Positions 1-64,000 of a DNA stretch of 64,000 nucleotides are shown here, in pieces. The DNA comes from Ranitomeya imitator. Its lineage: Eukaryota. The stretch lies in the NCBI RefSeq assembly GCF_032444005.1, contig NC_091282.1, positions 1,016,862,001 to 1,016,926,000 of the forward strand. The letters are read 5' to 3'. The notes under the pieces are model-generated. The model was not told the DNA's origin, made no database searches, and saw nothing but the letters and a program-made list of their open reading frames with translations. A program made the position numbers and the translations under genes. Position 1 is the stretch's first letter; each line of letters opens with the position of its first letter.

Positions 1-82
1 CTCAATTCTAACTCCAACACTAACCCCAACACACCCCTAACCCTAATCACAACCCTAACCACAACCCTAATTCCAACCCTAA

Positions 83-426
83 GGCTATGTGCCCACGTTG
101 CGGATTCGTGTGAGATATTTCCGCACCATTTTTGAAAAAACCGCGGGTAAAAGGCACTGCGTTTTACCTGCGGATTTTCCGCGGATTTCCAGTGTTTTTT
201 GTGCGGATTTCACCTGCGGATTCCTATTGAGGAACAGGTGTAAAACGCTGCGGAATCCGCACAAAGAATTGACATGCTGCGGAAAATACAACGCAGCGTT
301 TCCGCGCGGTATTTTCCGCACCATGGGCACAACGGATTTGGTTTTTCATATGTTAACATGGTACTGTAAACCTGATGGAACACTGCTGCGAATCCGCAGC
401 CAAATCCGCACCGTGTGCACATAGCC
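83..426. mobile_element. PIF/Harbinger-type MITE
   Basis: TIRs GGCTATGTGC(C/A)CACG ... CGTGTGCACATAGCC; 3-bp TSD TAA (80-82 and 427-429). Confidence 0.8.
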
Positions 427-436
427 TAATTCTAAA

Positions 437-773
437 GGTATGTGCACACGCTGCGGAAAACGCTGCGGATCCGCAGCAGTTTCCCATGAGTTTACAGTTC
501 AATGTAAACCTACGGGAAACAAAAATTGCTATGCTGCGGAAAAACTGCACGGAAACGCAGCGGTTTACATTCCGCAGCATGTCACTTCTTTGTGCGGATT
601 CCGCAGCGGTTTTACAACTGCTCCAATAGAAAATCGCAGTTGTAAAACCGCAGTGAAATGCGCACAAAAAAACGCGGTAAATCCACCATAAATCCGCAGC
701 GGTTTAGCACTGCGGATTTATCAAATCCGCAGCGGAAAAATCCGCAGAGGACCAGAATACGTGTGCACATACC
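437..773. mobile_element. PIF/Harbinger-type MITE (related family)
   Basis: TIRs GGTATGTGCACACG ... CGTGTGCACATACC; internal GCGGA/TCCGC repeats; TSD degenerate. Confidence 0.7.
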
Positions 774-1164
774 GAAACCCTAACCCTACCCCTACCCCTA
801 ACCCTACCCCTAGCCCTAACCCTACCCCTACCCCTAACCCTAGCCCTAACCCTAACCCTACCCCTAACCCTATTCTAACATTAGTGGGAAAAAAAATTTC
901 TTTATTTTTTTATTGTCCCTACCTATGGGGGTGACAAAGGGGGGGGGGGGTTATTTATTATTTTTTTTATTTTGATCACTGAGATAGATTATATCTCAGT
1001 GATCAAAATGCACTTTGGAACGAATCTGCCGGCCGGCAGATTCGGCGGGCGCACTGCGCATGCGCCCGCCATTTTGGAAGATGGCGGCGCCCAGGGAGAA
1101 GACGGACGGGACCCCGGCTGGATCGGTAAGTATGATGGGGTTGGGGGGGACCACGGGGGGGGGG

Positions 1165-1340
1165 GGGGGATCGGAGCACGGGGGGGGGAATCGGAGCGCG
1201 GGAGGGGTGGAACGGAGCACGGGGGCGTGGAACGGAGCACGGGGGGGTGGAACGGAGCACCGGGGGGGTGGATCGGAGTGCAGGGGGGGTGATTGGAGCA
1301 CGGGGGGAGCGGACAAGAGCACGGGGGGGAGCGGAGCACA
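1165..1340 (+). repeat. G-rich minisatellite (CGGAGCAC-Gn units, about 17-20 bp)
   Basis: Repeated GGAACGGAGCACGGGGGG-like units with long G runs; G-quadruplex potential. Confidence 0.7.
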
Positions 1341-1909
1341 GGACGGAGGGGAGCCGGAGCAGTGTACCGGCCAGATCGGGGGGCTGGGGGGGCGATCGGT
1401 GGGGTGGGGGCACATTAGTATTTCCAGCCATGGCCGATGATATTTCAGCATCGGCCATGGCTGGATTGTAATATTTCACCCGTTATAATAGGTGAAATAT
1501 TACAAATCGCTCTGATTGGCAGTTTCACTTTCAACAGCCAATCAGAGCGATCGTAGCCACGAGGGGGTGAAGCCACCCCCCCTGGGCTAAACTACCACTC
1601 CCCCTGTCCCTGCAGATCGGGTGAAATGGGAGTTAACCCTTTCACCCGATCTGCAGGGACGCGATCTTTCCATGACGCCGCATAGGCGTCATGGGTCGGA
1701 TTGGCACCGACTTTCATGACGCCTACGTGGCGTCATGGGTCGGGAAGGGGTTAAAGAAGCCCTTCTCCCATCAAAGATTTTATCCCCGTAATATGTAGCA
1801 ATCATCATATTATGCAGCACTGTGTGCTTACAATTGCTCATTTTGCCTTTCTACCAGCTAATTCTTCTCTTTCCTCTGCTCTATGTAGAAACAGAATGTC
1901 TCTTGTGTA

Positions 1910-3041
1910 TGAGTTGCCCGCCAGTTACATGGGGTACTCGGTACCAGGTCCTGCTTTTCACAGGGGTTATCATGATGGCTGCGACCCGGTCCGTGGCCCT
2001 GGGTGCCCATGTAAAAGAGAAAGGTCTTTAAAGGGATAAAGTTTATGTTCGTGACGCCACCTGTGGTATTCAGTCAGGGTGACCGACGCTGCTTTAAGGG
2101 GTCCGCTGGGGTGATGTTATGGCAGCTAGATGTTATACCTTCCCACAGGTGAAGTATAACCCCAGGGCTCCCGGTGTGTAGATGGTGGTATGGTGAGAGG
2201 TGGAGAGAAAAACGAGGACACAGGATTGCAGTCTCTTTACCTTGTTTACTGTTGGTTTCAGCAGCCACAGTCCAGGTCACTGGATCACAGGACAAGTAGG
2301 GTCTGGCCAGTTTGGAGGCAGGTCCAGAGTCCCCTTATCCAGGTGGAAAATAGAAGCCTTCCTTTGCATTTTAGTGGTGTAGTCCCTTACTGCTAAAAGC
2401 TTCACATAAGGTCCTCACAGATGTTATCTCTCTCTCTCTCTCGCTGTCCCCTGGATAGGATAGGATAAAACCCGAATGACTGGTGACTTGAGCCTGTTTA
2501 TAGGATCTCTTAGATGACCCGGCTCTGTGGGGTGTCACCGTGCCTCTTGGGTGTTGGGTCGGACAGGGAACTTGAAGTTCAGCCGGTCTCTGATGTAAGT
2601 CGTGGAAGTCCTTACAGTCTCAGTGTTCCGGCTACTGGATTTCTGCGCCTCAGAAGGAGGCAGCCTGCTCAGGGCTGGTCCCCTTCTGGTATCCTCTCCT
2701 GTGCTTCCTCTCCTGCATGCTCACTGCAATCAATTCTGCTTTCTAAAATGTCTCTTTCCAGGAGCTGTAGCACTGTGGCCTACACAGCTCCATAAACCCT
2801 CTGTCCTCCTCAGACTGATGTCTGGAATTCACTGACTTTCCCTACAGACTGCCAGTTCTATATATATGGGGAGTCACCTAGTAAATATGATGAAAAGCTC
2901 CCCCTGATGGCCTGGAGTGTGAATGTGTTGCATGTTTGTGGTACCTGGTTACAGTTATCCTTTCTTGCCTCTGAACGTAGCATCACTCTACCTGGGAGGA
3001 AAGCAATGCTACTGTGATGACCAGTACCCTGGGGCGCCACA
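1910..3041 (-). mobile_element. Solo LTR, tRNA-Ser(CGA)-primed family
   Basis: Reverse complement begins TGTGGCGCCCCAGGGTACTGGTCATCACAG, homologous to LTRs at 19123, 22044, 23984, 42336 and 50002; flanks TGTA/TCTA (imperfect 4-bp TSD). Confidence 0.8.
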
Positions 3042-3231
3042 TCTACATTTGTCATTCCCTTCTTCATCTCCTGACCCAGCTGCTCTTCTCCTCCCTGTCA
3101 GAGACTTTTGCTGTGGCTCATGAGTCATGCTGGGAAACTTACCTCGTGTTTCTACATAGAGCTTAGAAGGATTCAGCTCTTCAGTTTTTAATCACGAGAA
3201 GTCATAGATCTAGTGGAAAGAAAATAATTAT

Positions 3232-3928
3232 TTTACTTTTTTTGTGCTGAAACTGCCCCCTTGGCTTATATTCGAGTCTTTGTCCCAAAAGACAGTGGGG
3301 GAGCGGCAGAGAAGCGGGTAAAAGGAGGCAGGAGCCGGTTGCTATAAGAGTGAATATTAATTTGTCTTATAGCGTGCACAGTGTTAACCGCAGCTGTCAG
3401 CATCTAACAGCGGCCGGGCGATCACGGATGCATGCTACTTAAGTTATAAATATTCACCTCTCTCCACTACCAGAGGTATGGAGAGAGGTGAATATTCATT
3501 CCCTTAAAGAGCGGGGACATGTGATCGCCCGGCCGCAGGAGCTGCTGGCACCGGAACAAGATGCTGTGAGGGTGCACAGGGAAGGTAAGTAGGATTTCTT
3601 TATCTATACTTTTCTCATGGGGGCCATGCATACAAGGATAGGGATGAGGGTGCCATGCAGACCACGATAGGGATGAGAAACCATGCATACAAGGATAGGG
3701 ATGAGGAATCATGCATACCAGGATAGGGATGAGGAACCATACATACAGGGATAGGGATGAGATGGCCATGCATACAAGGATGGGGGTGAGGAACCATGCA
3801 TACCAGGATAGGGATGAGGGGACAATGCATACCCGGCTTATAATCGAGTCAATAAGTTTCCCAGTTTTTTGTGCAAAATTAGGTGCCTCGGCTTATACTC
3901 AGGTTGGCTTAAACATGAGTATATATGG
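3232..3928. mobile_element. Tc2/pogo-like non-autonomous element, left end eroded
   Basis: Right end ...GAGTATATATGG|TA, with repeated GGCTTATA(C/T/A)TCGAG subterminal motifs at both ends. Confidence 0.5.
3620..3830 (+). repeat. About 28-29-bp minisatellite, about 7 copies
   Basis: Repeated CATGCATACAAGGATAGGGATGAGG units. Confidence 0.8.
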
Positions 3929-4350
3929 TAGCTTGGTAGAAAGGCAAAATGAGCAATTGTAAGTACACAGTGCTATATAATATTTATGATTACAATATAT
4001 TAAGAGGATAAAGATTTTAATGGGAGGAGTGCTTCTTCATAATATATAATGGAACCATCAGAAAGCCATCTGAAATATCTGTAAGAAATGGAGTTCAAGG
4101 CTAGTACTTTACACATAAGGCTTTGTTCACATTAACAGCTTTTCAATAGGAGTGAGATCAGGGCTTTGTGATGGCAACTCAAAAGCACTGACTTTGTTAT
4201 CCTTAAGTCACTTTGTTACCATTTTGGCAGTATGCTTCGGGTCATTATCCATTTGGAAGACCCATTTCCGCCCAAGCTTTAACTTCCTGGCTGATGTCTT
4301 GAGATGTTGCTACAGTATTTTCTTTTCTCATTATGCGATCTATTTTGTGA

Positions 4351-5106
4351 ACCAGGGATTCAAGCTTCAGGAGGCTAATTTGCATATTCCAGGTGCCTTC
4401 TGGGAGAAGCGAAGTCTCCCTAAGCTAGAAGATCGTTGGGTACAGCCGGGACCAGCTGCTTCGAAAGCATCACCAAACCAGGGATTCAAGCTTCAGGAGG
4501 CTAATTTGCATATTCCAGGTGCCTTCTGGGAGAAGCGAAGTCTCCCTAAGCTAGAAGATCGTTGGGTACAGCCGGGACCAGCTGCTTCGAAAGCATCACC
4601 AAACCAGGGATTCAAGCTTCAGGAGGCTAATTTGCATATTCCAGGTGCCTTCTGGGAGAAGCGAAGTCTCCCTAAGCTAGAAGATCGTTGGGTACAGCCG
4701 GGACCAGCTGCTTCGAAAGCATCACCAAACCAGGGATTCAAGCTTCAGGAGGCTAATTTGCATATTCCAGGTGCCTTCTGGGAGAAGCGAAGTCTCCCTA
4801 AGCTAGAAGATCGTTGGGTACAGCCGGGACCAGCTGCTTCGAAAGCATCACCAAACCAGGGATTCAAGCTTCAGGAGGCTAATTTGCATATTCCAGGTGC
4901 CTTCTGGGAGAAGCGAAGTCTCCCTAAACTAGAAGATCGTTGGGTACAGCCGGGACCAGCTGCTTCGAAAGCATCACCAAACCAGGGATTCAAGCTTCAG
5001 GAGGCTAATTTGCATATTCCAGGTGCCTTCTGGGAGAAGCGAAGTCTCCCTAAGCTAGAAGATCGTTGGGTACAGCCGGGACCAGCTGCTTCGAAAGCAT
5101 CACCAA
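4351..5106 (+). repeat. Six 126-bp tandem monomers forming the CR1 5' UTR
   Basis: Units start at 4351, 4477, 4603, 4729, 4855 and 4981; essentially identical; each contains the octamer ATTTGCAT. Confidence 0.95.
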
Positions 5107-5201
5107 ATTTTTGCCTGTAGGACATTATTGCAAGAGAGCTTGGCTGAGTAGATTACACAAGAAGGAAAACACACAGCAAGTCAGCAGGATCTAGGAGCAA
5201 C

Positions 5202-6155
5202 ATGGCAGATGTGACAACCTACATGGTGAGCTGCAGCATGTGCTACATGTTCACAGATCGACCAGAAGAAGGATCCAATTTCACCTGTCAGAAGTGTAGA
5301 CTAGTGGCCCTTTTAGAAGAAAAGGTGCGGGGTCTGGAAGAAAGAATAGCAACTTTGAAACTCATCAAAGAGAATGAAGACTTTCTAGACAGAACAGAAG
5401 CATCTCTACTGGTCACAGAAGGTGCAAAAAGTGTCAGAGAACCTCCAAAAGCAGATGAGTGGAAGCATGTGACCAAAAGAAGCAAGAAGACCATGGAGAA
5501 ATCACCAACCACACAACTGAAGAACCGATATCAAATCTTTGTAGAGGATGAAGATGGCACACCTAAGAATGAAGCAATACCAGCAAGCAAAAAAGAAAAG
5601 GGCACACAGCAACAAGTGACAGCAAAAAGTACAGCCAAGAAGCAACGAAGAGTGGTGGTGGTGGGAGACTCACTACTGAGAGGCACAGAAGCAGCCATCT
5701 GCAGACCGGACATAACTGCAAGAGAAGTATGCTGCCTTCCAGGTGCGATGATCAAGGATGTGACCGATAGGATACCAAAGCTCTTCAGCTCCAAGGACGT
5801 CCACCCATTTCTTCTGATACATGTTGGCACCAATGACACGGCAAGGAAGGACCTACCGAAAATCTGCAAGGACTTTGAAGAGTTGGGGAAGAAAGTAAAG
5901 GAACTGGATGCACAGGTAGTTTTTTCTTCTATCCTTCCAGTAGATGGGCATGGCACCAGGAGATGGAACAGGATCCTTGATGCAAACAACTGGCTAAGAC
6001 GATGGTGCAGACAACAAGGATTTGGATTCCTGGACCACGGTGTGAATTACTGGTATGATGGACTCCTCGCCAGAGACGGACTACACCTCAACAAACCTGG
6101 GAAACACACATTCGCCAGAAGACTCGCTACACTCATCAGGAGGGCGTTAAACTAG
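5202..6155 (+). CDS. CR1 ORF1p (Cys motifs, coiled coil, SGNH/GDSL esterase domain)
   Basis: 317 aa; CSMC...CQKC, coiled coil, VVVGDSLLRG, HVGTND, DGLHLN motifs. Confidence 0.9.
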   Translation: MADVTTYMVSCSMCYMFTDRPEEGSNFTCQKCRLVALLEEKVRGLEERIATLKLIKENEDFLDRTEASLLVTEGAKSVREPPKADEWKHVTKRSKKTMEKSPTTQLKNRYQIFVEDEDGTPKNEAIPASKKEKGTQQQVTAKSTAKKQRRVVVVGDSLLRGTEAAICRPDITAREVCCLPGAMIKDVTDRIPKLFSSKDVHPFLLIHVGTNDTARKDLPKICKDFEELGKKVKELDAQVVFSSILPVDGHGTRRWNRILDANNWLRRWCRQQGFGFLDHGVNYWYDGLLARDGLHLNKPGKHTFARRLATLIRRALN

Positions 6156-6292
6156 AAGAAGAGGGGACGGGAAGAAAAACATTAGACTCGAACAAAGACG
6201 ACCCAGGAAAACATACTCAGAAGGGAGGTAAGAACATTTCTAAAACAATCCACAGTGAGGAGATTGGAACAAAACAAAATCCTCTAAACTGC

Positions 6293-9074
6293 ATGCTCGC
6301 AAACGCCAGAAGCCTGACAAACAAGATGGAAGAACTAGAAGCAGAAATATCTACAGGTAACTTTGACATAGTGGGAATAACCGAGACATGGTTAGATGAA
6401 AGCTATGACTGGGCAGTTAACTTACAGGGTTACAGTCTGTTTAGAAAGGATCGTAAAAATCGGAGAGGAGGAGGGGTTTGTCTCTATGTAAAGTCTTGTC
6501 TAAAGTCCACTTTAAGGGAGGATATTAGCGAAGGGAATGAGGATGTCGAGTCCATATGGGTTGAAATTCATGGAGGGAAAAATGGTAACAAAATTCTCAT
6601 TGGGGTCTGTTACAAACCCCCAAATATAACAGAAAGCATGGAAAGTCTACTTCTAAAGCAGATAGATGAAGCTGCAACCCATAATGAGGTCCTGGTTATG
6701 GGGGACTTTAACTACCCGGATATTAACTGGGAAACAGAAACCTGTGAAACCCATAAAGGCAACAGGTTTCTGCTAATAACCAAGAAACATTATCTTTCAC
6801 AATTGGTGCAGAATCCAACCAGAGGAGCAGCACTTTTAGACCTAATACTATCTAATAGACCTGACAGAATAACAAATCTGCAGGTGGTTGGGCATTTAGG
6901 AAATAGCGACCACAATATTGTGCAGTTTCACCTGTCTTTCACTAGGGGGACTTGTCAGGGAGTCACAAAAACATTGAACTTTAGGAAGGCAAAGTTTGAA
7001 CAGCTTAGAGATGCCCTTAATCTGGTAGACTGGGACAATATCCTCAGAAATGAGAATACAGATAATAAATGGGAAATGTTTAAGAACATCCTAAATAGGC
7101 AGTGTAAGCGGTTTATACCTTGTGGGAATAAAAGGACTAGAAATAGGAAAAACCCAATGTGGCTAAACAAAGAAGTAAGACAGGCAATTAACAGTAAAAA
7201 GAAAGCATTTGCACTACTAAAGCAGGATGGCACCATTTGAAGCTCTAAAAAACTATAGGGAGAAAAATACTTTATCTAAAAAACTAATTAAAGCTGCCAA
7301 AAAGGAAACAGAGAAGCACACTGCTAAGGAGAGTAAAACTAATCCCAAACTGTTCTTCAACTATATCAATAGTAAAAGAATAAAAACTGAAAATGTAGGC
7401 CCCTTAAAAAATAGTGAGGAAAGAATGGTTGTAGATGACGAGGAAAAAGCTAACATATTAAACACCTTCTTCTCCACGGTATTCACGGTGGAAAATGAAA
7501 TGCTAGGTGAAATCCCAAGAAACAATGAAAACCCTATATTAAGAGTCACCAATCTAACCCAAGAAGAGGTGCGAAACCGGCTAAATAAGATTAAAATAGA
7601 TAAATCTCCGGGTCCGGATGGCATACACCCACGAGTACTAAGAGAACTAAGTAATGTAATAGATAAACCATTATTTCTTCTTTTTAGTGACTCTATAGCG
7701 ACAGGGTCTGTTCCGCAGGACTGGCGCATAGCAAATGTGGTGCCAATATTCAAAAAGGGCTCTAAAAGTGAACCTGGAAATTATAGGCCAGTAAGTCTAA
7801 CCTCTATTGTTGGTAAAATATTTGAAGGGTTTCTGAGGGATGTTATTCTGGATTATCTCAATGAGAATAACTGTTTAACTCCATATCAGCATGGGTTTAT
7901 GAGAAATCGCTCCTGTCAAACCAATCTAATCAGTTTTTATGAAGAGGTAAGCTATAGACTGGACCACGGTGAGTCATTGGACGTGGTATATCTCGATTTT
8001 TCCAAAGCGTTTGATACCGTGCCGCACAAGAGGTTGGTACACAAAATGAGAATGCTTGGTCTGGGGGAAAATGTGTGTAAATGGGTTAGTAACTGGCTTA
8101 GTGATAGAAAGCAGAGGGTGGTTATAAATGGTATAGTCTCTAACTGGGTCGCTGTGACCAGTGGGGTACCGCAGGGGTCAGTATTGGGACCTGTTCTCTT
8201 CAACATATTCATTAATGATCTGGTAGAAGGTTTACACAGTAAAATATCGATATTTGCAGATGATACAAAACTATGTAAAGCAGTTAATACAAGAGAAGAT
8301 AGTATTCTGCTACAGATGGATCTGGATAAGTTGGAAACTTGGGCTGAAAGGTGGCAGATGAGGTTTAACAATGATAAATGTAAGGTTATACACATGGGAA
8401 GAGGGAATCAATATCACCATTACACACTGAACGGGAAACCACTGGGTAAATCTGACAGGGAGAAGGACTTGGGGATCCTAGTTAATGATAAACTTACCTG
8501 GAGCAGCCAGTGCCAGGCAGCAGCTGCCAAGGCAAACAGGATCATGGGGTGCATTAAAAGAGGTCTGGATACACATGATGAGAGCATTATACTGCCTCTG
8601 TACAAATCCCTAGTTAGACCGCACATGGAGTACTGTGTCCAGTTTTGGGCACCGGTGCTCAGGAAGGATATAATGGAACTAGAGAGAGTACAAAGGAGGG
8701 CAACAAAATTAATAAAGGGGATGGGAGAACTACAATACCCAGATAGATTAGCGAAATTAGGATTATTTAGTCTAGAAAAAAGACGACTGAGGGGCGATCT
8801 AATAACCATGTATAAGTATATAAGGGGACAATACAAATATCTCGCTGAGGATCTGTTTATACCAAGGAAGGTGACGGGCACAAGGGGGCATTCTTTGCGT
8901 CTGGAGGAGAGAAGGTTTTTCCACCAACATAGAAGAGGATTCTTTACTGTTAGGGCAGTGAGAATCTGGAATTGCTTGCCTGAGGAGGTGGTGATGGCGA
9001 ACTCAGTCGAGGGGTTCAAGAGAGGCCTGGATGTCTTCCTGGAGCAGAACAATATTGTATCATACAATTATTAG
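6293..9074 (+). pseudogene. CR1 ORF2 (APE endonuclease + reverse transcriptase) with a single +1 frameshift
   Basis: ORFs 6293-7240 (ANARSL, ITETW, MGDFNYP, SDH) and 7227-9074 ([13 protein letters not shown]); extra T at ~7237 (CACCATTTGAAG) relative to the intact copy at 55678-58964. Confidence 0.9.
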
Positions 9075-9362
9075 GTTCTGTAGAAGGACGTAGATCTGGG
9101 GATTTATTATGATGGAATATAGGCTGAACTGGATGGACAAATGTCTTTTTTCGGCCTTACTAACTATGTTACTATGTTACTAAGTGTACCAGTCCCTCCT
9201 GCAGCAAAAACAACCCCACAACATGATGCTGTCACCCCCGTGTTTCCCAGTTGGGATGGTGTTCTTAGGCTTCCAAGCTTCTCTCTTTTTCCTCTAAACG
9301 TAATGATGGTCATTATACCCAAAAAGTTCAATTTTAGTTTCATCAGACCACAGAACATGTCT

Positions 9363-9779
9363 TCAAAAATTAAGGTCTTTGTTCCTGTGTGCATTTGCAA
9401 ACATTAATCTGGCTTCTTTATGTTTCTTTTGGAGTAATGGCTTCTTCCTGGCAGAATGGCCTTTCAGCCCATGTTGATACAGTACTTGTTTCGTTGTGGA
9501 TATTGACACAATCTTACCAGCTTCCGCCATCATCTTCACAAGGTCTTTTGCGTTTGTCATTGGGGTTATATGCACATGTCAGACCAAAGCACGTTCATCT
9601 CTGGGACACAGAACCCGTCTCCTTCCTGAGTGGTATGATGGCTGGACATTCCCATCTTGTTTGTACATGCATATAATTGTTTGTACAGATGAAGGAGGCA
9701 CCTTCAGGTATCTTGAAATTGTACCCAAGGATGAGCCAGACTCTCTGATATCTTGACTGATTTCTTGAGACTTTCCCAT
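9363..9779 (-). pseudogene. Tc1 transposase N-terminal remnant (paired-like HTH)
   Basis: ORFs 9579-9779 and 9363-9575 closely resemble Sleeping Beauty-type transposase, with stops and frameshifts. Confidence 0.85.
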
Positions 9780-9784
9780 GATGC

Positions 9785-10869
9785 TATAATGACTAGAGGT
9801 CCTAATAAGATCCAGTGGGTCACAAACCGAGACTGAGGCAGAAATCCCAATATTGGCTTTACTAAAATAACAGTAGGAGTGAGATTTAGTATTTGAAAGA
9901 AAGAGACTGAAATCCCCTTATTGAATACACTCACTCAGCCGGAGGTGAAATCAATATACCAATCCCAAGGTTCCCTTTTTGAGTGTGTTACACAGAGATA
10001 TAGAATAAATTTACCTGCCCAAAAGGAAAAATCAGGTACTAAGAAAACAGGTGTAAATCGGCTGAGGTGGTATTATGGGACCCCTGGGATGGCACACTGA
10101 GTATAAATAGATCAAAACTGACAATACAATGCTTATAACAAGAGCTCTAAAAAACGTAATCTGGCGATACCCGGGTATCTATTATTATGGTACCGTTAAC
10201 CTGTGGGAAGTCTCTACTCAGGCATATAAATTGCATCGGCTGCAGCCAGTTCCAAGATCTTCGGTGCCAAAACAGCTATAGAAAAACAAAGATCCACGTC
10301 TTGTCGGCCGATGCCGAGCACACACGCCGGGGACTTACAGTTCTGTAGCCTCAGGATACGGTACGGGATAGCACTTCAAATGGGGCTTGTCCGGGTCCCT
10401 CTCAATACGAATGGTACAGGATACCGGCTCTCCTCCAGCAGTCACTTATGAATTGTCCTGACTGCAAACCGCCTGAATCTGCATAGGATGTTTTCTATTG
10501 CTTCTCTGCTCACCACAAAAGGGACTCCATAGGGCTCCACATTCACACAGCTCTCAAGAATGCTTTGTCCTTGTTCCACCACAGAACCACAGGTTCCCAA
10601 CATGAAGGGGTTAACACCCTCTCACACGCGCTGGCAGCAAACAGTCTTTACAGAGTCCAGTCTCCTTGCTTTTTCTCAGCTGCCTCACACACAGCGTCTA
10701 TCATAGCAGTCTCTCCTTCAGGAAACTTCACTTCACAGTGTTCCTAAACAGCAGACACTAGACCCCACCCCCATGCACGCACACTTTCCGGAGCTTTTTC
10801 TCTTAGCTCAGATGTGTGCCAGCAGGGTCCTAATGCCCTTCTGATATTATCACAGTTCATAGTCTTACA
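9785..10869. mobile_element. Solo LTR (different family) inserted in the Tc1
   Basis: T(A)TAA...TTACA termini; 4-bp TSD ATGC (9781-9784 and 10870-10873); Tc1 sequence resumes seamlessly on both sides. Confidence 0.7.
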
Positions 10870-10932
10870 ATGCTACACAAAGAAGCAGTGTGCTTCAGGT
10901 GTGCTTTAAATACATCCACAGGTGTGTCTCTA

Positions 10933-11485
10933 GGCTACTTTCACACATCAGGTTTTTGGTTTCAGGCACAATCCGGCAAATTTGCTAAAAACGGATTCGG
11001 TGTAAATAGTGAAAAAACGGATGCAAACTGATGCACCGGATCCGTTTTTATAGCTGGATCCGGCTCTATGTACTGCGCATGTTTTTGGAGTTCCTGGGCA
11101 TGATTTTTGGAGAGAGGGAGAGATCTCCATGCTAGAATCAAAAACAGAGCTTCTGGGCATGCTCCGTGTGTTAAAAATGGATTCGGTCGCCGGAAATGTT
11201 CTTTCACACATCAGTTCCATGCGTTTATTGCCGGAAACGTCCCTTCAGGCTTTTTCGCCGGACACAAAAAACGTTGCAGGAGACGTTTTTTGTATCCGGC
11301 AAAAAAGCCTGAAGGGACGGATTCGGCTTAAAACGGAGGAAACGCATGTCCTTCAGACACAATCCAGCAGTAATACAACTCTATGGGGAAAAAACGGATC
11401 AGGCATCAAAAAAAAACTGATCCAGATTGTGCCTGAAACTGCCGGATTGCGCCTGAAACCAAAAACCTGATGTGTGAAAGCAGCC
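10933..11485. mobile_element. PIF/Harbinger-type MITE
   Basis: Long TIRs GGCTACTTTCACACATCAGGTTTTTGGTTTCAGGC ... GCCTGAAACCAAAAACCTGATGTGTGAAAGCAGCC; flanks CTA/TAA. Confidence 0.8.
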
Positions 11486-12342
11486 TAATTAACGCAGATG
11501 GTGCCAAAGACCAATCAGAAACTTCCAAACACATGACATCATCATATGGGCAGTCCAGAATTGTTTAACCCCTTAGCGACCGCCGATACGCCTTTTAACG
11601 GCGGCCGCTAAGGGTACTTAAACCACAGCGCCGTTAATTAACGGCGCTGTGGAAAAAGTCCATAGCGCCCCCCAGAGGCCGATTTTCTCCGGGGTCTCGG
11701 CTGCCGAGGGTAGCCGAGACCCCAGAGAACATGATTCGGGGGGTTTTTAACCCACCCCGCATTTGCGATCGCCGGTAATTAACCGTTTACCGGCGATCGC
11801 AAAAAAAAAAAAAAAAAAAAAAAGCGATCTCTTTTTAATTTCTCTGTCCTCCGATGTGATCGCACATCGGAGGACAGAGAAAAGGGGTCCCAGGTGGCCC
11901 CCCAATACTCACCTAGCTCCCCCGATGCTCCTCGTGTCTCCCGGTGGGCGCCGCCATCTTCAAAATGGCGGGCGCATGCGCAGTGCGCCCGCCGGCCGGC
12001 ACCGGGAGAATCTTTGGGGTCTCGGCTGCCGGGGGTAGCCGAGACCCCAAAGAGCACGATCGGGGTCGGTATTACCGACCCCTGTTTTTGTGATCGCCGG
12101 TAATTAACTGTTTACCGGCGACCGCAAAAAAAAAAAAAAAAAAGTAAAGTGTAATTCTCTGTCCTCTGATGTGATCGCACATCAGAGGACAGAGAAATAG
12201 GGGGATTCGGGGACCCTAGCATACTCACCTAGGTCCCTGGATCCTCTTGCTGCTCCTCCTGGCCGCCGGCAGCAGAACATGGCGGACGCATGCCCAGTGC
12301 GCCCGCCATCTGTCTCCATCTGCCGGCCGGCAGGAGAAGAGC

Positions 12343-12487
12343 NNNNNNNNNNNNNNNNNNNNNNNNNNNNNNNNNNNNNNNNNNNNNNNNNNNNNNNNNN
12401 NNNNNNNNNNNNNNNNNNNNNNNNNNNNNNNNNNNNNNNNNNNNNNNNNNNNNNNNNNNNNNNNNNNNNNNNNNNNNNNNNNNNNNN
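12343..12487. other. Assembly gap (145 N)
   Basis: Run of N. Confidence 1.
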
Positions 12488-13355
12488 GCTAAATTTAGGG
12501 TTGGGGCTAAATTTAGGGTTAGGGTTGGGGCTAAACTTAGGGTTAGGCTTCTTTCACACTTACGTCGGTACGGGGCCGTCGCAATGCGTCGGCCCGACAT
12601 ACCGACGCACATTGTGAAAATTGTGCACAACGTGGGCAGCAGCTGTAGTTTTTCAACACATCCGCTGCCCAATCTATGTCCTGGGGAGGAGGGGGCGGAG
12701 TTACGGCCACGCATGCGCGGTCAGAAATGGCGGATGCGACGTACAAAAAACGTTTCATTTAACTTTTTTTGTGCCGACGCTCCGCCAAAACACAACTGAT
12801 CCAGTGCACGACGGACGCGACGTGTGGCCATCCGTCACGATCCGTCGGCAATACAAGTCTATGGGCAAAAAACGCATCCTGCGGGCACATTTGCAGGATC
12901 CGTTTCTTGTCCAAAACGACGGATTGCGACGGAATGCCAAACGACGCAAGTGTGAAAGTAGCCTTAGGGTTAGGGTTGGGGCTAAAGTTAGGGCTAGGGT
13001 TGGGGCTAAAGTTAGGGTTAGAGCTGGGATTAGGGTTAGGGTTTGGATTAGGGTTGGTATTAGGGTTAGGGTTGGCATTAGGGTTACGCTTGGGATTAGG
13101 GTTAGGTTTGGGATTAGGGTTAAGGTTAGGGTTGTGATTAGGGGTGTATTGGGATTAGGGTTAGGTTTGAGGTTAGGGTTGAGATTAGGATTAGGGGTGT
13201 GTTGGATTTAGGGTTTTGATTAGGGTTATGGTTAGGGTTGACATTAGGGTTGTTTTGGGGTAAGGGTTGTGATTATGGTTAAGGTTAGTGATTAGGATTA
13301 TGGATGAGGTTGGGATTAGGGTTAGGGGTGTGTTGGGGTTAGGGTTGGAGCTAGA
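12488..13355 (+). repeat. Degenerate (TTAGGG)n interstitial telomeric array with MITE insertion
   Basis: TTAGGG mixed with TTGGGG, TTGGGA, GGGCTAAAG and GGGTGTGTT variants. Confidence 0.9.
12546..12963. mobile_element. PIF/Harbinger-type MITE inserted in the TTA of a TTAGGG unit
   Basis: TIRs GGCT(T/A)CTTTCACACTT ... AAGTGTGAAAGTAGCC; TSD TTA (12543-12545 and 12964-12966). Confidence 0.85.
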
Positions 13356-13359
13356 ATTG

Positions 13360-14900
13360 GGGGGTTTCCACTGTTTAGGTACATCAGGGGGTCTCCAAAC
13401 ACGACAGCCAATTTTGCGCTCAAAAAGTCAAATGGTGCTCCCTCCCTTCTGAGCTCTGCCGTGCGCCCAAACAGTGGGTTACCCCCACATATGGGGCATC
13501 AGCGTACTCGGGATAAATTGGACAACAACTTCTGGGGTCCAATTTCTCTTGTTACCCTTGTGAAAATAAAAACTTGGGGGCTACAATATCTTTTTTGTGA
13601 AAAAAAAAAATATTTTTTATTTTCACGACTCTGCATTCTAAACTTCTGTGAAGCACTTGGGCATTCAAAGTTCTCACCACACATCTAGATAAGTTCCTTG
13701 GGGGGTCTAGTTTCCAAAATGGGGTCACTTGTGGAGGGTTTCTACTGGTTAGGTACATCAGGGGCTCTGCAAACACAACATAATACCCGCAGACCATTCT
13801 ATCAAAGTCTGCATTCCAAAACGGCGCTCCTTCCTTCCGAGCTCTACCGTGTGCCCAAACAGTGGTTTACCCCCACATATGGGGTACCAGCATACTCAGG
13901 ACAAATTGGACAACAACTTTTGGGGTCCAATTTCTCTTGTTACCCTTGTGAAAATAAAAATTTGGTGGCTAAAAAATCTTTTTTGTGGAAAAAAAAAATA
14001 TTTTTTATTTTCACGGCTCTGCATTATAAACTTCTGTGAAGCACTTGGGCATTCAAGGTTCTCACCACACATCTAGATAAGTTCCATGGGGGGTCTAGTT
14101 TCCAAAATGGGGTCACTTGTGGGGGATTTCTACTGTTTAGGCACATCAGGGGCTCTCCAAACGCGACATGGCGTCCGATCTCAATTCCAGCCAATTCTAC
14201 ATTGAAAAAGTAAAACGGCACTCTTTCTCTTCCAAGCTCTGCGGTGCGCCCAAACAGTGGTTTACCCCCACATATTGGGTATCGACGTACTCAGGAGAAA
14301 TTGCACAACAACTTTAGTGGTCTAATTTCTCCTGTTACCCTTGTGAAAATAAGAATTTGTGGGCGAAAAGATCATTTTTGTGTAAACAAAAGCGATTTTT
14401 TATTTTCACGGCTCTACGTTATAAACTTCTGTGAAGCACTTGGGGGTTCAAAGTGCTCACCACACATCTAGATAAGTTCCTTAAGGGGTCTAGTTTCCAA
14501 AATGGTGTCACTTGTGGGGAGTTTCCACTGTTTAGGCACATCAGGGGCTCTCTAAATGTGACATGGTGTCCGATCTCAATTCCAGCCAATTCTGCATTGA
14601 AAAAGTCAAACGGCGCTCCTTCACTTCTAAGTTCTGCGGTACGCCCAAACAGTGGTTTACCCCCACATATGGGGTATTGGCGTATTCAGGAGAAATTGCA
14701 TAACAAAATTTATGGTTACATTTCTGTTTTTACACTTGTGAAAATAAAAAAAATGGTTCTGAATTAAGATGTTTGCAAAAAAAGTTAAATGTTCATTTTT
14801 TCCTTCCACATTGTTTCAGTTCCTGTGAAGCACGTAAAGGGTTAATAAACTTCTTGAATGTGGTTTTGAGAACCTTGAGGGGTGTAGTTTTTAGAATGGT
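13360..14900 (+). repeat. About four diverged ~385-bp tandem units inside the piggyBac-like element
   Basis: GGGTTT(C)(C/T)ACTGTTTAGG(T/C)ACATCAGGGG recurs at ~13361, ~13736, ~14122 and ~14517; homologous units at 52630-53900. Confidence 0.8.
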
Positions 14901-16385
14901 GTCACACTTCATTATTTTCTATCATATAGACCCCTCAAAATGACTTCAAATGTGATGTGGTCCCTAAAAAAAAAATGGTGTTGTAAAAATGAGAAATTGC
15001 TGGTCAACTTTTAACCCTTATAACTCCCTAACAAAAAAAAATTTTGTTTCCAAAATTGTGCTGATGTAAAGTAGACATGTGGGAAATGTTATTTATTAAC
15101 TATTTTTCATGACATATCTCTCTGATTTAAGGGCATAAAAATACAAAGTTTGAAAATTGCAAAATTTTAAAAATTTTCGCCATATTTCCGTTTTTTTCAT
15201 AAACGCAAGTAATATCGAAGAAATGTTACCACTAACATGAAGTACAATATGTCACGAAAAAAGAATCTCAGAATCAGCGGGATCCGTTGAAGCGTTCCAG
15301 AGTTATAACCTCATAAAGTGACAGTGGTCAGAATTGCAAAAATTGGCCTGGTCATTAAGTACCAAATTGGCTCTGTCACTAAGGGGTTAAAGGCAATATT
15401 AATCTTATTGTATGTAAACGTTTGATTTTGCAGTAATAAAAATCCCTTAAAACATTCTCTCTCCCTCTCTCACTATTCTTGCATATGGCAAATATTAATT
15501 GGTCATCCTAATTCTCCTAAAACGGGAAAAGTTTATTCTGATTTCATGTCAGAGTTTGAGAAAATCCTGCATATGTGTTTTTTATGTAGTGTGTGTAAAC
15601 TTCTGGTTTTAACTGTGTGTTTCATTGTTGTAAGAGTTTATAATAAATACATTTAGAAGTTGTTTCTCTAGTGATTACAGTCAGCTTGCAGTGCAGGAGA
15701 AACAGAATGAAGAATGTTTGTAGTCTGTTATCATGGAGATGCATAGATCTGGATAGGTGCTGTAGAAAAAAACTGTAGGACATTTTGCCATTTTATTTCT
15801 TTTTCATTTTTCATTACTGATTTATTGGCAGTTAACCATGATAGGAGGAATAAATGAATGAATAAAATACTTAAGTTACAAATTCATGTTGTAAAAGGTT
15901 TTTAAAACAAATAAATTAAAAATGGCCATTAAACTTTGATACATTTAAATGCAAGGTGTCAAATGGAAGTTTTAGTTTTCTTCTTTTCCCGAGACATTAC
16001 AATATGTACTATGTGGCTGCAGAGGCTGAGATCAACATGTCCTTTCCTCACTTAATTACACTCACATCATTTACAAGTGAGCTGTATACTTAGCATTTCT
16101 AATTATCATTCATAGAAATAATCATCATCTACCTAATCATTTGCACTACTTCTAGTTGCCTAATTAAAGTTAAAAAAAAGAGTTACAGCCATCTCATGTA
16201 ATTTCAGTTAATACAACCCTCTTTCCAAGTTATAAAATAAATATTAGCTGCTATAAAGGGAATCTGTCAGCAGGTTTTTGCTATGTGATCTGAAAGCAGC
16301 ATGATGTAAAGGCAGATACACTGCTTTTACATGATAATCTTTCAGTGTAAATTCAGTTTATCTGTGTAGACTGCTGTGACTGTAA

Positions 16386-16747
16386 GGCTATGTTCACACT
16401 TTGCGGATTTTGCTGCGGATCCGCAGCGGATTTGACCGCTGCGGATCCGCAGCAGTTTCCCATGAGTTTACATTACAATGTAAACCTATGAGAAACAAAA
16501 AACGCTGTGCACATGCTGCAGAAAAATCCGCGCGGAAACGCTGCGGATTACATTCCGCAGCATGTCACTTCTTTTCTGCGGATTTGCACCTGCTCCAATA
16601 GGAAACTGCAGATGAAAATCCGCAGAAGAAACCGCAGTAAAAAGCGCGATAAATCCGCAGTAAAAACCGCGACAGGTTTTCACTGCGGATTTTGGAATTC
16701 TGCTGTGGAAAAATCCGCAGTGGAATCTGCAAAGTGTGAACCTAGCC
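16386..16747. mobile_element. PIF/Harbinger-type MITE (first of a chain of three)
   Basis: GGCTATGTTCACACTTTGC ... GCAAAGTGTGAACCTAGCC; TAA on both sides. Confidence 0.85.
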
Positions 16748-16750
16748 TAA

Positions 16751-17117
16751 GGCTAGGTTCACATTGCGTTAGGGCAATCCGTTAAGCGCATAGCGCTAGC
16801 GGATTGCGCTAACGCAATGTTTATTTTGGGGCCACGTTCGCCGTCCTCGCTAGGGCAGATCCCCGATCTGCGCTAGAGAGGGACGGACCTCGGACACACC
16901 ACGGACGCTGCAATCAGCGTCCAAGGTCCGTCACAAAAGAACGGCACATCGCTAGCGCGTGCCGAAAATGGCATGCACTAGCGATGCGCTACAGGCAGAA
17001 ATCACATTGCTGTCAATGGGTGCGCTAACGGACCCGTTGCACGGCGTTAATTGCGACATTTTCGCCATGCAACGCAGTCCGTTAGCGTTAACCCATTAAC
17101 GCAATGTGAACCTAGCC
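16751..17117. mobile_element. PIF/Harbinger-type MITE (second of the chain)
   Basis: GGCTAGGTTCACATTGCGTT ... AACGCAATGTGAACCTAGCC; flanks TAA/TTA. Confidence 0.85.
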
Positions 17118-17120
17118 TTA

Positions 17121-17455
17121 GGCTCTGTGCACATGTTGAGCAAAATTTCTGCACCATTTCTTCATCTCTCGTCAGGAAAAATGCAGCTGCAAAGACGTGC
17201 TTTCTTGGTGCGTGTTTACCTGCGTTTTTGCCTGATTTGAGGGAAGTCAATGGTGAAAACCGCAGGGCAGAAACTCACAGAGAGTTGACATGCTGCAGAT
17301 TTTTTTCTGCACCAAATATGCAAGTCAAAAATTAGCAACGTGTGCATGACCCTTCAGGTTTCTCACTCACTTTTCTGGCATCAGGATTGCTTCAGGTTTT
17401 TCCAGAAAAATCAGCATGGAAAAAATGCACCAAATCTGCAACATGTGCACAAGCT
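17121..17455. mobile_element. PIF/Harbinger-type MITE (third of the chain, diverged)
   Basis: GGCTCTGTGCACATGTTG ... CAACATGTGCACAAGCT; TTA on both sides. Confidence 0.75.
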
Positions 17456-17568
17456 TTAAATCTTCCCTGTGTCGCCCCAATGACTGGAAGTGAGCAGCTG
17501 CTGGGAGAATTAAACTTCATTTTCTCCCTATAGCCGCTGCTCTTGTAAGCTTAGCAGACATGACTTAA

Positions 17569-17896
17569 AGGGACACTGTCACCTGAATTTGGAGGGAACA
17601 ATCTTCAGCCATGGAGGCGGGGTTTTTGGGCTTTTGATTCACCCTTTCCTTACCCGCTGGCTGCATGCTGGCTGCAATATTGGATTGAAGTTCATTCTCT
17701 GTCCTCCGTAGTACATGCCTGCACAAGGGAATCTTGCCTTGCGAAGGCGTGTACTATGTAGGACAGAGAATGAACTTCAATCCAATATTGCAGCCTGCAT
17801 GCAGCCAGCGGGTAAGGAAAGGGTGAATCAAAAAACCCAAAACCCCGCCTCCATGGCTGAAGATTGTTCCCTCCAAATTCAGGTGACAGTGTCCCT
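17569..17896. mobile_element. Kolobok/T2-type MITE
   Basis: Near-perfect palindrome AGGGACACTGTCACCTGAATTTGG ... CCAAATTCAGGTGACAGTGTCCCT; TTAA TSD (17565-17568 and 17897-17900). Confidence 0.85.
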
Positions 17897-18207
17897 TTAA
17901 ACATTATTTAGCTGCAGATTACCAACAGATCTGCAGGTAATTAGCATTTTTGGAGGTGGCAGGTTTCCACACATGCAGACCCCAACATGGATATACAGGG
18001 CCCACTCACATGATGAGGCTGCCACTCTCAAATGTATCGACATGCATAGCACGCCAATATAGTTAAAACCTGTGGTAAGGAGCTATGTTCTTCCTTCCTT
18101 ACCTCCCTACTTTCTGAAGGTAGCAGGTTACTTTAGGCCTACTGCCTATAGAACAGCAGGGGCACGAAATCAGATCCCTGCATTCTCCAACTGCACCAGA
18201 ACACTTA

Positions 18208-18581
18208 GGCTATGTGCACACGTTGGCTTAGGAATTTTTGGCAGAAAACGCAGGTGCAGATTTGTCGCATTTTTTGATTGGATTTTGTGCAGATTTGCTG
18301 CGGATTTACTGCAGATTTCTTGCGGATTTCTTGCGTTTTTTACCCCTGCGGATTTCTATAATGGAATGGGTACAAAAACGCTGCAGATCTGCAAAAAAGA
18401 AGTGACATGCTACTTCTTTTAATCTGCAGCATTTATGCATGGAATTTTCCGCACCATTAGCCCAGCGTTTTTTTTCTCTTTGATTTACATTGTACTGTAA
18501 ATCACTTGCGGATCTGCAGCGTTTCTGCATAGTAAAAAATGCTGCGGATCCGCAGAAAATCTGCAACGTGTGCACATACCC
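18208..18581. mobile_element. PIF/Harbinger-type MITE
   Basis: GGCTATGTGCACACGTTG ... CAACGTGTGCACATACCC; TTA TSD. Confidence 0.8.
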
Positions 18582-20252
18582 TTATTAGGCTGGTGGACAT
18601 TCCTCAACATGAAATTGAAACTCCAAACAGGAAAAGTCTGGGAATTATAGAAAACAAAAGATCAAAAGACTTGTTAATGACTTGAAAATGCTAAAAAATG
18701 TAAAACAGTTTTGGGCTTTCCGTCATAGGAGTTAATTTTCTCCCAGCAGCGGGGCTCTCAGTGAGGGGGCTGGGCAGCTTCAGAATGTTATTAACCTGCA
18801 GATTAATCCTATAACTGCTAGTTAATAGCAATTTTTTTTACATGACGTTTAAAGACTTTGCACTCATACAAACGTTAATTTTTTTACATACGATTATGGA
18901 TTTATGAGCAGCAAGGGCAAAAAAATAAACAGGTACACGCCTTGACATGCTATTAATGAGGTTATCAATGGTTGTCTGAAGAATGCTCTGCCACGCTGAA
19001 TGCACCTGGGCACACAAATCAACAAGATCAGCTGCTGGCAGCTCCCTATGCAAGTGCTAGTCACTGATGTCTCAGATGTGCTCACTGGGAGACAAGTCTG
19101 GAGATGCTGCAGGTCATGGTAGTGTGATGCCCAAGGGTCCTGGTCATCACAGTGGCATTGCTTTCCCCACAGGGAGAGTGATGTCACGCTTGGAAGCGAT
19201 GAAGGATATCTTTCACCAAGTAATCACATACACACAAGTTCAAACTCCAGGCCAGAAGGGGGAGCTCTAAAGCTGATTTCGGGTGAACTGCCCTATTAAT
19301 ACATTCTGGTCTGGAGGGAAAGAGTCAGTTAGTGAGCAGACTGTCAGAGGACAGAGACAAGGGCAGACAGACATAGAGTGTCAGAAGGTCTGAAGGGGTC
19401 ATGTAGTCTGCGGTACTACAGCTCCTGGAGAAAAGAGACCTTAGAAGGAACGAACAACTTGTGGGAAGTGTGCAGGAGAGAAAAGGCACAGGAGAGTGAT
19501 ACCAGAGCAGTGAATCAGCTACCTCCCTGGCTGACGCAGATTCCGGTAGCTGGAAGACCGTGGCCGTGCTGAACTCTAAGTGGCATAGCTGAAACTGGCA
19601 GGACAGCTGAACTTCAAGTTACCTGTCTGCCTTTACACCCAGGAGACACAGTGATACTTATAGGGCCCAGGTCCTGATAGAGACCCTATAAAAAAGACCT
19701 ACTTCACCTGTCTTATGGGTTGTGCCCTAACCTTTATGGGGGACAGAAACTGTGAGGACCTTATCAGAAGCCATAGGCAGTAAAAGATAACAACACCACC
19801 GCGCTTTGAGGAAGGCTTTCATCTCCACCTGGTGAAGGGGACTCTGGATTTTCTTCCAAGCCGGTCGGACCCTGCCTGTCCTGTGATCTAGTGCCCTTGA
19901 CTGCGGTTGCCTGAAGCTTCAGTAAACCAGGTAAAGAGACTGCAAACCTGTGTCCTCATTCCTTACTGCACCATTCACCACCTTCTATCTACACATCGGG
20001 AGCCCTGGGGACCCACTTCACCTGTGGGAAGTTATACCATCTAGCTGCCATAACATCACCCCAGATGACCCCTTTAAGCAGCGTAGGTCCCTACTGACCG
20101 AATACCACAGGTGGTGTCACGAACATAAACTTTAATCAAAATCCCTTTTTCATGGGCACCCAGGGTCACGGACTGGGTCGCCACCGTGACACATCCCTTT
20201 AAGTACTGGACCCGGTACCGAGTGCCCCACAGCTCTGGTGGGCGTTCCATTT

Positions 20253-20270
20253 TGGCGTCACGAACAGGAT
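20253..20270 (+). promoter_or_regulatory. Primer-binding site complementary to tRNA-Ser(CGA) 3' end
   Basis: TGGCGTCACGAACAGGAT is the reverse complement of ATCCTGTTCGTGACG+CCA, the 3' end of a vertebrate tRNA-Ser(CGA) isodecoder as I recall it; lies 3 nt after the LTR. Confidence 0.8.
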
Positions 20271-20312
20271 GGACCGATCCATTGGAATGGGTCCTGTACA
20301 CCATGGATTATA

Positions 20313-21605
20313 ATGGACTGTGTAAAATTATTAATGGCCACCATTGCTGCATCACGGGCGGATAAAGGAGGAAGATGTGTTGCCATGGGTGGAGTTAAAG
20401 AACCGGAGCAAAAGCTGGATCCACCCACTACAGAGACTTTAATGTCAGAAAAACATGTCCGTCACCAGGACGGATCCGCCCCCGGAGATCGCCGGCGGCA
20501 AAAGTGGAGCAGAGACCATCCACAAAATGGAGGAAATGAGGAGGAAGATGCGGGAAAGTGTGGCCGCAGCATGGCTGAATGCAACCCAGTAACTACATTG
20601 GCAGACAGCAGTGGAGAGCCGCCAGGACCTGCCAACACCAGAGAGGGTGTCCCCGGTCAGCAGCAACAAGAAACCACAGACCTGATGACCACCTTGGATC
20701 CGGAGCTCCTCGGTGCAGAGATAGAGGAGTTGGCCCTACAACTCCTGCAGACCCAGATGACAGTGGTGACCGCATGGAAGAAGTACCTGATCTGGAGGAT
20801 GAAGACCGCACAGATCCAGACCACATCACCAGCGCTCTCAGCCCCAGCGGAGCCAGAAGGAGAGACGCTGCTGAAGGAGTTGGCACCGATGGAAGATCCG
20901 GGGCCTGCACCTGTAACCCCAATGGAGCCAGAAAGTAAGGCACCGCAGGAAAGCGAGATGCTGCTAACAGAGATGACAACGCCACAGCACAAGGCCCTGC
21001 AGCCCGCGGACCAGGCGCCGCAACAAGTGATCCTGACCCCAGAGGAGGAGGGAAAAGACACCAGCACCGGTGAGACAAGTACGCAAACTGCCCCGGTAGC
21101 TGAAGACACCTTAGTGGGGCCCTTAGAACCACCGACGACTTTATCACCTGGCCAGACAATATCAGGCACAGTAACATGGGACCGCATGATAGACATAAGA
21201 CATGATTTAACTGACCCAATGACACCAGAATCATCGCCCCTGAAGGCGTACAGACCAAAAGAAGCCATATGCTCGAAGCACCCAAAAACTGACGTTATGG
21301 GATTCCCAGTAGAGGCCCATACAGCAGCTAACCGTGTGGATATACTAGCAAAAACCAGGTACCGCAAAGCTAAACCTGCAGACAGAGGACTATTAAGATC
21401 AGGATATTATGCCCTACATGTAAAAAGGTGCTCAGGACAGCAAATCCATATCCGTGTAGCCACTGAAAGTGGAACGCATCCCCAGTCTGCACAAACTGCT
21501 ATTGATGGACTGTTTCCTATTGAGTCACCAGTTGTGACATCTGCCAAAGGACTTGCCCAGTCAGGAAGCTGTGCACCCCAGGACCTGCTCTGGAAGAATA
21601 ATTAA
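20313..21605 (+). CDS. Uncharacterised ~430-aa ORF of the non-autonomous LTR element (frame open from 20238)
   Basis: Single long ORF in the gag position; Pro/Glu/Thr-rich; no CCHC, protease, RT or integrase motifs recognised. Confidence 0.5.
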   Translation: MDCVKLLMATIAASRADKGGRCVAMGGVKEPEQKLDPPTTETLMSEKHVRHQDGSAPGDRRRQKWSRDHPQNGGNEEEDAGKCGRSMAECNPVTTLADSSGEPPGPANTREGVPGQQQQETTDLMTTLDPELLGAEIEELALQLLQTQMTVVTAWKKYLIWRMKTAQIQTTSPALSAPAEPEGETLLKELAPMEDPGPAPVTPMEPESKAPQESEMLLTEMTTPQHKALQPADQAPQQVILTPEEEGKDTSTGETSTQTAPVAEDTLVGPLEPPTTLSPGQTISGTVTWDRMIDIRHDLTDPMTPESSPLKAYRPKEAICSKHPKTDVMGFPVEAHTAANRVDILAKTRYRKAKPADRGLLRSGYYALHVKRCSGQQIHIRVATESGTHPQSAQTAIDGLFPIESPVVTSAKGLAQSGSCAPQDLLWKNN

Positions 21606-23720
21606 AGGGACATTCACCTATGTGAAAGTAATATAAATAACGTTTAGTTGATGTTTTCTTTCCAGTTTAGAAGGACAACAGGGTAATGGACAATAATTAC
21701 CTGAGAACTTCCTTGTAATAGCACCCTAGTTCTACCCACTTTGCTGGCATGGGTAGGGCCTTGTTTACCTTGTTTTGCTTTAACAGGCCAAAAGAAGAAC
21801 TGTATGGCATTGAGGAGACCAGGACTGGTCAGTGCGCCTTTGTAAATAAATGTTTGCACTTTTACCTGTGTACACTTATGTTATTGTTTATGCAACATTC
21901 AAGAAAGCACACCTCCCATAAAGGGATATCTATGTTAATTTGTTGAAAAGCATTTTCAAAAATTTTTGTATGTATTTTATTATCCTGTAACAATTGTTGT
22001 TTCTTTTTCCCAGTCCAAGAGAACTGGATTTAACCGGGGGGAGTGTGATGCCCCAGGGTCCTGGTCATCACAGTGGCATTGCTTTCCCCATGGGGAGAGT
22101 GATGTCATGCTTGGAAGCGATGAAGGATATCTTTCACCAGGTAATCACATACACACAACACGTTTATACTCCAGGCCAGAAGGGGGAGCTCTAAACCTGA
22201 TTTAGGGTGAACTCCCCTATAAATGCATTCTGGTCTGGAGGGAAAGGGTCAGTTAGTGAGCAGACTGTCAGAGGACAGAGACGAGGGCAGACCAACATAG
22301 AGTGTCAGAAGGTCTGAAGGGGCCATGTAGACTGAGGTACTACAGCTCCTGGAGAAAAGAGAACTTAGAAAGAACAACTTGTGGAAAGTGTGCAGGAGAG
22401 AAAAGGCACAGGAGAGTGATACCAGCGGAGCAGAGCACTGAATTAGCTACCTCCCTGGCTGGCGAAGATTCTGGTAGCCGGAAGACCGTGGCCATGCTGA
22501 ACTCTAAGTGGCATAGCTGAAACCAGCAGGACAGCTGAACTTCAACTTAACTGTCCACCTTTACACCCAGGAGACACAGTGATACTTATAGGGCTGGGTC
22601 GTGATAGAGACCCTAGAAAAAGGCTTGCTTCACCTGTTATATGGGTTGTGTCCTAACCTTTATGAGGGACAGAGAGAACTGTGAGGACCTTATCAGAAGC
22701 CATAGGCATTAAGGACTACAACACCACCATGCTTTGAGGAAGGCTTTCATCTCCACCTGGTGAAGGGGACTCTGGATTTGCTTCCAAGCCGGCTGGACAC
22801 TGCCTGTCCTGTGATCTGGTGCCCTGGACTGCGGTTGCCTGAAGCTTCAGTAAACCAGGTAAAGAGACTGCAAACCTGTGTCCTCGTTCCTTACTGCACC
22901 ATTCACCATCTTCTATCTACACACCTGGAGCCCTGGGAACCTACTTCACCTGTGGGAAGTTATACCATCTAGCTGCCATAACATCACCCCAGAGGACCCC
23001 TTTAAGCAGCGCCTGTCCCTACTGACCGAATACCACAGGCGGCGTTACGAACATAAACTTTAATCAAAATCCCTTTTTCATGGGCGCCCAGGGCCACAGA
23101 CTGGGTCGCCGCCGTGACACATCCCCTTAAGTACTGGACCCGGTATCGAGTGCCCCACGGCACTGGCGGGCGTTGCAGTAGCATGTTTGGGTCACACAGG
23201 CTGTGAACAACATGCGGTTTGATATTCACATTTTGAAAAACAGCTAATGTAACACTTTGGAGATGTCTTTTTTATTTAGCAAGCAAAAGAACAATAAGTC
23301 AACATTTGGGTTTTGCTGACAAAATCTTTTAAGGTTTTCTATATTGTTTTTCTGCTGTTTTTGGTCTGACAGTGAAGACACTGGTCAAAAAATGTATGAA
23401 ACTGACTTTGGCACTCGCCCCACTTAACATATCCCAGGAGCTCACTTGAGTTCACTCTTTTAACTCTTTACAGGAATCTAGAGGAACCAAGACTGACAGA
23501 TGACATGTTATTATTATTGGCTGACGGCGCACACACGCTGCCCAGCAGGAGGGGAACACTACTAAAGCTGCAAACTGAGATTGCTGAATGGCAAGCAAGC
23601 CATTGGGCCCTCTCTTATCAGTACCTCCCACATGAATAGAGCAGAAAACAAATACTGTATATCATGCATATATGTTACCAAATCCAGCTGCTCTAGCTGC
23701 AGAAAACACAGACTGCCTTA

Positions 23721-25382
23721 GGGTGCGTGTTCACGGTCCGGATAGTCAGCGCTTTGGATAGAGCGGAAAACCAGGTCCACCCAAAGCGCAGCACCCTTCT
23801 GTACACGCGGTGATTCCAGATGTCTTCATTGCACACATCCGGAATCGCCGCACACTATACATAGGACTCTGTTATTTACCTTGCGGCAACGGAGCGTCGT
23901 CGCAAGGTAAACAGACATGCTGCGTTCTAAAAAGACACGCCGCATGTCCGGAAACGCAGGGCCGCCGGATGTGTGTTCGCACGTGGAGTGCCCCCGTTAG
24001 GGCAGTGGGGTACTCGGACCAGGCCCTACGTTTCTCAAGGGGGTTGTCACGGTGGCTGAACCGGTCCGTGGCCCTAGGGGCGTCCGTTGATATAAGGGGG
24101 AAAGGTCTTTAAAGGGGAAATGTTCGTGACGCCACCTGTGGTATTCTGTCAGGGTGACCGACGCTGCTTAGGGCTCCGCTGGGGTGATGTGATGGCAGCT
24201 AGTTGGTATACCTTCCCACAGGTGAAGTATGTCCCCAGGGCTTCCCAGGGTGTAGATGGTGGATGGTGTGTGGCACAGTGAAGAATGAGGACACAAGGGT
24301 GCAGTCTCTTTACCTTTTTACTGAAGGTTCAGCATCCACAGTCCAAAGCACCAGATCACAGGGCAGGCAGAGTCTGGCCAGTCCGAAGACAAATCCAGAG
24401 GCTTCCTATCCAGGTAGAAATCAGTAGCCTACCTCTAGCGCCTGTGTGTTGTAGTATCTCCCTGCCGTGTGTCTCGGTAAGGTCCTCACAACTGTTGTAG
24501 ATGTTCTAGATGTTATGTCTCTTTCTCTCTCTGTCCCCCTGATGGATAAGATAGGACAAACCCGTATGACTGATGGCCTGAGGCTTTTTACAGGGACTCT
24601 ACAATGCCCCGGCCCCCACAGTTGCCACCGTGCCTCCTGGGTATAAGGTCAGGCAACTAATATGGAACTAGCTGTCCTGCCAGTCTCTGGAGCCAGGCTT
24701 GGAGACGATGACTCCCTCAGTGTTCCGGCTACCGGCTTCTGCGCCTCAGAAAGGAGGCAGCCTTTTACAGGGCAGAACTCCTTCTGGTTTCCTCTCCTTT
24801 TTGCTATGACCTCATTTCTCACTCTCTGCAACGCAATTCCTTTCAATGTCTCTTTCTTTGGATGCTGCTGCACGTGGGGCAGGCCCCTCTGTCTAGGCCT
24901 CTGACAGGATCCCACCCCTGTCAGGGACCCACTACCTGAGCGAAGCCCAGATAGCAGCTCACTGGGTGAAGCCCAGCCAGCCTCCGCCAGACTGGTGCTG
25001 CTTGGGTGAAACCCAGCTCGCTTCTGCCTCACTTCCTGTCCAGCCCACCAGTTTTACCTGATTGTGAGGAGTGCCCTAATAGATAGGAGCATAGCTCCCC
25101 CTGGCTGACTGGAGTGTGAAGTGTGTTGTGTGGTTTGTGATACCTGGTAAAGTGATCTCCTTTATTGCCTTCAGACGTAATATCACTCCCCCTGGTGGAA
25201 GAACGACATTACTGTAATGACCAGGACCCCGGGTCGCTGCACACGCATAGTGGAGACCGAATTTCATAAAATCCCCTCCACTATGCTGTAACATCTGGAC
25301 GCTGCGGGTTGAACGCTGCGGTTGTACACAGCGTTCAATCTGTAGCTAATCCGGATGTAATCCGACATGGGGACACATACCC
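23721..25382. mobile_element. PIF/Harbinger-type MITE interrupted by a solo LTR
   Basis: GGGTGCGTGTTCAC ... GGGACACATACCC; TTA TSD (23718-23720 and 25383-25385). Confidence 0.7.
23984..25241 (-). mobile_element. Solo LTR, tRNA-Ser(CGA)-primed family
   Basis: TG...CA termini; perfect 4-bp TSD CACG (23980-23983 and 25242-25245). Confidence 0.9.
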
Positions 25383-25453
25383 TTAAGCCTCATGCACACA
25401 GCTGTAATATGAACCCATCAACTTGGCATGACAACTGATAGAGCTGAGCCTTA

Positions 25454-25858
25454 GGCCGGAGTCACACTACCGTATAACACGGCCGAGTGCTATGTGATAA
25501 AACATCACATAGCACTCGGCCCAGTGTTACTCTATGGGGCAGCTCGATCTGCAATTATTTTCTCATACATGAGAGAACAATCGATTGACAGTGACGCTCG
25601 ACTCACTTGCACCTATACAAGACTATGGGTGTGAGTGAAACATAGCACTGCATTCTGATATCACCCAAGTGCAGCGCGATTCCCACTGACGTTAGCAGCA
25701 GAGGAGATGGAGAAATTACTTTCTCCGTTTCCTCCATAGCTGTGTGCTAATGTGCTCCGATCCTCTCACATGACACTTGGCTCCCGCTTGCAGCAGAGCA
25801 GGTGCCAAGGGTCATTAGCATATCGCATCAGATGCTATACACTAGTGTGACTCCAGCC
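25454..25858. mobile_element. PIF/Harbinger-type MITE
   Basis: GGCCGGAGTCACACTA ... TAGTGTGACTCCAGCC; TTA TSD. Confidence 0.8.
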
Positions 25859-26714
25859 TTATTCTGCATACGTGTCATGAGGACAGCTGGATGGAATTTG
25901 TTTTTACTTGTTCACTTGGAAAAACGTCCACTTTTCTTCTAATTTTGTTCAACTTATTATTTATCTTTATTGCATTCTAGATTCGTTAATAATGGCTAAC
26001 AAGAGCACAAATCACACAAAAAAGTGGAAACTCGCCCTACTATGTTCATGGTATTTCAGAAGAACCAATCCTGTTAAAAATTGAAGAGATAAAACACATA
26101 CAGCCCCCAAAACGGTCCTATCTATAAAAAAATAGAGCTTTTGCAATGCAAGAATAAATGACAAACCACACCAAAATTTATAACAGTAATAATTTGTTGT
26201 GCAAACTGCAGATTTGTCAGTCAAAAAACATCAGAACCTGTCGTATGCTGCCACCTACTGACATAAGAACATATTGCTGTATATACATGTACATGCACAC
26301 AAAGCGGGGTCCAAAGTCTAACATCACTAGAAGTAAGGTTTTATCTTGCCTTCTTGTACTTCTGAATGTAATAGTGTGTCTAATTAAATTTGTTCCAATG
26401 ACAGCACTCTTTAATACTGGCATAGCTTCCCCAAGTTTGCACACAACCATCTAGATCCATATTATCTCAGCCTGACATGAGAATGTTTCATTCTGTTGTA
26501 TAATATCACTGATTTTTTGTCACTCTAAAGCCATATGGACACCAAGTTTCAGGGAGTTTTTGGAGCAGACATTGGGCAGAAACTCTTGAAATCCTTTGCT
26601 AAATCTCATAACTCCTCAAAAACTCAAGAGTTTTTGCTCATTTTTTCCTCCAAAAACTAAGCAAAAAGGCTCCATGTGTACATAGCTTAGGGTTGGAGAC
26701 CCGTCCCGTTGAAT

Positions 26715-26870
26715 GTAAGTCCGCAAGGACAGAGACCTCTCCCCTCTGTACCAGTCTGTCACTGTAAATTTGTGTACTGTAAATGATATCTATAACTCTG
26801 TATGTAACCCCTTTCTCATGTACAACACCATGGAATTAATGGTGCTATATAAATAAATAATAATAATAAC
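26715..26870 (+). mobile_element. L2-type LINE 3' end
   Basis: Homologous to 51550-51710; ends AAATAAATAATAATAATA. Confidence 0.65.
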
Positions 26871-27310
26871 AACAGTTATTGAACCTGAAACATTTTTCAG
26901 ATATTAACAATCAATTTAAAAACCTGTGGGGAGAATGTATCATTCCCTCTATGCCAGTTTACCAGAGTCCCTACATTTGGTGCAAGGGGTAATTGTGAAA
27001 AAATGTGACTTTTTGTCCATTTACACCAGTATTATGAGTTTTGTTTAAAAAATGGATGGGGCTAAGCAAGACTGCGGTTTAGCTAAATATCTAAAGGGCA
27101 TGTTCACATTGAGCTTTTTGGGATAATTTTTTGGAGCGGATCGTCTCTAAATCCTTCTCAAAAACTGCTTTGAAAACTCTTGAATTTTTTTCAACTTTTT
27201 TTTTTTAGCAGATGCGCTCCTGCTCAGCCATGCGCCATATAGATGAAACCGCGTCCTAACGGACGCATAGAGAAGGGAGATTAAATCATGTGCGCACCCA
27301 TTAGATGAAA

Positions 27311-29812
27311 CATCCATTCAGGACATTTGACGTATTGATACATCATGGAAGGGAAGGAGTTCCCAACCGATGAGGTGTAAATATGTCATGTCATTGGTGC
27401 AGGCACAAGAGTTGTGCGCGCACTATTGCTGCCAGGTGTCCAGCTAACATGACAGCTGAGACCCAGCTCTCAATGACCCTGGCTGTTTAACCCCATAAAT
27501 GCTGAGATCGATATTGATCACAGCATTTAGGGGGCATTGTTGCGAGGGGCCGATCGTTGCCATGGTGACCTGAGGTCATCATGACGACATCCGTTGTCAC
27601 CAGGCTATGGAAAGCCTTTTAGACAATGCTCAGAGCATGGTCTAAGGCACTTGTGTCAGTGAAGCACTGACAATTATAAAGCATTGCAATGCTTTATACC
27701 AGTGATTAGACTACTGAAAGTCAAAGTCCCATAAACAGACTAAGTAAAAAAAGTAAACAAAAAAGAAAATTTTTAAAATCTATATTTTTTTAAAATCACA
27801 AAATAATAAATATATATATACAGTACAGACCAAAAGTTTGGACACACCTTCTGATTTAAAGATTTTTCTGTATTTTCATGACTATGAAAATTGTAAATTC
27901 ACACTGAAGGCATCAAAACCATGAATTAACACATGTGGAATTATATACTTAACAGAAAAGTGTGAAACAACTGAAATTATGTCTTATATTCTAGGTTCTT
28001 CAAAGTAACCATCTTTTGCTTTGATGACTGCTTTGCACACTCTTGGCATTCTCTTGATGAGCTTCAAGAGGTAGTCACCAGGAATGGTCTTCAACAATCT
28101 TGAAGGAGTTCCCAGAGATGCTTGGCCCTTTTGCCTTCACTCCGCGGTCCAGCTCACCCCAAACCATCTCGATTGGGTTCAGGTTTGTTGACTGTGTTGG
28201 CCAGGTCATCTGGCGTAGCACCCCATCACTCTCCTTCTTGGTCAAATAGCCCTTACACAGCCTCGAGGTGTGTTTGAGGTCATTATCCTGTTGAAAAATA
28301 AATGATGGTCTAACTAAACGCAAACCGGATGGAATTGCATGCCGCTGCAAGATGCTGTGGTAGCCATGCTGGTTCAGTATGCCTTCAATTTTGAATAAAT
28401 CCCCAACAGTGTCACCAGCAAAGCACCCCCCACACCATCACACCTCCTCCTCCATGCTTCACGGTGGGAACCAGGCATGTAGAGTCCATCCGTTCACCTT
28501 TTCTGCGTCGCACAAAGACACGGTGGTTGGAACCAAAGATCTCAAATTTGGACTCATCAGACCAAAGCACAGATTTCCACTGGTCTAATGTCCATGCCTT
28601 GTGTTCTTTAGCCCAAACAATTCTCTTCTGCTTGTTGCCTGTACTTAGCAGTGGTTTCCTAGCAGCTATTTTACCATGAAGGCCTCCTCTTAACAGTTGT
28701 TGTTGTAGAGATGTGTCTGCTGCTAGAACTCTGTGTGGCATTGACCTGGTCTCTAATCTGAGCTGCTGTTAACCTGCGATTTCTGAGGTTGGTGACTCGG
28801 ATAAACTTATCCTCAGAAGCAGAGGTGACTCTTGGTCTTCCTTTCCTGGGGCGGTCCTCATGTGAGCCAGTTTCTTTGTAGCGCTTAATGGTTTAGCCAC
28901 TGCACTTGGGGACACTTTCAAAGTTTGCCCAATTTTTTGGACTGACTGACCTTCATTTCTTAAAGTAATGATGGCCACTCATTTTTTCTTTACTTAGCTA
29001 CTTTTTTCTTGCCATAATACAAATTCTAACAGTCTATTCAGTAGGACTATCAGCTGTGCATCCACCAGACTTCTGCACAACACAACTGATGGTCCCAATC
29101 CCATTTATAAGGCAAGAAATTCCACTTATTAAACCTGACAGGGCACACCTGTGAAGTGAAAACCATTCTCGGTGACTACCTTTTGAAGCTCATCAAGAGA
29201 ATGCCAAGAGTGTGCAAAGCAGTCATCAAAGCAAAAGGTGGCTACTTTGAAGAACCTAGAATATAAGACATAATTTCAATTGTTTCACACTTTTTTGTTA
29301 AGTATATAATTCCACATGTGTTAATTCATAGTTTTGATGCCCTCAGTGTGAATGTACAATTTTCATAGTCATGAAAATACAGAAAAATCTTTAAATGAGA
29401 AGGTGTGTCCAAACTTTTGGTCTGTACTGTATATTAAAAACTTTGAAAAGTATATATGTTTGGTATCACCAAGCGACCCGACCCATAAAACTGTCACACT
29501 AGTTAACCCATTCAGTGAATACCATAAAAAAATGTAAAAAACGATGTTTTTTCATCATACTCCGCAATAGAAAGTGGAATAAATCAAGATCAAAATGACA
29601 AATGTGTAATAAAAATGGTATAGCTGAAAATGTCATGTTGTCCTCCAAAAAAACAAGCCGCCATAAAGCTCCATCAGCGGAAAAATAAAAAGTTATAGCT
29701 CTCAGAATAAAGCGATGTGAAAATAATTATTTTTTCTATAAAATAGTTATTTTGTGTAATTGCGCTAAACATAAAAAAATGATATAAATGTGGTATCTCT
29801 GGAATCATACTT
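27311..29812 (+). mobile_element. Diverged fragment of the piggyBac-like non-autonomous family (hosts a Tc1)
   Basis: Homology to 40778-41515 and 51711-52250, for example CGACCCGACC(C/T)ATAAAACT...CTAGTTAAC. Confidence 0.55.
27821..29429 (-). mobile_element. Full-length Tc1 transposon with decayed transposase
   Basis: About 200-bp TIRs CAGTACAGACCAAAAGTTTGGACACACC; TA TSD; fragments GLHGKIAARKPLL, WKSVLWSDESKFEIFG, FIFQQDNDLKHTS, NLNPIEMVW. Confidence 0.92.
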
Positions 29813-29981
29813 CCGCAGTCATGTACTACAGGCATGTACTACGGAGGACATAGAATGAACTTCAATCCAATATTGCGGCCAGCATGCAGCCAGCGGGTAA
29901 GGAAAGGGTGAATCAAACACCCCAAAACTCCGCCCATATGACCAAAAACCGGTCCCGCCAAATTCAGGTGACAGGTTCCCT
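29812..29981. mobile_element. Half copy of the Kolobok/T2-type MITE, ending at a TTAA in L1 ORF2
   Basis: Matches one arm of 17569-17896; ends ...GTGACAGGTTCCCT|TTAA. Confidence 0.7.
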
Positions 29982-30243
29982 TTAAGAGTTTCCAGCACCG
30001 GTGTCAGATTCTTGTGCAAGTAATTTGTAATCGGCAAAGAGATTGATATCCCAAGATATTTGAATTGGTCTGCTATCTTAAGTCTACCCCCTTCCGTAGA
30101 ATCACCCAGCTCACCCCCCCCCCCCACATCATCCACCATGAATAAAATTGATTTATTCCAGTTTATTTTTAGTCCTGATAGAGAACCAAATTCCTCAATA
30201 AGCTGCATAGCATTGCTCAATGAGTCATGCGGGTCCCCCAGAA

Positions 30244-30524
30244 ATAATAATAATAATAATCTTTATTTTTATATAGCGCTAACATATTTATTCCGCAGCA
30301 TTTCTGCACACATTATCATCACTGTCCCCGATGGGGCTCACAATCTAAATTCCCTATCAGTATGTCTTTGGAATGTGGGAAGAAACTGGAGTGCCCAGAG
30401 GAAACCCACGCAAACACGGAGAAAACATACAAACTCTTTGCAGATGTTGTCCTGCGTGGGATTAGAACCCAGGACCCCAGCGCTGCAAGGCTGCAGTGCT
30501 AACCACTGCGCCACCGTGCTGCCC
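30244..30524 (-). mobile_element. tRNA-derived V-SINE with L2-like tail
   Basis: A box TGGCGCAGTGG, B box GGTTCTAATCC, V-domain-like GTTTGTATGTT...GCGTGGGTTTCCTC...CCCACA, (ATT)n tail; degenerate ~12-bp TSD. Confidence 0.85.
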
Positions 30525-31823
30525 CTAAAAATAGCAGTATATCTTCAACGTAGAGCACTATCTTTTCTTCTATCGACCCATATTTGAACCGTAAAACCTC
30601 GGTGGACTGTCGAATTTTGACGGCCAACGGTTCCATGGCCAGAGCGAACAAAAGAGGGGAGAGCGGGCATCCCTGTCTCGTTCCCCTATGCAGCTGAATC
30701 ATGTGAGAAAGCTCGCCATTCACTCTCACTCTAGCTGATGGTTGCTCATATAGCAGCTGAACCCAAGACACAAAATGTGGGCCAAAGCCAAAACAGTGCA
30801 ATACCTGCCACAGGTACCCCCATTCCACACTATCGAATGCCTTATGGGCATCCAAGGAAGCAATAACTCTATGCCCACCATTATCAGCCCCCAGTTGTAA
30901 ATTCAAAAAGAGTCTTCTTAGATTCACTGCCATAGACCCATCAGGCATAAAGCCAGACTGATCTGGGTGGATTAGTTTAGAAACAACACCTGTTAATCGG
31001 GCCGCTAACACCCCGGCCAGGAGCTTAACATCTGTAGTAAGTAGAGATATCGGGCGATATGATTCAGGCCGTCGCAGATCTTTATCTTCCTTCGGAATTA
31101 CTACTATTACTACAAGCAAGGTTCCCCTAAGCTTGGCCTCCTCCAATACTACTCTTAATCTGGGTATCTTTATATATTTCGGCAGGTAGCCCATCTACAC
31201 CTGGCGCCTTACCTCTTGCCATCGCCCTTAAAGCCCGACTTAGTTCTTCATCAGTAATAGGGCCCTCCAAACTTTCTCTATCCTCGTCACTCAGTCTAGG
31301 CAAAGTAATGCCCTCTAAAAATGCCATATTGTCTCCCTCCGATGGGACTACACCAGAGGAGTACAGATCCGCATAGAATTCCATAAAGACTCTTAAAATC
31401 TCAGAGGTCTCCGATACTTTCATACCATTGTCAAGTTCCAATGAATGCACGAATGATGCACTCCTCTGAGCAGAAGCCACCAATGACAACATATGTCCAA
31501 CTACCTCTCCCTCCTGGTAAAACGCCAGATGCTGGAACTCTCTCTTCCTCTCTGCCCTCTCCATTAGAATTTTATTCATGCGGTTCTGGGCTTCTTTTAG
31601 CAGTTTGCCAGCCTCAGGAGTACCCAATGTAATCAAAGCATCTTCAGCAATTCTCAGCCTTTCCCTCGCGTCATTCTCCGCTTGTTTTGACCGACGTTTA
31701 CATCTACTAATATCCCTAAACAGCAGCCCTCTCAAAAATGCCTTCATAGTCTCCCAAATGGTAAGTATATCCGCACTACCCTCATTAATCTCAAAGAACT
31801 CCTCTACCTCTCGCTGTATGGTC

Positions 31824-32618
31824 TGTTATGATCTGGTGGTTTAGGAACAACATGAGACAAGCTCTGAAGGAGGTGGTATCTGTACTGACCGCAAACCCTG
31901 AACCTAGCAGCGCAACTAAAAATAGCCGTAGGGGGTACCTGACGCTCCCTAGACCCCTCGGCACAGCCTAAGATCTAACTTCCCCTAAAGATGGAAACAG
32001 GAAACCTATCTTGCCTCAGAGAAAATCCCCAAAGGAAAGATAGCCCCCCACAAATATTGACGGTGAGAGGAGGGGAAAATAACATACGCAGAAATGAAAT
32101 CAGATTTTAGCATAGGAGGCCAGTCTAGCTTGATAGATAGGACAGGAAAGGATACTGTGCGGTCAGTATTAAAACTCTACAAAAATCCACGCAGAGTTTA
32201 CTAAAAATCTCCACACCTGACTAAAGGTGTGGAGGGTAAATCTGCTTCCCAGAGCTTCCAGCAAGACAGAATTAATTCATACTGATAACGCTGGATAAAC
32301 ATAGAAAACACAGAACGGAAAAGTCCACAATCTGTGAACAGAAAAGAGCAAGCAAAAACTTAGCTTAGCTGAACTGGTCAGGATAACAGGGAAATCCAAA
32401 GAGATGTGAATCCAACCAGGAGCCATTTACAAGTGGCACCAGCTGAAGGACAGAGCAGACAAATAGCAGAGCAGAGACGATCAGTGGAAGCAGCTGAAGA
32501 TAGCTAACTCCAAGGAGCAGCCACACCACTAGAAACCACAAGAGGGAGCCCAAGAGCAGAACTCACAAAAGTGCCACCTACAACCACCGGAGGGAGCCCA
32601 AGAGCGGAACTCACAACA
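31824..32618. mobile_element. Solo LTR in L1 ORF2
   Basis: TGTTATG...CACAACA termini; 6-bp TSD ATGGTC (31818-31823 and 32619-32624). Confidence 0.85.
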
Positions 32619-33897
32619 ATGGTCTCCAAGCTCACACTATGCAACCAGTTAGGATGAATTTTCCACTCTCTCCATTGTCGCGCCCATGTCCCCGCCAGCC
32701 TCAACTCCACCTCCAACGGATTATGATCTGAGAACACCCGTGGCAAATACCTGACTTCTCCCAACAAAGTGTCAAACATGTTATTCCCTAGCGCCATGTC
32801 TATTCTAGATAGCGCGTCATAAGCTGGTGAGTAGCAGGAGTATCCCCTCTCCCCCATGTGTCGCACCCTCCACAGATCAATCATACCGATCTCTCGCACA
32901 TATGTTCCAAATGGCGTAGTATGACTTTCCGTCCTATGCTGTATGTTTTTATTTCTATCCCAAAAATCATCGCAAATGTTATTGAGGTCTCCTATAATTA
33001 AAAGCGGCAACAGATCTCCCCGTCCAATCAATTCCAAAACATCTCTAATTTTTTTTGCTAGAATAGGGGGGAGGGATGTACATAGCCACCACATACATCA
33101 AAACCCCAAGCAGTCTACATTTCACTATCACATATTGCCCTTCCACATCAACATACACCTTCACCTCTTCATAACGCACACCTGCTGGGACCAGCACCGA
33201 TACTCCTCTTGTGTACGTAGAGAAAGTGGAGTCATATGACCTCTGCAGCCATCTCGTACTCAAGACATCGACCCTCTCACGTACCAAGTGCGTTTCCAAC
33301 AGACATATCAAGGAGGCCCTTTGATCATGAGCATATTGAAGAACCGCCGCTCTTCTGGTCTTGTCTGCTAGGCCTCTAACATTCCAACTTAGTAGTTTAA
33401 TGCGCTCCCCCATCATGTCTCAGAATAGTGATCCAAGAATCCTTACTTTCTAACCTGAGCTGTCTAACCCCCACTCTCCCCTCCCATCCCAACCCCCCCA
33501 AACTATCACATTTTACTCTCATCGAGAGTGGGGCTCCTGGGCACTTTTGAGACACTCTCACCTAAGTTAACACCACCCTCTGGCTCCCGCCACCAACAGC
33601 ACCGCAGCTCCTTACATTGATTAATAACATATCAAAACATACAAAAAAGTAGAGAAATTAGAAAAGCAATATTTGCAGAACACCCTGTCAGCATCCCCCA
33701 CCCCCCTCCATCTTCCAAGGTTTGAAATAGCTATAGGCAGAAAGTAAACACAGAAAGAAGCCCAATTCTCTTCTGTCAAAAGTGAAGCAATAACCACACA
33801 TGTTGCCACAGAAAGTCAGTCTCCTGCAGCCTGCAGTTTCTTGGCATTAATACCAATCCACTGAGTAGAGTCTTCTGGCGTCATGAAGAAGTGTGCT

Positions 33898-35860
33898 TTA
33901 TTGAAGGCGACCACTCTCAATCTCGCAGGGAAAAACATGGAATATTGCACGCCCAGTTCTCTCAACGCCTCTTGACGCCAGTAAACTGCATTCTCTGTTT
34001 CTGGACCGCAGCGGAGTAGTCCGTATAAATGGCAATCCTATGTCCTCCAGCAGTGAAGTCCTCCATTTCTCTGGCTTTCTCTTCTCCTTCAGCCAGCTTT
34101 CAATAAACTCAGTGGGATTTCTCCCCTCTGTTTTTTCTGGCAAACCGACTATCCGGATGTTATTTCTTCTGGATCTGTTTTCTAGATCCTCATTTTTTGC
34201 TGCCAATTCCTTTATCTGTTGGACAAACTTTTTCTCTGCCTTTTCCAATTTTACAATATGATCCTCAGCAGTGCTCATCCTCTCTTCCACTTCTCCCATA
34301 CGTTTGTCCATTCTCTGTACAGCAGCCTTTATTTGTATAATCTCCCTTTTAACCTCCATCATCTGAAGGGTTAAGTCATTTACTGGTTACAAGAAGATAA
34401 GAGGATAAAAACATCCTTTATGGTTGGTTCCCCACTCAGTTCCACTGCCTTCAGAGCCTCTGCCTCTGCAGCCATGCCACTGTCTTCCTCCCCCTTCTGA
34501 GACCCCCCCCCCAAGGCATTCCCTTATCAAGTCTCTCCTCCACCTCCTCCTCTCCTTCAGATCTCTCTTCAGATGTTTCCTGTGTCTTTTCCCCACCATC
34601 CACCCAGGCAAACCTTATTAGCTTTGCTGCAGCCTCAAGAAGTTTCTGACAGGCGGCATTTGCATTCACATAGTAACATAGTAACATAGTTAGTAAGGCC
34701 GAAAAAAGACATTTGTCCATCCAGTTCAGCCTATATTCCATCATAATAAATCCCCAGATCTACGTCCTTCTACAGAACCTAATAATTGTATGATACAATA
34801 TTGTTCTGCTCCAGGAAGACATCCAGGCCTCTCTTGAACCCCTCGACTGAGTTCGCCATCACCACCTCCTCAGGCAAGCAATTCCAGATTCTCACTGCCC
34901 TAACAGTAAAGAATCCTCTTCTATGTTGGTGGAAAAACCTTCTCTCCTCCAGACGCAAAGAATGCCCCCTTGTGCCCGTCACCTTCCTTGGTATAAACAG
35001 ATCCTCAGCGAGATATTTGTATTGTCCCCTTATATACTTATACATGGTTATTAGATCGCCCCTCAGTCGTCTTTTTTCTAGACTAAATAATCCTAATTTC
35101 GCTAATCTATCTGGGTATTGTAGTTCTCCCATCCCCTTTATTAATTTTGTTGCCCTCCTTTGTACTCTCTCTAGTTCCATTATATCCTTCATGAGCACCG
35201 GTGCCCAAAACTGGACACAGTACTCCATGTGCGGTCTAACTAGGGATTTGTACAGAGGCAGTATAATGCTCTCATCATGTGTATCCAGACCTCTTTTAAT
35301 GCACCCCATGATCCTGTTTGCCTTGGCAGCTGCTGCCTGGCACTGGCTGCTCCAGGTAAGTTTATCATTAACTAGGATCCCCAAGTCCTTCTCCCTGTCA
35401 GATTTACCCAGTGGTTTCCCATTCAGTGTGTAATGGTGATATTGATTCCTTCTTCCCATGTGTATAACCTTACATTTATCATTGTTAAACCTCATCTGCC
35501 ACCTTTCAGCCCAAGTTTCCAACTTATCCAGATCCATCTGTAGCAGAATACTATCTTCTCTTGTATTAACTGCTTTACATAGTTTTGTATCATCTGCAAA
35601 TATCGATATTTTACTGTGTAAACCTTCTACCAGATCATTAATGAATATGTTGAAGAGAACAGGTCCCAATACTGACCCCTGCGGTACCCCACTTCACAGC
35701 GTCCGATCTGGCATCGGCGACATCTTGGGTCTCTCCAGCCTCTCCTGCACCCACGTCCTTCTGCCTCCTCCTCGTCATTTCGTCTCTCACCGGTCGGCTT
35801 CTGCGACTCCCCTTCACTCCTGGGGACTTCAGCCCGCAGGTACGGCACAATTTGAAGCAA
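33898..35860 (-). pseudogene. L1 ORF1 (coiled coil + RRM-type), interrupted by CR1
   Basis: Pieces 33898-34362 and ~34380-34667, plus N-terminal part beyond 35694. Confidence 0.75.
34668..35693 (-). mobile_element. 5'-truncated CR1 copy (about 1.0 kb)
   Basis: Near-identical to the 3' end of 4351-9180; (CATAGTAA)n tail; TSD about TTCACA. Confidence 0.95.
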
Positions 35861-36029
35861 ACAGCTGTGTCTGCTCAGGATTATCTTGCTGGTAGCAGTG
35901 GGAGCTCTTTCCTCAGCGTCCGCTCACATGGCCAGCTAGGACACGCCCCATAGATAGATAGCTAATTGCTTCCTTATTTTACTGTACTTGTATTTATTGT
36001 TTACATAAATAAATAAAATGGCGTAGAGT

Positions 36030-36355
36030 CCCCCTTCATTTTGATAACCAGCTGAGGGAAATCCGACAGCTGGTGGCTGATGTTAATAATCTGGGATAGT
36101 GCCAATAGCCATAAAGATTATAGCTATTGGCTCCCTCCCAGACTAAGAACAACAGCCCTCTGCCGCCCTAGAAATGGCGCACCATTGGATGCACCAATTT
36201 TGGCGCATAGCCTCCGCTCTTCCCACTTGACCTGGTGTGGTGGCAAGTGGGGTAAAAGTTGTGGGGTTGATGTCAGCTGTTTTATGTCCACTGACATCAA
36301 GCTCAGGGATTAGTAATGGAGAGGCATCTATAAGACACCCCCATTACTAACCCTT
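36030..36355 (+). repeat. Unclassified interspersed repeat
   Basis: Inverted homologue at 37296-37314 plus 40467-40773 (split by the hAT element). Confidence 0.55.
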
Positions 36356-38244
36356 AATCAAATCTCATAAAGACAGAGTAAAGTTCTTTAAAAAGGAATA
36401 AACACTCTCCCATTCTCTTTTACCCATTTTGTCACAAAAAAATAAAAAAGCAAAGTAATACTCACCTTTCCACTGATAATCCATTAATGCCCATGTCACA
36501 TGACGATCTGGATAGTTTTGTGAGTGGTCACATCAGTGATGCTACCGCTCACCACGCCAGCCGGAACACACTGAACAAAACATGCTAACGCGGCTGCGTG
36601 TGACCGGTGGTGACGTCAAAAAGGTTACTGCAGGTCATAGACAGTGTTTTCCAGCTGATGTGGTCACTGATGTGACCGCTCACCAAACCATCCTGATCGT
36701 CGTGGGACATGGGCATTGATAGATTATAGGCGGAAATTTGCTTTAACTTCGCTTTTTTTTTTTAATAAGAAGGCCTTCGTGTGTGATAGCAGCAAAACAT
36801 TAAAAAATGATATAAATCTGGTGTTGCTGTAATCGCACCAACCCCAAAAAATAAACTCGTCTAATCACTTATACGAGGAACTGCATAAAAAATACATAAA
36901 ACCAATTTTTCCCCAGCTGTTGATTTGTTCATTCTGTCTCCCAAAGATTTCAGTAAGGCTCGGTTCACATCTATCCTGAGCACTATGCTGAGCATTTACA
37001 CTGGGTTTTCCATGTAAATCTCTGATCCAGGTGGAAACTCCGGTGGAAAATTTCCTATAATGAGGCAAATGGAGACACTGTGGACGCCGTCTGGCCTATG
37101 GTCCAGCGGTGTCTTTCTTTTCAAACGTGCATAAAAACTCAATCGAACACAGTTTTGTGCACTTCAGAAAAGAAGGAAAACGCACAACATAGGTCAGATG
37201 GATTGCAGAGTAACTCTGCTCCTTCATTATAGTAAATCGATCCCTCGGGGGTTTCATCTGAATCACATTACTCTGAGATTTACCATGTAACTATAGGATT
37301 AGTAATGGTGCCTTCAGTAGCGTAGCTACTGGGGGGGCAGAGGGGGCCATCGCCCCGGGCCCCACGCTCTGAGGGGGCCCACCCGGAGCTACGCTACTGT
37401 AACTGCATCGGCGCGCTGGGCGCGCCGATGCAGTTACATTCTGCGACAGGGCAGGGAGAATCGATCTCCCTGCTCTGCCGCTATAGGGCCGCTGAGCAGG
37501 CGGGGGGGGCCCGGTGCCAGCAGTGGGCCCCCCGCCCACTATCGCAATGTGAGCTGTATCGGCATCTAGCCGATACAGCTCACCGAAGTGATGAGGGAAG
37601 AAGCGCTGCGCTGCTTCTCCCATCATCCCCCACACTGATAGCGGGCGCGATGACATCACTGTCCGGCGCCCGCTGTCAGTGTAGATGAGCGGGAACAGGG
37701 AGCGCCGCTGGAAGAACAAGGAGGAAGAGAGGTGAGTATTTGTTTATTTATAGGATCTGTCTATTGGGGGGGTGCTGCCTTATTCTAAAGGATCTGCCTA
37801 TGGGGGGGTTCTGCCTTATACTACAGGGTCTGCCTATAGGGGTGCTGCCTTGTGCTATATTGAGGACTATCTGGCACATTATACTATATGGCGTTTATCT
37901 ATGGGGCCATCATATAGTATGGGGATTACAGTGTTGGAGCCATCAAACAGTTTGAAGGCTACTAAGGCATCAGTATACTGTGTGGGTGGTACTATACAGT
38001 TAGGGGGCATTATACTGTGTATAGGGGAGCTGTACGGGGGGAGACTCGGGACATTATTAAATGTAAAGTGGGCACTTATTGAAATAGGGGAACTCAGGTT
38101 ACTGTGACTATCAAAGGGGCACACAGAGGGCATTATTACTTTCTAGGGGGCAAAATGTGGGCTCTGTTTTCTAGGGCACTTGCACCCGGCATTACTATAT
38201 TATAGAGGGGTGCTTTAGAATTTAGAGGATACAGAGAACCGCAG

Positions 38245-40045
38245 AGTAGGTGCAGTAATAGGGTCACATATGGCAGCGGAGGCTCAGTATTGGGGTATCA
38301 GGTGCAGTAATAGGGACATATACGGCAGCAGTGGCTCAGTATTGGGGTATCAGGTGCAGTAATAGGGACACATACGGCAGCAGCGGCTCAGTATTGGGGT
38401 ATCAGGTGCAGTAATAGGGACACATATGGCAGCAGCGGCTCAGTATTGGGGTATCGGGCAGTAATAGGGACAAATAGGGCAGCAGCGGCTCAGTATTGGG
38501 GTATCAGGTGTAGTAATAGGGACACATACGGCAGCAGCGGCTCAGTATTGGGGTATCGGGCAGTAACATAGTAACATAGTAACATAGTTAGTAAGGCCGA
38601 AAAAAGACATTTGTCCATCCAGTTCAGCCCATATTCCATCATAATAAATCCCCAGATCTACGTCCTTCTACAGAACCTAATAATTGTATGATACAATATT
38701 GTTCTGCTCCAGGAAGACATCCAGGCCTCTCTTGAACCCCTCGACTGAGTTCGCCATCACCACCTCCTCAGGCAAGCAATTCCAGATTCTCACTGCCCTA
38801 ACAGTAAAGAATCCTCTTCTATGTTGGTGGGAAAACCTTCTCTCCTCCAGACGCAACGAATGCCCCCTTGTGCCCGTCACCTTCCTTGGTATAAACAGAT
38901 CCTCAGCGAGATATTTGTATTGTCCCCTTATATACTTATACATGGTTATTAGATCGCCCCTCAGTCGTCTTTTTTCTAGACTAAATAATCCTAATTTTGC
39001 TAATCTATCTGGGTATTGTAGTTCTCCCATCCCCTTTATTAATTTTGTTGCCCTCCTTTGTACTCTCTCTAGTTCCATTATATCCTTCATGAGCACCGGT
39101 GCCCAAAACTGGACACAGTACTCCATGTGCGGTCTAACTAGTGATTTGTACAGAGGCAGTATAATGCTCTCATTATGTGTATCCAGACCTCTTTTAATGC
39201 ACCCCATGATCCTGTTTGCCTTGGCAGCTGCTGCCTGGCACTGGCTGCTCCAGGTAAGTTTATCATTAACTAGGATCCCCAAGTCCTTCTCCCTGTCAGA
39301 TTTACCCAGTGGTTTCCCATTCAGTGTGTAATGGTGATATTGATTCCTTCTTCCCATGTGTATAACCTTACATTTATCATTGTTAAACCTCATCTGCCAC
39401 CTTTCAGCCCAAGTTTCCAACTTATCCAGATCCATCTGTAGCAGAATACTATCTTCTCTTGTATTAACTGCTTTACATAGTTATGTATCATCTGCAAATA
39501 TCGATATTTTACTGTGTAAACCTTCTACCAGATCATTAATGAATATGTTGAAGAGAACAGGTCCCAATACTGACCCCTGCGGTACCCCACTGGTCACAGC
39601 GACCCAGTTAGAGACTATACCATTTATAACCACCCTCTGCTTTCTATCACTAAGCCAGTTACTAACCCATTTACACACATTTTCCCCCAGACCAAGCATT
39701 CTCATTTTGTGTACCAACCTCTTGTGCGGCACGGTATCAAACGCTTTGGAAAAATCGAGATATACCACGTCCAATGACTCACCGTGGTCCAGCCTATAGC
39801 TCACCTCTTCATAAAAACTGATTAGATTGGTTTGACAGGAGCGATTTCTCATAAACCCATGCTGATATGGAGTTAAACAGTTATTCTCATTGAGATAATC
39901 CAGAATAACATCCCTCAGAAACCCTTCAAATATTTTACCAACAATAGAGGACACATAGGGCAGCAGCGGCTCAGTATTGGGGTATCAGGTGTAGTAATAG
40001 GGAAATATATGGCAGCAGGGGCTCAGTATTGGGGTATCAGCAGGA
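38245..40045 (+). repeat. 52-bp minisatellite split by CR1
   Basis: GGCAGCAGCGGCTCAGTATTGGGGTATCAGGTGCAGTAATAGGGACACATAC units at 38245-38566 and 39950-40045. Confidence 0.9.
38567..39949 (-). mobile_element. 5'-truncated CR1 copy (about 1.4 kb)
   Basis: Near-identical RT C-terminal region and (CATAGTAA)n tail. Confidence 0.95.
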
Positions 40046-40777
40046 TTAGGGGTTTGTGCAGGTTGAGAATAGATGGTGATGGCTGGTATGTGAGAAGTGA
40101 AACGTGTCTTTGTTGTTTTCTCTGCAGACAAGTTGTAGCTGGAAGAAGTTGTCATGTCGGTCTGGGCTAGATGGAAAAGACGGGAAAAGTGACGATTCCA
40201 TCATAAAGAACGTCAATGGTAAGTCCTTATCTGTAACTGTGCTATGATCTCTTATATGCTCTGTAGGGCTGGTATTTACCACTGACCATATGGCGGTAAT
40301 ATCCATGTTGGTCGTTATATAGAGATTATCTTCAGTAACAGCGCGGTCATCTGCTGAGGTTCTCCACTATTAGGGGGCGTCATCGAGTTGTAATCATGGT
40401 TACCTGGTTAGGGGCCCACTCAGAAGCTTCGCCCCCCCCCGGACCAAAACCCTAGCTACGCCTCTGGGTGTCTTATAAATGCCTGTCCATTACTAAGCCG
40501 TGGCCTTTTGATATCACCAAACATTACAAAGGTTACATCAATCCCACCACTATGGACCCCACTTGCCACCACCACAGGCCAAGTGGCAATAGCCAGGTAA
40601 AGCGCCAGAATTGGTGCATCTAATAGATGCGCCTTTTCTGGGTGACTGCGGGCTGCTACTTTTAGGCTGGGGGTGCAATATTCATGGCCCCTTACCAGCC
40701 TGAGAATAGCAGCCCCCAACGGTGAGCTTTAGCAAGGCTGGTTGCCAAAAAATGGGGGGACCCCAGGCCTTTTTTAA

Positions 40778-41515
40778 CCCCTTTCTGACATCAGACATAC
40801 TATCCCGTCGAGGTGACCTGGGCCTGTATGACCAACAACGGGATAGTACGTCATATGCGATAAGCCGCACTCACGGGCGGAGGGCGGCCAATCACGGCCG
40901 GGTGTCAGCTGATTATCACAGCTGACATCTGGCACTATGAGCCAGGAGCAGTCACGGACCGCTCCCGCCACTTTAACCCCCCGGGAACACTGTGATCAAA
41001 CAAGATCACAGCATTCCGGTGGCATAGGGAAGCATCGCACAGGAAGAGGGCCCCTGCATGCTTCCCTGAGACCCTCAGAACAACGCGATGTGATTGCTTT
41101 GTTCCGAGGGTCTCCTCCTGTCTCCTCCCTGCAGGCCCCCGGATCCAAGATAGCCACAGGGGCCTTCCGGGTCCTGCAGGAAGGTGGCTTGTCAGTGCCT
41201 GCTGAGAGCAAGCACCGGCAAGCCTCCTGCACTGCCTGTCAGATCGCTGATCTGACAGTGCTCTGCAAAGTGTCAGATCAGCGATCTGACACTATATAGT
41301 GATGTCCCACCCTGGGACAATGTAAAAAAGTAAATCAAATATATATACATTACACTGTGTAAAAATATTTTTTAAAAATTCCTAAATAAAGAAAAAAAAA
41401 TATTGTTCCAATAAAACATTTCTTTATGTAAATAAAAAAATACAATAAAAGTAAACATACTTAGTATCACCGTGTCCTTAACGACCCGACCTATAAAACT
41501 ATCCCACTAGTTAAC
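40778..41515 (+). mobile_element. Left end of a piggyBac-like non-autonomous element (truncated)
   Basis: TTAA|CCCCTT start; homology to 27311-29812. Confidence 0.6.
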
Positions 41516-41544
41516 ATACACTGCAGACCTCAGAACGGAGATGT

Positions 41545-41930
41545 TGCAGGGACGAGTCATGTGACCTGCCTGTGTCACGTGGTTCCTAGTTATCCTCAAC
41601 ACCTAGCAGGAGCTTCTCCGGTTCACTGCAGATGCAGCAAGGCTCCCGGCTATGCCGAGTGACCTCCAGCGGGTCAGTGCTGTGTGTCCCGTCTCACTAC
41701 GTCCTCAGTCCGCTGCAGCTGGTGTGGGGGAAGGAGGGGCGGACAGCACAACTTGTATTACTTATTGCGCGGAGAATGGAAGGAAGACTTTGTGCTGGGA
41801 GTTTTAGAAGCTACAGGTGGGATATGCAGCCCCCGGTCTCTGGGGCAGGGGTTACTTACTAGCTTATAGCTGTGCAGCTTGAGTGGAACCACAGGTCCCA
41901 GCACACACTGCAGAGCCGCAGCTTAGTGGA
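41545..41930. promoter_or_regulatory. Possible host promoter / first exon
   Basis: Apparently non-repetitive, CpG-containing; GTCATGTGAC and GTCACGTG E-box/CLEAR-type sites, a GGGGCGG box, and a Kozak-like ATG with a downstream CAG|GTGGGA donor. Confidence 0.3.
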
Positions 41931-43904
41931 TGGTGCAAATCGGCTCCGTACATTAGAAATCTTTTGAGAAGCCTATGTTCTTCTTACTAAATGTAACACA
42001 GAATTACTGCACAATGTGACTGATCACAAGATGTCAAGACTTGTGCAAAATTGTTACTAGGAGATCGGATAGCAGCGACATCAGTATGGATGTAGCAGAG
42101 CTGAGGCAGCATCAGTATTGATGTAGTAGAGCTGAGGCAGCATCAGTATGGATGTAGCAGAGCATAGGCGGCTTCAGTATAGATGTAGCAGAGCTGAGGC
42201 AGCATCAGTATGGATGTAGCAGAGCTGAGGTGGCATCAGTATGGATGTAGCAGAACTTAGTCAGCATCAGTATTGATGTAGCAGAGCTGAGGTGGCATCA
42301 GTATGGATGTAGCAGTGCTGAGGCAGCATCAGTATTGTGGTGCCCCAGGGTCTTGGTCGTCACAGTGGTATTGCTTTTCTCCAAGAGAGAGTGATGCTAC
42401 GTTTGGAGGCAAGAAAGGATAACTGCATCCAGGTATCACAAACATGCAACACATTCACACTCCAGGCCACCAGGGGGAGCTTCTGTTCCTATTTATTAGG
42501 TCACTCCCCACATATATATAACTGGTAGTCTGTAGGAAAAGTTAGTCAGTTCCAGACAGTAGTCTGAAGAGGACAGAGGGTCAACAGAGCTGTGCATGCC
42601 CTCAGAGCTGCAGCTCCCAGAAAGAGACATTGGAAGGTGGAATTGTATTGCAGCGAGCCTGAAGGAAGTCGAAGCAAAGGAGAGGATACCAGAAGGGGAC
42701 CAGCCCCGAACAGGCTGCCTCCTTCTGAGGCGCAGAACCCCGGTAGCCAGAACACTGAGGGAATAAGGACCTCTGCGCCTTATTTCAGAGACCGATGTAT
42801 AAGAATAAACGCGTGCACAGCCGTTTAAGAGGTGCCAGAGTAGGTTCCACCACCATAAGTTGTAGCAAAAAACTCAGACTTAACTTAATCAGATAAGTGA
42901 TTTAATGGTGTCCACGTTTAGTAACAGAAGAAACTGTGACGGGGTGTACGGCAGAGCAAGAAGGGACAACAGGCCGAGGGATGATTCAACAGATTTATTA
43001 TCAAGAACGCTGGAACAACACATGCAGGTAGATCTACAGAGTCCACAATTAGTCCAATGGAACAGGTTCGGGGGCACCTCCCGATAATCCTTGTGCCAGG
43101 TAACAAAGCAATAGTCCACAATTAGTCCAAGGGATCCCAAAACAATCTCACAAACGACGAGATATGTCCTCAGCTCAAGTCTCGCCCCGTTCGCTTCCAC
43201 AGTCCTAGATTGACGTGGGGTCTTGCCTCAGCTAAGAATCCCCACTCCTTCTCCTTCAAGGATCAACTCACATCTGATCTCAAAATAATAATGGATTGTC
43301 TGAGCTCCTGGGATCCGCCCATGAAGGGGGTAGGGGTTACACCTTCTATTCAATGGTTTGGTCCACCAGAAGATTCTAGACTGGTGGGCTCCAGACAGTC
43401 TATGTAATATGTACATTTGACTAGCCACCTGCTGTGAGGAAGAATGGCTATTCCTCCACTAGTGATGTTGACAAAGCTTAATTACATTAGAGCTTAGGGC
43501 TGCAAGTATTGGGGGAAGGAGACATTGTTACAGGTGAACTCCCAGCCAAGAAAATACATAAATTACAGCTAATAGAAACCAGAGAACAGTTACATACATC
43601 AAATGGCATATTATTCAAATACAGGACAGGGCAAAAGTACATATCATGACAATCCCTTCCCCTCCCAATTTGTGTACGTACCAGGGACCTCTACAGGTCG
43701 CTGGTTAAGTACACACAGGCAGAGCGTAACTTACATGTGGCTTCATGCAGCCATAAATTGGCATCTTAGCTCTCCCACATCATTGCCCAGGAGAACATCT
43801 GCAGGCAGACCACCCATCACCCCAACCACACATCGCCTGACCCCAAAACCAAAGTTCAGATCCACAGTGGCTGTGGGAATAGTCCTCCATTGTCCACCAG
43901 CCAG

Positions 43905-45671
43905 TTAAATGACAATCCCAGGTCCTCGATGGATTGCCTCAGGCCGAACCACTCGGGGATCAGCCAGTGTGAGGAAAGCCCCTGAGTCACAAAACCCAAT
44001 AAGTCTCTGTCCATCCAGCACGACCTCCTGCAAGTGCTTACCTCGATGAGCAGAAGTCGTCATAGCTGCAGGTCGCACACCATAAACTCCTAATGGTGCA
44101 ACATAGGTGGGTGAGGCCCTAGGCCAGTCCTCACGTAGTGGTGACACGTCGTCCTCCATGGCACTTGGCTGTACATAATTAATAATACGACTGGGTACAG
44201 GATTAATCCTCATTTGAACAGCTGGGCAGGATGCTTGCAGATGCCCCGGCTGTCCGCATCGATAGCATCTGTGCTGGGTCTCACTCCATCCAAGGCGTCC
44301 TCTTGGGCGAGGGATAAGGGAACCTGGAGGCCGGCCCCCACCTGAAGGTGCTGTAGGGTTTTGAGGATGACTCCTCCATGGGCTGGCTGGGCATGAGGCC
44401 TGCAGATGCCCCGGATGCCCACAACCATAACACCTGTGCTCTGCTACTTCCTCTCCTCGTCGTATTCCAGAAAACGCAGTAGAAGCAACTGGAGGCACAT
44501 TTACACGGGTATCAGCATGAGGTGGTGGCTTAGAGGAACGGGGAACAATGGGGACAGAAGAACAGGGGGCCACCGGTGTTGTGGAGCTGGTAGGCCTCTC
44601 TCCATCCTCCAAGAGAATCCTCCACTGAGGCTTGATGGTGAGAGCCTCATCAGCTAGAGCTGCAGCTTCCTCCACAGTGTCTGGTCTCCTTTCACGCACC
44701 CATTCCCGGATCTCAGCAGGGCACTTGAAGTAAAACTGCTCTTTTAGGATAACCTGGAGGAAGGTCTCCCAGGTTAAGGCCTCCTCTGCCTCCAGCCAGC
44801 GATGACATATTTGTTTGAGTCTGTGGGCATACATCTTGAAAGACACTTCCTCATCACAGGCTAAAGTACGGAACTGAGTCCTGTAAGTGTCTGGGGTAAC
44901 AGCATAATGTTCTAGAATAGTCCGTTTAATCTCCGCATACTCACAGTTCCTTTGAGGGTCCATAGCTCTATAGGCTGCGGCAGCTCCACCCTCTAAGAGC
45001 CCCACCAGATGTCGGACTCGGTCCCTTTCCGGGACTTCCATTAATCGACACTGATGCTCAAAGTCCTGGAAGAAGCCCTCAATGTCGCCTGCAGCCTCAT
45101 TAAAGGGCTTGAAGTCTTTGTGGGACACTCTGGGGAGTTCCCTCATGGTGGGCGCTGGGGTTAGAGTCTGTCTGGAGCTTCTAGCTGCTTCCAAAGCGAT
45201 CTGCCTCTCCAGCAATGCCATCTCCTGAGCTCTGTCCTCGGCTCTGCGAATGGCCTCCCTCTCCTCGGCTCTGTGAATGGCCTCCCTCTCCTCGGCTCTG
45301 TGAATGGCCTCCCTCTCCTCGGCTCTGTGAATGGCCTCTCTCTCCCTCTCCTGAGCTCGGTGAATGGCCTCTTTCTTATAGTCTATTGTGGCCTCTTGTC
45401 CCAGCAATGCCAACTCCTCCTCGTACCACACAACCCACTGACTTTTTTGGGTATTTACCTCCGGCTGCAGTCTTTCCTCCATTTGCTGTGAGGATCCTTC
45501 CTCAGCGTCATCTTGCAGGCGAACTCCTTCCAAAGCCTCAATAAGCTGCTCCTTGGAGAGCCCCTTAAAACGGACTCCTACTTCACGGGCCTTTGATTGT
45601 AGGCTCCCCAAAGTCCAGATCTTGCACTCTGCGGTGCTGGTTCCCGATGTTGATGGGCCTTTGTCCTCCAT
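43905..45671 (-). CDS. gag: Gag polyprotein with SAP-like N-terminus, SCAN-like capsid, two CCHC knuckles and a truncated protease
   Basis: MEDKGPS...; LQSKAREVGVRFKGLSKEQLIEAL; ILKEQFYFKCPAEIREWVRERRP; CYGCGHPGHLQASC and CYRCGQPGHLQASC; FCDSGA then stop. Confidence 0.88.
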   Translation of the reverse strand: MEDKGPSTSGTSTAECKIWTLGSLQSKAREVGVRFKGLSKEQLIEALEGVRLQDDAEEGSSQQMEERLQPEVNTQKSQWVVWYEEELALLGQEATIDYKKEAIHRAQEREREAIHRAEEREAIHRAEEREAIHRAEEREAIRRAEDRAQEMALLERQIALEAARSSRQTLTPAPTMRELPRVSHKDFKPFNEAAGDIEGFFQDFEHQCRLMEVPERDRVRHLVGLLEGGAAAAYRAMDPQRNCEYAEIKRTILEHYAVTPDTYRTQFRTLACDEEVSFKMYAHRLKQICHRWLEAEEALTWETFLQVILKEQFYFKCPAEIREWVRERRPDTVEEAAALADEALTIKPQWRILLEDGERPTSSTTPVAPCSSVPIVPRSSKPPPHADTRVNVPPVASTAFSGIRRGEEVAEHRCYGCGHPGHLQASCPASPWRSHPQNPTAPSGGGRPPGSLIPRPRGRLGWSETQHRCYRCGQPGHLQASCPAVQMRINPVPSRIINYVQPSAMEDDVSPLREDWPRASPTYVAPLGVYGVRPAAMTTSAHRGKHLQEVVLDGQRLIGFCDSGAFLTLADPRVVRPEAIHRGPGIVI

Positions 45672-45684
45672 TCCTTCTGCTCTG

Positions 45685-45703
45685 ATCCCACTGCTTGCCA
45701 CCA
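45685..45703 (-). promoter_or_regulatory. PBS, tRNA-Leu type with one extra base
   Basis: TGGTGGCAAGCAGTGGGAT versus TGGTGGCAGCGGTGGGAT expected for tRNA-Leu(AAG/TAG) as recalled. Confidence 0.65.
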
Positions 45704-46426
45704 GTTTGTGACGGGGTGTACGGCAGAGCAAGAAGGGACAACAGGCCGAGGGATGATTGAACAGATTTATTATCAAGAACGCTGGAACAACACATGCATG
45801 TATATCTACAGAGTCCACAATTAGTCCAATGGAACAGGTTCGGGGGCACCTCCCGATAATCCTTGTGCCAGGTAACAAAGCAATAGTCCACAATTAGTCC
45901 AAGGGATCCCAAAACAATCTCACAAACGACGAGATATGTCCTCAGCTCAAGTCTCGCCCCGTTCGCTTCCACAGTCCTAGATGGACGTGGGGTCTTGCCT
46001 CAGCTAAGAATCCCCACTCCTTCTCCTTCAAGGATCAACTCACATCTGATCTCAAAATAATAATGGATTGTCTGAGCTCCTGGGATCCGCCCATGAAGGG
46101 GGTAGGGGTTACACCTTCTATTCAATGGTTTGGTCCACCAGAAGATTCTAGACTGGTGGGCTCCAGACAGTCTACATAATATGTACATTTGACTAGCCAC
46201 CTGCTGTGAGGAAGAATGGCTATTCCTCCACTAGTGATGTTGACAAAGCTTAATTACATTAGAGCTTAGGGCTGCAAGTATTGGGGGAAGGAGACATTGT
46301 TACAGGTGAACTCCCAGCCAAGAAAATACATAAATTACAGCTAATAGAAACCAGAGAACAGTTACATACATCAAATGGCATATTATTCAAATACAGGACA
46401 GGGCAAAAGTACATATCATCATGACA

Positions 46427-46464
46427 GAAACGTTTCGGTCCTATAACCGGACCTTCATCAGTCA
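46427..46464 (-). ncRNA. Minimal type I hammerhead ribozyme motif (weak stem I)
   Basis: GA-CTGATGA-A-GGTCC(GGTTATA)GGACC-GAAAC-GTT-TC; palindromic stem III ACGT; GUU cleavage triplet. Confidence 0.65.
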
Positions 46465-48327
46465 CAATAGTAGATCGTGAATGGGAGCTGGTGGACCCAA
46501 AAGATTGTGGGTTTTCATTGAAATCATAGGTATAGGTGGACACAGCCAGTGTCTCAGGGGGATGGTCGGATCTGGCGGTTTGCCTTATGTGATCTAGAGC
46601 CTGCGTGTCCGGTCAGTGGAGGACGCGGTATCCACCTCTCACGATTCTACCATCTACATACTGGGAAGCCCTGGGGATATACTCCACCTGTGGGAAGGTA
46701 TATCATCTAGCTGCCATAACATCACCCCAGCGGACCCCTTATAGCAGCGTCGGTCACCCTGACCGAATACCACAGGTGGCGTCACGAACATAAACTTTAT
46801 CCCTTTAAAGACCTTTCCCTTTTATACGGACATCCCAAGGCCACGGACCGGGTCAGCCACCGTGACATCGCCCTGTGAACCGCAGGACCCGGTACTGAGT
46901 ACCCCCTTGCCCTGACGGGGTGCTCCAGTATAGATGTAGCAGAGCAGAGGTGGCATCAGTATGGATGTAGCAGAGCAGAGTCGGCATCAGTATAGATGTA
47001 GCAGAGCAGAGGAGGCATCAGTATGGATGTAGCAGAGCAGAGGCGGCATCAGTATGGATGTAGCAGAGCAGAGGCGGCATCAGTATGGATGTAGCAGAGC
47101 AGAGGCGGCATCAGTATAGATGTAGCAGAGCAGAGGCGGCATCAGTATGGATATAGCAGAGCAGAGGTGGCATCAGTATAGATGTAGCAGAGCAGAGGCT
47201 GCTTCAGTATGGATGTAGCAGAGCAGAGACGGCATCAGTATGGATGTAGCAGAGCAGAGGCGGCATCAGCATGGATGTAGCAGAGCAGAGGCAGCATCAG
47301 TATGGATGTAGCAGAGCAGAGGCGGCATCAGTATGGATGTAGCAGAGCAGAGGCAGCATCAGTATAGATGTAGCAGAGCAGAGGCGGCATCAGTATGGAT
47401 GTAGCAGAGCAGAGGCGGCATCAGTATAGATGTAGCAGAGCAGATGCGGCATCAGTATGGATGTAGCAGAGCAGAGGCGGCATCAGTATAGATGTAGCAG
47501 AGCAGAGGCGGCTTCAGTATGGATGTAGCAGAGCAGAGGCGGCATCAGTATGGATGTAGCAGAGCAGAGGCAGCATCAGTATAGATGTAGCAGAGCAGAG
47601 GCGGCATCAGTATGGATGTAGCAGAGCAGAGGCGGCATCAGTATAGATGTAGCAGAGCAGATGCGGCATCAGTATGGATGTAGCAGAGCAGAGGCGGCAT
47701 CAGTATGGATGTAGCAGAGCAGAGGCGGCATCAGTATAGATGTAGCAGAGCAGAGGCGGCTTCAGTATGGATGTAGCAGAGCAGAGGCGGCATCAGTATG
47801 GATGTATCAGAGCAGAGGCGGCATCAGTATAGGTGTAGCAGAGCAGAGGCGGCATCAGTATGGATGTAGCAGAGCTGAGGCGGCATCAGTATGGATGTAG
47901 CGGAGCAGAGGCGGCATCAGTATGGATGTATCAGAGCAGAGGCGGCATCAGTATGGATGTAGCAGAGCAGAGGTGTCATCAGTATAGATGTAGCAGAGCA
48001 GAGGCAGCTTCAGTATGGATGTAGCAGAGCTGAGTGAGTCGTGTGTTATCTGGGGGAATTGTATTGTGATTTCTTATACACCACATTTATTGGGCATCAA
48101 GCGACTCTGCTCAAATTATGTCTTGTACTAATGTCACAGCATGTTCCTCTGCAATGTACTGGCATAACCCGGGGGCTGCTGGTCTAATACACGGCACATA
48201 CATGGTAACATGACTGCTTCAGCTCTGCTACACTGATTGTTTACAGTTATGTGCAGCCATCCACCTGATGTGTCCAATCTCCCCTCTCTAAAAGAGGACA
48301 GGGCTCAGCAGTTTTTGGCAGTCTAAA

Positions 48328-49052
48328 GGCCCCTTCACATTTAGCGACGCTGCAGCGATACCGACAACGATCCGGATCGCTGCAGCGTCGCTGTTTGGTC
48401 GCTGGAGAGCTGTCACACAGACCGCTCTCCAGCGACCAACGATGCCGGTAACCAGGGTAAACATCGGGTAACTAAGCGCAGGGCCGCGCTTAGTAACCCG
48501 ATGTTTACCCTGGTTACCATGCTAAAAGTAAAAAAAATACAAACAGTACATACTTACCTACAGCCGTCTGTCCTCCAGCGCTGTGCTCTGCTTCTCTGCT
48601 CTCCTCCTGTACTGTCTGTGAGCCGGAAAGCAGAGCGGTGACGTCACCGCTCTGCTTTCCGGCTCACAGCCAGTACAGGAGGAGTGCAGAGCGCAGCGCT
48701 GGAGGACAGACAGCTGTAGGTAAGTATGTACTGTTTGTTTTTTTTTACTTTTAGCATGGTAACCAGGGTAAACATCGGGTTACTAAGCGCGGCCCTGCGC
48801 TTAGTTACCCGATGTTTACCCTGGTTACCAGTGAAGACATTGCTGGATCGGTGTCACACACGCCGATCCAGCGATGTCTCCAGGGAGTCCAGCGACCAAA
48901 TAAAGTTCTGGACTTTATTCAGCGACCAACGATCTCCCAGCAGGGGCCTGATCGTTGGTCGCTGTCACACATAACGATTTCATTAACGATATCGTTGCTA
49001 CGTCACAAATAGCAACGATATCGTTAACAATATCGTTATGTGTGAAGGTACC
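48328..49052. mobile_element. Harbinger-like MITE with nested internal palindromes
   Basis: GGCCCCTTCACAT ... TGTGAAGGTACC ends; long inverted arms, each containing its own hairpin. Confidence 0.75.
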
Positions 49053-49100
49053 TTAAGAATCTCCTTTATCAATACAATGGGAATTGTTTGATTATATTAA

Positions 49101-49640
49101 CCCCTCCATGACCGGAGCTTTTTTCGTTTTCCACTCCCCTTCTTCCCAAAGCCATAACTTTTTTATTTTTCCGTCAATATGGCCATGTGAGGGCTTATGT
49201 TTTGCGGGACGAGTTGTACTTTTGAACGACACCATTGGTTTTACCATATTCTGTACTCGAAAATGGGGAGAAAAAAGTCCATGTGCGGTGAAATTGCAAA
49301 AAAAGTACAATCCCACACTTGTTTATGTTTTTTTTTTTTTTTACCATTTTCACTAAATGCTAAAACTGACCTACCATTATGATTCTCCAGGTCATTGAGA
49401 GTTCATAGACACCAAACATGTCTAGGTTCTCTTTTATCTAAGTGGTGAAAAACAATTCCAAAGTTTGCTAAAAAAAAAACAAATTGTGCCATTTTCCGAG
49501 ACCTGTAGCGTCTCCCTTTTTCGTGATCTCGGGTCGGGTGAGGGCTTATTTTTTGTGTGCCGAGCTGACGTTTTTTAATGATACCACTTTTGTGCAGATA
49601 CGTTCTTTTGATCGCTTGTTATTGCTTTTTAATGCAATTT
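49101..49640. mobile_element. Terminal fragment of a TTAA/CCCCT-type non-autonomous DNA transposon
   Basis: Begins TTAA|CCCCTCCATGACC; AT-rich subterminal sequence. Confidence 0.5.
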
Positions 49641-49644
49641 TAAT

Positions 49645-51710
49645 GACATCACGCTTTCCTCCGTACCGGAAGTCAGCTGCCTCGGAGTAACCCTTTACTC
49701 TGCCCTGTCCTTCAAACCGCACATCCAAGCTCTCTCCACCTCCTGTCGCCTCCAGCTTAAAAATATCTCCAGAATCCGTACTTTCCTCAACCGTCAATCT
49801 ACTAAAATGCTTGTGCACGCCCTCATCATCTCCTGCCTTGACTACTGCAGCATCCTTTTCTGTGGCCTTCCTGCTAAAACCCTTGCACCTCTCCAGTCCA
49901 TCCTTAACTCTGCTGCCCGACTAATTCATCTCTCTCCTCGCTACTCCTCCGCTTCCCCTCTCTGCAAATTTCTTGACTGGCTCCCATTCCCTCAGCGTAT
50001 CTGCAGCGCCCCAGGGTCCTGATCGTTGCAGTAATGTCGCTCTTCCACTTCCACCAGGGGGAGTGGTGTTACATCTGAAGGCAATAAAGGAGATCACCCT
50101 ACCAGGTATCACAAACCACACAACACACTTCACACTCCAGGCCGCCAGAGGGAGCCATGCTTCTATCTATTAGGGCACTCCTCACAACTCGGTAAAACTG
50201 GTAGTCTGGATAGGAAGTTAGAGAGAAGCTGGCTGGAGAGAGAGGGAGCCAGATGCAGACTGAGGTCTGCGGAGGACAAGGGTCCACGGAGCTGCGCCTG
50301 CCTCACGTGCTGCAGGATCCTAAGAAAGAGACATCAGAAGGGAATTGTCTTGTAGTGAGTGAGAAACAAAGTCATAGCAAAAGTAGAGGAAACCAGAAGG
50401 AGTTCTGCCCTGTAAAAGGCTGCCTCCTTTCTGAGGCGCAGAAGCCGGTAGCCAGAACACCGAGGGAGTAAGGATCTCTACGCTTTACTTCAGAGACTGG
50501 CAGGACAGTTAATTCCACGTTGGCTGCCTGACCTTATACCCAGGAGGCACGGTGGCAACTTGTGGGGGTCGGGGTGTGATAGAGTCGCTGTAAAAAGCCT
50601 CAGGCCATCAGTCATAAGGGTTTGCCCTATCCTATTGATCAGGGGGACAGAGAGAAAGAGACGTTACATCTACAATAGCTGCGAAGACCTCACCGAGAAG
50701 CTCAGCAGGGAGGAAATACAACACTCAGGCGCTAGAGGAAGGCTACTGATTTCCACCTGGATAAGGGAACTCTGGATTTGTCTTCAGACCAGCCAGACTC
50801 TGCCTGCCCTGTGATCTGGTGCTCTGGACTGTGGACACTGAAGCCTCCAGTAAAGGTAAAGAGACTGCAACCTTGTGTCCTCGTTCTTTACTGTGCCTCT
50901 CACCATCCACCATCTATACACTGGGAAGCCCTGGGGACATACTTCACCTGTGGAAAGGTATACCATCTAGCTGCCATAACATCACCCCAGCGGACCCCTA
51001 AGCAGCGTCGGTCACCCTGACCGAATACCACAGGTGGCGTCACGAATATTATCCCTTTAAAGACCTTTCCCCCATTTACAACGGACGTCCCTAGGGCCAC
51101 GGACCGGGTCAGCCACCGTGAGATCCCCCTTGAGAACCGAAGGGCCCGGCGCCAAGTACCCCACTGCCCTACTGGGGGCGCTCCAACATATACAGTTCAA
51201 ATTACTAATACTGACCTACAAAGCCATCCATAACCTGTCTCCTCCATATATGTCTCCCATTATCTTCCCTCACGTAATCTCTGGTCCTCCCAAGACCTCC
51301 TTCTCTCCTCCACACTTATTCGCTCCTCACCCAACCGCCTCCAAGACTTCTCCAGAATATCCCCCATCCTCTGGAATTCTTTGCCCCAACACATCTGACT
51401 ATCAACCACATTCGGATCCTAAAAACCCACCTCTTCAGGAAAGCCTACAGCCTGCACTGACCCCGCTGCCTCCTCACCACTACTGAAGCTACCGCCTCAC
51501 CAACACTGGAGCTCCTACAGCCCTCAACCTATTGTCTCCATCCCCACCATCCTGTAGAATGTAAGCCCACAAGGGCAGGGTCCTCGCCCCTCTGTATCAG
51601 TCTGCAATTGTTTGTTTGCTTACTGTATGTGATATTTGTAACTTGTATGCAACCCCTTCTCATGTACAGTACCATGGAATCAATGGTGCTATATAAATAA
51701 ATAATAATAA
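49645..51710 (+). mobile_element. L2 LINE 3' fragment interrupted by a solo LTR
   Basis: LVHALIISCLDYC...AARLI...LDWLP...QFKLLILTYKA remnants; (AAT)n tail. Confidence 0.85.
50002..51188 (+). mobile_element. Solo LTR, tRNA-Ser(CGA)-primed family
   Basis: TGCAGCGCCCCAGGGTCCTG ... GGGGCGCTCCA(ACA); approximate TSD TATC/TATA. Confidence 0.85.
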
Positions 51711-53916
51711 TAAACCCTTCAGTGAACACTGAAAAAAAAACAACACGCAAAAAACAAGCCCCCAGAATAAAGCGAAGCAAAAATAATTATTTTTTCATAT
51801 AAAATAGTTTTTATTGTATAAAAGCGCCAAAACATAAAAAAAAATATAAATGAGATATCGCTGTAATCGTACTGACTCGAAGAATGAAACTGCTTTATCA
51901 ATTTTACCAAACGCAGAACGGTATAAACGCCCCCAAAAGAAATTCATGAATTGCTGGTTTTTGTTCATTCTTCCTAACAAAAATCGGAATAAAAAGCGAT
52001 CAAAAAATGTCATGTGCCCAAAAATGGTACCAATAAAAACGTCAACTCATCCCGCAAAAAATACGACCTCACATAACTCTGTGGACCAAAATATGGAAAA
52101 ATTATAGCTCTCAAAATGTGGTGACACAAAAACTATTTTTTGCAATAAAAAGCTTCTTTTAGTGTGTGACAGCTGCCAAACATAAAAACCGCTATAAATA
52201 CCGACTATAAATAGTAAATCAACCCCCCTTTATCACCACCTTAGGGAAAAATAATAAAATTAAAAAATGTATTTATTTCCATTTTCCAATTAGGGTTAGG
52301 GTTGGGGCTAAAGTTAGGGTTACGGTTGGTGCTAAAGTTAGGGATAGGGTTGGGACTAAAGTTAGGGTTGGGCTAAAGATAGGGTTAGGATTGGGGCTAG
52401 AGTTGGGGTTAGGGTTTGTATTACGTTTACGGTTGGGTTAGGGGTGTGTCAGGGTTAGGGGTGTGCTTAGGGTTATGGTTAGGGTTGGGATTAGGGTTAG
52501 GGGTGTGTTGTGGTTAAGGGTGGGTTGGGATTAGGGTTGTGGTTAGGGTTATGGTTAGGATTGGGATTAGGGTTAGGGGTGTGTTGGGGTTAGGGGTGTG
52601 TTGGAGTTAGGGTTGGAGTTAGAATTGGGGGGTTTCCACCGTTTAGGCACATCAGGGGCTCTGCAAATGCAACATGACTTCCGATCACAATTCCATCCAA
52701 TTCTGCGTTGAAAAAGTAAAACAGTGCTCCTTCCCTTCCGAGCTCTGCCGTGCGCCTAAACAGTGGTTTACCCCCACATATGAGGTATCAACGTACTCAG
52801 GGCAAATTGCACAACAACTTTTGTGGTCCAATTTCTCCTGTTAGCCTTTGGAAAATAAAAATATGGGGGCTAAAAAATCATTTTTGTGGGAAAAAAAATG
52901 ATTTTTTATTTTCACGGCTCTGCGTTATAAACTTTAGTGAAATATTTGTGGGTTCAAAGTTCTCACAACACATCTAGATAAGTTCCTTGGGGGTTTAGTT
53001 TCCAATATCGGGTCACTTGTGGGGGGTTTCTACTGTTTAGGTACATCAGGGGCTCTGCAAACGCAACGTGACACCCGCAGACCATTCCATCAAAGTCTGC
53101 ATTCCAAAACGGCGCTCTTTCCCTTCCGAGCTCTGCCATGCGCCCAAATAGTGGTTCCCCCCAAATATGGGGTATCAACGTACTCAGCACAAATTGGACA
53201 ACAACTTTTGGGGTCCAATTTCTCCTGTTATTCTTGGGAAAATAAAAAAATTGAGGGCAAAAAGATTATTTTTGTGAAAAAAAAATATGATTTTTTTTAT
53301 TTTTACGGCTCTACATTATAAACTTCTGTGAAGCACTTGGGGGTTCAAAGTGCTCACCACGAATCTAGATAAGTTCATTAGGTGGTCTACTTTCTAAAAT
53401 GGTGTCACTTATGGGGGGGGGGTTTCCATTGTTTAGGCACACCAGGGGCTTTCCAAATGCGACATGGCGTCCTATCTCAATTAAAGCCAATTTTGCATAG
53501 AAAAGTCAAATGGCGCTCTTTCCCTTCCGAGATCCGCCATGCGCCCAAACAGTGGTTTACCCCCACATATGGGTTATCAGCATACTTAGGACAAATTGTA
53601 CAACAACTTTTGGGGTCCAATTTCTTCTGTTACCCTTGGTAAAATAAAACAAATTGGATCTGAATAATTTTTTCGTGAAAAAAAGTTAAATGTTCATTTT
53701 TTTTAAACATTCCAAAAATTCCTGTGAAGCACCTGAAGGGTTAATAAGCTTCTTAAATGTGGTTTTGAGCACCTTGAGGGGTGCAGTTTTGAGAATGGTG
53801 TAACTTTTTGGTATTTTCTATAATATAGACCCATCAAAGTGACTTCAAATGTAATGTGGTCCCTAAAAAAAATGGTATTGTAAAAATGAGAAATTGCTGG
53901 TCAACTTTTAACCCTT
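51711..53916 (+). mobile_element. Internal segment of the telomeric-array-carrying piggyBac-like family
   Basis: AT-rich segment, then TTAGGG-like array (52289-52625), then ~385-bp units; colinear with 13200-15020. Confidence 0.8.
52289..52625 (+). repeat. Degenerate (TTAGGG)n array
   Basis: Same variant order and same GGAGTTAGAATTG boundary as the other two arrays. Confidence 0.9.
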
Positions 53917-55037
53917 TTAAAAAATGTCGGTACCAAAATTGTGCCTTTACCCTTGGGGGTAAATTGGTGAAAAAATTTTTTTATTTAAATAATTTGAAAA
54001 CAAAACAGCATAGGGACCTCTCTTTTCTTGATAACCTGCCTTGCTGAAGCTGACAGCTGAGGGTTGCAGCCTGCAGCTGTCAGTTTTTCCTGGCTGGTTA
54101 TCAAAAATTCAGGGGAACCCACACCTTTTTTTCATTTATTTATTTATAGCACAGGCGGCTGATGAATACTCCCATCAGCCACCGCCTGCTCTTGTTATTA
54201 TCAGTTAAATACAACTCTCAAAATTCTCCCTGCTCGCGCTGATCGCCAGCAGAGCAGGGAAGAATGATGACAGCTGTCTTCAGCACCCGATACTGGGGAA
54301 CAGTACCGCTGCTTCCCAGGTGCTGGTACGTGTCATGTCACACTGATGACACAAGGATGTCATCTTTGTGCACGTGTGTGGGACGTGTGGCCCGTACTGT
54401 TAAAAAACGGATACAAAATATAGTTTCAGGGTGCAATCTAGCCATAAATCAAATAAGAAAAAGGGGGGGAGGGTGCAAGGCCAAGTCCACTAATATAGAA
54501 CACAAAAAAGGAAGAGAAAAGAATGGACTAAAGCAGGCCTGCACAACCATGTAGCAAAATAACAAAACACATTTATTGAACACCACAAAAAACACACATA
54601 AAAACACTTAAAATACAACAATGTGTAGCACACCCCCATGTATGTCCTGGTAAATAAGCAGCAATATACACAAAGTATATACCATCAGACCATCACGTAT
54701 ACTGACAAATCTAGGTGTACCATAAGAAAAAGAGCAGTACAGTGTAAATATCACATATAATCAAAGGAACACCGAATAAGAGCTCTTAAATATAAATAGG
54801 GTACCTGAGCTCAAACATATAGGTAGCCAAATGTGGCCCAAATAGGATATAACCTGAATGGATGGATCAAAGCTCCCCTATCAACAATCTATAAAGACGG
54901 CATACCGCCGAATGGATACTCAGCTGAGTCTGAGGTATGATGGAGTGGAGCCAAAAAGCCAAAAGGCTAAGGTGGTGCTGCAAAGCCGCATGTCTTAAAT
55001 AACCAGCCAGTTATCAGGAGGGGGTGTGAAGACAGTG

Positions 55038-55075
55038 CCCCACGCGTATCGCCGCCGCAGCGGCTTCGTCAGGGA
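55038..55075 (-). ncRNA. Hammerhead-like motif in left pLTR (GAUA core, GUG triplet; probably inactive)
   Basis: CC-CTGACGA-A-GCCGC(TGCG)GCGGC-GATA-CGCGT-G-GGG. Confidence 0.55.
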
Positions 55076-55677
55076 AAGTGGGGTATGTGGTGCGCAACCC
55101 ACGTATAAATGAGAACATGACTGCTTGTAATTACATACTGGTGAGCCGCTCGGTAGAAGAGGGAGGAGGGGGCGGGGCGGAGATGGTGTGCAGCCGCGCG
55201 TGGAAGAGGAGAAGAACGGAGGCCTCCGTAGGACAAGGTCGGCGCATGCGCAGACGCGGCTCCAGGATTGAGCCGCGCTGCGCATGCGCCAAATATACAA
55301 AACCCCATTAGACCAAGCAGAGCGCCTGAGCCCACAGGGCAGAGAATATGTGGGGGAAAAAAAGATGACCGACAAGGACAAAGGGAGGAGGGAGGGATTA
55401 TGCTCATAATCACCCCAGACCACTGATGTAGCACCCCCAAAAGGAACCTATAAAACGGGGAATAAAGAGCATGTTAAAGTAGACAAATTATAACGCACAG
55501 AAACACAATAGGGAATAACCCTAATGGGGAACCCCCGAATGCAGAGACCAAGGGCATAATAGCTCTATGATAGAAGAACCGTATATCGGAGTGCCAGGGA
55601 CCTAGAAGGAATAAAACATACAGACAAAAACAAAACCACTGATTCTGTTGAGAGGACCATATTAAGGTGGATAAGTT

Positions 55678-58600
55678 ACATAGTAACATAGTAACATAGT
55701 TAGTAAGGCCGAAAAAAGACATTTGTCCATCCAGTTCAGCCTATATTCCATCATAATAAATCCCCAGATCTACGTCCTTCTGCAGAACCTAATTGTATGA
55801 TACAATATTGTTCTGCTCCAGGAAGACATCCAGGCCTCTCTTGAACCCCTCGACTGAGTTCGCCATCACCACCTCCTCAGGCAAGCAATTCCAGATTCTC
55901 ACTGCCCTAACAGTAAAGAATCCTCTTCTATGTTGGTGGAAAAACCTTCTCTCCTCCAGACGCAAAGAATGCCCCCTTGTGCCCGTCACCTTCCTTGGTA
56001 TAAACAGATCCTCAGCGAGATATTTGTATTGTCCACTTATATACTTATACATGGTTATTAGATCGCCCCTCAGTCGTCTTTTTTCTAGACTAAATAATCC
56101 TAATTTCGCTAATCTATCTGGGTATTGTAGTTCTCCCATCCCCTTTATTAATTTTGTTGCCCTCCTTTGTACTCTCTCTAGTTCCATTATATCCTTCATG
56201 AGCACCGGTGCCCAAAACTGGACACAGTACTCCATGTGCGGTCTAACTAGGGATTTGTACAGAGGCAGTATAATGCTCTCATCATGTGTATCCAGACCTC
56301 TTTTAATGCACCCCATGATCCTGTTTGCCTTGGCAGCTGCTGCCTGGCACTGGCTGCTCCAGGTAAGTTTATCATTAACTAGGATCCCCAAGTCCTTCTC
56401 CCTGTCAGATTTACCCAGTGGTTTCCCATTCAGTGTGTAATGGTGACATTGATTCCTTCTTCCCATGTGTATAACCTTACATTTATCATTGTTAAACCTC
56501 ATCTGCCACCTTTCAGCCCAAGTTTCCAACTTATCCAGATCCATCTGTAGCAGAATACTATCTTCTCTTGTATTAACTGCTTTACATAGTTTTGTATCAT
56601 CTGCAAATATCGATATTTTACTGTGTAAACCTTCTACCAGATCATTAATGAATATGTTGAAGAGAACAGGTCCCAATACTGACCCCTGCGGTACCCCACT
56701 GGTCACAGCGACCCAGTTAGAGACTATACCATTTATAACCACCCTCTGCTTTCTATCACTAAGCCAGTTACTAACCCATTTACACACAATTTCCCCCAGA
56801 CCAAGCATTCTCATTTTGTGTACCAACCTCTTGTGCGGCACGGTATCAAACGCTTTGGAAAAATCGAGATATACCACGTCCAATAACTCACCGTGGTCCA
56901 GCCTATAGCTTACCTCTTCATAAAAACTGATTAGATTGGTTTGACAGGAGCGATTTCTCATAAACCCATGCTGATATGGAGTTAAACAGTTATTCTCATT
57001 GAGATAATCCAGAATAACATCCCTCAGAAACCCTTCAAATATTTTACCAACAATAGAGATTAGACTTACTGGCCTATAATTTCCAGGTTCACTTTTAGAG
57101 CCCTTTTTGAATATTGGCACCACATTTGCTATGCGCCAATCCTGCGGAACAGACCCTGTCGCTATAGAGTCACTAAAAATAAGAAATAATGGTTTATCTA
57201 TTACATTACTTAGTTCTCTTAGTACTCGTGGGTGTATGCCATCCGGACCCGGAGATTTATCTATTTTAATCTTATTTAGCCGGTTTCGCACCTCTTCTTG
57301 GGTTAGATTGGTGACCCTTAATATAGGGTTTTCATTGTTTCTTGGGATTTCACCTAGGATTTCACCTGGGATTTCACCTAGCATTTCATTTTCCACCGTG
57401 AATACCGTGGAGAAGAAGGTGTTTAATATGTTAGCTTTTTCCTCGTCATCTACAACCATTCTTTCCTCACTATTTTTTAAGGGGCCTACATTTTCAGTTT
57501 TTATTCTTTTACTATTGATATAGTTGAAGAACAGTTTGGGATTAGTTTTACTCTCCTTAGCAATGTGCTTCTCTGTTTCCTTTTTGGCAGCTTTAATTAG
57601 TTTTTTAGATAAAGTATTTTTCTCCCTATAGTTTTTTAGAGCTTCAATGGTGCCATCCTGCTTTAGTAGTGCAAATGCTTTCTTTTTACTGTTAATTGCC
57701 TGTCTTACTTCTTTGTTTAGCCACATTGGGTTTTTCCTATTTCTAGTCCTTTTATTCCCACAAGGTATAAACCGCTTACACTGCCTATTTAGGATGTTCT
57801 TAAACATTTCCCATTTATTATCTGTATTCTCATTTCTGAGGATATTGTCCCAGTCTACCAGATTAAGGGCATCTCTAAGCTGGTCAAACTTTGCCTTCCT
57901 AAAGTTCAGTGTTTTTGTGACTCCCTGACAAGTCCCCCTAGTGAAAGACAGGTGAAACTGTACAATATTGTGGTCGCTATTTCCTAGATGCCCGACCACC
58001 TGCAGATTTGTTATTCTGTCAGGTCTATTAGATAGTATTAGGTCTAAAAGTGCTGCTCCTCTGGTTGGATTCTGCACCAATTGTGAAAGATAATTTTTCT
58101 TGGTTATTAGCAGAAACCTGTTGCCTTTATGGGTTTCACAGGTTTCTGTTTCCCAGTTAATATCCGGGTAGTTAAAGTCCCCCATAACCAGGACCTCATT
58201 ATGGGTTGCAGCTTCATCTATCTGCTTTAGAAGTAGACTTTCCATGGTTTCTGTTATATTTGGGGGTTTGTAACAGACCCCAATGAGAATTTTGTTACCA
58301 TTTTTCCCTCCATGAATTTCGACCCATATGGACTCGACATCCTCATTTCCTTCGCTAATATCCTCCCTTAAAGTGGACTTTAGACAAGACTTTACATAGA
58401 GACAAACCCCTCCTCCTCTCCGATTTTTACGATCCTTTCTAAACAGACTGTAACCCTGTAAGTTAACTGCCCAGTCATAGCTTTCATCTAACCATGTCTC
58501 GGTTATTCCCACTATGTCAAAGTTGCCTGTAGATATTTCTGCTTCTAGTTCTTCCATCTTGTTTGTCAGGCTTCTGGCGTTTGCAAGCATGCAGTTTAGA

Positions 58601-58964
58601 GGATTTTGTTTTGTTCCAATCTCCTCGCTGTGGATTGTTTTAGAAATGTTCTTACCTCCCTTCTGAGTATGTTTTCCTGGATCTTGTTTGTTCAAGTCTA
58701 ATGTTTTTCTTCCCGTCCCCTCTTCTTCTAGTTTAACGCCCTCCTGATGAGTGTAGCAAGTCTTCTGGCGAATGTGTGTTTCCCAGGTTTGTTGAGGTGT
58801 AGTCCGTCTCTGGCGAGGAGTCCATCGTACAAGTAATTCACACCGTGGTCCAGGAATCCGAATCCTTGTTGTCTGCACCATCGTCTTAGCCAGTTGTTTG
58901 CATCAAGGATCCTGTTCCATCTCCTGGTGCCATGCCCGTCTACTGGAAGGAGACTGGAAGGAGG
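55678..58964 (-). mobile_element. 5'-truncated CR1 copy with complete ORF2, inserted in the PLE arm
   Basis: TSD AAGTT (55673-55677 and 58965-58969); truncated inside ORF1. Confidence 0.95.
55789..58881 (-). CDS. Intact CR1 ORF2p (APE endonuclease + reverse transcriptase)
   Basis: 1030-codon open frame with all EN and RT motifs; 8-aa in-frame duplication GEIPGEILGEIP. Confidence 0.9.
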   Translation of the reverse strand: MVQTTRIRIPGPRCELLVRWTPRQRRTTPQQTWETHIRQKTCYTHQEGVKLEEEGTGRKTLDLNKQDPGKHTQKGGKNISKTIHSEEIGTKQNPLNCMLANARSLTNKMEELEAEISTGNFDIVGITETWLDESYDWAVNLQGYSLFRKDRKNRRGGGVCLYVKSCLKSTLREDISEGNEDVESIWVEIHGGKNGNKILIGVCYKPPNITETMESLLLKQIDEAATHNEVLVMGDFNYPDINWETETCETHKGNRFLLITKKNYLSQLVQNPTRGAALLDLILSNRPDRITNLQVVGHLGNSDHNIVQFHLSFTRGTCQGVTKTLNFRKAKFDQLRDALNLVDWDNILRNENTDNKWEMFKNILNRQCKRFIPCGNKRTRNRKNPMWLNKEVRQAINSKKKAFALLKQDGTIEALKNYREKNTLSKKLIKAAKKETEKHIAKESKTNPKLFFNYINSKRIKTENVGPLKNSEERMVVDDEEKANILNTFFSTVFTVENEMLGEIPGEILGEIPRNNENPILRVTNLTQEEVRNRLNKIKIDKSPGPDGIHPRVLRELSNVIDKPLFLIFSDSIATGSVPQDWRIANVVPIFKKGSKSEPGNYRPVSLISIVGKIFEGFLRDVILDYLNENNCLTPYQHGFMRNRSCQTNLISFYEEVSYRLDHGELLDVVYLDFSKAFDTVPHKRLVHKMRMLGLGEIVCKWVSNWLSDRKQRVVINGIVSNWVAVTSGVPQGSVLGPVLFNIFINDLVEGLHSKISIFADDTKLCKAVNTREDSILLQMDLDKLETWAERWQMRFNNDKCKVIHMGRRNQCHHYTLNGKPLGKSDREKDLGILVNDKLTWSSQCQAAAAKANRIMGCIKRGLDTHDESIILPLYKSLVRPHMEYCVQFWAPVLMKDIMELERVQRRATKLIKGMGELQYPDRLAKLGLFSLEKRRLRGDLITMYKYISGQYKYLAEDLFIPRKVTGTRGHSLRLEERRFFHQHRRGFFTVRAVRIWNCLPEEVVMANSVEGFKRGLDVFLEQNNIVSYN

Positions 58965-59519
58965 AAGTTCATTGCTCATATGACCATCTTCCGCCAACTT
59001 GCGTAAGGAAAAATCACGAACACCACTGATAACTTTAGCTTCACTTAATTGTGAGCCCGGACAGTCCAATGAGAATTTAAATATAGTACATGACAGAGGA
59101 AAATCCCAGGTAGCCACAGGTCATGTACAGGAGAAGTCCGATGGCCGATTGATGGATACAGTAGAAATAGCGCAATGCAGACGAGTCCAATCCCGACGTC
59201 ACATTCCACGTGGAGCAAATCCAATGGCCTCAATCCCCCTTATAAAAAGGTCCAATGTAAATCCATCCTTGGTCCATGGTAAATATGCATCCCAAATGAC
59301 CATCACTCAGATACAGTAAAGAGCAGGGTAAAAAGGCGCCCCTCTTGACTCCAGATCCTATAGGGCAGGCACGAACGGATCAGAGCCCAATGGATAGCTG
59401 TAAGCAAAAAACAAGCAAAAGTGAGTGAAGAAGAACCAAAACTTCACATCACTGAATAGTCCAGGAAAAAAGAGTGTGGACCAGAAAAAGATGTAATACC
59501 GACCCAAACTCCACAGATA

Positions 59520-60823
59520 GCTCTACTGTCCCAGGAACCCCGTGAAAAGGAGTTCCTCATTTAAGCCCGCAGGGGCCACCGTATGTAACTGAAAAATCCA
59601 TCTGGACTCAATTTGGAGAAGAAGTTTACGTTTATCCCCCCTCTCTCATTGGGGGTGAGCTTCTGCAAACCCACCATCCTCAAGTTAGCCAAGGATCCCC
59701 CATGCTTAACTAGAAAGTGTTCGGCCACTGGAGTGAGAACCCTGCCCTTCCTCCGATCTGATGCTGCCAAATGTATTGTGGAAATGTGTTTCTGGGCCCG
59801 CTTCCTTAATTCTTCGGTGGTCTGCCCTACATATACCATCCTACAAGGACAGATGAGGGCATAGATCACATCCCTAGATCTACAATAAATGTAGGACCTA
59901 AGGGAGTGTCTACTCAAAAGGGTGGGGTGCACAAAGAGGTCGTGAGTCAGAGCCATGTGGGGACAGATGTTACAGTCCCCACATGGGAATGACCCTCTCA
60001 AAGTGATACCTCTATTCAACTTAAACGTCGGTCTCTTGAAGTGACTCCGGGTAAGGAGGTCCCTAAGATTGGGTGCCCGTCTTGCTGTTAAAAGGGGTCT
60101 ATTACTAGTGACCTCCGAGGTTTGTGTGTCTGTCTGAAGAATCTGCCAGTGTTTGGACAAGATGTCACTAACCTGTTTCCAATTATTGTTGAAATCGGTA
60201 ATAAATCTGGTCTGTCTCTCTTGGTTTTGCATCTTGGATGATAAAAGCGACCTCTGATGCTGTGCCCTTGCTCTTTGATAGGCTGTAGAAATAACACGCT
60301 TAGGGTAACCCCTATGTCGGAAACGATCCGAAAGCTCACGAGCCTGAATTGAAAAATCGGTATCAAGTGTACAGTTACGTCTAACGCGTAAAAACTGTCC
60401 AGTGGGAACACCCACCTTTGTATGCCAAAGGTGGAAGCTGGAAAATTCCAAGAGCGCGTTCGTTGCCATGCGTTTTCTGAAAAGATCAGTCGCCAGATGT
60501 TGTTCATGTGGGAATACCCTCAAGTCCAGAAAGGTGGTATCACTGGCGGAAATGGAGAATGTGAGAAAAATTTTAAAGGAGTTGGAATTCAAATTGTCAA
60601 AAAACATGACACATTCCTCCTCAGTACCCTTCCAGATGATAAAGACATCGTCTATGAAGTGATACCAGGCGTGGACGTGAGCAGCGAATGACGGGGAGGG
60701 ATACACAAATTTCTCCTCCCACCAGCCTAAAAAAATGTTGGCATAAGCTGGTGCACATTTCGCGCCCATCGCCACGCCTGATCGCTGTAGGTAATAGACC
60801 CTGTCAAAAAGGAATACTATCAA
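59520..60823 (-). pseudogene. Penelope (Neptune-like) RT + Zn-finger + GIY-YIG endonuclease, 5'-truncated
   Basis: YLQRSGVAMG, FIDDVFIIW, FLDL, CGDCNIC, VIYALICPC, YVGQT, AEHF; C-terminal PAGLNEE in another frame. Confidence 0.9.
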
Positions 60824-61941
60824 AAGCTTCCCTCTGACCCTACCTCTACTTTTCTCTCAAAATATGAACGACTACTTTGCAGGGCTTTACAGCGTGGCAT
60901 CATCTCCCCATTGGGCTCTGATCCGTTCGTGCCTGCCCTATAGGATCTGGAGTCAAGAGGGGCGCCTTTTTACCCTGCTCTTTACTGTATCTGAGTGATG
61001 GTCATTTGGGATGCATATTTACCATGGACCAAGGATGGATTTACATTGGACCTTTTTATAAGGGGGATTGAGGCCATTGGATTTGCTCCACGTGGAATGT
61101 GACGTCGGGATTGGACTCGTCTGCATTGCGCTATTTATACTGTATCCATCAATCGGCCATCGGACTTCTCCTGTACATGACCTGTGGCTACCTGGGATTT
61201 TCCTCTGTCATGTACTATATTTAAATTCTCATTGGACTGTCCGGGCTCACAATTAAGTGAAGCTAAAGTTATCAGTGGTGTTCATGATTTTTCTTTACGC
61301 AAGTTGGCGGAAGATGGTCATATGAGCAATGAACTTATCCACCTTAATATGGTCCTCTCAACAGAATCAGTGGTTTTGTTTTTGTCTGTATGTTTTATTC
61401 CTTCTAGGTCCCTGGCACTCCGATATACGGTTCTTCTATCATAGAGCTATTATGCCCTTGGTCTCTGCATTCGGGGGTTCCCCATTAGGGTTATTCCCTA
61501 TTGTGTTTCTGTGCGTTATAATTTATAATTTATTGTCTACTTTAACATGCTCTTTATTCCCCGTTTTATAGGTTCCTTTTGGGGGTGCTACATCAGTGGT
61601 CTGGGGTGCTTATGAGCATAATCCCTCCCTCCTCCCTTTGTCCTTGTCGGTCATCTTTTTTTCCCCCACATATTCTCTGCCCTGTGGGCTCCGGCGCTCT
61701 GCTTGGTCTAATGGTGTTTTGTATATTTGGCGCATGCGCAGCGCGGCTCAATCCTGGAGCCGCGTCTGCGCATGCGCCGACCTTGTCCTACGGAGGCCTC
61801 CGTTCTTCTCCTCTTCCACGCGCGGCTGCACGCCATCTCCGCCCCCCCCTCCTCCCTCTTCTACTGAGCGGCTCACCGGTATGTAATTACAAGCATTCAT
61901 GTTCTTATTTATACGTGGGTTGCGCACCACATACCCCACTT

Positions 61942-61979
61942 TCCCTGACGAAGCCGCTGCGGCGGCGATACGCGTAGGG
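61942..61979 (+). ncRNA. Hammerhead-like motif in right pLTR (GAUA core, GUA triplet)
   Basis: TCC-CTGACGA-A-GCCGC(TGCG)GCGGC-GATA-CGCGT-A-GGG; palindromic stem III ACGCGT. Confidence 0.6.
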
Positions 61980-62699
61980 CACTGTCTTCACACCCCCTCC
62001 TGATAACTGGCTAGTTATTTAAGACATGCGGCTTTGCAGCACCACCTTAGCCTTTTGGCTTTTTGGCTCCACTCCATCATACCTCAGACTCAGCTGAGTA
62101 TCCATTCGGCGGTATGCCGTCTTTATAGATTGTTGATAGGGGAGCTTTGATCCATCCATTCAGGTTATATCCTATTTGGGCCACATTTGGCTACCTATAT
62201 GTTTGAGCTCAGGTACCCTATTTATATTTAAGAGCTCTTATTCTGTGTTCCTTTGATTATATGTGATATTTACACTGTACTGCTCTTTTTCTTATGGTAC
62301 ACCTAGATTTGTCAGTATACGTGATGGTCTGATGGTATATACTTTGTGTATATTGCTGCTTATTTACCAGGACATACATGGGGGTGTGCTACACATTGTT
62401 GTATTTTAAGTGTTTTTATGTGTGTTTTTTGTGGTGTTCAATAAACGTGTTTTGTTATTTTGCTACATGGTTGTGCAGGCCTGCTTTAGTCCATTCTTTT
62501 CTCTTCCTTTTTTACTGTTAAAAAACGGACATGTCAGAGTATTTTGCCCACGGACACACGGTCTGTGGAAACACACCGATATGTGCACAGACCCTTTCAC
62601 TTGAATGGTTCTACCTGTGTGTCTCCGACGTGTGAAAACGGCCACCACACATACTGGACACTCTGGCGTCTGAGAGAGCCATAATGTTGCAAGAAGGTC

Positions 62700-62931
62700 T
62701 TTGTTGGGAATGTAATAGCCAGTTTCCTACTCCACACTGATGAGGGGCAAATAACCCGAAACAGCTGTCTGTGGATGGATACCATGTTTTGGCATAGGTG
62801 GTTTTCCTTTTTGGATGCTGCCCTTCCCATGGTTGTTCCTTCCCGGTGAAAGACCTGGCTATTTATTGCTTGCGTTGAGAAACACGTGATGGTGTATCCG
62901 CGGCTTTTCTACATGCATTTGTTGGGAATGT
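62700..62931 (+). mobile_element. 218-bp hammerhead-containing unit between 14-bp direct repeats (retrozyme-like or PLE-derived SINE)
   Basis: TTTGTTGGGAATGT at 62700-62713 and 62918-62931; no ORF. Confidence 0.65.
62731..62775 (+). ncRNA. Canonical minimal type I hammerhead ribozyme
   Basis: Stem I TCCACA/TGTGGA, CTGATGA, stem II GGG(CAAATAA)CCC, GAAA, palindromic stem III ACAGCTGT, GUC cleavage after 62769. Confidence 0.88.
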
Positions 62932-63631
62932 GTCACCAGAAATAACGCTGGAAATCTGCAGATATGTGGATAATCTGCAGGTTGACAGTGTTATTGTGCT
63001 GTCTGGCCAGTGCTGGACTGGGGAGCCAAGTGCCCACTAGTAACCAACGCTAGGGGCCCACTTTTCAACTACATACGGTACAAATGTGACATTAACACTA
63101 ATCACAAATTTATATAACAATGATCTGGATAGATTGATAAATGAATAAGATGCCGCCTTTGTCTGTACATAGTGACTCAAGTATATAATGCGAAGTACTC
63201 CTCATATAAGAGGGTAGTGCCCACTCCTGCACAGGGGCCCACCAGAGGATTCTCCTGTGGGCCAGGCCAAGCCTGTGTCCGGCACCTGCACGCAGTGGAG
63301 AGAAAATGTTCTTTATTCTCCCTGCCAGCATTCGGCATTCAGTCACAGGGGCGAGGGCGCCGCCGGTCCAGGCACTGCTCTGACTATACAGAGCTGACGC
63401 CGTAGCGGTGCCCTTGGCCCAGACTGACAGCTGGCCTCAATATAGAGAGCGTGTCAGTCAGGGCGGAAGCGTGCACCCCTCACCCCATGACTGAATGCTG
63501 ACTGCTGCCAGGGAGAATATTGTTTTCTCCCCGCGGCACTCGGCTACGTGCAGGCGCCGGGCAGCATACTAATGCTGGTAACCTGCAGACTAACCGCATA
63601 TCTGCAGGTCACCAGCGTTATTCCTGGTGAC
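62932..63631. mobile_element. MITE with long imperfect TIRs (Kolobok/T2-like)
   Basis: GTCACCAG(A/G)AATAACGCTGG...CTGCAGATATG mirrored at 63580-63631; inner inverted repeats at ~63270-63345 and ~63488-63560. Confidence 0.55.
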
Positions 63632-64000
63632 TAAGGGATAAGGTTTCGCCTTGTGGAGGGTCTCTAGCGCACCTGTTGGATGTAGCGACCCGAAAAGTCA
63701 TTATCGATCCTTTAACGAGCCCTGTCACATGACTTAGGATAAAAGCTAAACCAGGAATCCCAATTTGCAGACATTGGCCATCTCTTAAAGTGCTCTGGAA
63801 ACAGAAAGCTTGGTTCTTATTGGTTGCTTTTAGACCCTTGTAAACAGTGTTGATAAATGTGGCCTTTGGTTCTTATAAAGCAGAGGTGAAAAAAAATATC
63901 ACTGCATCCTTAAATTAACTCTTCAACACCTGTGCACACACAAGCCCGCATACCTTGTTTATTATGTAGCTCCTCCCAGTGACGATACAACTAACCAATC

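What the first reader, a model, noticed from the sequence alone, without database searches (positions are those of the whole stretch)
20100..20270. LTR U5 region is complementary to both ends of its primer tRNA-Ser(CGA)
Seen: besides the true PBS (20253-20270), every LTR of this family carries a second PBS-like 14-mer, TGGCGTCACGAACA, about 130 bp inside its 3' end. It is perfect at 2046-2059, 24121-24134 and 46777-46790 and has 1-2 mismatches at 20112, ~23040 and ~51035; it is preceded by CA-GG like an LTR end. About 60 bp further on is GCCACCGTGAC (20180-20190, 24046-24056, 46856-46866; 10/11 at 23108 and 51112), the reverse complement of GTCACGGTGGC. That is the 5' end expected for this tRNA (acceptor strand plus the conserved UGGC of Ser tRNAs). 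Established: Ty1/Ty3 and HIV use extra tRNA-pairing boxes (bipartite PBS, PAS). Inference: the RNA may unzip the whole acceptor stem, bind two tRNAs to aid dimerisation, or decoy 3' tRNA fragments; alternatively the U5 arose by capturing an ancestral PBS plus leader.
Basis: partly seen in the sequence, partly recalled or inferred. Interest (0 to 1): 0.7.

Follow-up and report, generated by a model that had tools for sequence, protein, structure and literature searches.

The report
Retrotransposon clamps both ends of tRNA
Just before the site where a host tRNA primes copying, this jumping-gene family carries a conserved 11-letter match to that tRNA's other end, which likely grips the unzipped tRNA as in a cat retrovirus, and many copies also keep a shortened second primer site that likely does not start copying.

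Summary
Both boxes are real, and the primer tRNA-Ser(CGA) gene exists, apparently as a single copy. The element is a non-autonomous Ty3/Gypsy LTR retrotransposon. The two boxes are separate things. Box 2 (complement of tRNA nt 1-11) is kept in all related lineages, including protein-coding ones. It is primer-specific and sits in the predicted loop of a conserved U5 hairpin, with no consistent partner in its own RNA. It likely pairs with the tRNA 5' strand freed by PBS annealing, as reported for FIV. Box 1 (13-14 nt PBS copy) ends a ~160-nt structured module. The module is present in 15 of 15 older pol-bearing copies and absent in 17 of 17 of the youngest pol clade, so it is not in every LTR and is dispensable. 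Box 1 does not pair with box 2 and shows no sign of productive priming. But 13 LTRs carry the true-PBS spacer in front of it, likely a template-switch footprint. The boxes are no more conserved than the blocks 5' of them. Nothing was tested biochemically. The scan noted a similar design in another genome (e1-7508199). Verdict: new variant of known extended primer-template pairing.

The parts
19119..19122 (+). 4-bp target-site duplication, left copy (right copy 23178-23181)
19123..20249 (+). 5' LTR (TG...CA), 91% identical to the 3' LTR
19921..19926 (+). putative poly(A) signal followed by a GU-rich stretch at 19949; places both boxes in U5 (inferred)
   Evidence: not mapped on RNA
19976..20135 (+). 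~160-nt U5 module (edges approximate), predicted three-way junction; present in older pol-bearing and non-autonomous lineages, deleted in the youngest pol clade
20019..20027 (+). 5' strand of the module's 9-bp closing stem (partner 20105-20113, which includes the first 2 nt of box 1)
   Evidence: 97.5% of cells paired, no two-sided change
20084..20099 (+). small hairpin in the module with one compensatory pair; its 5' strand partly complements tRNA nt 6-14 (inconclusive as a tRNA site)
20112..20125 (+). box 1: 13-14 nt copy of the PBS 5' part
20161..20237 (+). long U5 hairpin: outer stem 20161-20167/20231-20237, inner stem 20172-20179/20209-20216, box 2 in the apical loop (predicted)
20180..20190 (+). 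box 2: exact complement of primer tRNA nt 1-11
20214..20219 (+). 6-nt palindrome, candidate dimer contact (untested)
   Evidence: intact in 72 of 135 copies
20253..20270 (+). true PBS, 18 of 18 complementary to the 3' end of tRNA-Ser(CGA), after a 3-nt spacer
20271..22029 (+). internal region without gag/pol similarity (non-autonomous); 471-codon open frame with no Pfam family
22030..22043 (+). polypurine tract region before the 3' LTR
22044..23177 (+). 3' LTR with box 1 (23040-23053) and box 2 (23108-23118)
23993..25233 (-). related LTR, box 1 at 24121-24134, box 2 at 24046-24056
46633..46927 (+). 3' part of a related LTR, box 1 at 46777, box 2 at 46856
50008..51185 (+). related LTR, box 1 at 51035, box 2 at 51112
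1910..3046 (-). related LTR, box 1 exact at 2046-2059, box 2 decayed

Best explanation
This Ty3/Gypsy LTR element has an 18-nt PBS for a tRNA-Ser(CGA) found once in the genome, and its U5 carries an exact complement of that tRNA's first 11 bases, predicted to sit in a hairpin loop, which likely pairs with the tRNA's freed 5' strand once the PBS has opened the acceptor stem; the upstream PBS copy (box 1) is likely a captured primer site kept as a dispensable, non-priming tRNA dock. SHOWN: the two complementarities, the tRNA gene, conservation across subfamilies, loss of the box-1 module in the youngest pol clade, and rare transfer of the PBS spacer onto box 1. PREDICTED by folding: box 2 lies in the loop of a 15-bp U5 hairpin, and the first two bases of box 1, which would hold the tRNA's 3'-terminal CA, are buried in a 9-bp stem. 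INFERRED: (1) the tRNA 3' end anneals to the PBS; (2) nt 1-11 are released and captured by box 2, giving a 29-bp two-helix complex that stabilises or times initiation and favours whole tRNA over 3' fragments; (3) box 1 can hold a second tRNA or nascent cDNA without giving integrated products.
For: The tRNA gene has the exact predicted ends. The box 2 duplex is primer-specific: -24 to -26 kcal/mol, p<=0.007 in 5 of 5 family-A copies, against -12 to -19 for two other Ser tRNAs. Box 2 is kept where box 1 is absent: 13 of 23 exact in the young pol clade and the rest 1-2 changes (2 rows cut by locus ends dropped), and 13 of 14 in family B with one extra C. In 36 diverse family-A copies each of its 11 positions can pair with the tRNA in 30-36 of 36. 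Between-subfamily identity is 0.87 against 0.40 just 3' of it. It has no steady internal partner: box1-box2 pairing <=0.01 in 7 of 7, PBS pairing 0.00 in 13 of 15, and the local hairpin breaks its U-A pair in 31 of 37. The enclosing hairpin is 87% paired against 17-52% for slid registers. Net gain from box 2 pairing is negative in 14 of 14 leaders, and -8.5 or better in 11. Three other Ser-primed Gypsy families have their own boxes against tRNA nt ~4-16. Precedent: FIV (PMC3230847, PMC12509431, passages). Box 1: 14,167 exact genomic copies of its context; identity to the PBS is 0.71-1.0 over 14 positions and 0 at positions 15-16; none of 56 candidate LTRs ends there with a target duplication.
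Against: There is no biochemical or RNA-end evidence (uninformative). The boxes are not the most conserved part of U5: 127 of 317 and 96 of 320 same-length windows are at least as conserved. Acceptor stems are self-complementary, so 6 of box 2's 11 nt also match the PBS, and 4 others match the PBS in another register. Covariation in the hairpin is weak (15-120 of 500 shuffles reach the observed values). Box 2 positions 7-9 are often paired in single-sequence folds (unpaired 0.28-0.34). G.U-compatible changes are also what CpG decay produces. Three of seven independent Ser-primed lineages show no 5'-end box, and in two that do, the box overlaps the LTR terminus. The energies omit the loop-closure cost of a non-nested complex and tRNA modifications. 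Second-tRNA binding at box 1 is unfavourable or near zero in 3 of 7 copies, and the module is dispensable.
Confidence: 0.55

Rival explanations
1. Both boxes are kept for base-pairing inside the element's own RNA (a folding switch or acceptor-stem mimic). The match to the tRNA 5' end follows from the symmetry of the acceptor stem.
For: Six nt of box 2 complement the PBS and box 1. PBS pairing is 0.40 and 0.50 in 2 of 15 folds, and local pairing reaches 0.84. The alignment fold pairs 5 nt of box 1 with a downstream segment and 2 nt in the closing stem.
Against: No one internal register explains all 11 nt. Box1-box2 pairing is <=0.01, box 2 persists without box 1, and the local hairpin is broken at one pair in 31 of 37.
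Confidence: 0.18
2. Box 2 pairs with the tRNA, but box 1 has no role. It is a relic of an old recombination at a PBS, carried along by a structured module selected for something else (packaging, poly(A) control), and occasionally refreshed by template switches with the PBS.
For: The module was lost in the youngest pol clade. Its stems are more conserved than box 1 (0.96 vs 0.85). The PBS spacer is copied onto box 1 in 13 of 56. Box 1 is deleted with the tail kept in 14-15 of 56.
Against: Box 1 positions 8-14 stay PBS-like across subfamilies 74-84% identical while the next 30 nt diverge to 0.40. Visible conversion is about 0.1% of copies (13 vs 14,167).
Confidence: 0.15
3. The pairing is in trans: a tRNA on one genome's PBS (or box 1) binds box 2 of the co-packaged genome and bridges the dimer, as proposed for Ty3 and Drosophila Gypsy.
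For: A trans bridge avoids the non-nested topology. Bridging by the primer was shown in vitro for Drosophila Gypsy (PMC1635307, section 19). The tRNA 5' end is itself near-palindromic (-15.5 kcal/mol homoduplex).
Against: Sequence cannot tell cis from trans. [quoted passage not shown] A separate palindrome candidate lies at 20214-20219.
Confidence: 0.08
4. Box 1 is a working second primer site, or a decoy for inhibitory 3' tRNA fragments.
For: Its CA + 2 nt + TGG geometry resembles an LTR end. One LTR (L268) joins the module directly to a full PBS. 3' fragments inhibit mammalian ERVs (PMC7472051, passages).
Against: Only 56 genomic copies deviate after the CA against 14,167 intact, and none of the 6 scored as ending there is a short LTR with a target duplication. 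Box 1 binds more weakly than the PBS.
Confidence: 0.04

Closest known systems
FIV U5 stem-loop / tRNA-Lys3 5'-end interaction (Miller et al. 2001, seen only through PMC3230847 and PMC12509431, passages)
   Same: [quoted passage not shown]
   Different: Here it is an env-less Gypsy element with a Ser primer and an 11-nt perfect complement of the whole 5' acceptor strand plus nt 8-11; it is untested.
HIV-1 primer activation signal and A-rich loop (PMC11181671, section 7 and passages)
   Same: U5 motifs upstream of the PBS that pair with the primer and co-vary with primer choice.
   Different: PAS pairs with the T arm and the A-rich loop with the anticodon; box 2 targets nt 1-11.
Ty1/Ty3 bipartite PBS (PMC5371799, PMC11381356, passages)
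   Same: A retrotransposon primer held at more than one site.
   Different: Ty3 has an 8-nt 5' PBS completed by U3 sites for the T and D arms, and its tRNA 5' end stays free. Here the PBS is a full 18 nt and the extra site lies 62 nt upstream.
Drosophila Gypsy second (3') tRNA-Lys2 site (PMC1635307, abstract and sections 19, 21)
   Same: A second primer-binding site that anneals tRNA but is not needed for cDNA synthesis.
   Different: That site is near the RNA 3' end and pairs with a different tRNA region; box 1 repeats the PBS itself inside U5.
Barthez / PNMA-related vertebrate Gypsy clade (PMC11117352, PMC4131045, PMC11011659, passages)
   Same: LTRs near 1 kb, separate Gag of ~350 aa and Pol of 1200-1400 aa, PR-RT-RH-IN order, weak PNMA hit in Gag.
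   Different: The assignment is by size and domain resemblance only; no reference sequence was available for a tree.

Membership tests
Ty3/Gypsy LTR retrotransposon | LTRs TG...CA, target duplication, PBS, PPT | tested here: met
Ty3/Gypsy LTR retrotransposon | pol order PR-RT-RH-IN in autonomous partners | tested here: met
   Family B and pol-bearing family A; the window copy itself has no gag/pol similarity.
Endogenous retrovirus | env gene, retroviral-type RT | tested here: inconclusive
   Pfam on the Gag and Pol frames of one family-B copy gave retrotransposon-type RNase H and integrase domains and no env family; no dedicated env search or retroviral reference tree was run.
Barthez/PNMA-related clade | RT phylogeny with named references | not testable with these tools
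   PNMA 24.7 bits against cutoff 25; no PDB hit for Gag.
FIV-type U5/tRNA 5'-end interaction | U5 sequence complementary to the primer's extreme 5' end | tested here: met
FIV-type U5/tRNA 5'-end interaction | site displayed on a conserved U5 stem-loop | tested here: inconclusive
   87% of cells paired, weak covariation; 73 of 124 single folds form the inner stem.
FIV-type U5/tRNA 5'-end interaction | pairing governs initiation of minus-strand synthesis | not testable with these tools
   needs probing and primer extension
PAS-type signal | pairs with the T arm of the primer | tested here: not met
   In family A the only U5 signal at z<=-2 is for the window at tRNA nt 1 (windows covered nt 1-66).
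PAS-type signal | co-varies with primer identity | tested here: inconclusive
   4 of 7 independent lineages show a 5'-end box; best for the own primer in A, C, H, not in D.
Ty3-type bipartite PBS | short 5' PBS completed by a distant site | tested here: not met
   The PBS is a full 18 of 18.
Functional second primer site (box 1) | integrated short LTRs ending at the CA before box 1 | tested here: not met
   0 of 56 with a target duplication; one case (L268) unresolved. Only copies with two non-G bases after the CA were searched.
Known structured RNA / ribozyme (module) | Rfam match | tested here: not met
   three chance-level hits far below gathering scores

The most novel reading that the evidence does not exclude
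A vertebrate Gypsy clade reads both ends of a rare, single-gene tRNA. The PBS and a loop-displayed box exchange strands with the whole acceptor stem, which selects intact tRNA over inhibitory 3' fragments, while a captured, 3'-blocked PBS copy parks a second tRNA. Sister families have re-tuned the 5' box to their own primers, and parasitic non-autonomous copies keep the second dock that the youngest helper lineage lost.
Probability: 0.22. Interest if true: 0.72.

Novelty: new variant of a known kind. Interest (0 to 1): 0.45.

Why it matters
Extended primer-template pairing has been worked out in a few retroviruses, yeast Ty elements and Drosophila Gypsy. Nine literature searches (listings, open-access library only) showed no description for vertebrate Gypsy elements. 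If real, this extends the FIV-type interaction to a high-copy retrotransposon clade and gives a natural series for testing it: with or without box 1, bulged or perfect box 2, three different Ser primers. It also suggests how thousands of elements could rely on one tRNA gene and tell whole tRNA from 3' fragments (inferred).

Tried and rejected
1. A captured whole antisense tRNA between box 1 and box 2: the spacing fits, but the middle shows no tRNA match of 8 nt or more in the LTR ends scanned, and it varies freely. 2. A box1-box2 helix: <=0.01 in 7 of 7. 3. A local hairpin as the reason for box 2: one pair broken in 31 of 37, no covariation. 4. My interim idea that the module is specific to non-autonomous copies: refuted by 15 of 15 older pol-bearing copies. 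5. A third full tRNA box in the module hairpin: only tRNA nt 6-7 and 9-14 are kept, nt 8 in 55%, nt 5 in 0% of 75; inconclusive. 6. A ribozyme or known RNA family in the module: no Rfam hit. 7. A donor for the module: hits only to family-A-like modules in the flanks or nested insertions of the fetched loci. 8. A sister family primed by the multi-copy Ser(CGA) isodecoder, which would be the cleanest covariation test: 0 matches. 9. A Ser(TGA) gene pattern: 0 matches; the matching gene was found instead in L128. 10. Other species: 0 hits in metagenome contigs; no relatives are held for this genome. 11. Expression: no RNA holder listed; the four runs laid are contigs and cannot show starts or ends. 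12. The 2-nt spacer variants before box 1 (18 of 56) are not counted as evidence, because double point mutation could produce many of them (5 of 83 unselected copies differ from GG). 13. Earlier notes e1-9592278 and e1-9002883 did not bear on this. No supplements were read.

Full report
OBSERVATION. Every coordinate in the finding is correct. The element spans 19123-23177, with 1.13-kb LTRs 91% identical, a 4-bp target duplication, an 18-nt PBS after a 3-nt spacer and a purine tract. Its 1.8-kb interior has no Pfam family and no gag/pol similarity, so it is non-autonomous. The predicted tRNA gene exists and is tRNA-Ser(CGA) by ARAGORN. It matched once in 5.96 Gb and was 1 of the first 100 listed of 459 Ser-type 5' ends. 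The PBS pattern for it has 7,045 matches, including some double counts; the pattern for the tandemly repeated isodecoder has 0.

WHAT FAMILY. The 24 distinct LTR ends printed from 30 PBS loci fall into two families: A (14, the window's) and B (10). B encodes Gag with a zinc knuckle and PR-RT-RH-IN. Pol-bearing A elements are its sister, about 70-81% identical in integrase. Four other Ser-primed families with an RT are 54-64% identical to B. All look like Ty3/Gypsy. Sizes resemble the Barthez group (PMC11117352, table passage), which is a lead and was not tested.

THE TWO BOXES HAVE DIFFERENT HISTORIES. Box 2 is in all A lineages and, with one extra C, in 13 of 14 B LTRs. Box 1 ends a ~160-nt module. 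The module is present in 15 of 15 scorable older pol-bearing copies (21 examined) and absent in 17 of 17 scorable copies of the youngest pol clade (21 examined). That clade nests inside module-bearing lineages at 100/98 support, so the module was likely lost there, not gained by the non-autonomous copies. The sequence after box 1 is the U5 tail shared with B, not a former leader.

CONSERVATION. I aligned 62 module-bearing U5 copies and used the 54 in five subfamilies 74-84% identical. Between-subfamily identity is 0.85 for box 1 and 0.87 for box 2, about equal to within-subfamily values, and falls to 0.40 immediately 3' of each. But the blocks 5' of each box are as conserved (0.86-0.96), and 127 of 317 and 96 of 320 windows equal or beat the boxes. 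About half of these copies were fetched by similarity to the window's U5, which biases towards conservation; the PBS-fetched copies are free of this bias and have an exact box 2 in 11 of 14. In 70 copies box 1 matches the PBS at 0.71-1.0 over 14 positions and at 0 at positions 15-16.

STRUCTURE. The block 5' of box 2 is explained by a long U5 hairpin that closes around it. In 37 diverse LTR ends (44 representatives; 5 false anchors and 2 atypical ends dropped) its 15 pairs are 87% formed, against 17-52% for slid registers, with weak covariation. The inner stem forms in 73 of 124 single folds. The competing local hairpin has one pair broken in 31 of 37. Box 2 does not pair with box 1 (<=0.01 in 7 of 7) and rarely with the PBS (0.40 and 0.50 in 2 of 15). 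The module folds as a three-way junction, 97% paired in 22 copies (25 representatives, 3 mis-anchored dropped), with one compensatory pair. Its closing stem holds the first two bases of box 1. There is no Rfam match.

PAIRING WITH THE PRIMER. Box 2 gives -24 to -26 kcal/mol with its own primer's 5' end (p<=0.007 against shuffles, 5 of 5 copies) and -12 to -19 with two other Ser tRNAs. Family B is borderline (p 0.05, 0.07). After opening costs, the added pairing is favourable in 14 of 14 leaders (-2.7 to -13.8), before an unknown loop-closure cost. Other families: one primed by Ser(TGA) ends its LTR with 10 bp against its own primer's nt 4-13 (p 0.003-0.053, 4 copies). Two Ser(AGA) families have boxes against nt 7-15 and 1-16 (p 0.013-0.023), and three have none. 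A scan along the tRNA gave z<=-2 at the 5' windows in 5 of 9 U5 rows and 0 of 9 leader controls, over a background of 7 of 126 cells in the control. Counting A+B and the two F rows once each, that is 4 of 7, P about 0.003-0.012. This is moderate support: two of those boxes overlap the LTR terminus, and one is not primer-specific.

IS BOX 1 USED? Priming there would leave LTRs ending at the CA before it. Against 14,167 intact contexts, only 56 copies have two non-G bases after that CA, and all 56 were read. In 33 box 1 continues after a changed spacer, 14 lack box 1 but keep the tail, 3 are small duplications, and 6 were scored as ending. One of those 6 is another deletion with the tail kept; the other five show no target duplication or partner LTR. 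So there is no sign of productive priming; one LTR joined to a full PBS (L268) stays unresolved. Unexpectedly, 13 of the 33 carry the 3-nt spacer that precedes the true PBS in 19 of 27 family-A junctions. These include both LTRs of one intact element and some pairs or duplicates, so perhaps 8-9 events. A repeated 3-for-2 replacement is unlikely by point mutation. It is most simply a template switch between box 1 and the PBS during reverse transcription (inferred), at about 0.1% of copies. A second tRNA at box 1 is predicted favourable in 4 of 7 leaders.

MECHANISM. Most likely the PBS opens the acceptor stem and the loop-displayed box 2 captures the freed nt 1-11 (about 0.7 for this part alone). 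Box 1 is a captured PBS kept as a dispensable, non-priming dock (about even odds against a relic). All functional steps are inferred. An earlier scan note on another genome (e1-7508199) read a similar LTR as an internal folding switch; I did not check its DNA, but it prompted the internal-pairing tests, which do not favour that reading here.

COMPARISON AND NOVELTY. It would work like the FIV interaction between the primer's extreme 5' end and a U5 stem-loop (PMC3230847, PMC12509431, passages; the original paper was not seen). It is not a T-arm PAS (PMC11181671, section 7) nor a Ty3-type split PBS (PMC5371799, passages). Box 1 recalls the dispensable second site of Drosophila Gypsy (PMC1635307, sections 19 and 21). 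Nine searches of the open-access library listed nothing on this for vertebrate Gypsy elements; subscription papers and Repbase were not searchable. Verdict: a real feature, a new variant of a known kind, interest 0.45.

Noticed in passing
G000:C3:679031408-679031489 (L001) vs C4:683.58-683.72 Mb (L133-L149): About 7,000 PBS matches point to a tRNA-Ser(CGA) isodecoder found once, while the isodecoder in a large tandem array has no matching PBS.
   Followed up: partly
L221, L223/L224, L240/L241, L244, L253/L254, L256, L259, L274, L276: The 3-nt spacer of the true PBS replaces the 2-nt spacer before box 1, a likely reverse-transcription template-switch footprint.
   Followed up: yes
window 20214-20219: 6-nt palindrome in the U5 hairpin, intact in 72 of 135 family-A copies and also seen in family B; candidate dimer contact.
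   Followed up: no
window 20005-20010 and 20059-20064: Two conserved 6-nt segments that are complementary and would form a pseudoknot across the module's closing stem (seen).
   Followed up: no
L040, L043, L044, L055, L058, L063, about 48 nt before the PBS: Family B has a 10-nt complement of tRNA nt 40-49, exact in 6 of 10 copies, and a splice-donor-like motif further upstream.
   Followed up: partly
L001 tRNA nt 1-11: The primer's 5' end is near-palindromic (homoduplex -15.5 kcal/mol against -7.4 and -11.4 for two other Ser tRNAs), recalling the Ty3 tRNA-tRNA bridge.
   Followed up: partly
window 20190-21605; L071, L074, L076, L078, L081: Non-autonomous copies carry unrelated open frames of 300-470 codons with no Pfam family.
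   Followed up: partly
L280 (G000:C4:55.02 Mb): A family-A LTR inserted inside the module of another family-A LTR with a 4-bp duplication.
   Followed up: no
L190/L191 (L194): Two truncated family-A LTR pieces with box 1 extended to 16 nt flank an unrelated Gypsy pol (35% RT identity) 6.7 kb apart.
   Followed up: partly
window 42079-42335 and 46926-48034: A family-A LTR (42332-42600 and 46633-46927) is split by other insertions and sits inside a 31-bp satellite array.
   Followed up: no
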